Origin: an uncultured Bacilli bacterium
GTDB taxonomy: Bacteria; Bacillota_I; Bacilli_A; RF39; UBA660
Assembly: GCA_947630055.1 (NCBI GenBank)
Contig: CANRGA010000001.1
Location: forward strand, 10,195 to 74,194
Length of the DNA: 64,000 bases
Reading direction: 5' to 3'
The notes beneath the pieces were generated by a model. That model saw nothing but the letters and a program-made list of their open reading frames with translations. It was not told the DNA's origin and ran no database searches. Below are positions 1 to 64,000 of the stretch, piece after piece (positions within the stretch are counted from its first letter, which is position 1; the number at the start of each line of letters is the position of its first letter). The position numbers and the translations under genes were made by a program.

Positions 1-88
1 GTCAAATAAAATAGCCGAAATCTTTTTAAATTACTTTCATCATAACCTTTACCATAATCTTGTGCTAATTTTTCTTTACTTTTCTTAA

Positions 89-1030
89 TTAATTTGCTTT
101 TGTTTTATTATTTACTAATTTATAAGTTGTGACATAAATATCTGTATTAGTAGTAAATTCAATTACTAATTTATTTTTCTTTTTAACTATAAGTATACCA
201 ATTGTTTTATTATTAGAATTTTCTTTTATATATTTATCGATATAGCTGACATAAAATTGTAATTTTCCAATATCTTCTGGTTTTATCTCTTTTGATTTTA
301 TTTCTACTACTACATAGGCATTTAATTTAATGTTAAAAAATAATAAATCAATTCTATAAGCTTTATTGTTAATTTTTAGTTTATATTCATGCCCAACAAG
401 AGCAAAACCTATACCTAATTCCATAAATCTATTTTCAACATTATTTATTATTTTTTTGTGAATAGTTGCTTCATCTAGTTTTGAAGTATTTTCCTCAATA
501 TTAATAATAATTGGATCTTTTATCATATCTTCAATGGTTAAGCTATTATTTTGAGTATCTGTGATTAATTTAACATTATTTTTATCGGCATAAGTAAGTC
601 TTTCAAATGATTTACTTTTTATTTCATTTCTTAACTCTCTAACAGATAAATTATTAAGTATAACTTGGTTTATATAATAGTTTCGTTCATTTTCATTTTT
701 TATTGAAAGTAATTCTATTATGTGACTCCACATCAATTGTCTCAACGATGTTGAGACAATTGGAAACATAAGATAAAACTGCTTAAACCTAAATAAATTA
801 ACTCTATTATAATTCTTACCGTATTCTTGTGATAATTTTTCGCCCCACTTCTTAATTAAATTATCACCATACTTAGCCCTAGATGCTCCACTTTGAGCTT
901 CAACTAATAATCTCCCTATTTCATAATATCCTTTTAATCTTTCTTCATTATCAACCATTCTTCTTACTCTTGAACTACTCTCAATATCAATTATGACATT
1001 TTCCACTTTTTTTAGTGTTTCATTATTCAT
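89..1030 (-). CDS. DUF1016/YhcG-like PD-(D/E)xK nuclease family protein, full-length copy
   Basis: Track ORF 89..1267 contains internal Met MNNETLKK at 1030 preceded by GGGAGAG RBS, giving 314 aa colinear with the 319-aa paralog at 21354. C-terminus ELGIGFALVGHEYK..YRIDLLFFN..VVVEIK matches the PD-(D/E)xK core of the DUF1016 family. Confidence 0.65.
   Translation of the reverse strand: MNNETLKKVENVIIDIESSSRVRRMVDNEERLKGYYEIGRLLVEAQSGASRAKYGDNLIKKWGEKLSQEYGKNYNRVNLFRFKQFYLMFPIVSTSLRQLMWSHIIELLSIKNENERNYYINQVILNNLSVRELRNEIKSKSFERLTYADKNNVKLITDTQNNSLTIEDMIKDPIIINIEENTSKLDEATIHKKIINNVENRFMELGIGFALVGHEYKLKINNKAYRIDLLFFNIKLNAYVVVEIKSKEIKPEDIGKLQFYVSYIDKYIKENSNNKTIGILIVKKKNKLVIEFTTNTDIYVTTYKLVNNKTKAN
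734..762. repeat. perfect 13-bp inverted repeat with 3-nt spacer inside DUF1016 N-domain coding sequence (CAATTGTCTCAAC gat GTTGAGACAATTG)
   Basis: Read directly. Encodes PIVSTSLRQLMW. Confidence 0.9.
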
Positions 1031-1456
1031 ACATTCTCTCCCTTCTTTAATTAATTCACAACTTGATAAATTATTAAGTATTATTTGATTAATATAATAA
1101 TTTCTTTTATTCTCATCTTTTATTGGTAATAACAATACAATTTGAGTCCAACTTAATTGCGAAATCAGTGATTTCGCAATTGGAAATTCTAAATAATATT
1201 GCCGTATTAATTCTAAATTTCTACTGCTATAATTTTTACCATATTCTAAAGATAATTTTTTCCCCATTTCTTAATTAGGTTTTCGCCATATTTTGCTCTA
1301 GATTCTCCACCTTGAGCATTTACTAGTAATCTACTTATTTCATAATATCCTTTTAACCTTTCTTCATTATCAAACCATCATTCTTACTCTTGAACTACTC
1401 TCAATTTCTATTATGACATTTTCTACTTTTCTAATTTACTTTTGTTCTATTATTTA
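1031..1456 (-). pseudogene. degenerate remnant of a DUF1016 N-terminal domain (in-frame 5' extension 1031..1267 plus frameshifted piece 1268..1456)
   Basis: 1031..1267 encodes EKLSLEYGKNY...NYYINQIILNNLS. 1268..1456 on the minus strand reads VENVIIEIESSSRVR..GENLIKKWG with indels. One-base loss at the KKWGEK junction creates the ATG used by the track ORF. Confidence 0.5.
1155..1181. repeat. perfect 13-bp inverted repeat, 1-nt spacer (AATTGCGAAATCA g TGATTTCGCAATT) at the homologous codon position of the remnant copy
   Basis: Read directly. Encodes PIAKSLISQLSW. Confidence 0.9.
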
Positions 1457-2044
1457 CTAATTTATTCTTTTGCGAATAGTGACTTCATCTAATGCAGAAA
1501 TATCTTCATCAACATTAATAATAATAGGATCTTTAATCATATCTTCAAGAGTTAAGTTATTATCTTTAATATCAGTTATTAACTTAATATTATTTTTATC
1601 GGCGTAAGATAATCTTTCATAAGATTTACTTTTTATTTCATTACTAAGTTCCCTTACTGATAAATTATTAAGTATAACTTGGTTAATATAATAATTTCTT
1701 TCATTTTCGTTTTTAATAAATAATAATAATCTAAAATGACTCCATGTTAATTGCGTACACACTGTGTACGCAATTGGAAAAATCAAATAAAATCTACGAT
1801 ATAATTCCAAATTTCTTGTTCCATAATTCTTACCGTATTCTTGTGATAATTTTTCGCCCCACTTCTTAATTAAATTATCACCATACTTAGCCCTAGATGC
1901 TCCACCTTGGGCTTCAACTAATAATCTACCTATTTCATGATATCCTTTTAACCTTTCTTCATTATCAACCATTCTTCTTACTCTTGAACTACTTTCAATA
2001 TCAATTATGATATTTTCAACTTTTTTTAATGTTTCATTATTCAT
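1457..2044 (-). CDS. DUF1016 N-terminal-domain-only paralog (truncated, 195 aa, lacks PD-(D/E)xK core)
   Basis: Own RBS AAGGAGAAAATGT-ATG. 75-80 percent identical to N-halves of 89..1030 and 21354..22313. Stops exactly where paralogs continue into the nuclease core. Confidence 0.6.
   Translation of the reverse strand: MNNETLKKVENIIIDIESSSRVRRMVDNEERLKGYHEIGRLLVEAQGGASRAKYGDNLIKKWGEKLSQEYGKNYGTRNLELYRRFYLIFPIAYTVCTQLTWSHFRLLLFIKNENERNYYINQVILNNLSVRELSNEIKSKSYERLSYADKNNIKLITDIKDNNLTLEDMIKDPIIINVDEDISALDEVTIRKRIN
1749..1775. repeat. perfect 13-bp inverted repeat, 1-nt spacer (AATTGCGTACACA c TGTGTACGCAATT) at the homologous codon position of the truncated copy
   Basis: Read directly. Encodes PIAYTVCTQLTW. 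Confidence 0.9.
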
Positions 2045-2278
2045 ACATTTTCTCCTTTTTTAAATAATATTTTTACCCCTTCACTTATATATATAGAAGT
2101 TTTTTTACTAATTTCCTTTTATTTTTTTAATTTTTCTTTAAAAATTATTAAAAAATAGACTTTTGAATCATTTTTAAACTATATTTTAATAAATTTTATT
2201 TAATATTTCCTAAATATAATCTTGATAATAAAAATATGGTATGTTAAAATTAATGATAGAGAGTAGGTGTGTTTTTGT

Positions 2279-2980
2279 ATGAAAAAACTTGCTGCATTTT
2301 TTGCTATGTGCGCTTTAATTACAATGCCAGTTAATGCTGCATGTTCTTATACGGAAAAAGCAGAGGCTAATACAAAGGCCGCAAATGTAAAAATAAATTA
2401 TGAGGTTGTTGAAGATAAACAAGAATCTGATATGGGTACTTCAATAAATGAATATTTTAAAATTAGTATTTTAAATGTAACTAAAGAGTTATATGTTGTA
2501 GTTAGTAATGATGTTACTAATGATAAAGTTACTTATACTTTTGATGATGCTAAAGATGGTGTAATAACATTTAATTGGGATAACATTGAAACTATTACCA
2601 ATTTTACATTTACTATTTATGCTTCAAATCAAACTCCATGCTATAATGAAGAATTAAAAACTATTAGAAAACAAACACCAAGATTTAATGACTTTTCTAA
2701 TAGAGCTATATGTGATGGTATGGAAGATTTTTATTTATGTCAAAAATATACAAATATTGCTGAAATAGATGAAAGTATGTTTATTGAAAAAGTAGCAAGT
2801 TTTAAAGATGGCAAAATCACTGAAGAAGGTAAAGATGCTGAAAAAGAGAAAAAAGGAAATAGCATAATAAGTTTCTTAAGAAAAAATAGATGGTATATAA
2901 TAGGTGGATTATTAGTAATAGCTACTGGATCAGGTGTAGCTATAGTAATAAGAAATAGAAAATACAGGGAGGTTAAATAG
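2279..2980 (+). CDS. secreted protein with N-terminal signal peptide and C-terminal transmembrane anchor (first gene of the pilus operon)
   Basis: ATG at 2279 after GAGTAGGTG RBS. MKKLAAFFAMCALITMPVNA signal. C-terminal WYIIGGLLVIATGSGVAIVI then RNRKYREVK. Stop is 2 nt before the next start. Confidence 0.55.
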   Translation: MKKLAAFFAMCALITMPVNAACSYTEKAEANTKAANVKINYEVVEDKQESDMGTSINEYFKISILNVTKELYVVVSNDVTNDKVTYTFDDAKDGVITFNWDNIETITNFTFTIYASNQTPCYNEELKTIRKQTPRFNDFSNRAICDGMEDFYLCQKYTNIAEIDESMFIEKVASFKDGKITEEGKDAEKEKKGNSIISFLRKNRWYIIGGLLVIATGSGVAIVIRNRKYREVK

Positions 2981-2982
2981 TA

Positions 2983-5900
2983 ATGAAGAAAGTAGTAAAA
3001 TTAATAAGTCTATTTGGGCTATTATTAATGATTAATGCTTTAAGAGTAGAAGCGGATATAAAAGCAAATTCATATTCAGATGCAGGTTATTTTGGTGGTG
3101 AAAAAGTACTAGAAGCAAAATTAAATGTTAATGGTACTAACACTACTGCATATTGTCATAATCCAGGTGTTACTGCATTTACACAAAGTGATGTTAGTAA
3201 TAAAATAACTCTTGTAACAAAAAGAAAACTTGGTGATACTAAAAATGGTCGTGCTCAAAATATTTATGATGCCGGATTAATGTCAATTTTAACAAATAAT
3301 AATAAAGACAATGGAAATGCTAACTTTAGTATGGCTAAGTACATAGCAGTTAACTTATATGAACAATTATTCCCAATGTTCAATACCAATGGTAATAATG
3401 GTAGTTCAGAAATTCCTTATTTAAAATATATAGTTAATACACAATTGTATGATAGTGTTAAAGGTGATTTAAAAACATTATCAAATAATATGGGTGCTTA
3501 TAATGTTATTAGTAGTAGAATGAGCGGAGCTAGTAAATGTACTAGTAATTGTGGTTCTAGTTCTGATGTTAATACTGCAGTGTCAATGGTAAAAACTGCT
3601 TTAAAAACAGCTATTAACTATGCTCAAAATGGCGAGGCAACAGCTACAGTTGGTAATGCTATTCAAACTCGTTCAGAAACTAAAGATGATAAAGGAAAAG
3701 TTACTTATAAAGATACAGCAAATCATACAATTACAATTGCTTCATTTGGGGATTCTAATAATAGACCTCGTTCAGTTTATTTAAGCTTTAATTGTGCAAA
3801 TTGTAAAAATGTTACTACAAAATTTTATCTTAATGATAAAGAAGTTAATGATATATCAAAAATTAATTTATTAGATTATACAGATAATGGTTCTGGAGCT
3901 GTTCAATTAAAAATTGAATTTACTGGTGATACTTGTGAAGAAATCAATTACACATTAACAGCAACTTACACTCATTATTCTATTTCACGTTCTGGTTATT
4001 CAGTAGCTAAGTGTTCAAATTCTAATAAATGTCAAGGTTTCTATGTAGCTGATTCTAGTAGTTCAACTGGAACAAAAACAACTTCTATAGAAAATAAAAT
4101 AAGTTTATGTCCAACAAATGCTGATGTATCTCAATGTACTGCTAAAATTGATAATGTTGAATGTGTTGAATGCAAAGCTAATACTCATGAAGTAAACATT
4201 GTTGAAGGATATACTTATCCAAATGATAATACTTGTGATACTTCAGGAGCTACTTTAGATATTAAAAAGTGTATTGCAAATGATGGTGCTATAGATACAG
4301 CAAATCATACATATAAAAATAGTGAACTTTCTCAAGATACAAAAAGCCATAATGCTGGTGTATATTGTAAAGAAGATTATACTTTAAGTATGCCAGGCTC
4401 TATAATGGTTGATACTGGTAGATATTTTACTTTAAAATCATCTATTACAGGAACAGAGAAATGTTATACTAATGATTTATTAAATTCAAAAAGTGTAGCA
4501 AGTGTTAAAGCAACAATAGCGCAACATGGAAAAGAAACCGTAAATGCATATAATGAAATTCAAAAATATAAAGCAATTGAAGCTTGTGTTAATAATGGTG
4601 GAAATTGTATCACTGTAAAAAAAGAAAGAAATTCAACTCCATGTAAATATAAATATTATTTTGTATCATCTACTAGACATTGTAAAGAATGGAATGAAAG
4701 TGGTACTTCATGTGCTAAATATGAAACAGATGATGAATATTTGGCTAGATGTAAATCTTTAGGAAAATATGGATATATTAATTCATCTGGTACCTGTAGA
4801 TATATGCCAGAGGCAAAGCCTTTATATCAATATAGAATTGTTGCGGATTATAAAGTATCATATAATGTTTCTTCATGTGACGGAGGAGGTACTACAACCG
4901 CATCTGATAGAATATATGAAGGTGAGTGGCGTACTTGTGGATATGATCAATATTGTGGTGGAAAAAGATGTTCAGAAGTTTCTACTGAAGCTGATGATGA
5001 TACGATTCCAGAAGTAAGAGAAGAAGTTTCTGAAAATGAAAGAGCCGCAGCTTTAGCTGCTATAGGCCAAAAAGCAACAGGCCACTGGGTAAGTAATGGT
5101 GGTGTTGGTAGTAAGGTATCAGCAGGTGGTAGTTGGGTTGGATCATCAGGCTCTGGTTTAAGTGTACAATTAGGTACTGGTAGTATTATTTCTGATATAA
5201 ATGACTGGAACTCTGCTACTGGATATTATGGTGGTATATTTGGTAATGACTTTGATGATACACCATTCGATGGTGGTTGGAAAATGAGTTATAATTTTGA
5301 TCCAGATATGTATTTCTGGTATCAAGAAGAATATATGAAACAAGCTAGAACAAATCAAATGGATATGTATGATAAATCATTAAAAGATGTTAAGGCTCAA
5401 TATTGTGAAGGTACAGTATCTAATGATTATCAAACTTGTTCAACTGGTTGGAAAGATATTCCATCTGTTGAAAGTGGTAGCGTTTGTGTATGTTGGGGAC
5501 CTGATCCTGGAGACTGTGGAAATAAAAATTATGTATTATCTAAAGTAAGATATGTTATTCAGTCTCAAGAAGCAGAAGCAAAATTTATAACACCAACTCA
5601 ATTTTATACAATAGCACCATCTGGAAGTATAGTTGTAGCTGATCAAGGTAAAAGTGATGAAATACCAAATTCAAAAGAACTTACTAATGGTTTACCTGTT
5701 GGTCTTGGATCAAATGGTACAAGAAGATATGTATTATGGGTAGAAAAATTAGGTGAATATTTTGATACTGATAATTTAGGCCGTGTTTGGGGACAAAGTG
5801 ATAGTGTTATTTCTAAATTACTTAAAGATAGAACAAAATGTAATAATCCTAATTCAGCATTAGTAGATGAAGACAATACTCAAGGTGTAATTCATGATGA

Positions 5901-6807
5901 AGGAGTATATGCATGTAAGTATAGTACTGACTGTCCTAAATCATGTACTAAAGAAGATGATAAATATTATTGTAAAGATGGAGAACCTTGTGATAAAGAA
6001 CAATATGATAAAGAATGCTGTCCAACTTGTCCACCAACAGTAGCATATAAATGTGCTGTAACAACTAATGAAAAAGGTGAAACAGTATATTATGATAAAG
6101 CTGGTAATATAACTACTGAAAAGATTTATAAATCTGAATGTTGTCCTAATGACGAATGTCCTGTAACTTGTGCATTCTGCCTATATGATGGCAATAAGCT
6201 AAATGTTCAATATCGACCAATTACATCAGAGAATGTTAACCCTAATGATAGGGATTTAGGTAAAAACTGGAATTGGGAAGAGCCAATAAATACAGCTTTA
6301 GAATTAAAAGCCTATGTTACTACTAATGAAATAGAAGAAAATGGCGATAGCATTTATGATGTAAATTTTGATAATATAGATGAAAATAATGACTTTGCAA
6401 TGCAAGTTACAATGAATGCACAAATGATTAGTGAAATAAGAGCTTATAATGATAAATATAAAGATGAAGGATATGCTAATAACTCTCTTGAATGTTACGA
6501 TTTAAAAAGTGGTGATACAGTTCATAAAAATGTTTTCTGTTATAGTAACTTTATTGATACTTTAGTAGAAAAATTTGCTACAAATAAAGATGATAGTCCA
6601 ATTAAATTTAATGTAGAAAGACCAATGGGTAATGCAAGAAAAGATACAAAAGAAAATGAAAAATACTTTACTAGTTGGATTTCTGCTGATACTAGTAATT
6701 GGAATGTAACCACTACTAAAGAACTAGCATATTATAAACAACATTATGGTATGGAAATGCAAGATGATAAAGTTGTAGACTACCATGTTGGACCATCATG
6801 GAAATAG
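2983..6807 (+). CDS. large (1274 aa) cysteine-rich secreted protein, candidate pilus-associated adhesin
   Basis: Signal peptide MKKVVKLISLFGLLLMINALRVEA. Many paired cysteines (CPTCPP, ECCPNDECPVTC, CVECKANTHE). No recognisable catalytic motif. Translationally coupled to flanking genes. Confidence 0.65.
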   Translation: MKKVVKLISLFGLLLMINALRVEADIKANSYSDAGYFGGEKVLEAKLNVNGTNTTAYCHNPGVTAFTQSDVSNKITLVTKRKLGDTKNGRAQNIYDAGLMSILTNNNKDNGNANFSMAKYIAVNLYEQLFPMFNTNGNNGSSEIPYLKYIVNTQLYDSVKGDLKTLSNNMGAYNVISSRMSGASKCTSNCGSSSDVNTAVSMVKTALKTAINYAQNGEATATVGNAIQTRSETKDDKGKVTYKDTANHTITIASFGDSNNRPRSVYLSFNCANCKNVTTKFYLNDKEVNDISKINLLDYTDNGSGAVQLKIEFTGDTCEEINYTLTATYTHYSISRSGYSVAKCSNSNKCQGFYVADSSSSTGTKTTSIENKISLCPTNADVSQCTAKIDNVECVECKANTHEVNIVEGYTYPNDNTCDTSGATLDIKKCIANDGAIDTANHTYKNSELSQDTKSHNAGVYCKEDYTLSMPGSIMVDTGRYFTLKSSITGTEKCYTNDLLNSKSVASVKATIAQHGKETVNAYNEIQKYKAIEACVNNGGNCITVKKERNSTPCKYKYYFVSSTRHCKEWNESGTSCAKYETDDEYLARCKSLGKYGYINSSGTCRYMPEAKPLYQYRIVADYKVSYNVSSCDGGGTTTASDRIYEGEWRTCGYDQYCGGKRCSEVSTEADDDTIPEVREEVSENERAAALAAIGQKATGHWVSNGGVGSKVSAGGSWVGSSGSGLSVQLGTGSIISDINDWNSATGYYGGIFGNDFDDTPFDGGWKMSYNFDPDMYFWYQEEYMKQARTNQMDMYDKSLKDVKAQYCEGTVSNDYQTCSTGWKDIPSVESGSVCVCWGPDPGDCGNKNYVLSKVRYVIQSQEAEAKFITPTQFYTIAPSGSIVVADQGKSDEIPNSKELTNGLPVGLGSNGTRRYVLWVEKLGEYFDTDNLGRVWGQSDSVISKLLKDRTKCNNPNSALVDEDNTQGVIHDEGVYACKYSTDCPKSCTKEDDKYYCKDGEPCDKEQYDKECCPTCPPTVAYKCAVTTNEKGETVYYDKAGNITTEKIYKSECCPNDECPVTCAFCLYDGNKLNVQYRPITSENVNPNDRDLGKNWNWEEPINTALELKAYVTTNEIEENGDSIYDVNFDNIDENNDFAMQVTMNAQMISEIRAYNDKYKDEGYANNSLECYDLKSGDTVHKNVFCYSNFIDTLVEKFATNKDDSPIKFNVERPMGNARKDTKENEKYFTSWISADTSNWNVTTTKELAYYKQHYGMEMQDDKVVDYHVGPSWK

Positions 6808-6823
6808 GAAGAAGGGATATTAG

Positions 6824-7231
6824 ATGAAGGAATCGTATTGGGGATATTGGTTAGTTTTATTAGGTGTATTTGTTGTCGTAATATTGTTATTGATTCAAAA
6901 CTTAACAACAAATAATACAGAAAGCAGTTATTCTATAAGACAAATAAGTGAAGCAGCGATGATTGATGCAGTTGACTATGCATATTATAGAGAATATGGT
7001 GAACTTAAAATAAATAGAGAAAAATTTATTGAAAGTTTTATGAGAAGATTTGCTGAAACAGCTTCATTATCAAACAAATATACTTTAACATTTGCTGGTA
7101 TATATGAAGCACCACCTAAAGTAGGTGTTCAAATAACCAGTAAAACAAATACATATTTTATTGCAAATTCTGCTGAAGAATTTGATATGGAGAATAGAGT
7201 AGAAGCAATATTAGAACAAAGTAATAAATAG
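6824..7231 (+). CDS. small N-terminally membrane-anchored protein, pilus assembly accessory candidate
   Basis: RBS GAAGAAGGGA. Single TM WLVLLGVFVVVILLLI. Operon position between the adhesin-like gene and the CpaB-like gene. Confidence 0.45.
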   Translation: MKESYWGYWLVLLGVFVVVILLLIQNLTTNNTESSYSIRQISEAAMIDAVDYAYYREYGELKINREKFIESFMRRFAETASLSNKYTLTFAGIYEAPPKVGVQITSKTNTYFIANSAEEFDMENRVEAILEQSNK

Positions 7232-7242
7232 GAGGAATAAAA

Positions 7243-8010
7243 ATGGGAAATTTAGTGGCAACATTAAAACGATTTATTCAAAATAAAAATACAGTTACTA
7301 TTTTAGCCGTACTTGCTGGTATTATAATATTATGGTATTTTTATAACTATCGAGTAAATCAAGCCGTAACGACTGTTGAAATACCTTATGCAATTGATCA
7401 AATAGATACACGAAAGAAAATTGAAACAGATAATCTTAAAACTAGAGAAATAACAAGAGCTGCTTTAAAAGATAATGATTTAGTTGAATCAATTGCAGAT
7501 TTAGAGGGTAAATACATATGTGTAGGAACTAGCATACCTGCAAATGGCTTTTTCCATAAATCACAAGTTTGTGAAGAAAGAGATTTACCGAATTCTGTTA
7601 ATGAAAACTTACCAGAAGGATATACTCTTGCTAATATAAAAGTTACAAATGAGACTACATATGCTAACTCTATATCTGAAGGTGATTATATCGATATTTA
7701 TATGTATGCTAAAGATGCTAATAATCAAGCATTATATGGTAAATTAATTGAGAAAATCAAAGTACTAGAAGTAAGAGATAATAGTGGTAAAAATATATTC
7801 TGGGATGCGACTGCTGGTGAATCTGCTCAATTATTATTTGGTGTTCCAGATGAATATGCTGATTTATTCGATATAGCAAGTAGAACAAATGGTATTACTT
7901 TAGTACCTAGATTAAGAAATGCTGCTTATTCAAAAAATCCAGGTGAAACTGAAATTTCTAGTGAAGAATTAAGAGCATTTATAATGAATCAAGTACAATT
8001 AGTAGAATAG
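7243..8010 (+). CDS. CpaB/RcpC-like Flp pilus assembly protein (N-terminal TM, SAF-like domain)
   Basis: 255 aa. TM VTILAVLAGIIILWYFY. Size, topology and position immediately upstream of the CpaF-like ATPase. Confidence 0.4.
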   Translation: MGNLVATLKRFIQNKNTVTILAVLAGIIILWYFYNYRVNQAVTTVEIPYAIDQIDTRKKIETDNLKTREITRAALKDNDLVESIADLEGKYICVGTSIPANGFFHKSQVCEERDLPNSVNENLPEGYTLANIKVTNETTYANSISEGDYIDIYMYAKDANNQALYGKLIEKIKVLEVRDNSGKNIFWDATAGESAQLLFGVPDEYADLFDIASRTNGITLVPRLRNAAYSKNPGETEISSEELRAFIMNQVQLVE

Positions 8011-8033
8011 AAAGGGAAAGGACGGGGCTTTAA

Positions 8034-9125
8034 GTGAATGATGCAATATTTTCACAAATTGATTTTGGACCTTTAAAAGAATTTTTAGATGATGATAATA
8101 TAACCGATATTTCTTATGGAAATGGTGGACAAATTCATTTAAAAACTTTGGATAAAGGTGTTTATCGTATTGAAAAGCCAGAAATAAATAATGCACTTTT
8201 AGAAAAATTAGCTTTTCAATGTTCCAATGTTATGGGAAAAACATTTAATATGGCCCATCCATTTCTTGATGCAGAATCAGCTGAATTACGTTTAAACTTT
8301 ATTCATGATTCTATTGCTACTAATGGAATAGCTTGTGTTATCAGAAAAACACCTGCTAAAATAAGACTTAATAAAAAAAAATTAATAAGTGAAAAATATG
8401 TAACTGAAAATTTATTGGACTTTTTACTTACGTGTGTTGAAGGACATTGTAACATTATTGTAAGTGGAGAAACTGGTAGTGGTAAAACAGAACTTGTTAA
8501 ATATTTAGCCAGTCACACTAAAGAAAATGAAAAAGTTATAACAATTGAAGATACACTAGAACTACACTTAGATAAAATTTTTCCTCATCGTGATATAGTA
8601 GCAATGAAAACTAATAATATAGCTAGTTATAGTGATGTATTAGTAGCCTGCATGAGACAAAACCCACGATGGATTTTACTATCCGAAGTTCGTAGTGCTG
8701 AAGCTGTTACGGCAGTTCGTAACTCAATATCATCTGGACATAATATTTTATCTACTATTCACTCAGATCGAGCTTTAAATGTGCCAATGCGTATGTATTC
8801 GTTACTAGAATCAAATCAAGATATTGATCAATTTTTAAAATCAATTCATAGATATGTTCAACTTGCTATTCATGTTAAAGGATATATGAGTGCTGAACTT
8901 GGAAGATTCCAAAGAGAAATAGTAGAAGTTTGTGAATTTTATGTTGATGAAGATAATAATGCGGGTGCTAATATAATATATAAAAAGAATTTAGATGGAG
9001 CAATTCATTTTAATAATCCAACAAAACATTTAAAAGAATATTTAGGCAGTCAAGGAGTTGTTATTAAAGACAATTTATTTGTTGCAGATAATGAATCAAA
9101 TGAAGAAGCAATAGATACATTATAA
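8034..9125 (+). CDS. CpaF/TadA-family secretion ATPase (VirB11-like)
   Basis: Walker A IIVSGETGSGKTE. Asp box ITIEDTLEL. Walker B-like RWILLSEVR. His box LSTIHSD. 363 aa. GTG start with GGACGGGG RBS. Confidence 0.85.
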   Translation: MNDAIFSQIDFGPLKEFLDDDNITDISYGNGGQIHLKTLDKGVYRIEKPEINNALLEKLAFQCSNVMGKTFNMAHPFLDAESAELRLNFIHDSIATNGIACVIRKTPAKIRLNKKKLISEKYVTENLLDFLLTCVEGHCNIIVSGETGSGKTELVKYLASHTKENEKVITIEDTLELHLDKIFPHRDIVAMKTNNIASYSDVLVACMRQNPRWILLSEVRSAEAVTAVRNSISSGHNILSTIHSDRALNVPMRMYSLLESNQDIDQFLKSIHRYVQLAIHVKGYMSAELGRFQREIVEVCEFYVDEDNNAGANIIYKKNLDGAIHFNNPTKHLKEYLGSQGVVIKDNLFVADNESNEEAIDTL

Positions 9126-9143
9126 AAAGGGAGGTGCATAATT

Positions 9144-10049
9144 TTGCGAACATTACCAGAATTAATAATTATGATAGGACTTGCAATATTTGTTATCATA
9201 TATCGTAATAATCAAAATGGTAAGTCTTATAAAGAAGTTTTGAAAAAAGCTGAAGACATATACGACAAATATGCACCGTATTCTTTTAAAGTTGTAAGAG
9301 AAAAAAGTAAGGAATTAGGTCAAGAATATACTACAAAACAATATGTAATGCAAATAGTAATAATGGGTGGATTTGCTGCTTTAATTGGTTATTTCTATTT
9401 TTATAGTATTATTTGGGCTGCAGTATATGCAGTTGCAACAGTAGCATTTATTCCTTATTTAGCTTATTTACGTTGTCAAAGAGTATATAGTGAATTTATA
9501 TTTGAACAAATTCAAACATATACTACTAACGTTATTATGGAATTTAATACTACTCAAAGCTTTGTAAAAAGTTTAGAGGGTGTTAGAGATTCTGGTATAA
9601 TAGAAGAACCTGTACTTTCTGATATAAAAAAAATGATAGATTTATCTTACAAGAATGGTACAATTGATGAATCTATTGAATATTTCAATCAAAAGTATCC
9701 ATTTTATATGGTTAAAAATATGCATCAATTATTTTTACAAATAACCAAAGAAGGTGCAAAAGATGCGGGAGAATCATTAGAAAACATGTCAATGGATATC
9801 GATGCCCTAGTTGAAGGTGTTTATCGTGATCAAATGGATAGAAAAAATTTCCATAAAAGATTTATAACTTTTGCTGTAGTATTATTTTCTTTAGTTGTAG
9901 TAGTAGAATTTATGTTAGGTAAAGATAACTATATAGAACTTTTAGATATATGGTATGTTCAGTTAATATTACATGCTATTGTTTTAATAAATGTATATTT
10001 CTTGATAACAGGAGAGAAATATTATAATGAAGATGTGGGGGCTGAATAA
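9144..10049 (+). CDS. TadB-like inner-membrane platform protein (T2SSF-type)
   Basis: TTG start after AGGGAGGTG RBS. TM blocks at N-terminus, middle and C-terminus as in TadB. Directly downstream of the ATPase. Confidence 0.55.
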   Translation: MRTLPELIIMIGLAIFVIIYRNNQNGKSYKEVLKKAEDIYDKYAPYSFKVVREKSKELGQEYTTKQYVMQIVIMGGFAALIGYFYFYSIIWAAVYAVATVAFIPYLAYLRCQRVYSEFIFEQIQTYTTNVIMEFNTTQSFVKSLEGVRDSGIIEEPVLSDIKKMIDLSYKNGTIDESIEYFNQKYPFYMVKNMHQLFLQITKEGAKDAGESLENMSMDIDALVEGVYRDQMDRKNFHKRFITFAVVLFSLVVVVEFMLGKDNYIELLDIWYVQLILHAIVLINVYFLITGEKYYNEDVGAE

Positions 10050-10837
10050 TGCAAGTAGAAATAATTATTATTGGTATTCTAATCTTTGTTGTAATGACTT
10101 ATAATGGTCAAGTTAGTATTAAAGATTTAATTAGTGATAACTTTTATTTATTTAGAAAGTTAAAAGAAGACGATTGGGATTTTTATGTTAGTGCAAAATA
10201 TGGAGATAGTGTTTCATCTGATGCAATTTTTATGAAGAGAATTCGAAATGGTTTAATGGTAATTGTAATTAGTTTATTTTTCTTCATAAGACAACTTGAT
10301 GCTCTTTATATATTAATATCTTTTGTTTTAGGTTTCTTAGTATTTAAAATGGACTATATGAATATTAAATCTTATTATAAAACTCATATGTTTAAAATAG
10401 ATAGTATGTTACCTCACTATTTAAAAAGTATTGAAATATTAATTCAACACTATACAGTTCCAGTTGCTATTGGTAAATCAATAATTGATGCACCTGATAT
10501 ATTTAAAGATGGATTACAAGAAATGATTAATGAAATAAATTCAGGTGATGACTCAATTAACCCTTATATGAATTTTGCTAAAAAATATCCGGTAAGAGAT
10601 TCAATGCGTATGATGCGTCTTTTATATCGTTTAAGCTTAGGAAGTCAAGATCGTAAACAAGAACAAATGTTGATGTTTTCAAGAACAATATCTAATTTAC
10701 AACAAAAAGCTAGAGAGACGAAATATAAAAATAGACTTGATAAGATGGAAGGCAAAACAATGAATATGTTAATGTCAACTGGTTTTGGAGTAATGATCTT
10801 ATTAGTCCTAGCCGTATTACAAATGATGGATTTATAA
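10049..10837 (+). CDS. TadC-like inner-membrane platform protein (T2SSF-type)
   Basis: Start overlaps TadB stop. Three hydrophobic blocks with TadC-like spacing. Confidence 0.55.
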   Translation: MQVEIIIIGILIFVVMTYNGQVSIKDLISDNFYLFRKLKEDDWDFYVSAKYGDSVSSDAIFMKRIRNGLMVIVISLFFFIRQLDALYILISFVLGFLVFKMDYMNIKSYYKTHMFKIDSMLPHYLKSIEILIQHYTVPVAIGKSIIDAPDIFKDGLQEMINEINSGDDSINPYMNFAKKYPVRDSMRMMRLLYRLSLGSQDRKQEQMLMFSRTISNLQQKARETKYKNRLDKMEGKTMNMLMSTGFGVMILLVLAVLQMMDL

Positions 10838-10861
10838 AATTCCTTTATAGGAATTTTTTAT
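10838..10861 (+). terminator. rho-independent terminator after tadC-like gene
   Basis: AATTCCTTTATAGGAATT hairpin followed by TTTTT. Confidence 0.6.
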
Positions 10862-10930
10862 ATTATTGCGTAAATTTATATAAAATTTTTAAAAATATTT
10901 ATTTTATTTGTCAAATATTATAAATATTAA

Positions 10931-10959
10931 TTGCTATTTTGTATTATTTTGGTTATAAT
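10931..10959 (+). promoter_or_regulatory. sigma-A type promoter for the pilin genes (TTGCTA-17-TATAAT, TG-extended)
   Basis: TTGCTA 10931..10936, 17-nt spacer, TGGTTATAAT 10950..10959. 30 nt upstream of strong RBS AAAGGAGGAA. Confidence 0.55.
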
Positions 10960-10990
10960 ATTTATAGATAATAAAGGAGGAATGTAATTT

Positions 10991-11269
10991 ATGAAAGAAG
11001 CAACAGGTGAATTAAATATGACAGTTGTAACAGTTGTAGCAATTGCAGCATTAGTAGCTTTCTTTTATTTAGTAATATGGCCAACTATTAAAACAGGTAT
11101 GGCATTAAACTCTGCTTGTAGTACATATGCATCAACTGGTGGTACAGTTACTTTAGATGATGGTGGTACTATTGTATGTACAAAGAAAACTGCAACAACA
11201 ACGGCAACATGTACTTACAATCCATCTGCAACCGAAGGTGGAAAACCACAAACTAAAAACTGTGAATAA
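10991..11269 (+). CDS. Flp-like pilin with atypical class III leader (MKEATG/ELN...), Cys-containing C-terminus
   Basis: Short charged leader KEATG followed by 25-aa hydrophobic helix. 4 Cys in C-terminal half. Strong RBS. Confidence 0.5.
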   Translation: MKEATGELNMTVVTVVAIAALVAFFYLVIWPTIKTGMALNSACSTYASTGGTVTLDDGGTIVCTKKTATTTATCTYNPSATEGGKPQTKNCE

Positions 11270-11285
11270 TAGTGAGTAGTAATAT

Positions 11286-11552
11286 ATGAAAGAGACAACA
11301 GGTGAATTAAACGCTACTGTAGCAGTTATGTTAGCTATTGGTGTTTTAATAGCTTTTTTTTACTATACTTTGTGGCCACTTATTAAAAATAATTTCGATA
11401 AAAATTCTCAATGTAGTAAAGCTATATGTGAAAAATGCGATTTAAATGGTGATGGAAAAGCAGATGTTGGATGCGAAACAGTAACTTGTTATCCAAAAGG
11501 TGAAGAACATCAACCTGGTGTAAATGACTTTCAATGTGTCTATAAAGGTTAA
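11286..11552 (+). CDS. Flp-like pilin paralog (MKETTG/ELN...), 6 Cys
   Basis: Same leader and helix as 10991. C-terminus CSKAICEKCDLNGDGKADVGCETVTC. Confidence 0.5.
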   Translation: MKETTGELNATVAVMLAIGVLIAFFYYTLWPLIKNNFDKNSQCSKAICEKCDLNGDGKADVGCETVTCYPKGEEHQPGVNDFQCVYKG

Positions 11553-11566
11553 GGAAGTGGAATAAA

Positions 11567-12079
11567 ATGCGGGAAGCAATTGGAGGAATATCCATATTTC
11601 AAATAGTTATATTTTTTATATTGTTATTTACAGGGGTTATGTGCTTAACTATTAATCACTCTAAAGCTTTTGGCGTTAAAGATGAAATAATAACAATAAT
11701 AGAAAATGAACCATTAGGAAGTACTTCTACTTCTTCTTTTGGTTTGAGTGAAAGTACAATGGATAAAATTGCTGAGCATTTAAAAGATGCTGGATATAGA
11801 ATTACTGGTAATTGTCCGAATGGATATCAAGGATATAATCGGGAAGGAAATCCCACTAATAATGATGCATCATTTTGTATAAAAGCTAATAAGGTAGAAG
11901 ATAAATTTTATAAAGATGCTAGAGAAAAATGTACTGGCAATAAATGTGTTGTTACAACTGGTGATTTTCCAAATATGGTATACTACGATATAGTATTATT
12001 TTTCCAATTAGACATTCCATTTGTTAAAGATTTATTTGAATTTAATGTAATGGGTTCTACTAAGACTATATTTGGATAG
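11567..12079 (+). CDS. TadE-like minor pilin/pseudopilin (MREAIGG/ISIF...)
   Basis: Leader REAIGG then hydrophobic helix. 170 aa. Operon context. Confidence 0.45.
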   Translation: MREAIGGISIFQIVIFFILLFTGVMCLTINHSKAFGVKDEIITIIENEPLGSTSTSSFGLSESTMDKIAEHLKDAGYRITGNCPNGYQGYNREGNPTNNDASFCIKANKVEDKFYKDAREKCTGNKCVVTTGDFPNMVYYDIVLFFQLDIPFVKDLFEFNVMGSTKTIFG

Positions 12080-12089
12080 GTGATATAAA

Positions 12090-12551
12090 ATGCGCGAATC
12101 AATAGGAACTCAAACAATTTTTAAAGCTGTCTTGATTTTCACTTTTTTATTTTCTGGCTTTATTGCAGTTGCAATAACATATAATAAAGCCTTTAAATTA
12201 AAAAATGAGACTATTAATATTTTAGAAAAATATGAAGGCGTTAATAAACAATCTTTAACTATCATTAATAACTATTTGAATCAAAATGGTTATTCTACTA
12301 AAAATCCTTGTGATACCACTGAATATGGAGTAGCAGATTTAAAAAATCCAACATATGAAAAAAGTAATCCTAATAGTAGGTATTATTATTGTCTTTCTTC
12401 TGAGGTAAAAAATAATCAAATATTTTATGGTATTAAATTATTTTCAAGATTTAATTTACCTATAATTGGAGATTTATTCTATTTTAGAGTTACTGGAGAG
12501 ACAAAAGGTATTAAATTATATGATAATAAACAAAGATTAGAAAATAATTAG
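12090..12551 (+). CDS. TadE-like minor pilin/pseudopilin paralog (MRESIG/TQTIF...)
   Basis: Same leader class. 153 aa. Confidence 0.45.
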   Translation: MRESIGTQTIFKAVLIFTFLFSGFIAVAITYNKAFKLKNETINILEKYEGVNKQSLTIINNYLNQNGYSTKNPCDTTEYGVADLKNPTYEKSNPNSRYYYCLSSEVKNNQIFYGIKLFSRFNLPIIGDLFYFRVTGETKGIKLYDNKQRLENN

Positions 12552-12557
12552 GGAGAT

Positions 12558-13544
12558 GTGAATATGAATGTAATAGTATCAAATAAATATCAATCATTAC
12601 TAGGAACACTAGAAATAGATGTAATTAAAACAATTAATGGTGAATTTACGGTTCAAGATTTGGTAAATCAATTTAATAATTTTTTCTTTAATAAAATGAT
12701 AATTGATATAACTGCTATTAAAAATTATGAAAATATTAATATAATGCGGGAATTATCATTGAATTTTGAAATGGATAAAATAATTATCTTGTTAGATGAT
12801 TCACCAAGTGTAAATTCAGCAAATTATTTATCTCAATTGGTATCTTTTGGTATTTATAATTTTACAAGAAGTGTAGATGCTATTCCATTTTTAATAGATA
12901 ATCCAAATTCTTATAAAGATGTAGCGGCATATCAAAATTTAAATCCAGATACTAATTTGGACAGTAAAAAAGTTAAAGAAATTGCTCCTGTTAAAATGGA
13001 GCAAAGAGTAATTGGCTTTAAGAATGTTACTGAACATGCAGGAGCTACTACTTTAATATATATGTTAAAAAAGCATTTACAAAGTGAATATAAAGTTAAA
13101 GCAATTGAAGTAAATGCAACCGATTTTGAAAATTTTAATGATAAATCACTTGAAAGTGCTGATTTTATGAATATTTCAATAAAATTAGCAAATAATAGTG
13201 ATGCCGATGTTATTTTAGTGGATTTAAATGATGGTCCAGAAACAATTTGTACCGAAATTATTTATCTAATTGAACCAGGTATTTTAAAATTAAATAAATT
13301 AATTAGGAATGATCGAAAAATATTTGAAAAATTAAAGAATAAAAAAATCGTTTTAAATAGAAGTGTTTTAAACGATAAAGATGTTCATGATTTTGAATAT
13401 GAAAGTGGTAGTAAAATATTCTTTAATATTCCAAGTTTAGATGAAAAATTAGATAATAATAAAAAAATAATTGAATTTTTAATTGCTTTAGGATTTTCTA
13501 GATTAGATGTAGAAAATAATAATAAAAAATTTGGTATTTTATAA
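12558..13544 (+). CDS. TadZ/CpaE-like protein (receiver-like N-domain plus degenerate ParA/MinD-like domain)
   Basis: Deviant P-loop region VIGFKNVTEHAGATTLIYMLKK. N-terminal alpha/beta region. Last gene of operon. Confidence 0.35.
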   Translation: MNMNVIVSNKYQSLLGTLEIDVIKTINGEFTVQDLVNQFNNFFFNKMIIDITAIKNYENINIMRELSLNFEMDKIIILLDDSPSVNSANYLSQLVSFGIYNFTRSVDAIPFLIDNPNSYKDVAAYQNLNPDTNLDSKKVKEIAPVKMEQRVIGFKNVTEHAGATTLIYMLKKHLQSEYKVKAIEVNATDFENFNDKSLESADFMNISIKLANNSDADVILVDLNDGPETICTEIIYLIEPGILKLNKLIRNDRKIFEKLKNKKIVLNRSVLNDKDVHDFEYESGSKIFFNIPSLDEKLDNNKKIIEFLIALGFSRLDVENNNKKFGIL

Positions 13545-13558
13545 TAAGTAAGATAAAG

Positions 13559-13583
13559 TCTCTAGTAATAGAGATTTTTTTTA
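13559..13583 (+). terminator. rho-independent terminator ending the pilus operon
   Basis: TCTCTAGTAATAGAGA hairpin followed by TTTTTTTTT. Confidence 0.6.
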
Positions 13584-13603
13584 TTGTATAGTAAAGTTTA
13601 AAA

Positions 13604-13620
13604 GTTCAACAGTGTTGAAC
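13604..13620. promoter_or_regulatory. 7-bp inverted repeat GTTCAAC-AG-TGTTGAAC upstream of the giant protease gene, candidate operator
   Basis: Read directly. Lies about 140 nt upstream of a TGGTATTAT extended -10 element. Confidence 0.3.
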
Positions 13621-13800
13621 GAATTAAGGTGGTCTCATTATTTAAAATTAATAAAGATAGATAATGAAATTAAAAGAAGACAAAAATTTCATTAAAGATC
13701 CATATGTATTAGAATTTTTAGATATAAAAGAAAAATACTGGATAATTTTGCTATATTGTGGTATTATATGAAACAATTGATTTTGAAGGGGTGTTTTGTT

Positions 13801-16800
13801 ATGAAATACGCAAAATATAAGTATATATTTATGTTATTTTTAGTGATCATTTTTTTACCATTTAAAGTTATGGCCAAAAATATTAATTTAGATATTGATA
13901 AATATGATTTAACTATTGGTGATGAAATAACAGTAAGTGTTAGTTTACCAGATGAAATAAAAGCTTATGCAGTTATGGCAACTTTTACTTATGATGAAAA
14001 TGTTTTTACTAAAATAGATATTGATGATTTTTCTATTTTAAATAAAAATTTAAATATTTCTTATAATGATAATACTAAAAAATTTGGTTTAATAAACGAA
14101 ACAGGTAAATTAGATAATGAATTATTTCAAGTTCATTTAAAAGTAAAGGAAAATGCTAATGTTGGCGATACTAATATAGCTTTAACAAATATAGTAGTGT
14201 CTGATGGAACAAAGAAAGAAGAATATAATAAGACTATTAAAACTATTTTAGTTACAAGAGATGCTAAGCCTGGTGAAGAAATACCTATTAATAAATCTAA
14301 TAAAGTAGAAGAAAGTAAAGAAATTGAAACTAAAGTATTTACATCTAAGCCGTTTATGATTACTTTAGGTATAAGTGCTATTGTAATTTTAGGATTAGTG
14401 ATTTATATTACCTTATTTAAAAAAGATAAAAAGACTTTAAAAAATATTCTTGTTGGTTGTGCAACTATTTTAACCATTTCTTTTGTAGTTATATATATAT
14501 TTAATATTAATAAAAGAGATGTTAATAATGATGGAGTTAAAGATTACAATGATGCAAAAGAAATACTTAAATATCTTTTAGATATTACAGGTACTGAAGA
14601 AATTGATAATAATAAAAATACTTCTAATAAAAAACCAAGTATTAACCCAAATAATAAATATGATGTTAATAATGATGGTAAAATTGATATAAATGATGTT
14701 GGTAATAATACGGAAAATGTTACTGAAAATACAAAAGTGATTTTAAAAGAAAAGAACGATAATAAAGATTTTTATGTCAAAAAAGGTGATATTACTTTAA
14801 AATTTACTGCAGAAATTACACCTAAAAATGTAACAATAACTAAAGTAAAAATTAATAATAAATATTATGATGTTATCAATAATAATGGCGAATATTCTGT
14901 TACTATAGAGTCTAATAAAGCAGGTAAATACGAATTTGCTATTACTAGTGTTATTTTATCTAATGGCAAAGAAATAAATGTTAAACTTAAATTTGTAAGA
15001 GAAGTTTTAAAAGTTACTCCTTATGTTAATAAATTTAATTTAAATGATGAAAAAGGTTCTTTAAGTTTTGAACTAGTAGATCCAGAAGATGCTTTTATTA
15101 GTGGTGAAGTTACTGTTTATGATGGTGAAAAAGTAATTGTCAAAGAAAATGTTAAAAGTACAACTAAAATTAATGATATTCCTATTGATGAAGATAAAAT
15201 TTATCGTTTAGAAGTAATGGGAGAATATGATTTAGATAGCAATAAAAATGATGATAATAATCATTTTACTAATCAAACTATGTTTAACCATTCCTTTATG
15301 ATAGGGGGAGATTATAACTTCACTTTAACTGATGTAGGAATTACAGATGCGATTAAAAAGGGTGAAAAGCCAGTTATAAGTTTTAAAAGTACAAATACTA
15401 AAGGAGTGACTGTTGAAAATGCTTCTTTAACTATTGGAAATAAAACTAATAATTATGTCATTAGTAAAATAGATGGTGATAATTATGAAGTTATTTTAGA
15501 AGATGCTGATACATCTGTAGGTAAACATAAAGTAAATTTAGATAGTGTTAGATTAAAATCTTTAAAGACGTTTAATAATAAAAAAGACTATGATGCTAAT
15601 ACACTAACTTATACTGTGTTAAAAGATTCGCCAAAAGTAACTAGTTTGAATGTAGAAGAAGATTCCGAAAATAAAAGTATTATTGCTAAATTTAGTATAA
15701 ATGATGAAAGTAGTGCTATTAGTAGTTTAAAAGTTGTTTTAGTAGATTCAACTGGAGCAGTTATTGCATCACAAATTTTAACAAGAGAAGAATACTTAGA
15801 AAAAGGTGAAGTATCACTATCTTATGATGGTAGTACAGATGGTAATTATAAAGTTAAAATTTTAGCTGATTATGCCCTAAGTGATCAATATAACTATACT
15901 GATAAACCAATTGGGGAAGAAGCAATTACAGTTAATACTGGTGTATATATTGAAGCTATTGAATATGTTGAAACAAAACAAAATAATCGTGTTATTGATA
16001 GTGGTAAATTTGCTAGTAAAGGCCAAAAAATGTATCGAATGAACTTTATCGTTCATACCAAAGGAATAAGATCATATTCACGTCTTTCATCTATTACGAT
16101 TAATGGTTTAAATTATATTGCTAATGGTGGAGCATCTGCCATAGAAAATGCTGAAGGTGAATATAGATATACCTCAACTGTTGCTATTACTGTGCCAAAA
16201 GAAGCAGGTATTATGACAATTACTGCTAATCGTGTTCAATTAGAAGTTAATAGTTATAATTACAAGGTTAATCAATTTTATCATGTTCCAGATGTATCTA
16301 AAGAATATGAAGTATTAAAAGATATTCCAAGTATTGCTAATTTAAAAATACAAAAAGAAGATTATGAAGCAAAAGAAGTTACTTTTAATTTTGATGTTAT
16401 CGACAAAGAAGATTCATTTATAAGTGGTAAATTAGAATTAAATGGTAAGAGTGAAGAGATAAATAAAGGTAATAATACAGTTACTTTTACTGGTATTGAA
16501 ACTGATAAAGTTCATGATTTGATTTTTAAAGCTGATTATAAATTAAGTACTGGTGAAATTGAAGATCCAATTAATCAAACAGAAAAAAGTAATGCGGAAA
16601 TATATAAAGTTAAATATGGTTTATATAAAGAAGATACTTATAATGATATTAAGATAAGTGAAATTACTCCAGTTAGTGAAAAGAACAATAAATATTTTGA
16701 AAAAAACGAAGATATTAAATTAAATCTTATTATTGTAGGCATTCCCGAGTATTTAAATGTTTATCCAGAAAGAGTTATTATTAATGATAAAGAATATGAT

Positions 16801-19800
16801 TCAAAAGCTTTAATGACTTGTCATGAAGTAACTTTAAAGGGTTATACTTCATCTGGTGAAAAAGAACTTAAAGTTAGTGCCATCATTTTAAATAATGGTA
16901 AAGTTATAACTTTAGATAAAGAAGTAACTATTGAAGTATTAAAAGATATACCAAAAATAACTGATTATAAATATTCTATTAATGATAATAGTATTAAAAT
17001 TACTTTAGCTAATAAAGATAGTGATTCATCTTTAGATGGTGATTTACAAGTTAAAGTTACTGATGATACAGGGAAAGAACTTTATAATAGTAAATATCAA
17101 GAGACAATTGAGTTTAAAAAGAATAAAGATGCTTTAAGATATTATATTTCTGTTATAGGTAGTTATGATAGAGATATTGATAAACAAGAAGATAGTGAAA
17201 ACTATAATAAAGATATTAAATTATTAGATGAAACTATTTCTCTAGATAAAAATAATATTGAATTAAAAGATATTACTTATATAACCTTATATAAAGAAGA
17301 AAATGATAAAATATTAGAGATTAGAGAAATAACTAAAGAAGAATTAGAACAAAATATTGAAAAATATTTTGTCGAAGTTAATATGGAAAATATGCCTTCT
17401 GTTTATGCTAAACTTAAAAAAGTTACTATTGAAGATAATCATTTAATGCTAATTTTAGATTATGAATATGTAACTAAAGAAGAAAGTAAATCTAAAGAAA
17501 TCAAAGTTGATTATGGGGCTATAATTAATGGTAAAGCAAAAAATGAAACTAATCCATTAAATGAATTTAATATCTTAAAAGAAAGAATTAAAAATAATGA
17601 ACATATCATTTTAACTCATGATTATGATTTAAAAGATATTGAAGTTACTACAAGTTATTATTTTGAAAACTTTAGTGGTTCAATTGATGGTAATGGTCAT
17701 AAAATAACTAATTTAAGTAAACAATTATTTAATGAACTTAGTAATGCGGAAATTAAAAATTTAATAGTAGAAAATGCTAATATAAGTGGTGCTGTTCGTG
17801 GTATTTTAGCCGATAAAGGTACAGATGTAGTAATTAATAATGTTCATTTATATAATGGTAATATTAAAGCTAATCTTGTTACTAATGGAACTGGTATTAT
17901 GTTTGGTGAAACAAGAAATAGTATAGAAATATCAAATTCATCAATTGTAAATAGTTCAGTTAGTGGTGGCAAAAGAACTGGTGGCTTTATTGGTCAAGCT
18001 TATAATAAAACAACGATTACTAATAGTTATATCAATGATAGTAGTGTAACTGGTAATAATGACGCTATTGGTGGCATTATTGGCGAAGTAAGTAGTGCTA
18101 ATAATGTTTCTATGACTAATTGTTATAGTAAAGTTACTATGGATGGTGGTGCTGGTAATGCTAAAGCTGGTATTTTAGGCTATACTAATAGTAGCGGTGC
18201 AACTAAATTAATTAATAGTTTAAGTATGTCTCAAGGAAATAGTGGTACGAGAGTATATGGTAATGGTATCTCTGCTACTAATGTCTATGAGTTAAAAGAA
18301 TCTACTATGAGATCGCAAGCTGGTGGCCAAATTAAAGAAATAACTGGTAATGATATTAATAAAGAATTCTTTATTAATTCATTAAATTGGGATGAAGAAG
18401 TGTGGAATTTAGATAATGTATCAGCTGATGTACCTCCTATTTTAAAAGGCGAAAAATTTGAGCCTGTGAAAAGCCCAATAGAAGCTGAAGATGGTTATGA
18501 TCCAAATAAAAGAATACTTTATAATAACTTAATGAAATTAATGCCTTTCTATGATAGTGAAAAAATAGTTAGAACTGGTATGCATATTACTGATAATAAT
18601 TTACTTAATAAAGAAATTCAACATATTGTGCCAATTGATAATAAAGGAAGTATTGTTACATATTTAACAAGTGATAATTTAAAGAAAATAAGTAAGATAA
18701 AAGTAGTATATAAAACGAAAGAAAAAGTTACTTATGATGTAAAATTTGATAATACTTATGATATGGTAGCAAGTTATCGTATACCTGATTTAAATATCGA
18801 TTATACTTATAACCATTATATTATTGATGCTAACTCTCAAGTAGTAAATAATATAACTAATTATTTAAAAGATTTAAGTTATACAAATAATTTAGATACT
18901 TTAACTGCTACTAAAGATAGTAGAATATTAAGAGATTTCTATAATGATGTTACTAGTAAAGAATTAAAAGAATTTACTTTAAAATATTTATCTAATAGTA
19001 ATTATACTAATACCACTAACAATGATAGTATTAATAGTCATTTGGAAAGTGAAATTAAAAAAGATAAAAAAATTGAAAAAGTATTATATATGTATAATTA
19101 CTTTAGAAGATTCTATGATGTTGAAATAGATGGTATGAAATTATATGATTTTATGCTATTTAACATGAATGGTTTTGATGAATCATTAACAAGCCAAATG
19201 ATAGCCCGTATTTATTTACAAGATGGTAATAACTTTAACACTGGTTCAACTGGTACTAAATATCGTGATTTACTAGGGGGTTATACTAAACTTAATACTA
19301 TTGCCAAATTCATCGAATATATGGTAACTGAATTTAGTAATGATAATATGAATGATTGGGTAAGGAAAGAATTTGCAGGTTACTTAGTAGAAATTCCAGT
19401 TAAAGGTCATGAAAAAGACATTCAATATACTTTATGGGATCACTTTAGTAATGAAGATGCTGTTTATAATAATCCACATAGAGCATATGATATGATGTTA
19501 CCAATTTTAACATTGCCAAAGAATGCAGCTTATATAATTTCTACGCCAGTTCAATTTATCATCGGGGCGCAAAGAAGTTATATTGAAGATCCAGAAGATC
19601 CTACTTCTCAAAGTATTTTCCAAAGAAGAGTTAAAAGCTACGCTAAGAGAATGGAAACTTATTTTGATACAGCTTATAAAATTTTAGGCGATGCAAAATA
19701 CTTTAATGATATTCATACTTTCCAACTTGATAAAAGATTTGCTTATGATGAAAATGGCGCAATGGTATATCAACAAGCCTATGTTACAGAGGAGCCATTC

Positions 19801-21174
19801 CATAAGAACTTTAATGAAGTAACTGGTCGTTGGCAAACAAGTGATGGTAATGCTGCTGTTGCTTGGGGAGATCGTATTGACTGGAGTGCAGAAGGTTTAA
19901 TGGATGGTAATATTGATCCAGATTTAGTTAGTGTTTTAAATAAACAAATTCAAGAATATACTTATCATACCTTTACGCATGAAACAGCCCATAATATTGA
20001 TGCTAGACTATTCTTAAAAAATAATGGTAGAAGATTTGATGCTGGAGGAGAAGATTATGCTGATAGTAATCTAATGCAATCTTTTGGACCAAATGATATA
20101 GTTATGAATTTATCAACTTATCGTAATGGTGAAAAAATTGCTTCAAATTATACTCCAGATCGAATTAACTCACCAGAAAAAATTCAAAGTTACTATGATA
20201 AAGTATTCCAAACTATCTATGTAATGGATTATATTGAAGCAGAGGCTTTCTTACAACTTCCTAAAGAAGTTCAAGCAAATTTAGCAGTTCAAGTATCTTA
20301 TCCAAATGAAAATTTACAATTTGAAACTTTAGAAGATGGTAAAACTTTCACTGGACCAACTTATAAAGAAGATCCTTATGCTATTTTTAGAGCCCGTCAA
20401 ACATCAAGATTTACTCAATTAAGTGAAATACCAGATGTATTTAATCAAATGAAACTTACATCAATTAATGATTTAATTGATAATCATATTATGATTTATC
20501 CGGGTATTTATAAAGTAGGATCTAGAGGGTCTAACTCTTATGGCGGTGAAGGCATTGGTCATGTTCACTGGTATCAACCATGGAATCCAGAAGGAAGACC
20601 TGATTCATACGCAATTAAATGGATTGCTTATGAAATGCTTGGTTTAAAAGGATATGATGAAGGTTATATTGAGTATTATAGTAATATAAATTCAACACCA
20701 AGAGAAATTTATAAAAACTTATCTAAGCCTAAAGAAGGTAAATCAACCGTTAATTATAAAACTGATTCTATGGCATTAAGTAGAATAACTGAAGGTAGAT
20801 TTGATGATTTTGATAAGTATAAGAAATATCGTTTTGCAGAAACTAAAGCAAAATTAGATAAACTTAATGCCAAAGTTAATGTAAAACAATATGTTCAAAA
20901 ATTATATGATGCTTTACTTGAAGATAATGAATATTCTAAAACAAGATTAGAATCATTACTTCAAGCATATAAAACTGATGAAAAAGGTTGCTTAGGTAGT
21001 TATTGGTGTGCCAGAGGAATATCTGGTGAAGTTAGAGGTTTCTTAAAAAGTACTGCTGTAAGACAAGAAATATATTATACTTTAAAAGATTTAACAAATG
21101 ATTTTGAAGGTGAAATATTTGAAAAAACTACTCAACAAAATGTCAGCGATTTAACTGTTAATAAAGGTGAATAA
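13801..21174 (+). CDS. giant surface zinc metalloprotease, M26 (ZmpB/IgA1-protease)-like: cohesin-like module, two TM segments, dockerin duplication, Ig-like repeats, GLUG-like repeats, HExxH domain
   Basis: Likely start ATG 13801 (RBS AAGGGG). Signal MKYAKYKYIFMLFLVIIFLPFKVMA. Cohesin-like LTIGDEITVSVSLPDEIKAYAVMATFTYDENVF. TMs FMITLGISAIVILGLVIYITLF and LVGCATILTISFVVIYIF. Dockerin segments DVNNDGVKDYND and DVNNDGKIDIND. GLUG-like GGFIGQA, IGGIIGEV, AGILGYT. Zinc motif FTHETAHNID. Confidence 0.7.
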   Translation: MKYAKYKYIFMLFLVIIFLPFKVMAKNINLDIDKYDLTIGDEITVSVSLPDEIKAYAVMATFTYDENVFTKIDIDDFSILNKNLNISYNDNTKKFGLINETGKLDNELFQVHLKVKENANVGDTNIALTNIVVSDGTKKEEYNKTIKTILVTRDAKPGEEIPINKSNKVEESKEIETKVFTSKPFMITLGISAIVILGLVIYITLFKKDKKTLKNILVGCATILTISFVVIYIFNINKRDVNNDGVKDYNDAKEILKYLLDITGTEEIDNNKNTSNKKPSINPNNKYDVNNDGKIDINDVGNNTENVTENTKVILKEKNDNKDFYVKKGDITLKFTAEITPKNVTITKVKINNKYYDVINNNGEYSVTIESNKAGKYEFAITSVILSNGKEINVKLKFVREVLKVTPYVNKFNLNDEKGSLSFELVDPEDAFISGEVTVYDGEKVIVKENVKSTTKINDIPIDEDKIYRLEVMGEYDLDSNKNDDNNHFTNQTMFNHSFMIGGDYNFTLTDVGITDAIKKGEKPVISFKSTNTKGVTVENASLTIGNKTNNYVISKIDGDNYEVILEDADTSVGKHKVNLDSVRLKSLKTFNNKKDYDANTLTYTVLKDSPKVTSLNVEEDSENKSIIAKFSINDESSAISSLKVVLVDSTGAVIASQILTREEYLEKGEVSLSYDGSTDGNYKVKILADYALSDQYNYTDKPIGEEAITVNTGVYIEAIEYVETKQNNRVIDSGKFASKGQKMYRMNFIVHTKGIRSYSRLSSITINGLNYIANGGASAIENAEGEYRYTSTVAITVPKEAGIMTITANRVQLEVNSYNYKVNQFYHVPDVSKEYEVLKDIPSIANLKIQKEDYEAKEVTFNFDVIDKEDSFISGKLELNGKSEEINKGNNTVTFTGIETDKVHDLIFKADYKLSTGEIEDPINQTEKSNAEIYKVKYGLYKEDTYNDIKISEITPVSEKNNKYFEKNEDIKLNLIIVGIPEYLNVYPERVIINDKEYDSKALMTCHEVTLKGYTSSGEKELKVSAIILNNGKVITLDKEVTIEVLKDIPKITDYKYSINDNSIKITLANKDSDSSLDGDLQVKVTDDTGKELYNSKYQETIEFKKNKDALRYYISVIGSYDRDIDKQEDSENYNKDIKLLDETISLDKNNIELKDITYITLYKEENDKILEIREITKEELEQNIEKYFVEVNMENMPSVYAKLKKVTIEDNHLMLILDYEYVTKEESKSKEIKVDYGAIINGKAKNETNPLNEFNILKERIKNNEHIILTHDYDLKDIEVTTSYYFENFSGSIDGNGHKITNLSKQLFNELSNAEIKNLIVENANISGAVRGILADKGTDVVINNVHLYNGNIKANLVTNGTGIMFGETRNSIEISNSSIVNSSVSGGKRTGGFIGQAYNKTTITNSYINDSSVTGNNDAIGGIIGEVSSANNVSMTNCYSKVTMDGGAGNAKAGILGYTNSSGATKLINSLSMSQGNSGTRVYGNGISATNVYELKESTMRSQAGGQIKEITGNDINKEFFINSLNWDEEVWNLDNVSADVPPILKGEKFEPVKSPIEAEDGYDPNKRILYNNLMKLMPFYDSEKIVRTGMHITDNNLLNKEIQHIVPIDNKGSIVTYLTSDNLKKISKIKVVYKTKEKVTYDVKFDNTYDMVASYRIPDLNIDYTYNHYIIDANSQVVNNITNYLKDLSYTNNLDTLTATKDSRILRDFYNDVTSKELKEFTLKYLSNSNYTNTTNNDSINSHLESEIKKDKKIEKVLYMYNYFRRFYDVEIDGMKLYDFMLFNMNGFDESLTSQMIARIYLQDGNNFNTGSTGTKYRDLLGGYTKLNTIAKFIEYMVTEFSNDNMNDWVRKEFAGYLVEIPVKGHEKDIQYTLWDHFSNEDAVYNNPHRAYDMMLPILTLPKNAAYIISTPVQFIIGAQRSYIEDPEDPTSQSIFQRRVKSYAKRMETYFDTAYKILGDAKYFNDIHTFQLDKRFAYDENGAMVYQQAYVTEEPFHKNFNEVTGRWQTSDGNAAVAWGDRIDWSAEGLMDGNIDPDLVSVLNKQIQEYTYHTFTHETAHNIDARLFLKNNGRRFDAGGEDYADSNLMQSFGPNDIVMNLSTYRNGEKIASNYTPDRINSPEKIQSYYDKVFQTIYVMDYIEAEAFLQLPKEVQANLAVQVSYPNENLQFETLEDGKTFTGPTYKEDPYAIFRARQTSRFTQLSEIPDVFNQMKLTSINDLIDNHIMIYPGIYKVGSRGSNSYGGEGIGHVHWYQPWNPEGRPDSYAIKWIAYEMLGLKGYDEGYIEYYSNINSTPREIYKNLSKPKEGKSTVNYKTDSMALSRITEGRFDDFDKYKKYRFAETKAKLDKLNAKVNVKQYVQKLYDALLEDNEYSKTRLESLLQAYKTDEKGCLGSYWCARGISGEVRGFLKSTAVRQEIYYTLKDLTNDFEGEIFEKTTQQNVSDLTVNKGE

Positions 21175-21195
21175 GTAAAATTATTCATCTTTTTT
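21168..21195 (+). terminator. rho-independent terminator overlapping the protease stop codon
   Basis: TGAATA..TATTCA hairpin followed by TCTTTTTT. Confidence 0.55.
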
Positions 21196-21353
21196 ATGAG
21201 AAAATATATTAACCTGTGTGAATATTTTATGAAATTTTTCAAAATAAAAAGGAAATTAGCCTATGAGTGACGAATAATATATATGAAAGGAGAAAAAAAT
21301 ATATGAAAAATTATAATTAAATTGTAAAAAGATATGGAACAAATTAATTAAAA

Positions 21354-22313
21354 ATGAAAGGCAAAATTATGACAGAAGAAAAAATATACAACGAAATAGT
21401 TGAGTTAATTGAAGAAAGAGAAGTAAAAAAGTTTGTTAGAGAATTTAAAGAAAATTCAGAAACATTAAAAACTAATTGGGAGATAGGTAGATTACTAGTT
21501 AATGCTCAAGGTGGAGAAGCTAGAGCAAAATATGGTGAAAATCTAATTAAGAAATGGGGCGAAAAATTATCTTTAGAATATGGTAAGAATTATAATAAAA
21601 GAAATCTTATGTATTATAGACAATTTTACTTAACATTTCAAAATGTGAACACAGTGTGTTCACAATTTAGTTGGTCAATATGTAGATGCTTATTATCAAT
21701 AAAAAATGAGAATGAGAGAAACTATTATATAAATCAAGTAATACTTAATAATTTATCTGTTAGAGAGTTAAGAAATGAAATAAAAAGTAAAGCCTTTGAT
21801 AGATTATCTTATGCAGATAAAAATAACATTAAGTTAATAACAGAGAATAATAATTCAATAACATTAAGTGATATGATAAAAGATCCGATAATTATTAAAA
21901 CTGATAAAGATACAACTAATTTAACTGAACAAAAATTACATGAAATATTAATTGAGTTAGTTGAAAATCATTATATGGAATTAGGAGCAGGTTTTGCTTT
22001 AATAGGTCATGAATATAAATGCAAAATAGATAATAGAACTTATAAAATAGATTTATTATTCTTTAATTATAAAATAAATGCCTTTGTTGTAGTAGAAGTG
22101 AAGATAAAAGAATATAATCCAAAAGATAGAGGGCAAATAGAATTATATATGGATTATGTTGATAAAAATATAAAAGAAAATTATCATAATAAAACAGAAG
22201 GTATATTAGTAGTTAGAGAAAAGAATAAACTAGTTACTAAATATATTTCTAATAATAATTTATATATTACTACTTATTTATTAGAAAATAAAAAAGTACA
22301 AAATGGCAAATAA
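21354..22313 (+). CDS. DUF1016/YhcG-like PD-(D/E)xK nuclease family protein (intact, 319 aa)
   Basis: ELGAGFALIGHEYKCKIDNRTYKIDLLFFNYKINAFVVVEVKIKE core. N-domain homologous to copies at 89..2044. Confidence 0.75.
   Translation: MKGKIMTEEKIYNEIVELIEEREVKKFVREFKENSETLKTNWEIGRLLVNAQGGEARAKYGENLIKKWGEKLSLEYGKNYNKRNLMYYRQFYLTFQNVNTVCSQFSWSICRCLLSIKNENERNYYINQVILNNLSVRELRNEIKSKAFDRLSYADKNNIKLITENNNSITLSDMIKDPIIIKTDKDTTNLTEQKLHEILIELVENHYMELGAGFALIGHEYKCKIDNRTYKIDLLFFNYKINAFVVVEVKIKEYNPKDRGQIELYMDYVDKNIKENYHNKTEGILVVREKNKLVTKYISNNNLYITTYLLENKKVQNGK
21644..21664. repeat. perfect 10-bp inverted repeat, 1-nt spacer (TGTGAACACA g TGTGTTCACA) at the homologous position of the plus-strand DUF1016 copy
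   Basis: Read directly. Encodes NVNTVCSQFSW. Extended arms are imperfect (one bulged A). Confidence 0.9.
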
Positions 22314-22336
22314 TAGTAAAATAATAATATTATTTC

Positions 22337-22365
22337 TTGACATAATATATTTAATTAGATAAAAT
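22337..22365 (+). promoter_or_regulatory. sigma-A promoter TTGACA-17-TAAAAT
   Basis: TTGACA 22337..22342, 17-nt spacer, TAAAAT 22360..22365. Upstream of RBS AGGAAAGAAGG. Confidence 0.55.
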
Positions 22366-22397
22366 TTAATTAAGTAAAGGAAAGAAGGTATATATTT

Positions 22398-22763
22398 ATG
22401 TTATTAGGAGCTACATTTTGTACTGATACTGCAAATATATGGCATTTAGTTGGTATGGTAGTTTATATTTTAAAAATTGTTATTCCACTTGTATTAATCA
22501 TTTTAGGTATGCTTGATTTAGGGAAAGCTGTTGTTTCAAGTGATGAAAAAGCTATTAATAAAGCAGTTGGTACATTAATAAAAAGATTTATTGCAGCAGT
22601 TGTAGTATTCTTTGTTCCTACTATAATTAATGGAATTTTTGGAGTAATTGGTGTAATTGGTGGAAGTTCAAAAGATGATTACCAAGTATGCGTTAGATGT
22701 GTTACTCAAACTTGTGAAGCAGAAGCAGAAGCAGCAAGACAAAGCATCGGCTTTACTCAATAA
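22398..22763 (+). CDS. VirB2/TrbC-like two-TM protein, minimal member of a four-paralog family
   Basis: LVLIILGMLDLGKAVVSSDEKAINKAVGTLIKRFIAAVVVFFVP shared with the C-termini of 22873, 24153 and 25714. Ends with CVRCVTQTCEAEAEAARQ. Confidence 0.45.
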   Translation: MLLGATFCTDTANIWHLVGMVVYILKIVIPLVLIILGMLDLGKAVVSSDEKAINKAVGTLIKRFIAAVVVFFVPTIINGIFGVIGVIGGSSKDDYQVCVRCVTQTCEAEAEAARQSIGFTQ

Positions 22764-22788
22764 TTTTTAGTAATTAATGTGTATAGAA

Positions 22789-22826
22789 AATAGTGTCAAC
22801 AAAGTTAACACTATTTTTTTGTTTTA
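22789..22826 (+). terminator. rho-independent terminator
   Basis: AATAGTGT..ACACTATT hairpin followed by TTTTTGTTTT. Confidence 0.6.
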
Positions 22827-22847
22827 ATTTAATATTTACAATAACCA

Positions 22848-22856
22848 TGTTATAAT
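22848..22856 (+). promoter_or_regulatory. TG-extended -10 (TGTTATAAT) in a block duplicated at 24128..24136
   Basis: ATAACCATGTTATAATTTAG versus ATAACCATGATATAATTTAG. Confidence 0.45.
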
Positions 22857-22872
22857 TTAGGTGGGTGAGTCT

Positions 22873-23970
22873 ATGAAAAAAAATAAAGCAATAGCTATAT
22901 TTTGTTTGTTATTTATGATTTTAATAGTTTTTGCAATATGCTCATCTGTATATTTAAGTAAAAGAGAAAATAATAAAGATATAATCATTTTAGCAGCAAA
23001 TAAAAATTATGGTTTAACTAAGGAACAAGTAGAACAAGAATTAAATAAAATGAAATCTACTCCAACTTATGATGAATTAGTATCATTAGCTAAAAGAAAA
23101 TATGGAATGAGTGAAGATGTTTTTCAAGTGGTTTTTGGTTGGGCAATTGGTGAAGGCTATGATAGTCATGATCATTATCTAGGTTACTTATGCGATAATG
23201 TTGGAATTAATCATTATATGGGGTATGGAAAAACTACTGCTAGTTCCTTAGCTGCATCAATAGCCGGAAGAGATAGTAGTGGCTATTATTCAACAAGTAG
23301 GATGCAAGGAAGATCTATTTCTGCTAAAAATAATCCTGGAAGCTATGTAGCAGCTTATAAAGGAATGTATTTAGCTTTGAAATATCCTGAAGAGAATGCA
23401 CATGATTGTGATGGTGTATCAAACTATAGTGGATATGGAGGTCAAAAAATTTATTCAGCAGTAGTTGGAAGATATACAATAAATGTATGGTCTGTTTGGT
23501 ATGATGGCATAAAGCATTGGAACTCTGATGGTAAATATTCTGATAGTAAAGGTGGAATAAAAGGTGCCAAAAAAGAAGAAGTGCTTGTAACATTAAAAGA
23601 CAAAGATCCACGTATAGATTATGCTGATTTATGTAAATCAAAAGGTTTTAGAATGGGTTCTAAAATAGCAGGTATAGTTATATTGGTAGTAAAATGGTTA
23701 ACGCCAATGATATTAATAATACTTGGGATGACAGATTTTACTAAAGCAATGGTTTCAAATGAACAAGATTCATTAGGAAAGGCGACAAAAACATTTATAA
23801 TAAGAATGATGATTGCAATAATGCTACCATTTATTCCAGGACTTATGTATTATTTAGTTGATTATTTTATTGGCGATTTAAAGGATGAAGCCGGGGAACT
23901 TGTATCATGTACTGAATGTCTTAAAGATCCTTTTAGTTGTGTAGTTGAATTGTATGACAATAATAATTAA
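22873..23970 (+). CDS. secreted protein with large variable ectodomain fused to the conserved VirB2/TrbC-like two-TM C-terminal module
   Basis: ATG 22873 after AGGTGGGTGAG. Signal MKKNKAIAIFCLLFMILIVFA. C-terminal LTPMILIILGMTDFTKAMVSNEQDSLGKATKTFIIRMMIAIMLPFIPGLMYYLVDYFIGD...CTECLKDPFSC. Confidence 0.55.
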   Translation: MKKNKAIAIFCLLFMILIVFAICSSVYLSKRENNKDIIILAANKNYGLTKEQVEQELNKMKSTPTYDELVSLAKRKYGMSEDVFQVVFGWAIGEGYDSHDHYLGYLCDNVGINHYMGYGKTTASSLAASIAGRDSSGYYSTSRMQGRSISAKNNPGSYVAAYKGMYLALKYPEENAHDCDGVSNYSGYGGQKIYSAVVGRYTINVWSVWYDGIKHWNSDGKYSDSKGGIKGAKKEEVLVTLKDKDPRIDYADLCKSKGFRMGSKIAGIVILVVKWLTPMILIILGMTDFTKAMVSNEQDSLGKATKTFIIRMMIAIMLPFIPGLMYYLVDYFIGDLKDEAGELVSCTECLKDPFSCVVELYDNNN

Positions 23971-23989
23971 AAAAGTTTGAGGTGATAAA

Positions 23990-24070
23990 ATGGAAAAAAA
24001 TAAAGCGATAGCTATATTTTGTTTATTATTTATTATATTAACTATTTTTGCAACAATTTCTATTATATAA
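23990..24070 (+). pseudogene. 26-codon remnant duplicating the signal-peptide start of 22873 (MEKNKAIAIFCLLFIILTIFATISII)
   Basis: Near-identical to first 20 codons of 22873, own RBS GAGGTG, then stop. Confidence 0.45.
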
Positions 24071-24127
24071 TAAGTGTTAAATGCCTTTACAGTTTTATTT
24101 AATTTGTTTTATTATTTAAAATAACCA

Positions 24128-24136
24128 TGATATAAT
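24128..24136 (+). promoter_or_regulatory. duplicated TG-extended -10 (TGATATAAT)
   Basis: Second copy of the promoter block. 16 nt upstream of RBS TAGGTG. Confidence 0.45.
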
Positions 24137-24152
24137 TTAGTTAGGTGTTAAT

Positions 24153-24875
24153 ATGAAAAAAAATTGGAAATTATTAGTATTTTGTTTGATTATTATGTTT
24201 TTTATTAATTGTAATATTGCTATTGCGGATTCATCTTGTGATAAATATGCCACACATAATGAAGAAATATGTAATTATGAATCATCAACTTCAGGAGAAG
24301 CAGTATGTAGATGTCTTTATGATTTGAATAAAACTAATGAAACTACTTGTGATAGAGGCTATACAAATAATGTATTAAACATATGTGAGGCTTCATTTCC
24401 AACAACATATGATTTTTCAAAAACGCCGGTAGAAAATAATCCATCTAATACAAATAATACTGAGAGCGATGATACTATTAAAGGATCTAGTGATAGTGCT
24501 GGAAATCCTACAATAGGCGATAGTGGTCCAAGATTGGAATATAATAATTTATGTGAATCAGAAGGATTTAAAACAGGATCTAAAATAGCAGGTATAGTTA
24601 TATTGGTAGCAAAATGGTTAACACCACTTGCATTAATGATATTAGGAATGATAGATTTTTTCAAGGCAGTTATATCGAGTAATGAAAAAGCACTAAGTGA
24701 CGCTACGACTACTTTTATAAAAAGAATAGTAATAGCAATTATTGTTCCATTTGTACCTGGTTTGTTATTTTATTTAGTTGATTTTTTTATCGGTGACGAA
24801 ATTGCAGATACTAAAGTTGAATTTGGCTCATGTACGGAATGCTTAAAGGATCCTTTAAATTGTACAATTAAATAA
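24153..24875 (+). CDS. secreted Cys-rich variable ectodomain fused to VirB2/TrbC-like two-TM module (paralog)
   Basis: Signal MKKNWKLLVFCLIIMFFINCNIAIA. C-terminal LTPLALMILGMIDFFKAVISSNEKALSDATTTFIKRIVIAIIVPFVPGLLFYLVDFFIGD...CTECLKDPLNC. Confidence 0.55.
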   Translation: MKKNWKLLVFCLIIMFFINCNIAIADSSCDKYATHNEEICNYESSTSGEAVCRCLYDLNKTNETTCDRGYTNNVLNICEASFPTTYDFSKTPVENNPSNTNNTESDDTIKGSSDSAGNPTIGDSGPRLEYNNLCESEGFKTGSKIAGIVILVAKWLTPLALMILGMIDFFKAVISSNEKALSDATTTFIKRIVIAIIVPFVPGLLFYLVDFFIGDEIADTKVEFGSCTECLKDPLNCTIK

Positions 24876-24890
24876 TAATAGAGTTGTTTA

Positions 24891-25619
24891 ATGAAAAATT
24901 TTTTACTTAATAGTAATGAAAAATATATTATAAAATTATTTGGTTTTTGGCACATATTTTTAATGCTATTTATATTATGTGTAGTTTATTTTATTGTAAA
25001 AAATAAGAGTAAATTAATTAATTTGAATAGTAAAAAAAAGAAAAAAATAAGAATAGTATTTACGATTATTTTGATTTTGAATTTGTTTATAAGAAGAGGA
25101 GCATTTTTAATTTACAATGTATATGATTTCCACTTTCATTTAGATATAAATATTTGTAATTTTTTAAATATTATTTATATTATATATGGTTTAACGGGAA
25201 ATTCAAAAATATATCCTATTTGTTTTTATTTGAGTTTTGTTGGACCTTTTATAGCTATTCTATTTCCCTGTATTAATTTTAGTGTTTTAAATTATTCATT
25301 TTATTCATTTTTAATTACTCATCATTTTGTTTTTATTTTTAATTTCATTTTTCTTTGTTTTGAAAATTACAAATATATTAGCAAAGATTTTAAAAACATA
25401 TTTCTATTTTTAACAATCTATTTTTTTATTGTTTATTGTTTTAATTATATTTTTAATACTTCATATTTATTACCATTTGAATTTGTCAACAATGATTTAT
25501 TAACAAATGGATTTATTAATTATATATATCATTCTAGAATATTAATTTATTTCATATATTTTTCATTTATTTTTAGTTTATTATTTTTAAGTAGATCAAT
25601 TTTAAAAAAAATAAATTAA
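24891..25619 (+). CDS. polytopic membrane protein of unknown function (very hydrophobic, F/I/L/N-rich)
   Basis: 242-aa ORF in 25 percent GC DNA, multiple predicted TM helices. Weak RBS. Could be a TcpD-like accessory. Confidence 0.35.
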   Translation: MKNFLLNSNEKYIIKLFGFWHIFLMLFILCVVYFIVKNKSKLINLNSKKKKKIRIVFTIILILNLFIRRGAFLIYNVYDFHFHLDINICNFLNIIYIIYGLTGNSKIYPICFYLSFVGPFIAILFPCINFSVLNYSFYSFLITHHFVFIFNFIFLCFENYKYISKDFKNIFLFLTIYFFIVYCFNYIFNTSYLLPFEFVNNDLLTNGFINYIYHSRILIYFIYFSFIFSLLFLSRSILKKIN

Positions 25620-25713
25620 TAATATATAAATTATGTAATAAAAATTAGTAGTATTTTCAAAAAATATATGCTAAAATAAAAATATAAATAATAAAGATGT
25701 TAGGAAGATTTCT

Positions 25714-26574
25714 ATGAAAAAAACAGTTAAGTTTATATTTTTATTTGTTTTAATTTATATATTTCCTTTTGTTGTTGTAAATGCAGGCGGAAAAAGTGAT
25801 GATAGTATTAATAATAATGCTAATGTTTCAAGTAATGAACCAGCAAAACCTTTAACATGTGTATATGGCCCCTCAGGAAAAACATATTATAGATTAATTC
25901 AAACAGCAGATGGACAAATAAATTTACAAATGTCGCATGTTGATAATATTAATTATACAGATATGTCTTCACAAAATTGGGGTGGAGATAGAACAACTGC
26001 AAGTAGCCAAACAATTTTAAAGAAAACTAAAAATTTTGAACAAACTTCAAAATATGTTAATGGTCATTTAACAGGATGTCCAGAATATTTACTTGATTAT
26101 GGTTGTGATAAACATCCTGTTAAGTGTGTTAATGTGTATTTTACTGATGAAAAAGAAGGAAATGATAGAGCAAATTCATATGATTTGATTTCGTATTTGC
26201 CAAAAGTTTTTGAAACTGAGAGTGTTCCAAACTATTTTAATGATCCAAGTTCTTCATATGAAGGATTAGAACCAATAACTGAATGTACTGCATTGTTAGG
26301 TGATCCTGGTACAGATGGAACTCCAGCATTTTATTTAGTAAAAGCTTTTCATGTGATAAAATATGTTGCGTTAGTATTATTAATTGTCTTATCAGTTATA
26401 GATTTTACAAGTGCGACAGCAAAACAAGATAAAGATGCAATGGCAAAATTGTTAAAAAAAATTATGATGAGATTCATTTTATGTATAATAATATTCTTAT
26501 TGCCATATTTAGTTAAATTATTGTTAAAATATTTGGTTTCTAGGCAAACTGATTTATGCAAAGGCAATTGGTAA
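25714..26574 (+). CDS. secreted variable ectodomain fused to VirB2/TrbC-like two-TM module (divergent paralog)
   Basis: Signal MKKTVKFIFLFVLIYIFPFVVVNA. C-terminal LVLLIVLSVIDFTSATAKQDKDAMAKLLKKIMMRFILCIIIFLLPYL. Confidence 0.5.
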   Translation: MKKTVKFIFLFVLIYIFPFVVVNAGGKSDDSINNNANVSSNEPAKPLTCVYGPSGKTYYRLIQTADGQINLQMSHVDNINYTDMSSQNWGGDRTTASSQTILKKTKNFEQTSKYVNGHLTGCPEYLLDYGCDKHPVKCVNVYFTDEKEGNDRANSYDLISYLPKVFETESVPNYFNDPSSSYEGLEPITECTALLGDPGTDGTPAFYLVKAFHVIKYVALVLLIVLSVIDFTSATAKQDKDAMAKLLKKIMMRFILCIIIFLLPYLVKLLLKYLVSRQTDLCKGNW

Positions 26575-26588
26575 GGTGAGAGGTTTAA

Positions 26589-28862
26589 ATGTTTTTATTA
26601 GGTATATTTGATGAAGCACTTGTTGGTATTGAACTTTTTGTAGTAACTCAATTATATAAAGTTGCTGCAAATGTTTTTAAAATATTTATGATTTTGGCTC
26701 AAAGTGACTTTTTAGAACAAATTGATTATGGTACATTATTGTCTAATTTTTATGTAATTATCGGATTAATTATGCTTTTTATAATGGCTTTCGCTTTATT
26801 AAGGGGAATAATTAATCCTGATGATCAAAAGCAAGGAACAACTGTAGTAAAAAATGTTATAATTAATTTTGTTTTGTCATGTGTATTATTAGGATTTTTA
26901 CCAACAATATTTCCTTTTATGTTTGATTTGCAAGATTCAATTTTAAGATACAATGTTATTGGTGGCTTTTTTGGTTATGGAAGACCGGGTCAAAAATTAA
27001 GTAATTCTGAAAATGTAAACGAAGTTGAATCAAGTTCATATAGAATGGTAAATGGTATATTTACGGCATTTTTTAATGTAAGTAATTCTTTTTGCGATAG
27101 CGTTGATTCAAGTAGTAGTAATAAATTTGAAGAATTAACAAATTGTCAGAAAGAATTGAAAGTTGATCCTTTAGAGATAAATGGCTATGAAGAAAATGAT
27201 AAAGATAATTTTTATGAATATGCTAAACATGTTGATGGAACTGCTGATTTTGGAGTTTATGCTGCGTTTATTGAGGCAGCTTCAAATAATGAAGTTGATT
27301 TTGGCTTTTTCATGCTATTAATTTCAGGAGTATTATTAATATATGTAGGAGTTTCATATTGTTTTGATATGGCATTAAGGTTAATTAAATTAATTTTTTA
27401 TCAAGCGATTGCTCCGATTCCAATATTTTTGAGAATTATTCCTAATAGCAAATTTAGCGGTACATTTAATCAATGGTTGAAAGTTACTTTAACATGTTGG
27501 ATGGAAGTGTTTGTTAGAATATTTATTTTTAGTTTCTGTATGTGGTTATGTCGCGCAATGCAAAGCACAAATTTTTTATCAAGCGAAGTTTATGAATATG
27601 GTAGATTAGCTGGTTTATTAACAAAAGCGTTTATTTTGATGGCTATTGTTATGTTTATGAAAAGATCACCTAAATTATTATCAGAAGTAACAGGAATTGA
27701 TTCTGGAAATATGAAACTTGGCATTAGAGAAAAATTAGCAGATGGTGGTGGCTTTATTGCTGGAGCTGCAGTTGGTGGCCTTGCAACAGCTGGTATTCGA
27801 AATACGGTTGGTGCAGTTAGAAGAACCAGAGAAGCCTATAAGGAAGCTGCTGCTAATAATGCTGGTCGTTGGAAAAAAGCAGGCATAATTGCAAGAGGCG
27901 TTGGTGGCGGTGCATTATCATTCATCGGCGGTGCTGGTTCGGGGGCTTTTAGATCTGGAAGAAGTGCTGTCGGAAAAAAATCTTTTAAAGATGCAGGAGC
28001 AGCTATAACATCAGGGGCAAATGCAGCAACACAAGCGGGTGAAAGAAGGAGAAACTATCGTGCTGAACATGGTGGCTTTTTTGGAGCAATTGGTGGTCAT
28101 GCAAAAGATGCTGTACATGGAGTTGGTGGATATTTTGGTATAGGTGCTAACGAAACAAAAATGGGCTTTTATAATACAGCTGCCCAAACATCAGATGCTA
28201 TTAATTCTGCATCAGAAGGTACGTATAAAAATAAAAAAGAATATCAAGATCAAAGTTCAATTGTTAAGAGACTTGGTGCTGAATATAATGAAGGAATAAG
28301 TAACAGAAAACGCGATATTGAAGAATTACGTATGAAAATGGAAGAAGCAAATAACAGAGGAGATATTGCATCTGCAGCAGCTTTTTCTGAAAGAATGGCT
28401 AAAGCAACTGAAGATTTAAAAGCATTTACTGAATCTTCAAGTGTTAAATTAGAATTTGATAAACAAACTCATGTACTTGAAGAATTACGTAAAGATTTAT
28501 CAAAAAGCAAGACAGATATACTTGCTACTGCTGCAACTAGAATTGGCGTAGATCAAAAAACTAATTATGTAAATGATAAAGAACTTGCATCATCATTTAA
28601 AAGTGCAATTGTTGATGCATTTCATGGTGCTATAGATGCTAGTGGAAATATAAGTGGTATTTCAGGAAATAATTTGAATATTGTAAATGCAATGTTAAGT
28701 GGTAAAGAAATTGATAAAAACTGGATTGATAGAGATAATTTAATCTTTGTTCAAGATGCAATTGATAACATAAATGTTGGTAGACAAAATGTTAAAGGTG
28801 CAAAAGAAAGAGAATATATTGTTGCATCTGGTAATAAACAATCTAGTAAAGATTCGAAATAA
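26589..28862 (+). CDS. VirB6/TrbL-like polytopic T4SS membrane protein with long Gly-rich and coiled-coil C-terminal extension (TcpH/ConG-like)
   Basis: About 370-aa N-terminal multi-TM region, then GGGFIAGAAVGGLATAG... and charged helical tail. Position before VirB3/VirB4. Confidence 0.45.
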   Translation: MFLLGIFDEALVGIELFVVTQLYKVAANVFKIFMILAQSDFLEQIDYGTLLSNFYVIIGLIMLFIMAFALLRGIINPDDQKQGTTVVKNVIINFVLSCVLLGFLPTIFPFMFDLQDSILRYNVIGGFFGYGRPGQKLSNSENVNEVESSSYRMVNGIFTAFFNVSNSFCDSVDSSSSNKFEELTNCQKELKVDPLEINGYEENDKDNFYEYAKHVDGTADFGVYAAFIEAASNNEVDFGFFMLLISGVLLIYVGVSYCFDMALRLIKLIFYQAIAPIPIFLRIIPNSKFSGTFNQWLKVTLTCWMEVFVRIFIFSFCMWLCRAMQSTNFLSSEVYEYGRLAGLLTKAFILMAIVMFMKRSPKLLSEVTGIDSGNMKLGIREKLADGGGFIAGAAVGGLATAGIRNTVGAVRRTREAYKEAAANNAGRWKKAGIIARGVGGGALSFIGGAGSGAFRSGRSAVGKKSFKDAGAAITSGANAATQAGERRRNYRAEHGGFFGAIGGHAKDAVHGVGGYFGIGANETKMGFYNTAAQTSDAINSASEGTYKNKKEYQDQSSIVKRLGAEYNEGISNRKRDIEELRMKMEEANNRGDIASAAAFSERMAKATEDLKAFTESSSVKLEFDKQTHVLEELRKDLSKSKTDILATAATRIGVDQKTNYVNDKELASSFKSAIVDAFHGAIDASGNISGISGNNLNIVNAMLSGKEIDKNWIDRDNLIFVQDAIDNINVGRQNVKGAKEREYIVASGNKQSSKDSK

Positions 28863-28884
28863 TATATGAAGGAGGAATAGAAAG

Positions 28885-29205
28885 GTGAATAATTATTTAA
28901 TACCAGCAAATACAAAGAAATCACAATTAATGTTAGGTTTTTTTACCCCATTGGATTTAGCTATATTTGCAATTGGTTGCTTATGGACACTTATTATGGT
29001 ACTTTTGATAAAAAGTATTAATATGCTTGTTTTAATTCTAATATTATTACCAGCATTAATATCGGCGTTTTTGGTAATGCCAGTACCTCATTATCATAAT
29101 GTATTGCAATTACTAACAAATATTTTCAACTTTTATACAAACAGAAGACGATATTATTGGAAAGGATGGAGTATGTATGAAGAATTCGGAACAAGCGATA
29201 AGTAA
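28885..29205 (+). CDS. VirB3-like small two-TM T4SS protein
   Basis: 106 aa, two hydrophobic helices. Immediately precedes the VirB4 modules. Confidence 0.4.
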   Translation: MNNYLIPANTKKSQLMLGFFTPLDLAIFAIGCLWTLIMVLLIKSINMLVLILILLPALISAFLVMPVPHYHNVLQLLTNIFNFYTNRRRYYWKGWSMYEEFGTSDK

Positions 29206-29740
29206 TCCTAAATTTACAAGCACTTGGTTGCCAATTAGGCAAATAATGAATGGAATGATTCAACTTGATGACGGTACTTATGTAACAGGAGTTAAAATAC
29301 ACCCTAAAAATATATTTATTATGGGTTCACAAGCGCAAGATAATATGATTTATAGTTTACGAAATTTCTATAATACAATAGATTATGAATTCTGGCTTAT
29401 TATTGCGGATCGTCCAGTTGATATTAATTTATATTTAGCAGAATTACAAAAGTTATATAATAATTCTTCTAGTAATGAAGTAAGAAAATTGATTTTGCAA
29501 GATATTAATAAAGCTAATCAATTTATGAGTATTGAATATAATGTTGTTGATACTGAATATTATTTAATATTCCAAGAGAAAAAATTAGAAATTTTACAAA
29601 AAAAATTACATAATATGATAAGTGGACTTGCAAATTGTGGATTACAATCAAGTCAAACAAGTAATGCTGACTTAAGAATTATTTTAGATAATCTTCTTAA
29701 TGGCGGCGAAGCAATTAATTTTGGGACGGTGATGAGCTAA
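29177..29740 (+). CDS. soluble N-terminal module of a split VirB4-family protein (separate ORF coupled by TAATG)
   Basis: 187 aa with no TM. Stop TAA overlaps the ATG of 29740 (GCTAATGAGT). 187 + 595 aa equals the size of Gram-positive VirB4 (TcpF/ConE). Confidence 0.35.
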   Translation: MKNSEQAISNPKFTSTWLPIRQIMNGMIQLDDGTYVTGVKIHPKNIFIMGSQAQDNMIYSLRNFYNTIDYEFWLIIADRPVDINLYLAELQKLYNNSSSNEVRKLILQDINKANQFMSIEYNVVDTEYYLIFQEKKLEILQKKLHNMISGLANCGLQSSQTSNADLRIILDNLLNGGEAINFGTVMS

Positions 29741-31527
29741 TGAGTAATGTAAAAAATGCTATAGCACCAAAAGGTATGGAATTTAAACCTACCGAATTTA
29801 GAATTAGTGGTAAATATTCTACTATTATTACTATTGTAACTTTTCCCAAAAATGTTTATGTAGGTTATTTATCAGATATAACTAATATTTCGGGAGTTAA
29901 AGTTGTTGTTAAACATATTCCAATTCAATTCCAAGTATTGCAAAAAATGATTAATAAGGAAATTGCAGATTTAAAGACAAGATATCAATCAGAGCATGAT
30001 CAAACATTACAAGAAAAAATTCGTCAAGATTATGAATCATTAGAGCAATTTATTAGTATGCTTGCTTCAACTGATGCTAGAATATTCGATTTTCAAATGC
30101 ATTTAATGCTTACTGCTGATAGTAAAGAAGAACTTGATAATAAAAGAATGGAAGTTAAAAGTTATTTAAATGCAATGGGTATGGCAGGCGTAGCTTTAAT
30201 GTTTGAACAAGAAAAAGTACTTAAAAGTATTGTGCCAATATTTCCACCTCAAGATATTGAGCAAAGAATTGGTACACCAATACCTTCAATTACTATTGCT
30301 GCTATGTATCCTTTTGTTTTTGATAGTATCAAAGATCCAGGATTATCATGTTTATTTGGCGTAGATTTCTCTGGTGGTGTTGTATTATTTAATCAATTCT
30401 TGTATCAAATAAGAAAAGAAAATAATCGTAATAATGCTAATATTATTTTACTTGGTACATCAGGAAGTGGTAAATCAACGGCTGCTAAACTTTTGCTTCG
30501 AACTCATTTACGTAATGGTTGCAAAGTTGTGGCAATCGATCCTGAAGGCGAACTAGGTGATATGACTGAACTTATGGGTGGAGATTTCTTAGACCTTGGT
30601 AAAGGTGGCCAATTTGGTATGATTAATCCACTTGAAATAGTAATGGATGTTGATGAAGAAGAAATATCTCAAGGCTTAGGATATACTGTTTTAACAAGAA
30701 CTCTTCAACAATTAAAAGCATTTATGAAGTATTATAATCCATCAATTGAAGAAGATGTTTTAACTCTTTTTAGTGAAGTAGTTCAAGATACGTATAAGAG
30801 ATTTAAAATTGATTTTGATACTGATTTTACTAAATTAACAAGAGATGATTATCCAACATTTGATGATGTTTATGCTACTATTCAAGGAAGACTTTTATCT
30901 ATGGTAGATGCAACTCATGAGCGAGATGTTATGGAAAGATTAGAATTAAAGGTACGACCTTTAGTCAAAGAATTAAGATATTACTTTACTGGTAAAACTA
31001 CCATTCAAATTCAAAGTGATTTTATTGTATTTAATATAAAAGAATTAATGAATAGTGATGAAAATATTAAAAATGCTTTATTCTTTAACATATTAAAATT
31101 TGCTTGGGGCTTATGTTTAGAGAAAGATGTTAATACAGTTATGATGGTGGATGAAGCTCATGTACTTCTTGCCACTCATAATGAACTTGGAGCAGAATTT
31201 TTAGCTCAAATTCAAAGACGTAGTCGTAAATATAATACTGGTACGATAATAATTACCCAACAACCAACTGATTTCGCAGCTCCATCTGTTATTCAACATG
31301 GTAAGGCTATTTTTGATAATGCTTCTTATTATCTAGTAATGGGCCTTCGTAAACAAGCGGTTGAAGATTTAGCTCAATTAATTGATTTAAATGAAAGTGA
31401 AAAAGAAGGAATAAAATATTATCCACAAGGCCAAGGATTATTTATCTGTGGTAATAGAAGAATGCGTATTAATGTTGTTGTTACTCAAGAAGAACTAGAT
31501 TCATTTGGTTCTGGTGGTGGCTATTAA
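29740..31527 (+). CDS. VirB4/TcpF/ConE-family T4SS ATPase (C-terminal ATPase module)
   Basis: Walker A ILLGTSGSGKST. Walker B MMVDEAHVLL. IIITQQP motif. Confidence 0.8.
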   Translation: MSNVKNAIAPKGMEFKPTEFRISGKYSTIITIVTFPKNVYVGYLSDITNISGVKVVVKHIPIQFQVLQKMINKEIADLKTRYQSEHDQTLQEKIRQDYESLEQFISMLASTDARIFDFQMHLMLTADSKEELDNKRMEVKSYLNAMGMAGVALMFEQEKVLKSIVPIFPPQDIEQRIGTPIPSITIAAMYPFVFDSIKDPGLSCLFGVDFSGGVVLFNQFLYQIRKENNRNNANIILLGTSGSGKSTAAKLLLRTHLRNGCKVVAIDPEGELGDMTELMGGDFLDLGKGGQFGMINPLEIVMDVDEEEISQGLGYTVLTRTLQQLKAFMKYYNPSIEEDVLTLFSEVVQDTYKRFKIDFDTDFTKLTRDDYPTFDDVYATIQGRLLSMVDATHERDVMERLELKVRPLVKELRYYFTGKTTIQIQSDFIVFNIKELMNSDENIKNALFFNILKFAWGLCLEKDVNTVMMVDEAHVLLATHNELGAEFLAQIQRRSRKYNTGTIIITQQPTDFAAPSVIQHGKAIFDNASYYLVMGLRKQAVEDLAQLIDLNESEKEGIKYYPQGQGLFICGNRRMRINVVVTQEELDSFGSGGGY

Positions 31528-31551
31528 AATAAAATAATTAGATGTAAAAAA

Positions 31552-31574
31552 AATAACTTTTAGTTATTTTTTTA
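31552..31574 (+). terminator. rho-independent terminator after virB4
   Basis: AATAACT..AGTTATT hairpin followed by TTTTT. Confidence 0.5.
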
Positions 31575-31651
31575 ATCTTTATATCATAAATAAATTGGCT
31601 TTTTTTTACTATTAATGTATGATAAAATATTAAATAGAAGAAGGTGGTAAA

Positions 31652-34504
31652 ATGGATCCAAATGAAGAATTTGAAGAATTAGAAGATTTAGATGTAAATC
31701 CTGATGCCACTGAAGAAATTATAGATGATGGGGGAGAAGAAACTTTTAGTGATTATCCTGAATCTACTGGAAGTAAAACCGGATACAAAGGAAAAAAATA
31801 TCATGCTGATCGTATAAATGAATTAGATGAAAAAAGCGAACAGTTAAAAGAAAAAGTAGAAACTTTAAAAGATGAAAAAAGTAGAGATTGGAAATTAAAA
31901 GATTCTAATAATAAAGAACCAGTTAAAGCTGATGGTTCTAATACAAGATTAAAAACTCAAAGAGAAAAATTTGGTGATAATGCTAAACTTGCTAGAGCAA
32001 AAGCTCAGGAAAAAATAAATAAAGCTCAAAGAATGAAAGCAAAATTAGATAGAGTTACTGATGTTGCAACTCATCCATTAGAAGCTGCCAAAGAAGCTGC
32101 TGAAGATAAAGCTAAAGATATAGCTAAAAAAACAGGAAAAACAGTTGGAAAAGCAGCCGCTAAAGGTGCAGTTAATGCTGCTAAAGCTACGGGAAGATTA
32201 GTTGCTCAAGGTGGAAAAATGCTTGTTAGTTTATTATCTAATCCTTATGTTTTAGCTGCAGTTGTAGCGGCAGCTTTATTATTTATTATTTTCTTTATGC
32301 TATTTTCTAAAGCATCAGATGGTGACTTAGAACCAGAAGGATATTTTGATACTACATGTGATTTCAATTTAACTTCTGTAACCTATAGCTGTAATGGTAC
32401 TAGTAAAATAATGGGAATAAAAGAATATGTTTTAAGTATTGCTTATGGTGAAATGCAAAAAAATAATTTATCAGAAGCAGCAATTAAAGCATTAATGATA
32501 ATTGCAAAAACAAATGCTCTTGCTAATGGCAACTATGATAGTAGTGGTGATAAGGCTATTAGTATAAGTGGAAGTAATTGTAATGCTGCATATGAAAATG
32601 TTTATGAGACACTAGCTGATGAACAAGAAAATAAGACAAAACAAAAGCAAGTTAAAGTATTAGAAAACTATTATAATGAAATAGCTAATTATTTATTTAT
32701 TTCTGAATCATATAAGAGTGAAATCACTGAATTAGGAAGTGAAGATGCTTTAGAATTTAATGATAATATTATTCAAAAATTAGTTTCAACTAATAAAGAT
32801 GGCTATGAAGAAATACTTCAAGAAATATATGCAGTTGAAGATGGTGAAAGTGATAAAACTATAACAGTAACTAATTCAAATCCATCTATATTTGTAGGTG
32901 ATTCTAGAACAGTTGGTATGAAAAATTCTGTTAGTGAATTAAATGATAATAATACCATTGCAGAAGGTTCAAAAAGATATGATTGGTTTGTTAATACTGC
33001 AATAAATAGCATTAATAGTAAAATAAATAATGGCAATTCTTATAATATTATTAGTTGGATGGGAGTAAATGATATTGCAACTAATGCAAGTAGTGTAGCT
33101 GAAAAATATTTTAATAAGTATAAAGAACTTGCACAAGGTAGTTGGAGTAAACATACTATATATGTTGTAAAGGTAGGCCCAGTTGTTGATTCTAAAACAT
33201 ATTATGTTGATAATGCTCAAGTAAATGAATTTAATGATAGAATGAAAGAATTAATAAATAATGCCAACATTAGTAATTTAAAATATATTGATTTAAGTTA
33301 TTCTATTAATTCATATGATGCTGAGGGATTACATTATGGTCAAAGCGATTATCAAAAAATTTATAATGATATAAAAGCAAAAGTTACTTCAACAAAGACA
33401 CTAAGTAAAGTTAAAGCATTATTTAATAATGCTGAATATTGTACATACTATAGATATAAAAAAGAATGTGAAGCAGGTTGGTGGTGGCCAATTGGTACAG
33501 GTACTCCTCGAGGAAATATTTATCCAGATGAACCAGGCTCATCTTTAATGCAATTATATTCACCATTTTCTTATAGTCGTGATATTGGTAAAGGCGCAAG
33601 AGCACATTTGGGCGTTGATATTGGTGGTGGATTTGATGATATAGTTATTGCATCTAGGTCTGGAACTGTTGTTGCCACTCATAATGGCTGTACTGAATTA
33701 AATAATTTACATAGTACTTGTGGTGGCGGTGGAGGCAACTGGGTTAAAATTGATCATGGCGATGGCACATATTCTATATATATGCATATGAAAAATAATT
33801 CTTTAACAGTGAAAGAAGGAGATAGTGTTAATCAAGGTCAAAAAATAGGTTTAATAAGTTCCACAGGTTCATCAACTGGTGCCCATCTGCATTTTGCTAT
33901 TATAGTGGATGGTAATTATGTTAATGCTCTTGATGGTTATATTAGTGCTGATAATCCACGACCATCTGGTAATTGTGATAATTATACAGCTGATAAATCA
34001 GGTGTATGCAAAGCTTTGAAAGATTTGGGATTTAGTGATAACGCAGTGGCAGGCTTAATGGTTAATATTAAGGCTGAAACTTGGTATTTTGATTTTGATC
34101 CTAATGCCTATGTTGCAAATGATAATGGTGGTCCAAGTATGGGACTTATAATGTGGCATGATGTATTTGCTTGTGCTAATTATGATGTCTGTAGTGCTAA
34201 AAATTCAGGATATACTTGTAATGCAAGTGCTTTAAAATGCTTTTGCCAAGAAAATAATTTGGAATGGAATAGTGTTGCCTGTCAAACTAAATATTTAAAA
34301 AAATATATTGATGATCATGCAAATGTTTATGATTTCGATGCTGCAAAAACAATTTATGATCCTAATGCAAGTGCTCATGATATAGCATCACAATTTTGTA
34401 TAAAATTGGAAAGACCCGCAAATAAATATACAAATTGTCCTCAAAGAGCAAGCAGTTATGCGAGTGATATGTTAAGCTTTGTTAAAAATGGTTGTAAAGA
34501 TTAG
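31652..34504 (+). CDS. multidomain cell-wall hydrolase of the T4SS (VirB1-functional analogue): TM anchor, GDSL/SGNH hydrolase, M23 peptidase, lysozyme-like C-terminal region
   Basis: TM VLAAVVAAALLFIIFFMLF. GDS motif FVGDSRTVGM and GVNDI. M23 motifs HLGVDIGGG and GAHLHFAII. Confidence 0.75.
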   Translation: MDPNEEFEELEDLDVNPDATEEIIDDGGEETFSDYPESTGSKTGYKGKKYHADRINELDEKSEQLKEKVETLKDEKSRDWKLKDSNNKEPVKADGSNTRLKTQREKFGDNAKLARAKAQEKINKAQRMKAKLDRVTDVATHPLEAAKEAAEDKAKDIAKKTGKTVGKAAAKGAVNAAKATGRLVAQGGKMLVSLLSNPYVLAAVVAAALLFIIFFMLFSKASDGDLEPEGYFDTTCDFNLTSVTYSCNGTSKIMGIKEYVLSIAYGEMQKNNLSEAAIKALMIIAKTNALANGNYDSSGDKAISISGSNCNAAYENVYETLADEQENKTKQKQVKVLENYYNEIANYLFISESYKSEITELGSEDALEFNDNIIQKLVSTNKDGYEEILQEIYAVEDGESDKTITVTNSNPSIFVGDSRTVGMKNSVSELNDNNTIAEGSKRYDWFVNTAINSINSKINNGNSYNIISWMGVNDIATNASSVAEKYFNKYKELAQGSWSKHTIYVVKVGPVVDSKTYYVDNAQVNEFNDRMKELINNANISNLKYIDLSYSINSYDAEGLHYGQSDYQKIYNDIKAKVTSTKTLSKVKALFNNAEYCTYYRYKKECEAGWWWPIGTGTPRGNIYPDEPGSSLMQLYSPFSYSRDIGKGARAHLGVDIGGGFDDIVIASRSGTVVATHNGCTELNNLHSTCGGGGGNWVKIDHGDGTYSIYMHMKNNSLTVKEGDSVNQGQKIGLISSTGSSTGAHLHFAIIVDGNYVNALDGYISADNPRPSGNCDNYTADKSGVCKALKDLGFSDNAVAGLMVNIKAETWYFDFDPNAYVANDNGGPSMGLIMWHDVFACANYDVCSAKNSGYTCNASALKCFCQENNLEWNSVACQTKYLKKYIDDHANVYDFDAAKTIYDPNASAHDIASQFCIKLERPANKYTNCPQRASSYASDMLSFVKNGCKD

Positions 34505-34514
34505 GAGGAATATT

Positions 34515-35438
34515 ATGACAAAAAATAATCAAAAATTTGTTATTGTTTTAATTTTAATTTTATTAATACTTACTTCAATTATAGCAATATTTGTAAGTTT
34601 AAATATAAAAGATGATAATGATGATTCTAATACCCCAAATAGTAATATTCCTTCTAGTGAACCAATAATAAATAAAGAAATATCAAGATTAAAGGATACT
34701 GATGAATATTTCGCAGTGCAAAGTGCAATAAATAGTTTTTATGATAAAGTTTCTGCTAATGAGAAATCAGAAATTGTGTCTTTGTTAGATAGTAATTATG
34801 TTATCGAAAATAATATAACAAATGATAATGTTTTTGAAAAAATGAATTTGAGTACTTCTTTTATTAATTTTATTGTTGAAGAAATCTATTATAATGATAA
34901 TAGTAATATTACTTATTATTTTGTTAAAGGTTATGAAAATGAATATTTAATGGGAGAAGATGAATATGTAAAATACAATAAAAATTTGTTCTATCTTTTA
35001 GTAGTTGACACTAATAAACATTATGTGATAAAACCTTTAAATAATGTAAATAATTTAGAAGAATTTGCTAATAATTATGATATAAATGTAGTAACAATAA
35101 ATAATGATAGTAAATTTAAAAAAAGAGAAATAACTGAAGAAAAAAAAGTAACATCTTATATTACTAATTATACCAATTTAATATATTCTGATTCTGATAA
35201 AGCATATAAAATGCTAGACGATAATACTAAGAAAAATTATTTAAATTTGGATAGTTTTATTAATGATATAGATAATATAAGTGATAGATTATTTATTAAG
35301 ATTTGGTCAATAAACACTCAAGAAAATGAAGATAATATAGTTTATAAAGTTCAAAATCATAATGGTGATACTATAACTATAACAGAATATTACCCTAATG
35401 ATTATAAAATTGGCTTTAACTTTATAGAAGGAGAATAA
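34515..35438 (+). CDS. VirB8/TcpC-like protein (N-terminal TM, NTF2-like repeats)
   Basis: ATG 34515 after AGGAGGAA. TM FVIVLILILLILTSIIAIFV. Paralogous to the next gene (YYNDNSNITYYFVKGY, TITEYYPNDYKIGFNF). Confidence 0.4.
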   Translation: MTKNNQKFVIVLILILLILTSIIAIFVSLNIKDDNDDSNTPNSNIPSSEPIINKEISRLKDTDEYFAVQSAINSFYDKVSANEKSEIVSLLDSNYVIENNITNDNVFEKMNLSTSFINFIVEEIYYNDNSNITYYFVKGYENEYLMGEDEYVKYNKNLFYLLVVDTNKHYVIKPLNNVNNLEEFANNYDINVVTINNDSKFKKREITEEKKVTSYITNYTNLIYSDSDKAYKMLDDNTKKNYLNLDSFINDIDNISDRLFIKIWSINTQENEDNIVYKVQNHNGDTITITEYYPNDYKIGFNFIEGE

Positions 35439-35440
35439 AT

Positions 35441-36358
35441 ATGAAAAATGATAATCAAAAAATGCTAATAATAATAATTGGAGGGTTATTGTTAATAACA
35501 TCTATAACTGCATTTGTTATGGGAGCAAATTCTAGTAAGGAATCTAAAGAAGCAAAGCCAAAAGAAAAAGAACCTATAGTAACATCTATTTTAAAAAGAG
35601 AAATTGCTAAGTTAAATGATTCTGATACTTTTTTTGCTGTACAAGAAACTATAAATAATTTTTATGTTGATTTTTTTAATAATAAAGAAGATGCAATATT
35701 ATTACTTGATAAAAGTTTTGTGTCAAAAAATAAAATTGATATAAATAATATTAATAATTTTATTAAAGAAACAAATGAAAATGTTAATTTTCAAGCGCAA
35801 GATATTTATTATAATCCGGATAGTAATATGACATATTATTTTATTAATGGCTATACAATTTCTTCAAATATTGAAGGCAAAGAATTGAAATATACACCTA
35901 ATTTATATTATCTTTTAAAAGTTGATATGGAAAATAATTATAGTATTATTCCTTTATTAGATGTTGAAAATTTTGAAGAATATGTTAATAAATATTATCT
36001 TGATAGAATCTATATAGATAATACTACTAATTTTAAAGTAGAAAAAATAAATGAAGTTAATAAAATGGTAAATTATATAAATAATTTTAAAAATTTAATG
36101 AATTTAGATGTTAATAAAGCATATAATATGTTAAATGATTCTACTAAAAGTAAGTATGCTAATTTAAAAGAATTTGAAAATAGTCGTGCTATTATTGCTG
36201 AAAAATTATTTACAAAATTTGCTTCTATTAATATTCAAAGAGAAAATGATATAATTAACTATAATTTGACTGGTAATAATCCAGATACTATTATAATTAC
36301 CGAAATGTATCCTAATGATTATAAAATAGATTTTAATTTTTTAGACTTAAGTGAATAA
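35441..36358 (+). CDS. VirB8/TcpC-like paralog
   Basis: TM IIIIGGLLLITSITAFVMG. Motifs YYNPDSNMTYYFINGY, IITEMYPNDYKIDFNF. Confidence 0.4.
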   Translation: MKNDNQKMLIIIIGGLLLITSITAFVMGANSSKESKEAKPKEKEPIVTSILKREIAKLNDSDTFFAVQETINNFYVDFFNNKEDAILLLDKSFVSKNKIDINNINNFIKETNENVNFQAQDIYYNPDSNMTYYFINGYTISSNIEGKELKYTPNLYYLLKVDMENNYSIIPLLDVENFEEYVNKYYLDRIYIDNTTNFKVEKINEVNKMVNYINNFKNLMNLDVNKAYNMLNDSTKSKYANLKEFENSRAIIAEKLFTKFASINIQRENDIINYNLTGNNPDTIIITEMYPNDYKIDFNFLDLSE

Positions 36359-36416
36359 TATTAATTTATTTTTCCTTATATTTATAGTATAATATTGGTG
36401 AATTGGGGAGATTTGT

Positions 36417-38636
36417 ATGAAGTTTAAGGTAGAAGCTAAAGACTTTTTCTTATTTGTAGTATATTGTATTATACTTCTTTATTTATGTGCTTTAGCAGTT
36501 TCTAATTTATTTTGCCTACTTAATTATGGTACATTTTATGGACTTCTTCCTTTAAGTGCTTTCTCTTTGCAATATTTACCATTTACTTTAGGATTATTCA
36601 TTGGGGCCTTAATTTTAATATTTACTAGTGTCTCTTCTTATATTTTTAATAAAGATAAAGGTAGTGGCTTTGGTATTAAAGTTAATAAAGAAAAAACTAG
36701 TGATGGTTATGCTAGATGGGCTAAAGATAAGGAGATAAAAACAGCTAATAAAGTTGTTAAAATTAATCCAACTGATAAAGTACTTACAGCTGGTGGAATT
36801 CCTTTAATTAGTAATCCAAAAGAAATATGGGTTGATAATAGTGATTATCATAATTTGGTAATAGGTTCTACTGGTAGTGGTAAAACTGAAAATTTAGTAT
36901 TTCCAATGGTAAATATCTTAGCTAAAAAAGGTGAAAGTATGATTATTACTGATCCTAAAGGTGAGATATATAGTAAAACTGCTAATAACTTAAAAGAACG
37001 TGGATATAAAATTATTGTTTTAAATTTTAGGGAACCAGGAAAAGGTAATGCTTGGAATCCTTTGGATATGCCTTATAAGTATTATAAGGAAGGTAATTAT
37101 GATAAAGCCACTGAACTTCTAGAAGATGTTTCTTTAAATATATTATACGATCCATCTAAAGGAAATGGTGATTCTGAATTCTGGGAAAAAGGATCAGCTG
37201 ATTACTTTTCAGGGTTAGCTATTGGATTATTCCAAGATGCATCGGAAAAAGAAATAAATTTAAATAGTATTAATTATATGAGTACTGTTGGTGAAGAAAG
37301 ATATGCTACTAGTAACTTTATAAAAGAATATTTTAATTTAAAAGGTAAAGAATCAAATGCTTATATGTTTGCTAATACAGTTATTAATGCTCCAAACGAT
37401 ACAAAGGGTGGTTTACTTTCAACATTTAGTCAAAAAATAAGAATGTTTTCTACTAAAGAAAATTTAGCGGAAATGCTTTCTTATAGTGACTTTGATATGC
37501 GTGACATTGGTAAAGGTAAAACTGCTGTATTTATGATTATTCATGATGAGAAAAAGACATATCATACATTGATGACTATTTTTATAAAACAAGTATATGA
37601 AACTCTTATTGATGTAGCGCAAGCTAATGGAGGAAAACTTCAATATCGTACTAATTTTATTTTAGATGAATTTGCTAATATGCCACCTCTTAAAGATGTT
37701 GATAGTATGGTATCAGCAGCAAGAAGTCGTGATATAAGATTTACTTTTATTATTCAAAACTTTGCTCAACTTAATGATGTATATGGTGAAGAAGTAGCAC
37801 AAGTAATTAGAGGTAATTGTGGTAATTTAATTTATTTAATTTCAACAGAACTTAAAGCCTTAGAAGAAATAAGTAAAATGTGTGGTGAAGTTAAATCAAA
37901 AGAAAAGGATAAAACTGCTTCAACTCCATTAGTTACAGTTAGTGATTTACAAAAATTAAAATTAGGTGAAGCAATTATTTTAAGACTTAGAATGAATCCA
38001 TTTAAAACAAAATATGCTCCTAATTTTAAAATAAATTGGGGAGAAGATTATCCACTAGCGACATATCCTACTAGGGAATTTCATCAAGTTGAATTATTTG
38101 ATTTAAAAAAATATGTTACAGAAGAAAAAAGAAAACGTATGATGAATAATACAAATAATGATGCTAATTCAATGATGCAACCAGGTGGAATAAGTCCATT
38201 TGGTATGGGTGGTGGCTTTGGTATGCCAGGTATGCCAGCTGGTAATCCAATGAATTCTTTAAATGGTTCAGCATCAAATCCTTTTGCTGGTGGCTTACAA
38301 AATATGGATATCGATGCTATGATGAAAGATATCGATCGTAAACTTAAAGAACTTGACGAAGAAGAAAAACGTCAAAAAGAAAAATTAAAGATGCAAAATC
38401 AAAAAATTACTAATGATTCACCATTTAAATTATCAGATGATACAGAATTGCCAGAATTAAAAGAAAAAGCATTAAATGAAGAACTTGATAAGGACATAAA
38501 AGAAAAAGAAGAGCCTAAAGATGAAAGTTCAAAAATAGATAAACCAAAAGTTAATATTGATGTTGATAGTGTTATTATGAATGAAAATGTAATAACTGAT
38601 GATGAATTTTTTGACGATTTCTTTGGTGATGAATAA
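36417..38636 (+). CDS. VirD4/TraG/TcpA-family type IV coupling protein
   Basis: N-terminal TMs. Walker A LVIGSTGSGKTE. Walker B FILDEFANM. Gly/Met/Pro-rich then acidic C-terminal tail. Confidence 0.8.
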   Translation: MKFKVEAKDFFLFVVYCIILLYLCALAVSNLFCLLNYGTFYGLLPLSAFSLQYLPFTLGLFIGALILIFTSVSSYIFNKDKGSGFGIKVNKEKTSDGYARWAKDKEIKTANKVVKINPTDKVLTAGGIPLISNPKEIWVDNSDYHNLVIGSTGSGKTENLVFPMVNILAKKGESMIITDPKGEIYSKTANNLKERGYKIIVLNFREPGKGNAWNPLDMPYKYYKEGNYDKATELLEDVSLNILYDPSKGNGDSEFWEKGSADYFSGLAIGLFQDASEKEINLNSINYMSTVGEERYATSNFIKEYFNLKGKESNAYMFANTVINAPNDTKGGLLSTFSQKIRMFSTKENLAEMLSYSDFDMRDIGKGKTAVFMIIHDEKKTYHTLMTIFIKQVYETLIDVAQANGGKLQYRTNFILDEFANMPPLKDVDSMVSAARSRDIRFTFIIQNFAQLNDVYGEEVAQVIRGNCGNLIYLISTELKALEEISKMCGEVKSKEKDKTASTPLVTVSDLQKLKLGEAIILRLRMNPFKTKYAPNFKINWGEDYPLATYPTREFHQVELFDLKKYVTEEKRKRMMNNTNNDANSMMQPGGISPFGMGGGFGMPGMPAGNPMNSLNGSASNPFAGGLQNMDIDAMMKDIDRKLKELDEEEKRQKEKLKMQNQKITNDSPFKLSDDTELPELKEKALNEELDKDIKEKEEPKDESSKIDKPKVNIDVDSVIMNENVITDDEFFDDFFGDE

Positions 38637-38643
38637 ATTCAAA

Positions 38644-38670
38644 AAGTAATGTTAATTCATTACTTTTTTA
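38644..38670 (+). terminator. rho-independent terminator after coupling protein gene
   Basis: AAGTAATG..CATTACTT hairpin followed by TTTT. Confidence 0.6.
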
Positions 38671-38716
38671 TTATGTGGAATTTTTTTAATAACATAAATT
38701 ATAATGGTGAAATAAA

Positions 38717-38974
38717 ATGCATAGTATTAAAGAAAATGAATATAAACCATATATGGGAATATTAATAGATGTTAGAGATCCGGTAAGCTATAAAGAAGGG
38801 CATAATCCAAGTAGTATTAATATCTATTATGATAAATTGTTATTAAATCATAAAACAATGTTAGATAAAAATAAAAAATATTTTCTTATTTGTGATAAAG
38901 GACATAAAAGTAAACAAGCTGCTAGAATATTAACATTTTACGGTTATAATGTCACATATGTAATAAATTCGTGA
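38717..38974 (+). CDS. single-domain rhodanese-like protein
   Basis: ILIDVRDPVSYKEGH and active-site-like loop LICDKGHKSKQAARIL. Confidence 0.5.
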   Translation: MHSIKENEYKPYMGILIDVRDPVSYKEGHNPSSINIYYDKLLLNHKTMLDKNKKYFLICDKGHKSKQAARILTFYGYNVTYVINS

Positions 38975-39005
38975 AAATTACTCATAATTATATTATAATA
39001 ATTGT

Positions 39006-39599
39006 GTGGTATTTATGATGAATTTTTTAAATAATTTATATAATATAATTATGGATATAGTAACTAATTCAGTCTTTTGGGGGCCTGTTTTAGCATGCAT
39101 ATTAATATTTTTTGAATCAATAATTCCTGTTTTACCATTGTTTGTATTTATAACAATAATATTTATTGCTTATGGTTATGTATTTGGTTTTATAATATCT
39201 TATATCTTAACTTGTCTAGGATGTTTTTTTATGTTTTATTTATGTCGAACAGTTTTAAAAGATATTTTTACTAAAAGAATTAGAAAAGTAGAGAAGTTTG
39301 ATAATTTAATGAAAAAAATAGATAAAATATCTTTATCAAATTTAGTTTTATTAATAGCTATTCCTTTTACACCAGCTTTTTTAATTAATATAGCCTCTGC
39401 TTTATCAGAAATAAAATTCAAAAAATTTGCAATAGCGGTTTTAATAGGGAAGGTTTCATTAGTATTTTTCTGGGGATTTATTGGTACTAGTTTAATTGAA
39501 AGTTTAAAAAATCCTAAAATATTAATAGTTATTTTAATTATGTTAGCTATAGCATATGTTCTAAGTAAAATTGCTACGAAAAAATTAGATATTGAGTAA
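39006..39599 (+). CDS. DedA/TVP38-family membrane protein
   Basis: Hydrophobic profile and FESIIPVLPLFVFITIIFIAYGY..LCRTVLKD typical of SNARE-associated/DedA proteins. Confidence 0.55.
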   Translation: MVFMMNFLNNLYNIIMDIVTNSVFWGPVLACILIFFESIIPVLPLFVFITIIFIAYGYVFGFIISYILTCLGCFFMFYLCRTVLKDIFTKRIRKVEKFDNLMKKIDKISLSNLVLLIAIPFTPAFLINIASALSEIKFKKFAIAVLIGKVSLVFFWGFIGTSLIESLKNPKILIVILIMLAIAYVLSKIATKKLDIE

Positions 39600-39681
39600 A
39601 TAAAATGTCAATTATCCAATAGTAATATTGTTTTACATAATTTTAAATAGTATATTAATAATAGGTTGGTAGGTGATATTA

Positions 39682-40665
39682 ATGCCATTATCAGAAAAAG
39701 AAATGTTTGATAAAATTAATTTGCAAAGTGATTGTCGTAAAATAGCTGAAGAATATATATGTAAATATTATGGTAATTTATACACTTTAGATGAAGCTAT
39801 GAAAATTGCTAAATATTTAATGTTAGAATTACCTAAGAATCCTAATGCATCTACTAAAGATTTTATTTTAAATGGCTACTATGATGATATCATAATTAAT
39901 AGAGGAAAAATGATTGTAGCTAGAAGTAAAAGTATAAAAAATGATACAGAAGACATTATAGAAATAAAATTAAAAACAAAAAAAGAATTAATAAGTAAAG
40001 ATAAATTAAAAAGATTAATTGCAGGATTAGTAGCTACTGTTTCAATTGCGTCTGTTTTTGCATTAAGATTTAATAATAACTATGAAGAATTAAAAGAAGC
40101 AACTACAATAAAATTAGGACAACTTGCTAGTGATGATTATGTTAATAAAACTACTATTTTAGCACAAAATAGTATGCCTACTTATGACGCTCTTGGTAAC
40201 TATATATCATTGTCTGAAGGTGTTGCTAGTGATATTTTAAATATATGTATTAAAGATCCAACCCTTTTTGATGTAACCATATATGATACATATTATAGTA
40301 TAAGTAGTAATAGATTAGATAATTTTAATAATATATGGAATACATTAAAAACTTATATGGCTAATGATGAAGCATTTTCACCTTTATATGCTAAAATTGC
40401 TAATCAATCTTTTTTAGGCTATGTTTTAGAAATGTTAACCAAAAGAGGAGATGTCATTCATTATATGCCTGAATATCAAAAATGTGCAAATATAGTTGAT
40501 GAATATGCTAAAGTTGGTTCATATGATGCTTTAAGTAAAGAATCTCATGTTGTTTTAAGAGAAATGATGGATAAATACGAAGAATTAGGTAAAGAATTAT
40601 ATAAAACAAATAAAAAAACAATTAATAACTTAGTAGAAGAAGAAAAGGAACTAGGTGGAAGATAA
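39682..40665 (+). CDS. hypothetical protein with central TM segment
   Basis: ATG 39682 after AGGTGA. No recognisable motif. Confidence 0.4.
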   Translation: MPLSEKEMFDKINLQSDCRKIAEEYICKYYGNLYTLDEAMKIAKYLMLELPKNPNASTKDFILNGYYDDIIINRGKMIVARSKSIKNDTEDIIEIKLKTKKELISKDKLKRLIAGLVATVSIASVFALRFNNNYEELKEATTIKLGQLASDDYVNKTTILAQNSMPTYDALGNYISLSEGVASDILNICIKDPTLFDVTIYDTYYSISSNRLDNFNNIWNTLKTYMANDEAFSPLYAKIANQSFLGYVLEMLTKRGDVIHYMPEYQKCANIVDEYAKVGSYDALSKESHVVLREMMDKYEELGKELYKTNKKTINNLVEEEKELGGR

Positions 40666-40910
40666 TGGCTGATTTAGATATCTTAACTTTAGAAAATAAT
40701 AAGGATTATATTGTAATAGATACATTAGTAAATGAAGATAATAAATATTTATTTTTAGTAAATAAAGAAGATGATAATGATATAGTTATCAGAAAAGTAA
40801 TAAAAAAAGAAGATGGCGAATATATTATCAAGTTAGATAATGAAGATGAATTTGAAGAAGTAATGTATTTATTTAAAGAAAAACATAAGGGTGATGACAA
40901 TGAAAAATAA
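40665..40910 (+). CDS. small acidic hypothetical protein
   Basis: Start overlaps previous stop (TAATGG). 81 aa. Confidence 0.35.
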   Translation: MADLDILTLENNKDYIVIDTLVNEDNKYLFLVNKEDDNDIVIRKVIKKEDGEYIIKLDNEDEFEEVMYLFKEKHKGDDNEK

Positions 40911-41364
40911 TAAAAGTATAATATTAGGAATTGCATTAATTATAATTGTATGCATTATTACAGTTGGTTGTGGATTTTATAATTTATTAGATGCTAAAGA
41001 TTTTAAAGAACATTTTGGTGCTTTAGGATATACTATTAGTGACTCAGAAACGCCAAAATATGAAGCTGATACTTATTTAGTAGCTACTAAAGAAGATGTG
41101 CCATATAAAATTGAATATTATGAATTTGAAGATGAATTGGCTGCTAAAAAAGTCTATAAAAAATATTTCGATAGTATTTCTGACTATATAACAACAGATT
41201 CTAAAAATAAAGAAACAACTGGAGCAGTACTATCTAAAACTGTTGCGGTATCTGATAATGAATATATAATAATATCTAGAGTAAAAAATACTTTAATATT
41301 TATTGCAAGTACTAAAGATTATAAGTCTGAAATAGATAATTTATTAGAAGACATTAAATATTAA
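40891..41364 (+). CDS. putative lipoprotein
   Basis: Signal plus lipobox-like IITVGC. 157 aa. Confidence 0.4.
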   Translation: MMTMKNNKSIILGIALIIIVCIITVGCGFYNLLDAKDFKEHFGALGYTISDSETPKYEADTYLVATKEDVPYKIEYYEFEDELAAKKVYKKYFDSISDYITTDSKNKETTGAVLSKTVAVSDNEYIIISRVKNTLIFIASTKDYKSEIDNLLEDIKY

Positions 41365-41366
41365 AA

Positions 41367-41390
41367 AGGAAGATAAAGATTCTTCCTTTT
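41367..41390. terminator. bidirectional rho-independent terminator
   Basis: AGGAAG..CTTCCT hairpin flanked by A-run and T-run. Confidence 0.55.
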
Positions 41391-41706
41391 AATTTTCTAA
41401 ATTATTTAATTCTGTTTGTAATTCTTTAGCTAAAGTGTCTATTTTAGTATCAGTTGCTTTTTCTAAACTATACCAACCTAAATAAAACATAAGCTCATAG
41501 CTTTTTCTTTGAGCATCAGCTAAAGCATCATACATTTTTTTATAATCTTTATATAGTTTTTCGTGTGATGCTTCCGTTATGGCTACAGTCATATTTTTAG
41601 TAAGTTCTTTTAAATGTGATAAAAGAATAGTCATATAATCTTGATCATTTAAAGATATGCCCGTTGGTACTTCTTTTTTGGAATTACATATTTTATTATT
41701 ATTCAT
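41389..41706 (-). CDS. spore coat protein F (Coat_F domain)-like small protein
   Basis: LNDQDYMTILLSHLKELTKNMTVAITEASHEKLYKDY...ELMFYLGWYSLEKA resembles YraD/CotF Coat_F signature (GWY). Confidence 0.45.
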   Translation of the reverse strand: MNNNKICNSKKEVPTGISLNDQDYMTILLSHLKELTKNMTVAITEASHEKLYKDYKKMYDALADAQRKSYELMFYLGWYSLEKATDTKIDTLAKELQTELNNLEN

Positions 41707-41929
41707 TACTATTTCCTTCTTCCAATATTTTTAATACTTTTTGCATATTTTGATAAAATAATTTTGAACAATCTGATACTACTTTTTCCACTTTTCTATC
41801 CGCTATATTAGTAAGGGCATCTTCACATACTTTATATGCTGTATGATGCCAACCAAAGATATCTTTTAAATAATCTAAATCTTTATTTGTTAAAATATCT
41901 GGTGCTAATTTATACTCTTCATTAGTCAT
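41699..41929 (-). CDS. small protein co-transcribed with coat-F-like gene (YraE-like candidate)
   Basis: Overlapping start and stop with 41389..41706. 76 aa. Confidence 0.3.
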   Translation of the reverse strand: MTNEEYKLAPDILTNKDLDYLKDIFGWHHTAYKVCEDALTNIADRKVEKVVSDCSKLFYQNMQKVLKILEEGNSNE

Positions 41930-41974
41930 AAAATCATCCTTTCTATAATTATTATTAAAATATTATTTAAAAGT

Positions 41975-42544
41975 ATGTATTATTTAAATAGTAATTTTTG
42001 GCTTTATTTATTATATATTTTAGTTAATACTAATATTGTGATAATTATGGATGATTTAATTATAAAGATAGGTCTTTTATTTTATTTATCGAGTATTTTA
42101 GGCTATATTTATGAACTTATTTTATGTTACTTTTATACAGGCAAACTTTTTAGTCATGGCATTTTATCTGGTCCATGGTTGCCAATTTATGGTATAGGTT
42201 CTTTATTTATATTGCTTATTAATAGGTATAAAGATAAGCCTTTAATTATTTTTGCTTTATCATTTTTAATAACAGGTATTTTAGAATATACATCTGGTTT
42301 ATTTTTACTTAAAGTATTTAAAATGCGCCTTTGGGATTATACTAATCGTATTTTTAATATTGATGGTTTAGTTTGCTTACTTAGTGCTTTTTGTTTTGGC
42401 ATTTGTGGATTAATTATTACTTATTTAATTGAGCCTTTTATAAATAAAATATTACAAGTATTTTCGAAAGAAAAAATTAGTAAAATTTTAAATATTTTAA
42501 ATAGTATGTTTATAGGTGATATAATTGCAACTAATCTTAATTAA
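41975..42544 (+). CDS. polytopic membrane protein (DUF1113-like)
   Basis: YELILCYFYTG..GPWLPIYGIG motif. Likely real start ATG 42044. Confidence 0.4.
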   Translation: MYYLNSNFWLYLLYILVNTNIVIIMDDLIIKIGLLFYLSSILGYIYELILCYFYTGKLFSHGILSGPWLPIYGIGSLFILLINRYKDKPLIIFALSFLITGILEYTSGLFLLKVFKMRLWDYTNRIFNIDGLVCLLSAFCFGICGLIITYLIEPFINKILQVFSKEKISKILNILNSMFIGDIIATNLN

Positions 42545-42573
42545 GTATATAATATACTTGGTTTGGAGGCATT

Positions 42574-43266
42574 ATGAATTTAGATGGCTTAGTTGTTTTA
42601 GTAGTTGGTGGCACCAGTGGTATAGGTAGTACTTTAATTAATATTTTACATGAGTATGGGGCTACCGTAGTTGCTACATATCATAATAAAAAAATAAATA
42701 ATGAATTAATTGATATTTACTATTGTGATATAACAAGTGAAGATAGTATAAATGAGTTAATGAATTATATAAAAGAAAAGCACGAAAAATTAGATGTAGT
42801 TGTAAATTGCAGTGCTATTGATATAGCAAATGATATATATAATAAAACTAAAGATGAATTTATGAAAGTTTTAGAAGTCAATTTAGTTGGTAGTTTTTTA
42901 ATTATGAAAGAGGCCTCTAAAATAATGAGTAGAGGAGTAATTATCAATTTATCATCAACTGATGCTACAGATACTTATAATACTTTAAGTATGGATTATG
43001 CATCTAGTAAAGCAGGAGTAGAGAATTTAGTTAAGAATATGGCAGAAAGATTACCTAATTTAAAGATATGTGCTCTAGCACCTAATTGGGTTGATACTGC
43101 TGCAGTACTTGAAATGGATCCTAATTATTTAAAAGAGGAAATGAATAGAGTAGGACAAAAAGAATTAATTAAAAAAGAAAATGTTGCTTTAAAAATATTA
43201 GAAATAATTATCAATGATGATATTAGAAGTGGCGATATAATTAGAATGAGTGGTAAAGATGAATAA
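42574..43266 (+). CDS. short-chain dehydrogenase/reductase family oxidoreductase
   Basis: VVGGTSGIGS cofactor motif. YASSKAG catalytic motif. Confidence 0.75.
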   Translation: MNLDGLVVLVVGGTSGIGSTLINILHEYGATVVATYHNKKINNELIDIYYCDITSEDSINELMNYIKEKHEKLDVVVNCSAIDIANDIYNKTKDEFMKVLEVNLVGSFLIMKEASKIMSRGVIINLSSTDATDTYNTLSMDYASSKAGVENLVKNMAERLPNLKICALAPNWVDTAAVLEMDPNYLKEEMNRVGQKELIKKENVALKILEIIINDDIRSGDIIRMSGKDE

Positions 43267-44518
43267 ATATTTAGAATACTTTAAAGTAGAAGAAAAAGTT
43301 AAAGACTTAGTTTTAAAATGTGAAAAAGAATTACAAAATATTTATCAAAGTATTGATGATTTAGCATTTTTAAATAGTTTAAAAGTAATTACAGCTTTTA
43401 ATAAAGAAAATGTTTGTGAAAGTGATTTTAATACCTCAACTGGTTATGGTTATAGTGATATGGGTAGAGATAAAATAGAAAGAATATTTGCAAGCATTTT
43501 AGGTGGTGAAGATGCTTTAGTTCGAAGCCAAATAATATCTGGAACGCATGCTCTCACTATTACTTTGTTTGGCTTACTTAGACCTAATGATACTCTGCTT
43601 AGTATAACTGGTACTCCATATGATACTTTGCATGAAGTTATTGGGATAAAAGAAAACGCTAGTTCTTTGAAGTCTTTTGGTATAAATTATGCTCAAATAG
43701 ATTTAGTAAATGATGATTTTGACTATGATAAAATAAAAGAATATTTAAATAATAGCAAAGTTAAAGTTATAACTATTCAAAGAAGTAAAGGATACTCTAA
43801 TAGAAAAAGTATTACAATTGATAAACTTACTAAAGTAATTAAATTTATTAAAGGTATAGATAAAGATATAATTATTATGGTTGATAATTGTTATTGTGAA
43901 TTTGTTGAAAGTGAAACACCCCTTCAAGTAGGAGCTGATATTATCGTAGGCTCACTTATTAAAAATTTAGGCGGCGGTATTGCTTCAAGTGGGGGATATG
44001 TAGCAGGTAAAAAAGATTTAATAAAATTCATTTCCGAGAGATTAACCGTCCCTGGTGAAGGTAAAGAAATAGGCCCATCTCTAAATTTTAATAAGTCTTT
44101 CTTACTCGGATTATATGAATCTCCTCATGTAGTAGCAAGTAGTTTAAAGGTAGCTATACTTACTAGTAAAGTTTTAGAAGAGTTAGGTTATAAAGTAGAG
44201 CCAAGATATAATGATAGTAGAGCAGATATAGTTGAAAGCATTATCTTTGGTAATCGAGATGATTTAATCAATTATTGTGAAGGTATTCAAGCATCTTCTG
44301 CCATTGATGCTAACTCAAAACCTATACCAACCCCAATGCCCGGCTATGATGATGAAATAATTATGGCTTCTGGTTCATTTACCCAAGGATCATCTATTGA
44401 AATATCTTGTGATGGACCATTAAGAAAGCCTTATATTGCTTATCAACAAGGTAGTTTATCTTATGAATATGGTAAACTTGCTTTAATGGTAGCAGTTAGT
44501 AAAATATTAAAAAAATAG
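43259..44518 (+). CDS. YnbB/aluminium-resistance-family PLP-dependent enzyme (Met gamma-lyase-like fold)
   Basis: TGYGYSDMGRDKIERIFASILGGEDALVRSQIISGTHAL characteristic of the YnbB family. Confidence 0.65.
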   Translation: MNKYLEYFKVEEKVKDLVLKCEKELQNIYQSIDDLAFLNSLKVITAFNKENVCESDFNTSTGYGYSDMGRDKIERIFASILGGEDALVRSQIISGTHALTITLFGLLRPNDTLLSITGTPYDTLHEVIGIKENASSLKSFGINYAQIDLVNDDFDYDKIKEYLNNSKVKVITIQRSKGYSNRKSITIDKLTKVIKFIKGIDKDIIIMVDNCYCEFVESETPLQVGADIIVGSLIKNLGGGIASSGGYVAGKKDLIKFISERLTVPGEGKEIGPSLNFNKSFLLGLYESPHVVASSLKVAILTSKVLEELGYKVEPRYNDSRADIVESIIFGNRDDLINYCEGIQASSAIDANSKPIPTPMPGYDDEIIMASGSFTQGSSIEISCDGPLRKPYIAYQQGSLSYEYGKLALMVAVSKILKK

Positions 44519-44610
44519 CTGATTTTACTTGCACTATCAAGTTAACTATGCTATATTATTAATGAACACGAAAGTGTTTTTTAATTGCAAAAGTTTTAAT
44601 GGAGGTTAAA

Positions 44611-44907
44611 ATGGCAAAAAAAGTAAAAGAAGAAAAAACAAAAGAAGTAAAAAATGCTAACAAAGTTGTTAAAGAGAAAAAGACAAAGTTAGCAAAAAAT
44701 ACTAAAAAAACAAATGATAAGAAACCAAAAGTAAAAAAAGAAGGCTTTATTAAAGGCATCAAAAAAGAACTAAAATTAGTTAAATGGCCTGATGCCAAAG
44801 AAATTATTAAATATACAATTGCGACAATTGTATTTTGTATCATTTTAGTAGCGTTCTTTGAGCTTTTAAATGTTATCTTAGCATATATAAAGGGGTTGTT
44901 TAACTAA
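44611..44907 (+). CDS. secE: preprotein translocase subunit SecE (with Lys-rich N-terminal extension)
   Basis: ATG 44611 after GGAGG. C-terminal KLVKWPDAKEIIKYTIATIVFCIILVAFFELLN. Immediately upstream of nusG. Confidence 0.7.
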   Translation: MAKKVKEEKTKEVKNANKVVKEKKTKLAKNTKKTNDKKPKVKKEGFIKGIKKELKLVKWPDAKEIIKYTIATIVFCIILVAFFELLNVILAYIKGLFN

Positions 44908-45443
44908 TGGGCGAAAAATTATGGTATGTTGTTAACACTTATTCAGGTCATGAACAAAAGGTTAAAGAAAAACTAGAAGCAAAAATTGAATCAATGGGAA
45001 TGCAAGATTATATCTTTAGAATAGTTATACCGGAAACTAAAGAAGTTGAAGTTAAAGATGGTGTAAAAAAAGAAAAAATTAAAAAAATGTTCCCAGGATA
45101 TATTTTAGTAGAAATGATTATGTCTGATGAAGCATGGTATATAGTCAGAAATACACCAGGTGTAACTGGATTTATTGGTTCATCTGGTAAAGGTGCTAAG
45201 CCTACGCCATTACTTCCACAAGAAATAGATCGTATTTTAGTTAATATGGGTATGAGTCGTGTTAATGTTGAAGATGACTTAAAAGTTGGCGATAGTGTAA
45301 GTATTATTGATGGACCATTCAAAGGTATGATGGGTAAAGTTGATAATATCGATCTTGAAAATAATCGTCTTAATATTATCATTGATTTATTTGGTCAAGA
45401 AACATCTGTTGATGTTGAATTGTTCCAAGTTAGTAAAAATTAA
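44907..45443 (+). CDS. nusG: transcription termination/antitermination factor NusG
   Basis: KLWYVVNTYSGHEQKV NGN domain. C-terminal KOW VGDSVSIIDGPFKGMMGKV. Confidence 0.9.
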   Translation: MGEKLWYVVNTYSGHEQKVKEKLEAKIESMGMQDYIFRIVIPETKEVEVKDGVKKEKIKKMFPGYILVEMIMSDEAWYIVRNTPGVTGFIGSSGKGAKPTPLLPQEIDRILVNMGMSRVNVEDDLKVGDSVSIIDGPFKGMMGKVDNIDLENNRLNIIIDLFGQETSVDVELFQVSKN

Positions 45444-45514
45444 GGGCTATTTTTAGCTCTTTTTTAATAAAATAGGAAAGTTATATAAAAAGTCAAATAA
45501 GCTGTTGCCAATCG

Positions 45515-45727
45515 TTTGTTTGTATGACACAATTATATTGTCCAGGAGGTAATGTTATGTTGATTAGTCGAGTGAAAAAAATATAAAATAAAAACAAGTA
45601 CGGCAGCGACTGTCGGAAATATGGCCTGTGGAGGAGTAAAATCCAAAGAAGCAGGAAAGATAAGCCGTGAGGCTTATCAAAGTGAAATGAAATAAATTTT
45701 AATTTATTGAATTTTACTTTTGTTCTA
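45515..45727 (+). mobile_element. 213-bp MITE-like deletion derivative of the IS605-family element at 59716..61061 (both ends retained, tnpB deleted)
   Basis: Left 75 nt match 59716..59790 (TTTGTTTG..CCAGGAGG..ATGTTAGTTGAT). Right about 135 nt match 60925..61061 (AAACAAGTACGGCAGCGACTGTCGGAAATATGG..GATAAGCCGTGAGGCTTATCAAAG..TTTTGTTCTA). Confidence 0.7.
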
Positions 45728-45766
45728 TAAATTTGAAATATGATATACTAAGGTAAGAAATTTGAA

Positions 45767-46354
45767 ATGAGGTTCAATGTGTTTAATGAATTAAAAAAAG
45801 AAATTGAAAATTGTAAATATTGTAAAGAAAAATTTGGCTTTGAACCACATCCAGTATTTTGGGGAAAGCAAAATTCAAAGATAGTTCAAATAAGCCAAGC
45901 ACCTTCAAATAATGTACATAATAGTATGAAACCATTTACTGATATTAGTGGAAAAACTCTAAAATATGAATGGTATCATATAAGTGATGATGTTTTTTAT
46001 AATCAAGATAATTTCTTTATTGGTGCTTTAGCACATTGTTACCCAGGAAAAGATAAAAATGGTAATGATAAACAACCACCAAAATGTTGTTTTAATAAAT
46101 GGGTAGAAAAAGAATTAAAAATATTAAATAATGAAATATATATTTTTATAGGTGCTAAAGCAGCAAAAATATTTTTTCCAAACGAGAATTATGAAGATTT
46201 AGTTTTTAAAAATAATATATGGAATGGTAAATTAGCAATTGTTCTTCCTCATCCATCACCTTTAAATAGAAAATGGATAAAAGATCATCCTGAATTTTTA
46301 AATAGAAGAATTTATGAAATAAGAGATATTATAGAAAATACTTTAACAAAATAA
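45767..46354 (+). CDS. uracil-DNA glycosylase superfamily protein (family 4/5-like)
   Basis: ISQAPS motif region and C-terminal VLPHPSPLN motif. Confidence 0.55.
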   Translation: MRFNVFNELKKEIENCKYCKEKFGFEPHPVFWGKQNSKIVQISQAPSNNVHNSMKPFTDISGKTLKYEWYHISDDVFYNQDNFFIGALAHCYPGKDKNGNDKQPPKCCFNKWVEKELKILNNEIYIFIGAKAAKIFFPNENYEDLVFKNNIWNGKLAIVLPHPSPLNRKWIKDHPEFLNRRIYEIRDIIENTLTK

Positions 46355-46409
46355 GAATTAATTATCACATAATTGGTTATAAAGTTGATACTCATATAAC
46401 TATTATACG

Positions 46410-46576
46410 ATGTGGATAAGCCAAAATGAACTTGCTAAATTGTTTGATACAACAAAAAATAATATTTCATTACACATGAAAAATATTTTTGAAAGTGGTG
46501 AGTTAGTTGAAAAAGTAGTTGTTAAGAAATTCTTAACAACTACAAAAGATGATAAAAAAATTGTTGTTGATTATTA
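46410..46576 (+). pseudogene. N-terminal fragment of a RhuM-family (virulence-associated) protein
   Basis: MWISQNELAKLFDTTKNNISLHMKNIFESGELVEKVVVKKFLTTTKDDKKIVVDY matches RhuM N-terminus. 55 codons then stop. Confidence 0.5.
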
Positions 46577-46612
46577 AACTAATTTAAAAAGACAACTAAT
46601 TGTGGTTGTCTT

Positions 46613-47419
46613 TTATAAATGTTTTAATAATTTCTTTTCTAATAAAGTTATTAATTTATAGAGAAGATAAGAAATAATTGCCAGTATAATAATACCAGTC
46701 ATAATGTAATTTAAATTGAAGACTTGTTTACCATAAACAATTAAATAACCTATACCTTGTTTACTAACTAAAAATTCGCCCATAATGACACCAATTAAGG
46801 TTTGGGCTATGCATAATTTACCGGATGCAATAATTGTTCTGTAGCTACTTGGAATGACTAACATTCTAAGGATTTGCCATTTTGATGATTTCATAGTTTG
46901 CATTAATTTAAGACGATATTCATTAGTACATTGAAAACCATTATAAATAGAAATAATACTAACAATTAAATTGATAAGTAAAGCCATAATAATAATACTT
47001 TTTGTATTAGCACCCCCAATGATAATAATAAGAGGGCCAAGTGCTACTTTAGGTAGAGAATTAAGCATCGTTAAAAATGGATCAACTACTTTCGAGATAA
47101 ATTTAAATTCATATAAAATTAAGGCTATTAAAAAACCTAAAGACATACCTAAAATAAACGCAATTAATACTTCTTTTAAAGTTATATAAATATGAATAAA
47201 AAAGTTATTATTATTGATAAGTTCTATGATAGTTTTAACAACTCTAGATGGACTAGAATAAATAAAAGAACTTAGAATACCTTTATTTACTAAAACTTCC
47301 CATAATATTAAAAAAGATATAATAATGATACTTTGACATAAAAATATTTTTAATTTAGTTAATTTTAAATTTTTTAAATATTTCTTTTGTTCTGTACTCA
47401 TATATCTAAATCTTTCCAT
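46613..47419 (-). CDS. ABC transporter permease (SsuC/TauC/ThiX type)
   Basis: Six TM helices. Operon with ATPase and NMT1-type binding protein. Confidence 0.8.
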   Translation of the reverse strand: MERFRYMSTEQKKYLKNLKLTKLKIFLCQSIIIISFLILWEVLVNKGILSSFIYSSPSRVVKTIIELINNNNFFIHIYITLKEVLIAFILGMSLGFLIALILYEFKFISKVVDPFLTMLNSLPKVALGPLIIIIGGANTKSIIIMALLINLIVSIISIYNGFQCTNEYRLKLMQTMKSSKWQILRMLVIPSSYRTIIASGKLCIAQTLIGVIMGEFLVSKQGIGYLIVYGKQVFNLNYIMTGIIILAIISYLLYKLITLLEKKLLKHL

Positions 47420-48138
47420 ATAATATCAAAGTATTTAAAATAATTTTTATCTTTTCTTCTTTCATAAATGGAATCATTGTTATCCATTTTTATTTCTACA
47501 ATATTTTTAATATAAGATGGCCTTTTAGTTAAAACAATGACCCGATCAGCAAAAGTAATAGCTTCTTCAATATTATGCGTTACTAAAATAACTGTCTTTT
47601 TTTCTTTTTTAATTATTTTATAAACATCATCACTAATAACTAGTCTTGCTTGTTGATCTAGAGCACTAAAAGGTTCATCTAGTAAAAGTAAATCAGGCTT
47701 TAAGGCAAGAGTTCTAATTAAAGCCACTCTTTGTTTCATACCACCCGATAAACTTTTCGGATATTTATTTTTAAACTCATCTAAATTATAAAATTTTAAT
47801 AAATAATCAACATAGGTTAGATTTTCTTCCGTTAACATTTTTTGTACCTTTAAACCTAAGATAGCATTTTCATAGATAGTAAGCCAAGGGAATAATGCAT
47901 CACTTTGCAGCATGTAGGCAATTTTTAAATTATCACTTTTTATAACTTCCCCTTGATAATCTTTATCTAACTCAGATATTATAGAAAGTAGAGTAGATTT
48001 ACCACATCCAGATGGCCCGACTAAAGCAATGATTTCTCCCTTACTTACCTTTAGATTGCAATCTTTAATGGCTTTTATTTCGCCTTCTTTAGTATGATAA
48101 TTTTTAGTTAGATTTTTTATTTCTAACAAGTTATTCAT
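47398..48138 (-). CDS. ABC transporter ATP-binding protein (SsuB/TauB type)
   Basis: Walker A GPSGCGKST. Signature LSGGMKQRV. Walker B LLLDEPF. Confidence 0.85.
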   Translation of the reverse strand: MNNLLEIKNLTKNYHTKEGEIKAIKDCNLKVSKGEIIALVGPSGCGKSTLLSIISELDKDYQGEVIKSDNLKIAYMLQSDALFPWLTIYENAILGLKVQKMLTEENLTYVDYLLKFYNLDEFKNKYPKSLSGGMKQRVALIRTLALKPDLLLLDEPFSALDQQARLVISDDVYKIIKKEKKTVILVTHNIEEAITFADRVIVLTKRPSYIKNIVEIKMDNNDSIYERRKDKNYFKYFDIIWKDLDI

Positions 48139-49123
48139 ATAAGTTATTTACCATATCTTTGTAGTAAACATCTTCTTTAATTAAATCATTTTCTTTTAGC
48201 AAATCTATTAAGGTATTATAAAAATCTTCTTCAACAAGTGGAGTAGAAAGCCATGCATCAGCATCTTTATATCTATCAATCATTAAAGCTAAATCTTCTA
48301 CACTTGTATCACTAAATTGTTTTTGAATAATTTTAGCTACTGTTTCACCATCATTTTCTAAAGTAAATTTTAATCCTTTAGCAATAGCCTTAGTAAAATC
48401 TTTTAATAATTCTTTATTTTCCTCTATAAAATTTTTACGAGCATAGAATGCTGTATAAGGGAAGGCATCAGATGCTGCCCCGACACTTGTTACAACATAG
48501 CCATTACCATTATCTTCTAACTTTGATGCAAGTGGTTCAAATAGATTAACATAGTCTCCTTCACCACCAATGAAAGCACCAGATAATTCCGCAAATTCAA
48601 TTGATTCATTTATTTTAACTTTATCTTCATCTATTCCTTGATTTTTTAGGGCTCTTAAAAAACTTAAACCAGGCATACCAGTTCTTCTGCCAATAAGTAT
48701 TTCTTTACCTTCTAAATCATGCCAATCAAATTCCTTATCATTTCTTGCTAACATGAATTGGCCGTCTCTTTTAGTAAGACCACTAAAAACTTGTAAGTAA
48801 TCTTTTTCACCACCTAAGGCAACATAAGCAGCCGATTCAGGACCAGCAAGCCCAACTTCCGTATCATCAGATAAGACAGAAGCTGCCACATTATCACTAC
48901 CACTTACAAGCATTAAATCGATATCAATACCTGCATCTTTAAAATAGCCATTTTCTATTGCAACATAAAATGGAGCATAGAAAATACTATGAGTTACTTC
49001 TGATACTTTAATAGTTTTAGTATCTAATTTTTCATCTCTATTTTTAATAAATAAAATAGCTACTAAGCCAATAATTATTACTAATAATATTCCCGCTAAA
49101 ACATATAAAATATTTTTTTTCAA
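48131..49123 (-). CDS. ABC transporter substrate-binding protein, NMT1/THI5/SsuA-like, membrane-anchored
   Basis: N-terminal TM anchor then periplasmic-binding fold. Confidence 0.7.
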   Translation of the reverse strand: MKKNILYVLAGILLVIIIGLVAILFIKNRDEKLDTKTIKVSEVTHSIFYAPFYVAIENGYFKDAGIDIDLMLVSGSDNVAASVLSDDTEVGLAGPESAAYVALGGEKDYLQVFSGLTKRDGQFMLARNDKEFDWHDLEGKEILIGRRTGMPGLSFLRALKNQGIDEDKVKINESIEFAELSGAFIGGEGDYVNLFEPLASKLEDNGNGYVVTSVGAASDAFPYTAFYARKNFIEENKELLKDFTKAIAKGLKFTLENDGETVAKIIQKQFSDTSVEDLALMIDRYKDADAWLSTPLVEEDFYNTLIDLLKENDLIKEDVYYKDMVNNLYE

Positions 49124-49210
49124 AATAAAACACTCCTCACATTTATAGTATATTCAGGCAAGTCTTTTTGTGATAGAATAAATGTCAGGGACTTAATTAA
49201 GGAGTTTATA

Positions 49211-50119
49211 ATGAAATTTAATGAAATTATTAAAGAAATATGTAAAGAAGAAGATATTAAAGTAGAATTTATGTCTAATGATTATTTAATAAAATTAACT
49301 AAAAATAATGTAACTAAATTTATTTGGGGTTGTAAATTTCCTTTAAATGATCATAGTATTGGTTCTATAATTGATGATAAATATGCTTTATATGAAATAT
49401 GTAAAAATAATGATATTCCTGTAATAGAACATCAAATAATATGGAATCCTAGTAATAAGTTAGGTAAAAATACTCCAAAACTATTAAAAGAATGTTTTTA
49501 TAAATTTAATGGAGATATTGTTTTAAAACCTAATAATGGTAGTAAAGGTATTGATGTAAATCACTTAACTAATTTGGACGATTTAATAAATGTAAGCAAT
49601 AACTTATTTTCTAAATATTTTTCTCTTAGTATATGTCCTTACTATGATATCAAAAATGAATATCGCGTTGTTATTTTAGATAACGAAGTAAAATTGGTAT
49701 ATGAAAAAGATAAATTAGTAGTAAAAGGTAATGGCAAAGATAGTGTTAAAAATTTATTAATTAAAAGTAATCCATTTTATTTTCAAAATAAGAATTTAAC
49801 AAAATATGATTATGTTTTAAATGATGGAGAAATATTAGAATATGATTGGCGCTTTAATTTAAGTAGGGGAGCAATTGCTAAATTAATTAGTGATAAAGAA
49901 TTAGAAGATAAAATTACATCTCTAGCTTTAGATGTTACTAAAATACTTGGTGCTCGATTTGTTAGTGTTGATATTATAAATTCAAATGGTAAGTTATTAG
50001 TAATGGAAGTTAATAGTGGGGTTTGTATTGATAAAGTATGTAATTTTATTGACAAAGATTTCAAAGTGGTTAAAGAAATTTATCGAAGTGCTATAAAGAA
50101 AATGTTTGCAATCTTGTAA
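49211..50119 (+). CDS. ATP-grasp domain protein
   Basis: VLKPNNGSKGIDV, EYRVVILD and MEVNSG motifs typical of ATP-grasp ligases. Confidence 0.5.
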   Translation: MKFNEIIKEICKEEDIKVEFMSNDYLIKLTKNNVTKFIWGCKFPLNDHSIGSIIDDKYALYEICKNNDIPVIEHQIIWNPSNKLGKNTPKLLKECFYKFNGDIVLKPNNGSKGIDVNHLTNLDDLINVSNNLFSKYFSLSICPYYDIKNEYRVVILDNEVKLVYEKDKLVVKGNGKDSVKNLLIKSNPFYFQNKNLTKYDYVLNDGEILEYDWRFNLSRGAIAKLISDKELEDKITSLALDVTKILGARFVSVDIINSNGKLLVMEVNSGVCIDKVCNFIDKDFKVVKEIYRSAIKKMFAIL

Positions 50120-50255
50120 TTGATAAGCATTTGTGTTAAAATGAATATAGCAAAGCAATTTGCATAAAATAAAAAAGGAACACTCAGTTTGTACGTGTTG
50201 AGTGTTGCCAATAAATATGGTTCACCTAATTCATTGCTGAGTTAGGTGACTCTTT

Positions 50256-50339
50256 TCATATTAAAACTATAAATAGTAATAACACTAATAAGAAATTAAG
50301 AATGAATAAAGTTGCGATTAAAAAATCTTTTTTACTCAT
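50256..50339 (-). CDS. 27-aa hydrophobic peptide MSKKDFLIATLFILNFLLVLLLFIVLI (candidate small membrane protein or type I toxin)
   Basis: Strong RBS GGGAGG 8 nt upstream. Followed on the minus strand by two hairpins and a T-run (50184..50249). Confidence 0.3.
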   Translation of the reverse strand: MSKKDFLIATLFILNFLLVLLLFIVLI

Positions 50340-50501
50340 TTTACCGCCTCCCTTCAGTTCGAAGTTTGGCACCACCCAACTACCAAATGTTCCATAATAA
50401 TTATGTCAAATATATGTTCGCTAATCAATAAAAAAGCAAAAAAATAAAAGAAAAAATTGCTTAAATGAGTAGTTTATGTTAATATTAATTTAGTCATTTT
50501 T

Positions 50502-50578
50502 AGCCCGTTGGTGAAGTGGCTTAACACACTGCGTTCTCAGCGCAGCATTCACGGGTTCGAACCCCGTACGGGTTACCA
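50502..50578 (+). tRNA. tRNA, anticodon read as CUC (Glu)
   Basis: Cloverleaf: acceptor AGCCCGT/ACGGGTT, anticodon stem CTGCG/CGCAG with loop TTCTCAG, T-arm ACGGG-TTCGAAC-CCCGT, discriminator A, encoded CCA. Confidence 0.8.
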
Positions 50579-50588
50579 ATTGTTAATA

Positions 50589-50613
50589 ATCACTTTAATA
50601 GAGTGATTTTTTT
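50589..50613 (+). terminator. rho-independent terminator after the tRNA
   Basis: ATCACT..AGTGAT hairpin followed by TTTTTTT. Confidence 0.6.
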
Positions 50614-50624
50614 AAAAATATTAA

Positions 50625-50658
50625 AAGCTGATACTATTTTTTAGCATCAGCTTTTTTT
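50625..50658. terminator. second hairpin, bidirectional terminator overlapping the typA 3' end
   Basis: AAGCTGAT..ATCAGCTT followed by TTTTT. Confidence 0.4.
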
Positions 50659-52442
50659 CTAAGTTCAGTATTAAGTATAACTTTTCTAAGTCTTATAAAG
50701 TTTGGTGTAACTTCAACAAGTTCATCTTGGTTAATATAGTCTAGAGCATATTCTAGCGTAATAGGTCTTGGTCTTTTTAAGACAACTGTTTTATCTGAGA
50801 AGGCTGCTCTGGTATTAGTAAGTTCTTTACCTTTAACAACATTTATTGCAAGGTCATTATCACGATTACATTCACCAACAATCATACCCTCATATACTTC
50901 CGTATTTGGTTCAATAAACATAACGCCACGATCTTCAAGTTGACCAATACCATAAGCAGTTGATTTGCCAGTTTCACTAGATACTAGAACTCCTAATTTT
51001 CTTTCACCAAGTTCCATACTAGCTTTTGGACCATATTCTTTAAAAGTATGGTTCATAATACCATATCCTTTAGTAAGAGTCATAAAGTTAGTAGCAAAAC
51101 CAATTAAACCACGAGATGGAATAGTGTAATTAATTCTAGTTAGAGAACCTATATGATTCATATCATTCATTACAGCGCCACGAGAACTTAATTCTTCAAT
51201 AGCGCCGCCCATGTATTCATCATCAACTTCAATTTGTAATTCTTCATAAGGTTCACAAATTTTACCATCAATTTCTTTTAAAATAACTTTAGGTTTTGAT
51301 ACTTGTAGTTCAAATCCTTCTCGGCGCATATTTTCGATTAAAATAGATAAATGAAGTTCACCACGACCAGAAACTAAGAAATTCTCAGAATCTAGTTGTT
51401 CAACTTTTAAAGATACATCTTTTTGGGTTTCTTTCATTAATCTTTCTTCAATTTTTCTTGATGTAAGAAGTTTACCATCATTACCAGAGAATGGTGAAGT
51501 ATTTACGCCAAAAGTCATTTGCAAGGTTGGCTCATCAATATGAATTATAGGTAGTCTTTCATGATTTCCTACTTCTGTTAGAGTTTCACCTACAGATATA
51601 TCTTCAAGACCGGCAATAGCACAAATATCACCAGCAGTAACTTCTTCAACTTCAACTTTAGATAGGGCAGTAAAACCAAATAATTTTTGGACTCTAAATT
51701 GTTTTTCTGTGCCATCAAGTCTTAAACAGTTAACCATTTGACCAACTTTAACCTTACCATTGAAAACACGACCTATCGCAATACGACCAACATAATCATT
51801 ATAATCTAAAAGAGCTGGTTGAAATTGGAATGCTTTATTAACATCACCTTCTGGAGCTTTTATTTCGTTTACTATTAAATCAAGAATACATTTAAATGAT
51901 TTTTCTTGCGTATTAATATCTGGATCTAAACTAGATGTTCCATTTAAGGCAGATGCATAAGCAACTTTGAAATCTAATTGTTCATCAGATGCACCCAAAT
52001 CTAAGAATAGACCTAATACTTCATCATTAACATCTTTAATTCTGGCAGTTGGTTTATCAACCTTATTAATAACTACAATTGGTTTAACACCAGCCTCAAT
52101 AGCTTTCTTTAAAACAAATCTTGTTTGAGGCATTGGCCCTTCATAAGCATCAACGACAAGGATAACACCATCAACCATTTTCATAATACGTTCAACTTCG
52201 CCACCAAAGTCAGCATGTCCTGGAGTATCTAAGATATTAATCTTAACATTATTATATATAATAGATGTGGTTTTAGCTAAAATTGTGATACCACGTTCTC
52301 TTTCAATTTGATTAGAATCCATTGAAAAATTAGTAGCATCTTGGTTTTCTCTAAATGTACCAACATATTTTAAAATTTCATCAACTAGTGCAGTCTTACC
52401 ATGGTCAACATGGGCAATAATTGCAACATTTCTAATTTCCAT
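50634..52442 (-). CDS. typA: translational GTPase TypA/BipA
   Basis: G1 [23 protein letters not shown]. 602 aa with C-terminal BipA-type domains. Confidence 0.9.
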
Positions 52443-52571
52443 TTAAATCACCTACAAACTAGATAATTATAGCATTACAAAATGGTAAAATCAAATAATT
52501 TTATAAAAATTAACAATTTTATATTGTCCGAATTAAAATAGTGTGTTAATATTAAAATAAGGTGAATAATA

Positions 52572-53279
52572 GTGAAGTCAGATAAAAAAAGAAAAAATTT
52601 AAAACGTGATACACAAATTATTATATTATCTGTTCTTATTTTAACAATAATTTCGTTGAATTTTTCTTATTCAGCCTTTTTTTCAATAGATTCAAGATCG
52701 ACTGTTCAAGAAATATCAACTGGAACTTTAAATGTTACTGCAACTCCTACTTCGATGTGGAAAGAAGATTTATATCCAACAGACGAAGCTTTGCCTACTG
52801 ATGAAAAATCAACGTTATCTTCATCTGAAAAGAATTTTGCGGCATTAACTGTTACAAATAATGGAACAATTGATGCAAATTATGTTATTACTTTAAGCTA
52901 TGACACATCAGATTTAACAGAAGATCAAATTGCTAATAATTTAGCATCTTTTGATAATTTAATTATTGGTATTTATGATACTGATAAAAGTTCATGGGTA
53001 AATTTAAATCCAGATGGAGATAGTAACGCTATATATAATATGAAAATTACTCAATTTGCTGAAAGTAGTAAGGGTGTTTATCCTATTTTGAAACATGAAA
53101 TATTAAAGGCAAATATTACTGAATCAGAAACTAAACCTACTGTTCAAAATTTGCGTATTTATGTATGGCTTGCTGATACAACACCAGAATCTGAGATAGG
53201 AAAATTAGTTCATTTAAAAATAAATGTAAGAAGCACTCCATTAAAAGGTCAAAATGACCAAGAAGTTAGTAGAAGTTAG
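52572..53279 (+). CDS. TasA/camelysin (M73)-like matrix protein with SipW-cognate-type signal peptide
   Basis: GTG start after AAGGTG. NFSYSAFFSIDSRSTVQEISTGTLNVTA parallels TasA AAFNDIKSK..ASGTLDLSA. Confidence 0.5.
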   Translation: MKSDKKRKNLKRDTQIIILSVLILTIISLNFSYSAFFSIDSRSTVQEISTGTLNVTATPTSMWKEDLYPTDEALPTDEKSTLSSSEKNFAALTVTNNGTIDANYVITLSYDTSDLTEDQIANNLASFDNLIIGIYDTDKSSWVNLNPDGDSNAIYNMKITQFAESSKGVYPILKHEILKANITESETKPTVQNLRIYVWLADTTPESEIGKLVHLKINVRSTPLKGQNDQEVSRS

Positions 53280-53290
53280 GGGGATAAATT

Positions 53291-55861
53291 ATGTTTGTAC
53301 AAGAAGATGAATTAAAAAAGAAAAAATTAATGGCACTAGTTATTATGATGATAATAATGATTTTGTGCTTAATTCTAATTATCACTACTTTTACACTTGA
53401 ATTTTTTGGTAATGGTTATTTAGGTGGAAGTGGTAAAAATGCATTAAATGTCGATATAGATGGTGATGGTTTACCAGATGTTAATATTACTTATGGGAAA
53501 ATTAAAGACAAAGCAGTTTTTAATATAGATATTGATGGTGATGGTTATCCTGATAAGAATTTTATAAATCAAGATACAAATGGTGATGGCAAATGTGATT
53601 TAAACTGTGATGTTAATGATGATAATCACCCAGATTACAATATAGATTTAGATGGCGATGGAAAACCAGATATTAATATTGATACAAATGATAATGAAAT
53701 GCCAAACTTAAACATTGATACAGATGGCGATGGAAAGCCAGATGTTAATATTGATATAAATGGTGACGAAGAACCAGATATTAATATTGATGATAGTGTT
53801 GATAAAAAGACACCAATCGATACTGACGGTGATGATGAGTCAGATGTTGATGCTGAAACTGATGGAAAACCAGATAAAAATTTACTAAATCAAGATACTG
53901 ACAATGATGGAAAATGCGATTTAAATTGTGATGTTAATAATGATCATTATCCAGATTACAATATAGATATAAATGGCGATGGAAAGCCAGATGTTAATAT
54001 TGATACAAATAATAACAAAAAGCCAGATTTAAATGTTGATACAGATGGTAATGGTGTACCTGATACTAATATTGATTTTGATAAAGATGGCAAATGTGAT
54101 ATAAATTGTGATACTGATGTAGAAAAAAATATGTGGGTTGATACAGACCGTGATAAAGATCCGGATATTGAGGCTGAAACTGATGGAAAGCCAGATAAAA
54201 ATCCAACAAATCAAGATTTAAATAATGATGGAAAATGTGACTTAAATTGTGATGTTAATAAAGATGGTTATCCAGATGTTAATGTCGATATAGATGGCGA
54301 TGGAAAACCAGATGTTAATATTGACACAAATGATAACCAAAAGCCAGATTTAAATATTGATACGGATGGTAATGGTGTACCTGATACTAATATTGATATA
54401 GATAAAGATGGCAAATGTGATGTAAATTGCGATACTAATGTTGAAAAAAATATTGAAATTGATACAAATAGCGATAAAAAGCCAGATGTAGAAGCCGAAA
54501 CAGATGGAAAGCCAGATAGAAATCCAACAAATCAAGATACAAATGGTGATGATAAATGCGATTTAAATTGTGATATAGATAAAGATGGCTATCCAGATAT
54601 TAATATTGATGTTGATGGTGATGGCGATCCAGATTTAAATGTTGATACAAATGGTGATAATAAATGCGATTTAAATTGTGATACAGATAAAGATGGTAAG
54701 TGTGATTTAAATTGTGACACTAATAATGATAAACAATGTGATTTATTCTGTGATACAACTGGTGATGGTAAATGTGATACACATTGTGAGGTAACTTGTC
54801 CAATTAATTGTGATACAGACGGCGATGGTAAATGCGATTTAAATTGTGATACTAATAATAATAAACAATGTGATTTAAATTGTGATACCAATAAAGATGG
54901 TAGATGTGATTACAATTGTGATACAGATAAAGATGGCAAATGTGATGTAAATTGCGATACAGATAAAGATGGTAAGTGTGATTACAATTGTGATAATGAT
55001 AAAGATGGTAGATGCGATTTAAATTGTGATATTAATAAAGATAATAAGTGTGATTACAATTGTGACAATGATAAAGATGGTAAATGCGATTTAAATTGTG
55101 ATAATAACAAAGATGGTAAGTGTGATTTAAATTGCGATACTAATAATGACGATAAATGTGATTTAAATTGTGACACTAACAAAGATGATAAGTGTGATTT
55201 AAATTGTGATACTAATAATGATAATAAATGTGACTTAAATTGTGATAATAACAAAGATGGTGAATGTGATAAGTACTGTGATACCAATAATGATGGTAAG
55301 TGTGATAAATATTGTGATGATGACGATGATAATGTACCGAAAGCTTTATTAACAATGATGAAAGCAAAAGATGTTAATTTAATAGTAACTGCTGATGAAA
55401 TGACAAAAAATGCTGTAGGTCAAAAGAAATATGTAGAAATATCAAGTGCAAAATCTTATTCAACAGTTTCTCTTCGTTCATATGAAGATACAACTTCATG
55501 TAAATATGATGTAACCTTTAAAACAATAAGTAATACATTTACTAATCAATACTTAAATATGAACAATTTAAAACCATTAGGTAATCAATTAATATTAAGA
55601 TTGGAAGGATATCAAGATAATAATAATGTTGCAACGATACATACATATAATATAGATTTAATTAAAATAAAAGATAGTGATTATAAAATTGGTGAAGTTA
55701 CGATTTCTAATGATGCGGCTAGTAAAAATTTAACAGAACAACGATGGGGTATAACCTTATTATTTAGAAACTATAGTAGTTTTAATCAAATAAATAATGC
55801 TGGTAAGAGCGTTCATGGTGAATTGATATTCCAATCTAAAGGTTGTGTTAAAAATAAATAG
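53291..55861 (+). CDS. membrane-anchored repetitive Asp/Asn/Cys-rich protein: about 100-aa DxDxDG repeats followed by about 25 tandem 12-aa CDxNCDxxKDGK repeats (thrombospondin-type-3-like calcium-binding repeats) and a 180-aa C-terminal globular domain
   Basis: TM LMALVIMMIIMILCLILIITTF. Repeats read directly, e.g. CDLNCDTNKDGKCDVNCDTDKDGKCDYNCDNDKDGRCDLNCD. Confidence 0.7.
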   Translation: MFVQEDELKKKKLMALVIMMIIMILCLILIITTFTLEFFGNGYLGGSGKNALNVDIDGDGLPDVNITYGKIKDKAVFNIDIDGDGYPDKNFINQDTNGDGKCDLNCDVNDDNHPDYNIDLDGDGKPDINIDTNDNEMPNLNIDTDGDGKPDVNIDINGDEEPDINIDDSVDKKTPIDTDGDDESDVDAETDGKPDKNLLNQDTDNDGKCDLNCDVNNDHYPDYNIDINGDGKPDVNIDTNNNKKPDLNVDTDGNGVPDTNIDFDKDGKCDINCDTDVEKNMWVDTDRDKDPDIEAETDGKPDKNPTNQDLNNDGKCDLNCDVNKDGYPDVNVDIDGDGKPDVNIDTNDNQKPDLNIDTDGNGVPDTNIDIDKDGKCDVNCDTNVEKNIEIDTNSDKKPDVEAETDGKPDRNPTNQDTNGDDKCDLNCDIDKDGYPDINIDVDGDGDPDLNVDTNGDNKCDLNCDTDKDGKCDLNCDTNNDKQCDLFCDTTGDGKCDTHCEVTCPINCDTDGDGKCDLNCDTNNNKQCDLNCDTNKDGRCDYNCDTDKDGKCDVNCDTDKDGKCDYNCDNDKDGRCDLNCDINKDNKCDYNCDNDKDGKCDLNCDNNKDGKCDLNCDTNNDDKCDLNCDTNKDDKCDLNCDTNNDNKCDLNCDNNKDGECDKYCDTNNDGKCDKYCDDDDDNVPKALLTMMKAKDVNLIVTADEMTKNAVGQKKYVEISSAKSYSTVSLRSYEDTTSCKYDVTFKTISNTFTNQYLNMNNLKPLGNQLILRLEGYQDNNNVATIHTYNIDLIKIKDSDYKIGEVTISNDAASKNLTEQRWGITLLFRNYSSFNQINNAGKSVHGELIFQSKGCVKNK

Positions 55862-55887
55862 AGATGGTTAGTTACCATCTTTTTTTG
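55862..55887 (+). terminator. rho-independent terminator
   Basis: AGATGGT..ACCATCT hairpin followed by TTTTTTT. Confidence 0.6.
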
Positions 55888-55938
55888 TTTATGCTTTTAA
55901 TTAATTCTATTTAATGATAAAATTTAATTGGTGATTTT

Positions 55939-56664
55939 ATGTTATATGGCATAATTTTAACAATTTTAATAGGTTTATTTTTCCTAATTGGCATTATTTT
56001 CTTTGAAAAGGTTAAAAATAAAGAAAAAATGTCTTTATTTACGACAGCACTTGCTTTTATAGTTTTAATAGGTTTATTATTTTTAGACTTATTACCAGAG
56101 TTAATTACAGAATTTAATATTTATACTTTAGTATTTGCTTTATTAGGATTTATAATTCTTATAATATTAGATAGATTAATACCTCATCATCATCATGAAC
56201 ATCATGAAATAAATGATGATAAAAAAGATCATAATTTACATTTACAACATATTGGTATTATTACTATAGTATCTTTAGCAATACATAATATGATAGAGGG
56301 CTTAACCTTATATAGTATAACTTTAAATGATTTAAAATCAGGTATTTTAATGATGATAAGTATTTCTTTACATAATATACCATTAGGATTTCAAATAGGT
56401 AATTCTCTTGTTAAAACTAAAAGTAATATTTTGTTAATTATTCTTTTATGTATTAGTTCTCTAATTGGAGCTTTAATCATAATTATATTTGGAAATTTAA
56501 GTAGTATGTTAACAAATATTTTTCTAGCTTTAACTTTTGGTATGCTTTTATATATTTTAATATTTGAATTATTTAATGAAATTAATGGCTATTTAAAGAA
56601 AAAAGAAGTTATTTATGGTATAATAATAGGGATGGTTATATTAATAATTACCTATTTAGTGTAA
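55939..56664 (+). CDS. ZIP-family divalent metal transporter (ZupT-like)
   Basis: His-rich loop PHHHHEHHE. Eight TM pattern. Confidence 0.7.
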   Translation: MLYGIILTILIGLFFLIGIIFFEKVKNKEKMSLFTTALAFIVLIGLLFLDLLPELITEFNIYTLVFALLGFIILIILDRLIPHHHHEHHEINDDKKDHNLHLQHIGIITIVSLAIHNMIEGLTLYSITLNDLKSGILMMISISLHNIPLGFQIGNSLVKTKSNILLIILLCISSLIGALIIIIFGNLSSMLTNIFLALTFGMLLYILIFELFNEINGYLKKKEVIYGIIIGMVILIITYLV

Positions 56665-56677
56665 GGGGATATGAATT

Positions 56678-57607
56678 ATGAAGAAAGTATTAGTAACCGG
56701 GGCTGCTGGTAGTATTGGCTTAAATGTTATAAAATATTTACTTAGTGAAGGAAAATATGAAATCACTGCCTTAGATTTGAATAATAAAAAATCTATTAAA
56801 AACTTAAAAAAATATCAAAATAGAATTAATGTTATTTATGGTGATGTTAATGATGAAGTACTTATGAATAGTTTAGTAAAAGGGCATGATTACATTATTT
56901 ATTTAGCATCCGTATTGCCACCACTTAGTGATTTTAATAAAAACATTGGTGAACTTGTAGAATATGATTCTTTAAAATATATGATTGATATTATTAATAA
57001 AGAAAATAAGAATTGTCATTTAATTTATGCTTCAAGTACATCTATATATGATAATACTTTAGGAGCGAGTACTAAGGAAGTTATAAAAGAATCTGAATTA
57101 ACTAATTTTAGTTTTAATAAATACAATTGTGAAAAATTAATTAATAGTAAACTTAAAAATTATACTATCTTAAGAGTACCACTTGTTTTAAATAATATAA
57201 CTGGTGAACCATTTATTTATAATGTTAAAAAGAATTTAGTAGTCGAGGTTACTACAAACATTGATGCTGCCTATGCGTTTGTTAAAGTAATAGATCATAT
57301 TAAAGAAGTAAACAAAAAAACGTATAATATTGGTATGGGTGAAGAAGGAAGAGTAATTTATAATGAAATTCTAAAAAATATTTTAAATTATTATGGGCTA
57401 AGTATGCGTTATATTCTTTCGAGAATATTTTTGGGTAAAACTTATAAAAGTCCTATACTTACTGATAGTGATGATTTAGATGATATTATTCATTATCGTC
57501 ATGATTCACTTTACAATTATTATAAAAGACTTAAAACTAAAGGAAAATATAGAAGCTTTCAAAAAATTATTGCTAAACCATTAGTATTTTTAAAAAGAAA
57601 TAAATAA
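56678..57607 (+). CDS. NAD-dependent epimerase/dehydratase family protein
   Basis: VTGAAGSIG Rossmann motif. Confidence 0.7.
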   Translation: MKKVLVTGAAGSIGLNVIKYLLSEGKYEITALDLNNKKSIKNLKKYQNRINVIYGDVNDEVLMNSLVKGHDYIIYLASVLPPLSDFNKNIGELVEYDSLKYMIDIINKENKNCHLIYASSTSIYDNTLGASTKEVIKESELTNFSFNKYNCEKLINSKLKNYTILRVPLVLNNITGEPFIYNVKKNLVVEVTTNIDAAYAFVKVIDHIKEVNKKTYNIGMGEEGRVIYNEILKNILNYYGLSMRYILSRIFLGKTYKSPILTDSDDLDDIIHYRHDSLYNYYKRLKTKGKYRSFQKIIAKPLVFLKRNK

Positions 57608-57618
57608 GGAATGATTAT

Positions 57619-58662
57619 ATGACAGGACTAGTACTAGCAGGTGGAGGTGTTAAGGGAGCATATCAAGTTGGAGCTTTCTTAGCATTTAAGAAATGTGGCA
57701 TTAAATTAGATGGTGTAGTTGGTACTTCCATCGGTTCTTTTAATGCTGCTATGATGGTAAGTGGAAAAGCTAAAGAGTTATATGATTTTTGGCAAAATGT
57801 TGATGTTGGAGCTTTACTTAATTTTAATGCTAAATATACTGATAGTGTTAATAATAAAGATTTATTTAAAGAACTTATTTATGGTATTGAAGAAATGACT
57901 TTAATAGTTAAAAATAAAGGTATTGATAATAGTAATTTAATGAGACTTTTAGATGAAATGATTGATGAAGAGAAAATTAGAAAAAGCCATATGGATTATG
58001 GTCTTGTTACTGTTAGAACGAATGATTTAAAACCATTATATTTATTTAAAGAAGATATGAAAGAAGGTAAAATACCAGAATATATTTTAGCTAGTTGTAA
58101 TTTACCAGTCTTTAAAATGAATAAATTAATAGATGAAAAGTATTATATTGATGGAGGATTTTATGATAATAAACCTGTTAATATGTTACTTAATAAAGGC
58201 TATGATAAAGTTTATGTTGTTGAGGTACAAGGTATTGGTTTAAGTAGAAAAGTAAAAGATAAAAGTAAAGTAGTAACAATTAGTCCATCAAGATTTTTAG
58301 GTAGTATGTTAAGTGTTAATAAGAAAAAAATTAGAGAAAATATTAAATTAGGTTATTATGATACTTTAAAAGTATTAAAAAATTATGATGGTTATAATTT
58401 TCTCTTTCAAAAACATGGCATGTTGTTGTATAATATTTTAGCACGTCGAGTAAATAGTGACTTGTATAAAAAAGTTATAAAATATTTTAAAGCTAAAGAT
58501 AATAAAGAATTAATTTTAAAGGCTTTGGAATATATTATGATAAAGGAAGATGCTACTTACTTTAATGTATATAAGGTATTAAAAGAAATAAAATATGTGA
58601 AAAAGAATTTAAATAAGAAACATTTTATTTATGAATTTGTGCGTAGTTTAAGAATTTTTTAG
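57619..58662 (+). CDS. patatin-like phospholipase
   Basis: GGGVKGAYQVG oxyanion motif. GTSIG nucleophile elbow. DGG motif region. Confidence 0.75.
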   Translation: MTGLVLAGGGVKGAYQVGAFLAFKKCGIKLDGVVGTSIGSFNAAMMVSGKAKELYDFWQNVDVGALLNFNAKYTDSVNNKDLFKELIYGIEEMTLIVKNKGIDNSNLMRLLDEMIDEEKIRKSHMDYGLVTVRTNDLKPLYLFKEDMKEGKIPEYILASCNLPVFKMNKLIDEKYYIDGGFYDNKPVNMLLNKGYDKVYVVEVQGIGLSRKVKDKSKVVTISPSRFLGSMLSVNKKKIRENIKLGYYDTLKVLKNYDGYNFLFQKHGMLLYNILARRVNSDLYKKVIKYFKAKDNKELILKALEYIMIKEDATYFNVYKVLKEIKYVKKNLNKKHFIYEFVRSLRIF

Positions 58663-58672
58663 GAGGTAATTT

Positions 58673-59395
58673 ATGGGAAGAGCATATGAAGTTAGAAAGT
58701 ATAGTATTCAAAAAACAGGAGCTGCTAGAGGTAAAATTTATACAACTTTTGCAAAAGAAATCTATCTAGCAGCAAAAAAAGGATTACCAGATCCCGATGT
58801 AAATATTACTTTAAAAAGAATAATTGAAAAGGCCAAAAAGAATCAAGTACCTAGTGATATTATAAATAGAGCAGTAGAAAAAGCTAAAGGTGTTGGTGGC
58901 GAAGATTATGCTGAAGTTGTATATGAAGGTTTTGGTCCTGGAGCATCTACTTTAATTGTTAAAACTTTAACTGATAATGTTAATCGTACAGTTGGGGAAG
59001 TAAGGGCAGCATTTAATAAAGTAGGTAAAAGTTTAGGAGTAACAAATTCTGTATCTTACAATTATGATTATATTGGGGTACTTACATTTAAATCACAAAA
59101 TAGTGAAGAAATATTTGAAAAGTTATTAAATGAAGGTATTGAAATTATCGATTATGAAGATGAAGATGGGGAAATAACTATTACAATGAAACCAAATGAT
59201 CACGATAAAGTAAAAGATGTTGTGGAAAGTATTATTTCTGATGTTGACTATGAAATTGATCAAGTAGGTATGTTTCCTAAAGATAAAGTAACTTTAAATG
59301 AAGAAGATAGTGAAAACTTTAAAAAACTTTATAAAATGTTAGATGATATTGATGATGTAACGGAAATATATCATAACGTTGATATAGAAATGTAA
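58673..59395 (+). CDS. YebC/PmpR-family transcriptional regulator
   Basis: KTGAARGKIYTTFAKEIYLAAKKG. 240 aa. Confidence 0.75.
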   Translation: MGRAYEVRKYSIQKTGAARGKIYTTFAKEIYLAAKKGLPDPDVNITLKRIIEKAKKNQVPSDIINRAVEKAKGVGGEDYAEVVYEGFGPGASTLIVKTLTDNVNRTVGEVRAAFNKVGKSLGVTNSVSYNYDYIGVLTFKSQNSEEIFEKLLNEGIEIIDYEDEDGEITITMKPNDHDKVKDVVESIISDVDYEIDQVGMFPKDKVTLNEEDSENFKKLYKMLDDIDDVTEIYHNVDIEM

Positions 59396-59403
59396 TAAAA
59401 TAC

Positions 59404-59432
59404 TTGTAAAATAAATAATAATGTAATATACT
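59404..59432 (+). promoter_or_regulatory. promoter TTGTAA-17-TATACT driving the short repeat RNA
   Basis: TTGTAA 59404..59409, 17-nt spacer, TATACT 59427..59432. Confidence 0.45.
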
Positions 59433-59435
59433 TTA

Positions 59436-59557
59436 AATACATTCAATGAATGTATTTATGTTTCTCGCTCTCGGATGGTGCGAGTAATAAATTATTCCGA
59501 TTGTCAAATGTTTCTCGCTATCGGATGGCGCGAGTAATAAATTATTCCGGTTGTAAA
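59436..59557 (+). ncRNA. candidate type III antitoxin (ToxI-like) RNA: 9-bp hairpin then two 50-nt direct repeats
   Basis: Hairpin AATACATTC-aat-GAATGTATT 59436..59456. Repeats 59458..59507 and 59508..59557 (ATGTTTCTCGCTCTCGGATGGTGCGAGTAATAAATTATTCCGATTGTCAA, 6 mismatches between copies). Own promoter and terminator. Confidence 0.45.
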
Positions 59558-59558
59558 A

Positions 59559-59600
59559 GGGATATATTTTAAGGGTATATCCCTTTTTTTGTTTTTTTTT
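59559..59600 (+). terminator. strong rho-independent terminator
   Basis: GGGATATA-ttttaaggg-TATATCCC followed by TTTTTTTGTTTTTTTTT. Confidence 0.8.
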
Positions 59601-59715
59601 AATAGAAAGCGAGGTGATAACAATAATTAAAGAAGGTTATTTATATCATATTAAAGAAGATTTTTTTATCTTATAGGAAAGTTCAAAAAATTGGTCAAAA
59701 ATACTTGATAATACA

Positions 59716-61061
59716 TTTGTTTGCGTAATATAATTATATTATCCAGGAGGCTATGGTTTATGTTAGTTGATCGTGCATACAAATTTAGAATGTATCCAAG
59801 TGTAAAACAAGAAGAATTAATAAATAAAACTATTGGTTGTTCAAGACTTGTTTATAATATAATGTTAAGTAAGAAGAAAGATAATTCTAAACTTACTAGT
59901 TTTGATATGATAAAAGAAATACCAGAGTTATATAATGAATACCCATTTTTAAAAGAAGTAGATAGTTGTTCATTAAGATGTGCAATATTTGATTTAGAAA
60001 ATGGTTTAAATAAATATTATAAAAAACAAGGAGGATATCCAAAGTTTAAGAAAAAAGGAATAAAAGATAGTTATAGAACAAATTATATAAAAAATACATA
60101 TAAAGATAAAAAATATGAAAATATAAAAATAGATTTAAAAAATAAAATAATAACATTACCAAAATTAAAAGAAGTAAAAATAAAAGGATATCGTCATTTA
60201 GAATATATAAAGGGAAGAATAATAAATGCTACTATTGAACATATTGCTAATAAATATTATGTATCAATATGTGTAGAAGAAGAAATGCCTAATGTTAAAA
60301 CTAATACTGCTTCAGTTATTGGAATAGATATGGGGATAAAGAGTTTAATAACCACAAGTGAAGGAATAAGTTATGGAAATCCAAATTACTTAAAAAAATA
60401 TGAAAGAAAGATAAAAGGATTACAAAAAGGATTATCAAGAAAAATAAAAGGAAGTAACAATTATAATAAATATAAAATAAAACTTCAAGAAACATATAGA
60501 AAGTTACAAAATGCAAGAAGAAAAACTAACGAAGAAATAGTAAGTAGAATAATTAAAGATAATGATATAATAGTAACTGAAGATTTAAACATAAATAGTA
60601 TGATAAAAGAAGCCAAAAAATCTCTAAGAAGAAATATAATTAATTCCACAATGAGTGACATAATAAGAAGACTCAAATATAAATGTAAGTGGTTGAATAA
60701 AAAATTAATACAAGTAAATAGATATTATGCCAGTAGTCAAATATGTAGTAGTTGTGGAAATAAAAGCAAAAAAATGAAGGATATAAAAATAAGAGAATAT
60801 AAATGTCCAAAATGTGGAATAGAGATAGAAAGAGATATAAATGCAAGTATAAATATAATGTATGAAGGAATAATAAGTTACTATAAAGAGAGATATCAAA
60901 ATTAAATAAATAAATAATAAAACAATAAACAAGTACGGCAGCGACTGTCGGAAATATGGTCTGTGGAGGAGTAAAATCCTAAGAAGCAGAAAAGATAAGC
61001 CATGAGGCTTATCAAAGCAAATGAAAATAAATGTTAGTTTATTGAATTTGCTTTTGTTCTA
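59716..61061 (+). mobile_element. IS200/IS605-family insertion sequence, TnpB-only (IS1341-like group)
   Basis: Ends defined by comparison with the MITE copy at 45515..45727. Contains the tnpB ORF. Confidence 0.8.
59760..60905 (+). CDS. tnpB: TnpB (OrfB) RNA-guided nuclease/transposase accessory protein
   Basis: ATG 59760 after CCAGGAGG. N-terminus MLVDRAYKFRMYP. RuvC-I IGIDMGIKS. RuvC-II IVTEDLNI. Zn ribbon CSSCGNKSKK..CPKCGIEIERDINASINI. Confidence 0.9.
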   Translation: MLVDRAYKFRMYPSVKQEELINKTIGCSRLVYNIMLSKKKDNSKLTSFDMIKEIPELYNEYPFLKEVDSCSLRCAIFDLENGLNKYYKKQGGYPKFKKKGIKDSYRTNYIKNTYKDKKYENIKIDLKNKIITLPKLKEVKIKGYRHLEYIKGRIINATIEHIANKYYVSICVEEEMPNVKTNTASVIGIDMGIKSLITTSEGISYGNPNYLKKYERKIKGLQKGLSRKIKGSNNYNKYKIKLQETYRKLQNARRKTNEEIVSRIIKDNDIIVTEDLNINSMIKEAKKSLRRNIINSTMSDIIRRLKYKCKWLNKKLIQVNRYYASSQICSSCGNKSKKMKDIKIREYKCPKCGIEIERDINASINIMYEGIISYYKERYQN

Positions 61062-61078
61062 GTTGCAAATGATAATAC
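60880..61078 (+). ncRNA. putative TnpB omega-RNA (right-end element RNA) with adjacent guide segment
   Basis: Structured RE (GATAAGCCATGAGGCTTATC hairpin, ACGGCAGCGACTGTCGG). By analogy with IS605 TnpB systems, 61062..61077 (GTTGCAAATGATAATA) would act as the guide. Confidence 0.4.
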
Positions 61079-61079
61079 A

Positions 61080-61484
61080 TTGCTTAAAAATTATTTTGAT
61101 AATACAAGACCAATGTATTTAGCATTAAAAAATAATGAAATGTTATGGCTAGTACCTTTAAGTTCTAAAATAAGTAAATATCAAAAAATCATAAATCAAA
61201 AGATAAAAAAATATGGTAAATGTAAGAGTATAATGATAAGAAAAATTGGTGGTAAATATCAGGCGGTGTTACTACAAAATGCTTTTCCTATTATAGAAAA
61301 ATATATAGATCATATACATATTCAAAAGAATATGCCAACAGTAGCTGTTAATACAGTCAAAAAAGAAATTAAAAGTAATTTAAAAGAATTATTAATATTA
61401 AAAAGTAAGGGATTTGATTTATTTTTTACTAATATTGATTATATTGAAAAAATAATGATGCAAGAATTAATTTGTAAAAAATGA
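61080..61484 (+). CDS. ToxN/AbiQ-family type III toxin (endoribonuclease)-like protein, 5' end uncertain or disrupted
   Basis: LWLVPLSSK versus ToxN YLAPLTSPK. AVLLQNAFPIIEKYIDHIHIQKNMPT versus ToxN LINLKFMIPIIEAEVSLLDLGNMPNT. ToxN sequence recalled from memory. Track start is a TTG. Confidence 0.5.
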   Translation: MLKNYFDNTRPMYLALKNNEMLWLVPLSSKISKYQKIINQKIKKYGKCKSIMIRKIGGKYQAVLLQNAFPIIEKYIDHIHIQKNMPTVAVNTVKKEIKSNLKELLILKSKGFDLFFTNIDYIEKIMMQELICKK

Positions 61485-61554
61485 ATAAAATTTAAAAGGT
61501 ATATGTCAATAATACCCTAAAAATTAAAAATAATTTGCTAAATTAAAGAAATTA

Positions 61555-61715
61555 TTTTATAATTGAATTGTTAGTGATGAAGGAATTTACAACTCTAGAG
61601 CTAAATCGTTTACTTACGTTACAAGTATAAAGTGTATGATAATTCATAAATTAAGGTGGTACCGCGGATTAATAATTCGTCCTTAAATCTTAATTTTTGA
61701 ATTTTTTTCTTTAAA
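61555..61715 (+). promoter_or_regulatory. T-box riboswitch leader (Tyr specifier UAC) controlling tyrS
   Basis: T-box consensus AAATTAAGGTGGTACCGCGG at 61649..61668. Specifier region GAAGGAATTTACAACTC. Downstream hairpin and T-run before RBS AAAGGAGAG. Confidence 0.7.
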
Positions 61716-61728
61716 GGAGAGAAACGTT

Positions 61729-62955
61729 ATGAATTGTTTTGAAGATTTAAAATGGCGAGGACTTATTAAAGATATTAGTAGTCCAGAATTAGAAAAAAAA
61801 TTAAACGAAGAGAAATTAACATTTTACATTGGTACAGATCCAACTGCTGATTCAATGCATATAGGTCATTTTTCCTCATTTCTAATTGCAACTAGACTTG
61901 CTAAATATGGTCATAAGCCAATTTTACTTATTGGAGGAGCTACTGGTTTAATTGGAGATCCTAAACCATCAAATGAAAGACAAATGATTTCTAAAGAACA
62001 AGTATTAGAAAATGTTGCATGTTTATCTAAACAAGCTAAAGAAATATTTGGCTTTGATGTAGTTAACAATTATGACTGGACTAAAGATTTAAATATTCTA
62101 GATTTTTTAAGAGATTATGGTAAATATATTAATGTTAATTATATGCTTGATAAAGATATCATCAATAGAAGATTAGAATCAGGGATAACTTTCTGTGAAT
62201 TTGCTTATACAATTTTACAAGGAATGGATTTTGTTCATTTATATGAAGAAAAAGGTGTAACTTTACAAGTAGCGGGTTCTGATCAATGGGGAAATATTAC
62301 AACAGGTATTGAACTAGCCAGAAAAAAAGAAGATGTAGAATTATATGGTATGACAATGCCTTTGGTTTTAGATGCGAGTGGTGTTAAATTTGGTAAAACT
62401 GAAGGTAATGCTTTATGGCTTGATAAAAATAAAACATCTAGTTATGAATTATATCAATATTTAATTAATACTAGTGATGAAATAGTAATTGATTATTTAA
62501 AGAGATTAACATTCTTATCTAAAGAAGAAATTGAAGAAATAGAAAGTAAACATAAAGAGCAACCAGAATTAAGATTAGCCCAAGAGACACTTGCTCGGGA
62601 AATAATTACTTTCTTACATGGCGAAGAAGAATTTAATAAAGCCAAAATGATGAGTAAAGCTTTATTTAGTGAAGATATAACTAAATTATCTGCAAGTGAT
62701 ATCTTAGACAATTTTAAAGATATGGAACAAATTGCTATCAAAGAAGAATTACCTTTAGAAGATTTACTAGTAAATAGTAGTATTTGTTCATCTAAAAGAG
62801 AAGCAAGAGAACTCATAAGTGGTAATGCTATTAGTTTAAATAATAAAAAAATAACTGATAATATGTATATGGTTACAAAAGATTCAGCTATTGATAATAA
62901 AGTATATTTAATAAAAAAAGGTAAAAAGAAATATTATTTAGGTATATTTGATTAG
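61729..62955 (+). CDS. tyrS: tyrosine--tRNA ligase
   Basis: HIGH motif SMHIGHF. KMSKS-type KFGKT. C-terminal S4-like domain. Confidence 0.9.
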   Translation: MNCFEDLKWRGLIKDISSPELEKKLNEEKLTFYIGTDPTADSMHIGHFSSFLIATRLAKYGHKPILLIGGATGLIGDPKPSNERQMISKEQVLENVACLSKQAKEIFGFDVVNNYDWTKDLNILDFLRDYGKYINVNYMLDKDIINRRLESGITFCEFAYTILQGMDFVHLYEEKGVTLQVAGSDQWGNITTGIELARKKEDVELYGMTMPLVLDASGVKFGKTEGNALWLDKNKTSSYELYQYLINTSDEIVIDYLKRLTFLSKEEIEEIESKHKEQPELRLAQETLAREIITFLHGEEEFNKAKMMSKALFSEDITKLSASDILDNFKDMEQIAIKEELPLEDLLVNSSICSSKREARELISGNAISLNNKKITDNMYMVTKDSAIDNKVYLIKKGKKKYYLGIFD

Positions 62956-62956
62956 A

Positions 62957-62981
62957 AGAGAAGTTAGCATTCTCTTTTTTA
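62957..62981 (+). terminator. rho-independent terminator after tyrS
   Basis: AGAGAA..TTCTCT hairpin followed by TTTTT. Confidence 0.6.
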
Positions 62982-63007
62982 ATGTCTAATTTTTAGAAGT
63001 TTTGTTG

Positions 63008-63050
63008 TAGAAAAAAGCGCCTACGAATTAATCATTCGCTAGCGCTGACT
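63008..63050 (-). terminator. terminator for uppP on the minus strand
   Basis: Imperfect 13-nt inverted repeat AGCGCCTACGAAT..ATTCGCTAGCGCT, followed on the minus strand by TTTTTT. Confidence 0.45.
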
Positions 63051-63124
63051 AAAACATAAGGGCAACGCAAAATCATTGCTTCCTATAACTTAGGTATATT
63101 ATATTTTAACCATTTTTACAATAA

Positions 63125-63943
63125 TTATCTAAAATATATAAAGATAAATAAAGCAAGACACATACAATAAATAGAGAAGTGCCATAATTTACCATTTTTA
63201 ACAATATTACTTAACCATTTATAAGATAGATATGTTACAACTAAAGCTACTAACATACCACTTAGATATGGCATTAATAAAGATGTACTAGTTTCAAGTA
63301 AGTCAGGTATTTTTAAAAGCATTGTTCCAGTACTTACGGGAAAATATAATAAGAAAGTATATTTTAGAGCATCATCTCTTTTTAGTTTACAAATTAAACA
63401 TGCTACTAGAACGGTACCACTTCTTGATATACCTGGTATTATTGTTATCATTTGAAATAAACCAATAATAATAGCATCTTTCCAAGTAATATCTTTACTT
63501 GTTTTTTTACCATTGATGTTTCTAACAATATATAACATTAAAGCCGTAAATAAGAAAGTAAAACCTAAAATTTTTAAAGAATTAAAATGACTTTCTAAAT
63601 AATCATTAAGTAAAAATCCCGCAATACCTACTGGAATTGTAGATACTACTAATTTCATTATATAAATGAAACCTTCTTTATTTTCTTTCTTATTCTTTTT
63701 ACTGAATATAAAGCCAAAGAAATTTTTAGCAAGTTCTATTATTTCTTTTCTAAAAATAAATAGGATAGCTAAAAATGATCCAAAGTTAGATATTATTTCA
63801 AAACTAAAAGAATTTTGAAAGATATCGGTGTTAAATAAGTTTTTAAATAAGAAGATATGGCCACTAGAAGATATTGGTAGTGGTTCTGTTATACCTTGAA
63901 TAAGGCCTAAAATAATATATTTTATATATTCCATTGTTATCAC
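63125..63943 (-). CDS. uppP: undecaprenyl-diphosphatase (UppP/BacA)
   Basis: GITEPLPISSSGH and GISRSGTV motifs. Eight TM profile. Confidence 0.85.
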   Translation of the reverse strand: MITMEYIKYIILGLIQGITEPLPISSSGHIFLFKNLFNTDIFQNSFSFEIISNFGSFLAILFIFRKEIIELAKNFFGFIFSKKNKKENKEGFIYIMKLVVSTIPVGIAGFLLNDYLESHFNSLKILGFTFLFTALMLYIVRNINGKKTSKDITWKDAIIIGLFQMITIIPGISRSGTVLVACLICKLKRDDALKYTFLLYFPVSTGTMLLKIPDLLETSTSLLMPYLSGMLVALVVTYLSYKWLSNIVKNGKLWHFSIYCMCLALFIFIYFR

Positions 63944-64000
63944 CTTAATTAATTATATAATATTTTTTCTAAAATAGAAATAGAATATAGAGATAGTATG

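What the first reader, a model, noticed from the sequence alone, without database searches (positions are those of the whole stretch)
59404..61484. Putative type III toxin-antitoxin (ToxIN/AbiQ-like) locus with unusually long 50-nt antitoxin repeats, split from its toxin gene by an IS605-family TnpB element
The architecture reads as follows. A promoter (TTGTAA-17-TATACT) drives a 9-bp hairpin, two 50-nt direct repeats (59458..59507 and 59508..59557, each with a CTCGC..GCGAG stem) and a strong terminator (59559..59600). The IS follows 115 nt later (59716..61061). 18 nt beyond the IS is an ORF whose product matches ToxN/AbiQ in the LxxPLxSxK and FPIIE..NMPT blocks. The pre-IS 115 nt contain an RBS-like AGCGAGGTG and a short ORF, VITIIKEGYLYHIKEDFFIL, resembling the ToxN N-terminus (KFYTISSKYIEYLKEFDD). 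The reading frame is continuous across the IS if the IS is removed, but it is interrupted by a TAG. The 11-mer TTGATAATACA abuts the IS left end (59705..59715) and recurs after it (61070..61079 and 61096..61106). The repeat unit of 50 nt is longer than the 34-47 nt of described ToxI families, suggesting a new type III family. The IS insertion may have silenced or decoupled the toxin.
Basis: partly seen in the sequence, partly recalled or inferred. Interest (0 to 1): 0.8.

Follow-up and report, generated by a model that had tools for sequence, protein, structure and literature searches.

The report
IS-disrupted CptIN type III toxin-antitoxin locus
This is an ordinary member of the known CptIN family of RNA-antitoxin/protein-toxin pairs whose toxin gene has been cut in two by a TnpB-only IS200/IS605-type insertion sequence; the 50-nt RNA repeats are normal for its clade, not a sign of a new family.

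Summary
The sequence features are real. There are two 50-nt tandem repeats, a strong terminator, a TnpB element and a toxin-like ORF.

The interpretation needs three corrections.
1. The toxin is CptN, not ToxN/AbiQ and not a new family. It hits NCBIfam NF047359 above cutoff, and its closest solved structure is 4RMO.
2. The 50-nt unit is not unusual. In 74 of 80 related loci, cptN is preceded by at least two homologous units spaced 48-50 nt apart, with 50 the commonest spacing. Described type III repeats span 31-62 nt. Covariation shows an H-type pseudoknot like CptI.
3. An IS-free syntenic locus in a sister genome shows that the insert is 59670..61060, not 59716..61061. It sits 3' of TTTAT with no target duplication, inside codon 19 of cptN.

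It follows that the TAG and the "continuation" of the short ORF are IS left-end sequence. Removing the IS restores an uninterrupted 159-aa CptN that covers the whole family profile.

The most likely state is an orphan cptI antitoxin array beside an inactivated toxin gene. The same insertion is seen in an independent assembly. This is a new member of a known kind, of low to moderate interest.

The parts
59404..59432 (+). cptI promoter: -35 TTGTAA (59404-59409), 17-nt spacer, -10 TATACT (59427-59432)
   Evidence: Consensus scan gives 9/12. It lies at the same position relative to the first repeat unit as the conserved TTGAC(T/A)-17-TATA(T/C)T in about 60 distinct related loci.
59434..59458 (+). 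Leader hairpin (12-bp perfect palindrome TAAATACATTCA/TGAATGTATTTA with a 1-nt gap). It is probably the 5' stem-loop of the antitoxin precursor.
   Evidence: (I23) and the fold. A hairpin with different sequences sits in the same place in relatives: 66 distinct leaders, median z -2.8.
59458..59507 (+). cptI antitoxin unit 1 (50 nt). S1 is CUCGC/GCGAG and S2 is UCGGA/UCCGA, forming an H-type pseudoknot with an A-rich L2.
   Evidence: TRF; covariance model R1 scores 74.6 bits, E 2e-17; covariation.
59508..59557 (+). cptI antitoxin unit 2 (50 nt, 92% identical to unit 1)
   Evidence: TRF; R1 scores 69.4 bits, E 5e-16.
59555..59600 (+). Rho-independent terminator between the antitoxin array and the toxin gene (15-pair stem 59555-59587, then a T-run)
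   Evidence: An equivalent terminator is present in the related loci.
59614..59669 (+). cptN 5' fragment: 18 codons plus 2 nt (VITIIKEGYLYHIKEDFF-I...), preceded by the SD-like GCGAGG. The start codon is uncertain: GTG at 59614 or a non-canonical ATA/ATT. This clade has no ATG here.
   Evidence: Collinear with the intact gene in L001. Contains the family-invariant G, Y, K and F residues. Start-region comparison.
59665..59669 (+). TTTAT, the motif immediately 5' of the insertion (the TAM / TnpA cleavage-site equivalent)
   Evidence: Empty site in L001. The same TTTAT flanks the copies in L087, L090, L091/92 and L093; L088 has TTAGT and the mini copy has TTAAT.
59670..61060 (+). IS200/IS605-family, TnpB-only insertion sequence (1391 bp). 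There is no target duplication and the boundary carries a 1-nt (T) ambiguity.
   Evidence: Empty-site comparison with L001. Copies at other sites in L087, L088, L090-L093 are 87-97% identical.
59670..59759 (+). IS left end.
   Evidence: LE alignments; promoter scan 11/12.
59760..60905 (+). tnpB (381 aa), an RNA-guided nuclease gene with RuvC-like IGIDMG / TEDLN / RDINAS motifs and a CxxC...CxxC zinc ribbon
   Evidence: Pfam PF12323, PF01385 and PF07282. NCBIfam guided_TnpB NF040570 scores 281 bits against a cutoff of 100; IS200_TnpB NF038281 gives E 5e-103.
60906..61060 (+). IS right end, the omega-RNA scaffold-like structured region, ending ...TTTTGTTCT
   Evidence: Conserved in all copies while the flanks diverge immediately after TTGTTCT. 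An 89% identical copy lies at 45585-45714. Fold z-score is -5.1.
61061..61080 (+). Right flank AGTTGCAAATGATAATACAT, the sequence that the element's omega-RNA guide would carry (inferred). Together with TTTAT it reconstitutes the uninterrupted cptN target.
   Evidence: Inference from the known TnpB/omega-RNA architecture. The flank is identical in the IS-free L001.
61061..61484 (+). cptN 3' fragment (codons 19-159 plus stop). The mechanical ORF is 61080-61484, and the gene caller in L086 starts at the ATG at 61113.
   Evidence: NF047359 CptIN at E 5.9e-33, covering profile 26-150/150. Joined to 59614-59669 it gives a 159-aa protein covering profile 1-150/150 at 132.8 bits.

Best explanation
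The locus is a chromosomal CptIN-family type III toxin-antitoxin module sitting between yebC and the T-box/tyrS gene. A sigma-70-type promoter transcribes a short leader hairpin, then two 50-nt cptI units, each folding as an H-type pseudoknot. Most transcripts then stop at a strong intrinsic terminator. In intact relatives, read-through (or an internal promoter) gives low expression of CptN. CptN is an endoribonuclease of the MazF/Kid-like fold that cuts the precursor between units, probably at the ...A^AUGUU junction. It is held inactive by the processed pseudoknots.

In this genome a TnpB-only IS200/IS605 element (59670-61060) has inserted 3' of TTTAT, inside codon 19 of cptN. The insertion separates the first beta-strand and its invariant residues, together with the ribosome-binding site, from the remaining 141 codons. 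The toxin is therefore inactivated and the cptI array is left as an orphan antitoxin.

Basis of each step:
- Shown here: homology, architecture, covariation, and the exact insertion point.
- Inferred from the characterised E. rectale CptIN: RNase activity, processing and neutralisation.
- Inferred from sequence: loss of toxin function.
For: Toxin family:
- NCBIfam CptIN equivalog is above cutoff for both the fragment and the repaired protein.
- phmmer against PDB 4RMO_A CptN gives E 7.8e-15 over the full length.
- The AF2 model of the 93%-identical intact homologue has 4RMO_A as its top hit (TM 0.74/0.79), followed by MazF/CcdB.

Antitoxin:
- 74 of 80 related loci carry at least two homologous units directly upstream on the same strand; 72 carry exactly two. 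Spacings are 48, 49 or 50 nt.
- All 178 covariance-model hits in 521 kb are on the cptN strand.
- Covariation on an unbiased MAFFT alignment of 59 distinct units supports stem 1 (UA 46 / CG 13) and the pseudoknot stem 2 (CG 33/UA 18; CG 42/UA 16; GC 48/AU 11; AU 41/GC 18). No shuffle out of 500 reached the observed score, and all slid registers were far lower.
- The layout (5' A[A/U]GUUU tail, 5-bp S1, 5-bp S2, A-rich L2, 3' tail ending in A) parallels the 45-nt CptI_Er.
- Promoter, leader hairpin, terminator and RBS are all conserved in position.

Insertion:
- The IS-free syntenic locus L001/L007 and also L006 (patatin, yebC, repeats, cptN, T-box, tyrS) define the junctions to the base.
- The same insertion with 100% identical flanks occurs in an independent assembly, L086.
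- The repaired ORF has no stop or frameshift.
Against: - No expression or activity data exist for this clade.
- The two CptIN systems tested in the literature were toxic and rescued in E. coli, but showed no phage defence.
- The start codon of cptN in this lineage is non-canonical or overlaps the SD, so even the intact alleles may be poorly translated.
- A 123-134-aa N-terminally truncated product could in principle be made from transcripts reading out of the IS, and its inactivity is inferred, not shown.
- The residue aligned with Tyr104 of CptN_Er is His in this clade, and the Ser-Ser-Arg triad reads Ser-Ser-Lys. Catalytic details may therefore differ.
Confidence: 0.88

Rival explanations
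1. One reading: this is a new type III family, related to ToxIN/AbiQ, defined by unusually long 50-nt antitoxin repeats.
For: - There is a weak Pfam ToxN hit (E 0.015).
- 50 nt is 2 nt above the 40-48 range reported for 33 cptIN loci in 2012.
- No Rfam family matches the repeats.
Against: - The NCBIfam CptIN equivalog is above cutoff.
- There is full-length sequence and fold similarity to CptN 4RMO.
- Units of 48-50 nt are the norm in hundreds of related gut-Bacilli loci.
- Described type III repeats span 31-62 nt.
- The pseudoknot design is the same as CptI_Er.
Confidence: 0.03
2. The module is still an active TA pair. A truncated CptN (from TTG 61080 or ATG 61113) would be expressed from transcripts leaving the IS and would remain toxic, held in check by cptI.
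For: - The 3' fragment is an intact ORF carrying the PLSSK and QNAFP..EKYIDH.H blocks.
- tnpB/omega-RNA transcription runs in the same direction towards it.
- Blower 2012 notes short 'partial' CptN ORFs of unknown activity next to full repeat arrays.
Against: - The fragment lacks the first beta-strand and helix (E17-21 and H23-29 of the model).
- It also lacks four family-invariant residues, G16, Y19, K22 and F26.
- No SD precedes 61080 or 61113.
- An in-frame stop at 61035 lies just upstream.
Confidence: 0.06
3. The orphan cptI array is kept because it is useful on its own. It could act as anti-addiction immunity against incoming cptIN-bearing elements, or as one state of a reversible switch. 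IS200/IS605 excision is seamless and would restore cptN, while TnpB guided by the right flank would re-cut the restored TTTAT-AGTTGCAAATG... allele.
For: - The promoter, both units and the terminator are undamaged, and the units are 92-100% identical to those of IS-free sister lineages.
- Both gene halves are free of secondary lesions.
- tnpB is intact and a structured right end is present.
- Truncated cptN next to a full array recurs in relatives.
Against: - Lack of decay is equally explained by a recent insertion.
- No TnpA is present in the 64-kb window.
- CptI antitoxins are reported to be highly cognate-specific, which limits any cross-immunity.
- The syn/nonsyn pattern of cptN does not differ between the disrupted and intact lineages.
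Confidence: 0.12
4. The IS-in-toxin arrangement is an assembly chimera.
For: IS copies are multi-copy and often break or mis-join metagenome assemblies. In L086 the IS differs at 9 positions while the flanks are identical.
Against: Both junctions are reproduced in an independent assembly from another sample (L086). The junctions also obey the element's rules at other sites: insertion 3' of TTTAT, an end at TTGTTCT, and no duplication.
Confidence: 0.01

Closest known systems
CptIN of Eubacterium rectale (PDB 4RMO; Blower 2012, Rao 2015)
   Same: - Homologous toxin (E 7.8e-15; TM 0.74-0.79; PLSS[K/R]..KY motif).
- About two tandem repeats, then a terminator, then the toxin, on the chromosome.
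- The RNA unit is an H-type pseudoknot with 5-bp S1 and S2, an A-rich L2 and single-stranded A[A/U]GUUU 5' and ...A 3' tails.
   Different: - The unit is 50 nt against 45 nt, with a longer L2 and L1.
- Protein identity is about 28%.
- The triad reads Ser-Ser-Lys rather than Ser-Ser-Arg, and His replaces the residue aligned with Tyr104.
- There is a conserved leader hairpin.
- In the window the toxin gene is split by an IS.
ToxIN (P. atrosepticum, B. thuringiensis) and AbiQ
   Same: The general type III logic is shared: a repeat-encoded pseudoknot RNA processed by and inhibiting an endoribonuclease, with a terminator setting the ratio of the two.
   Different: It is a different toxin family (PF13958 below threshold). 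Those systems have 34-36-nt units in 2.8-5.5 copies and form heterohexamers. Membership was not met here.
Partial or short CptN loci listed by Blower et al. 2012 (e.g. Bryantella formatexigens, Lachnospiraceae 9_1_43BFAA)
   Same: A full antitoxin array and terminator sit next to a toxin gene that is no longer full length.
   Different: In those cases the cause was not reported. Here the cause is an identifiable, precisely delimited IS insertion, and both halves are preserved.
TnpB-only IS200/IS605 elements (IS1341-like group; ISDra2 TnpB/omega-RNA paradigm)
   Same: - TnpB with HTH, RuvC and Zn-ribbon domains.
- Insertion 3' of a short T-rich pentamer with no target duplication.
- A structured, conserved 3' end abutting a variable flank.
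- A tnpB-less miniature derivative in the same genome.
   Different: There is no tnpA in the element or the window. The TAM-like motif is TTTAT rather than TTGAT. Guide and TAM function are inferred, not tested.

Membership tests
CptIN (type III TA) | Toxin belongs to the CptN protein family | tested here: met
   NF047359 equivalog scores 113.8 bits (fragment) and 132.8 bits (repaired, profile 1-150/150) against a cutoff of 90. 4RMO_A gives E 7.8e-15. Foldseek top hit is 4RMO_A with TM 0.74/0.79.
CptIN (type III TA) | Tandem direct repeats immediately upstream of the toxin gene on the same strand | tested here: met
   2.0 copies of 50 nt. Homologous arrays precede cptN in 74/80 related loci.
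CptIN (type III TA) | Rho-independent terminator between repeats and toxin gene | tested here: met
   15-pair stem plus T-run at 59555-59600. Conserved in relatives.
CptIN (type III TA) | Each repeat folds as an H-type pseudoknot | tested here: met
   Compensatory changes occur in 4 of 5 S2 pairs and in S1 pair 8-31 across 59 distinct units. No shuffle out of 500 reached the observed score, and slid registers collapse. This is in silico only.
CptIN (type III TA) | Toxin is an endoribonuclease that processes the repeats and is neutralised by the processed RNA (kill/rescue) | not testable with these tools
   Known for the E. rectale, R. torques and C. catus systems. Not known for this clade.
CptIN (type III TA) | Intact, translatable toxin ORF | tested here: not met
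   cptN is split inside codon 19 by a 1391-bp IS. It is intact in sister lineages L001/L007 and L006. The window therefore holds a disrupted member.
ToxIN / AbiQ (PF13958) | Toxin matches the ToxN/AbiQ profile above threshold | tested here: not met
   PF13958 scores 16 bits (fragment) and 15.1 bits (repaired) against a cutoff of 25. PADLOC has no hit. Rfam ToxI was not found.
IS200/IS605 family (TnpB-only) | TnpB protein with HTH, RuvC-like and zinc-ribbon domains | tested here: met
   PF12323, PF01385 and PF07282. NF040570 scores 281 bits against a cutoff of 100. NF038281 scores 344.9 bits, below its 'exception' cutoff of 425.
IS200/IS605 family (TnpB-only) | Insertion 3' of a short specific motif, without target-site duplication | tested here: met
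   The empty site is TTTAT|AGTTGC. TTTAT flanks 5 of 7 independent sites; the others are TTAGT and TTAAT.
IS200/IS605 family (TnpB-only) | Y1 transposase TnpA | tested here: not met
   There is no tnpA in the element and no tblastn hit in the window. The element would need TnpA in trans, as in the IS1341-type group.
IS200/IS605 family (TnpB-only) | Omega-RNA overlapping the 3' end, with its guide derived from the right flank | tested here: inconclusive
   There is a conserved structured right end (z -5.1), and the flanks diverge exactly after TTGTTCT. No Rfam family was hit and there are no expression data.

The most novel reading that the evidence does not exclude
The 48-50-nt gut-Bacilli clade may be a distinct CptIN subclass. 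Its arrays almost always hold exactly two units, and the two units usually carry different, internally compensated stem-2 helices. This would suggest either that each 2:2 complex takes one of each unit, or that orthogonal helices are selected to stop neighbouring pseudoknots from mispairing. In this genome the IS605-type insertion could act as a reversible gate on the toxin: seamless excision would restore cptN, and the element's own TnpB/omega-RNA is programmed against the restored allele.
Probability: 0.12. Interest if true: 0.5.

Novelty: new member of a known kind. Interest (0 to 1): 0.25.

Why it matters
Its value is mainly for annotation. It shows that a large, uncharacterised clade of gut Bacilli/RF39-like MAGs carries CptIN loci with 48-50-nt pseudoknot antitoxins. 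There were 408 hits among species representatives. No Rfam family matches these RNAs, so they go unannotated.

The window offers a clean natural example of a type III toxin knocked out by an IS while its RNA antitoxin survives. The ancestral empty site is available for comparison. That makes a simple experimental pair, repaired against disrupted allele, for testing toxicity, RNA processing and TnpB targeting. It does not reveal a new kind of system.

Tried and rejected
- **PADLOC and Pfam ToxN profiles.** There was no hit or only a sub-threshold hit. The ToxIN/AbiQ assignment was therefore dropped.
- **Rfam.** It found only a T-box leader in the region and a tRNA elsewhere. There was no ToxI-like or omega-RNA family.
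- **The 382-aa gene next to a Y1 TnpA in L001.** I first took it for a TnpB copy, but it is unrelated.
- **IS left end at 59716.** I first accepted this from a comparison with the mini copy, but the empty site and more copies moved it to 59670.
- **The 11-mer as a target duplication or insertion footprint.** Rejected. One copy is inside the IS and the other two are ancestral coding sequence.
- **The repeated 12-mer as a general left-end/flank match.** Rejected as a general rule. The mini copy and five other copies show no such match. The single case here remains unexplained.
- **TRF alone.** It detected arrays in only 41/80 relatives because the two units of an array often differ. nhmmer and the covariance model were needed.
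- **Relaxed selection on the disrupted gene.** A syn/nonsyn count gave no signal: 12/10 in the disrupted lineage against 12/8 between the two intact lineages.
Full report
**1. What is in the sequence**

- Tandem Repeats Finder reports one array at 59458-59558, period 50, 2.0 copies, 92% matches, score 174. The two units are 59458-59507 and 59508-59557.
- A terminator-like hairpin with a 15-pair stem (59555-59587) is followed by a long T-run. Three terminator-like sites were found in 2.4 kb, against 0.3 expected.
- A 394-codon ORF in the mechanical listing (59721-60905) runs from its ATG at 59760 to 60905 and gives a 381-aa TnpB. It has Pfam HTH_OrfB_IS605, OrfB_IS605 and Cas12f1-like_TNB domains. 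NCBIfam guided_TnpB scores 281 bits against a cutoff of 100.
- A 134-codon ORF lies at 61080-61484.
- The window has 26.5% G+C. Its closest relatives are gut metagenome-assembled genomes labelled 'uncultured Bacilli bacterium'.

**2. The toxin is CptN, a known family**

- The 134-aa ORF scores only 16 bits (E 0.015) on Pfam ToxN_toxin, below the 25-bit cutoff. It has no PADLOC hit.
- It scores 113.8 bits (E 5.9e-33, cutoff 90) on the NCBIfam equivalog NF047359, 'type III toxin-antitoxin system CptIN family toxin'. The match covers profile positions 26-150 of 150, so about 25 N-terminal residues are missing.
- A 93%-identical intact homologue (P0001) matches the crystallised CptN of Eubacterium rectale (4RMO_A) over its full length, E 7.8e-15.
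- An AlphaFold model of P0001 (pLDDT 75, pTM 0.72) has 4RMO_A as its best PDB match (TM 0.74/0.79, 28% identity). MazF and CcdB follow, the fold class known for type III toxins.

**3. The empty site fixes the insertion to the base**

P0001 is encoded in GCA_947591505.1 in the same gene order as the window: patatin, yebC, repeats, cptN, T-box leader, tyrS. It carries no insertion (L001/L007). A second sister lineage, L006, is the same. The flanks are 92-95% identical to the window.
- The IS-free sequence reads ...GAAGATTTTTTTAT|AGTTGCAAATGATAATACATTG...
- In the window, 1391 bp (59670-61060) lie between the T at 59669 and the A at 61061. A one-base (T) ambiguity remains, and there is no target duplication.
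- Consequently the TAG at 59674-59676, and the peptide '...ESSKNWSKILDNT' that seemed to continue the short ORF, are IS left-end sequence.
- Joining 59614-59669 to 61061-61484 gives an uninterrupted 159-aa protein, VITIIKEGYLYHIKEDFFIVANDNT.... It covers the whole CptIN profile (1-150/150, 132.8 bits).
- The IS sits inside codon 19. It separates the SD-like sequence, the first beta-strand and half of the first helix (E17-21 and H23-29 in the model of P0001) from the rest. The separated piece also carries four family-invariant residues (G16, Y19, K22, F26 in P0001 numbering).
- The same insertion, with 100% identical flanks, is present in an independent assembly from another sample (L086). It is therefore not an assembly artefact.

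**4. The insertion sequence**

- Six further copies were recovered. L087, L088/L089, L090, L091/L092 and L093 have TnpB 87-98% identical. There is also a 258-bp tnpB-less miniature in the window itself, at 45469-45726.
- All copies begin three bases before ATAGGAAAGTT and end at TTTTGTTCT. Their flanks are unrelated beyond those points.
- The five bases 5' of the left end are TTTAT at five sites, TTAGT at one and TTAAT at the miniature.
- The last ~155 nt are the most conserved part and fold well (z -5.1).
- These are the hallmarks of a TnpB-only IS200/IS605 element: a TAM-like motif on the left, and an omega-RNA scaffold whose guide would be the right flank, here AGTTGCAAATGATAAT.... That last point is an inference from the ISDra2 paradigm (own knowledge).
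- No Y1 transposase is encoded in the element or anywhere in the window.

**5. The repeats are a cptI antitoxin of ordinary length for their clade**

- A scan of one genome per species found 408 cptN relatives. The best 80 loci were fetched.
- TRF found 48-51-nt arrays upstream of 40 of them, plus one array called at a 98-nt period.
- nhmmer with the unit alignment found at least two units directly upstream, on the same strand, in 74 of 80 loci, and exactly two in 72. Most exceptions lie at contig ends. A covariance model (R1) built on the same alignment gave 178 hits, all on the cptN strand.
- Start-to-start spacings were 48 (13 cases), 49 (20) and 50 (37).
- The window has only the two hits at 59458 and 59508.
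- Blower et al. 2012 give repeat lengths of 31-62 nt for toxIN, 40-48 for cptIN (n = 33) and 39-57 for tenpIN, with 1.9-3.4 copies for cptIN. So 50 nt is 2 nt beyond an old, small cptIN sample and well inside the type III range.

**6. The RNA structure**

The analysis used a MAFFT alignment of 59 distinct units (A2). The proposed structure is stem 1 (columns 7-11 with 25-32) plus a pseudoknotted stem 2 (columns 14-18 with 44-48).
- The structure is strongly supported.
- Pair 8-31 is UA in 46 units and CG in 13.
- The stem-2 pairs are CG 33/UA 18, CG 42/UA 16, GC 48/AU 11 and AU 41/GC 18, with 0-5 unpaired cells each.
- None of 500 shuffles reached the observed covariation score, and sliding the partners by 1-3 columns collapses the pairing.
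- In the window, unit 1 has CUCGC/GCGAG and UCGGA/UCCGA.
- The order is a 5' tail AUGUUU, S1, S2, an A-rich loop UAAUAAAUUAU, and a 3' tail ending in A. This mirrors the 45-nt CptI of E. rectale (AAGUUU-ACCAC-U-GACCG-...-GUGGU-AUAUAAAU-GGUC-GGGUUGA). That RNA is an H-type pseudoknot with an A-minor L2, cut after A45.
- The extra five nucleotides are mostly in L2 and L1 (by inspection).

**7. Regulatory parts**

- However, aligning the 62 nt upstream of the first unit in about 60 distinct loci shows a conserved TTGAC(T/A)-17-TATA(T/C)T at the same distance.
- That promoter is followed by a hairpin of variable sequence. In 66 distinct leaders, 97% have at least 5 bp and the median z is -2.8. The window's 12-bp palindrome (59434-59458) is that hairpin.
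- Downstream, relatives share the terminator, a GGAG-type SD and ATG-K-[VI]-x-T-G-Y.
- The window lineage lacks the ATG. The only canonical in-frame start is GTG 59614, which overlaps the SD-like GCGAGG. The true start is therefore uncertain.

**8. Most likely mechanism and state**

By homology with the tested CptIN systems, cptI is transcribed abundantly and terminated. CptN made by read-through cleaves the precursor between units and is trapped by the pseudoknots. In this genome the toxin gene is interrupted, so the array is an orphan antitoxin.
- Both gene halves lack secondary lesions.
- The synonymous-only/non-synonymous codon counts are 12/10 against L001. They are 12/8 between the two intact lineages, so the two do not differ.
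- This fits a recent insertion.
- Whether the array is retained for a reason cannot be decided from sequence. Possible reasons are anti-addiction, or a reversible switch through seamless excision.

**9. The repeated 10-mer**

- TGATAATACA occurs three times in 64 kb, all in this locus (0.72 expected per window).
- Two copies are ancestral coding sequence of cptN and are also present in L001.
- The third lies inside the IS left end, in the -35-like hexamer of a TTGATA-18-TATAAT site upstream of tnpB (11/12).
- All other copies of the IS have TTGT(A/G)AATACA there. Only the copy in cptN carries the adjacent TA-to-AT change that makes a perfect 12-mer with the flank.
- It is not a target duplication. 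Chance, promoter improvement or short-patch conversion remain open.

**10. Verdict**

The locus is a disrupted member of the known CptIN family, not a new family. The 50-nt unit is typical for its clade, and the IS boundary and 'TAG' claims were wrong. Interest is low to moderate.

Noticed in passing
window 45469-45726: A 258-bp miniature, tnpB-less derivative of the same IS. It keeps about 95 nt of the left end, including the first 9 codons of tnpB, fused to the omega-RNA-like right end (89% identical to 60920-61049). It lies just after nusG, with TTAAT on its left flank.
   Followed up: partly
window 59706-59717 vs 61070-81 and 61097-61106: The only three TGATAATACA sites in the window cluster here. 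The one inside the IS left end differs from all other IS copies (TTGTAAATACA) by an adjacent TA-to-AT change. That change makes a perfect 12-mer with the cptN flank 9 nt past the right end. This is unexplained; chance, a better -35, or short-patch conversion are all possible.
   Followed up: partly
related loci L008-L085 (e.g. L010 1060-1156, L042 2822-2919, L024 2814-2912): Within one array the two cptI units usually carry different stem-2 helices, each internally compensated. Both units are 5/5 paired in cis in 43 of 50 distinct arrays, fully paired in trans in only 9, and have identical stem 2 in 8. The literature describes cptI repeats as nearly identical. The pattern may reflect selection against mispairing between neighbouring pseudoknots. 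In the window the two units share the same core.
   Followed up: partly
window 61568-61687: A T-box leader lies upstream of tyrS. It scores 64 bits, below the Rfam gathering score of 93, but with E 6.8e-13. Most of the stem I region is missing: 76 model positions are replaced by 7 nt.
   Followed up: no
L043/L044/L048/L052/L053 about 2288-2500; L030 3600-3795; L077 3580-3677; L085 1262-1363: Several relatives carry two cptIN loci in tandem. In the L043 group a complete two-unit array and terminator are followed by a cptN remnant lacking about the first 90 codons. Toxin loss with antitoxin retention therefore recurs by other routes.
   Followed up: no
related loci, between terminator and RBS of cptN: Many relatives have an extended -10-like motif (T[AG]TG-n-TA[TA]A[AC]T) between the terminator and the SD, suggesting a separate weak toxin promoter. 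The window lineage lacks both this motif and the ATG start codon. L014 also has ATA at the start position.
   Followed up: no
L086 1411-2801 vs window 59670-61060: In the independent assembly with the same insertion, 2755 nt of flank are 100% identical, but the IS differs at 9 positions. Possible causes are collapse of several IS copies in the metagenome assembly or conversion among copies.
   Followed up: no
window 53447-55417 and 448-2065: There are long arrays of 36-nt-period repeats encoding Asp/Gly-rich (D.DGDG..PD.N-like) units, with superimposed 321-nt repeats. A separate set of 1014-nt-spaced repeats lies near the start of the window.
   Followed up: no
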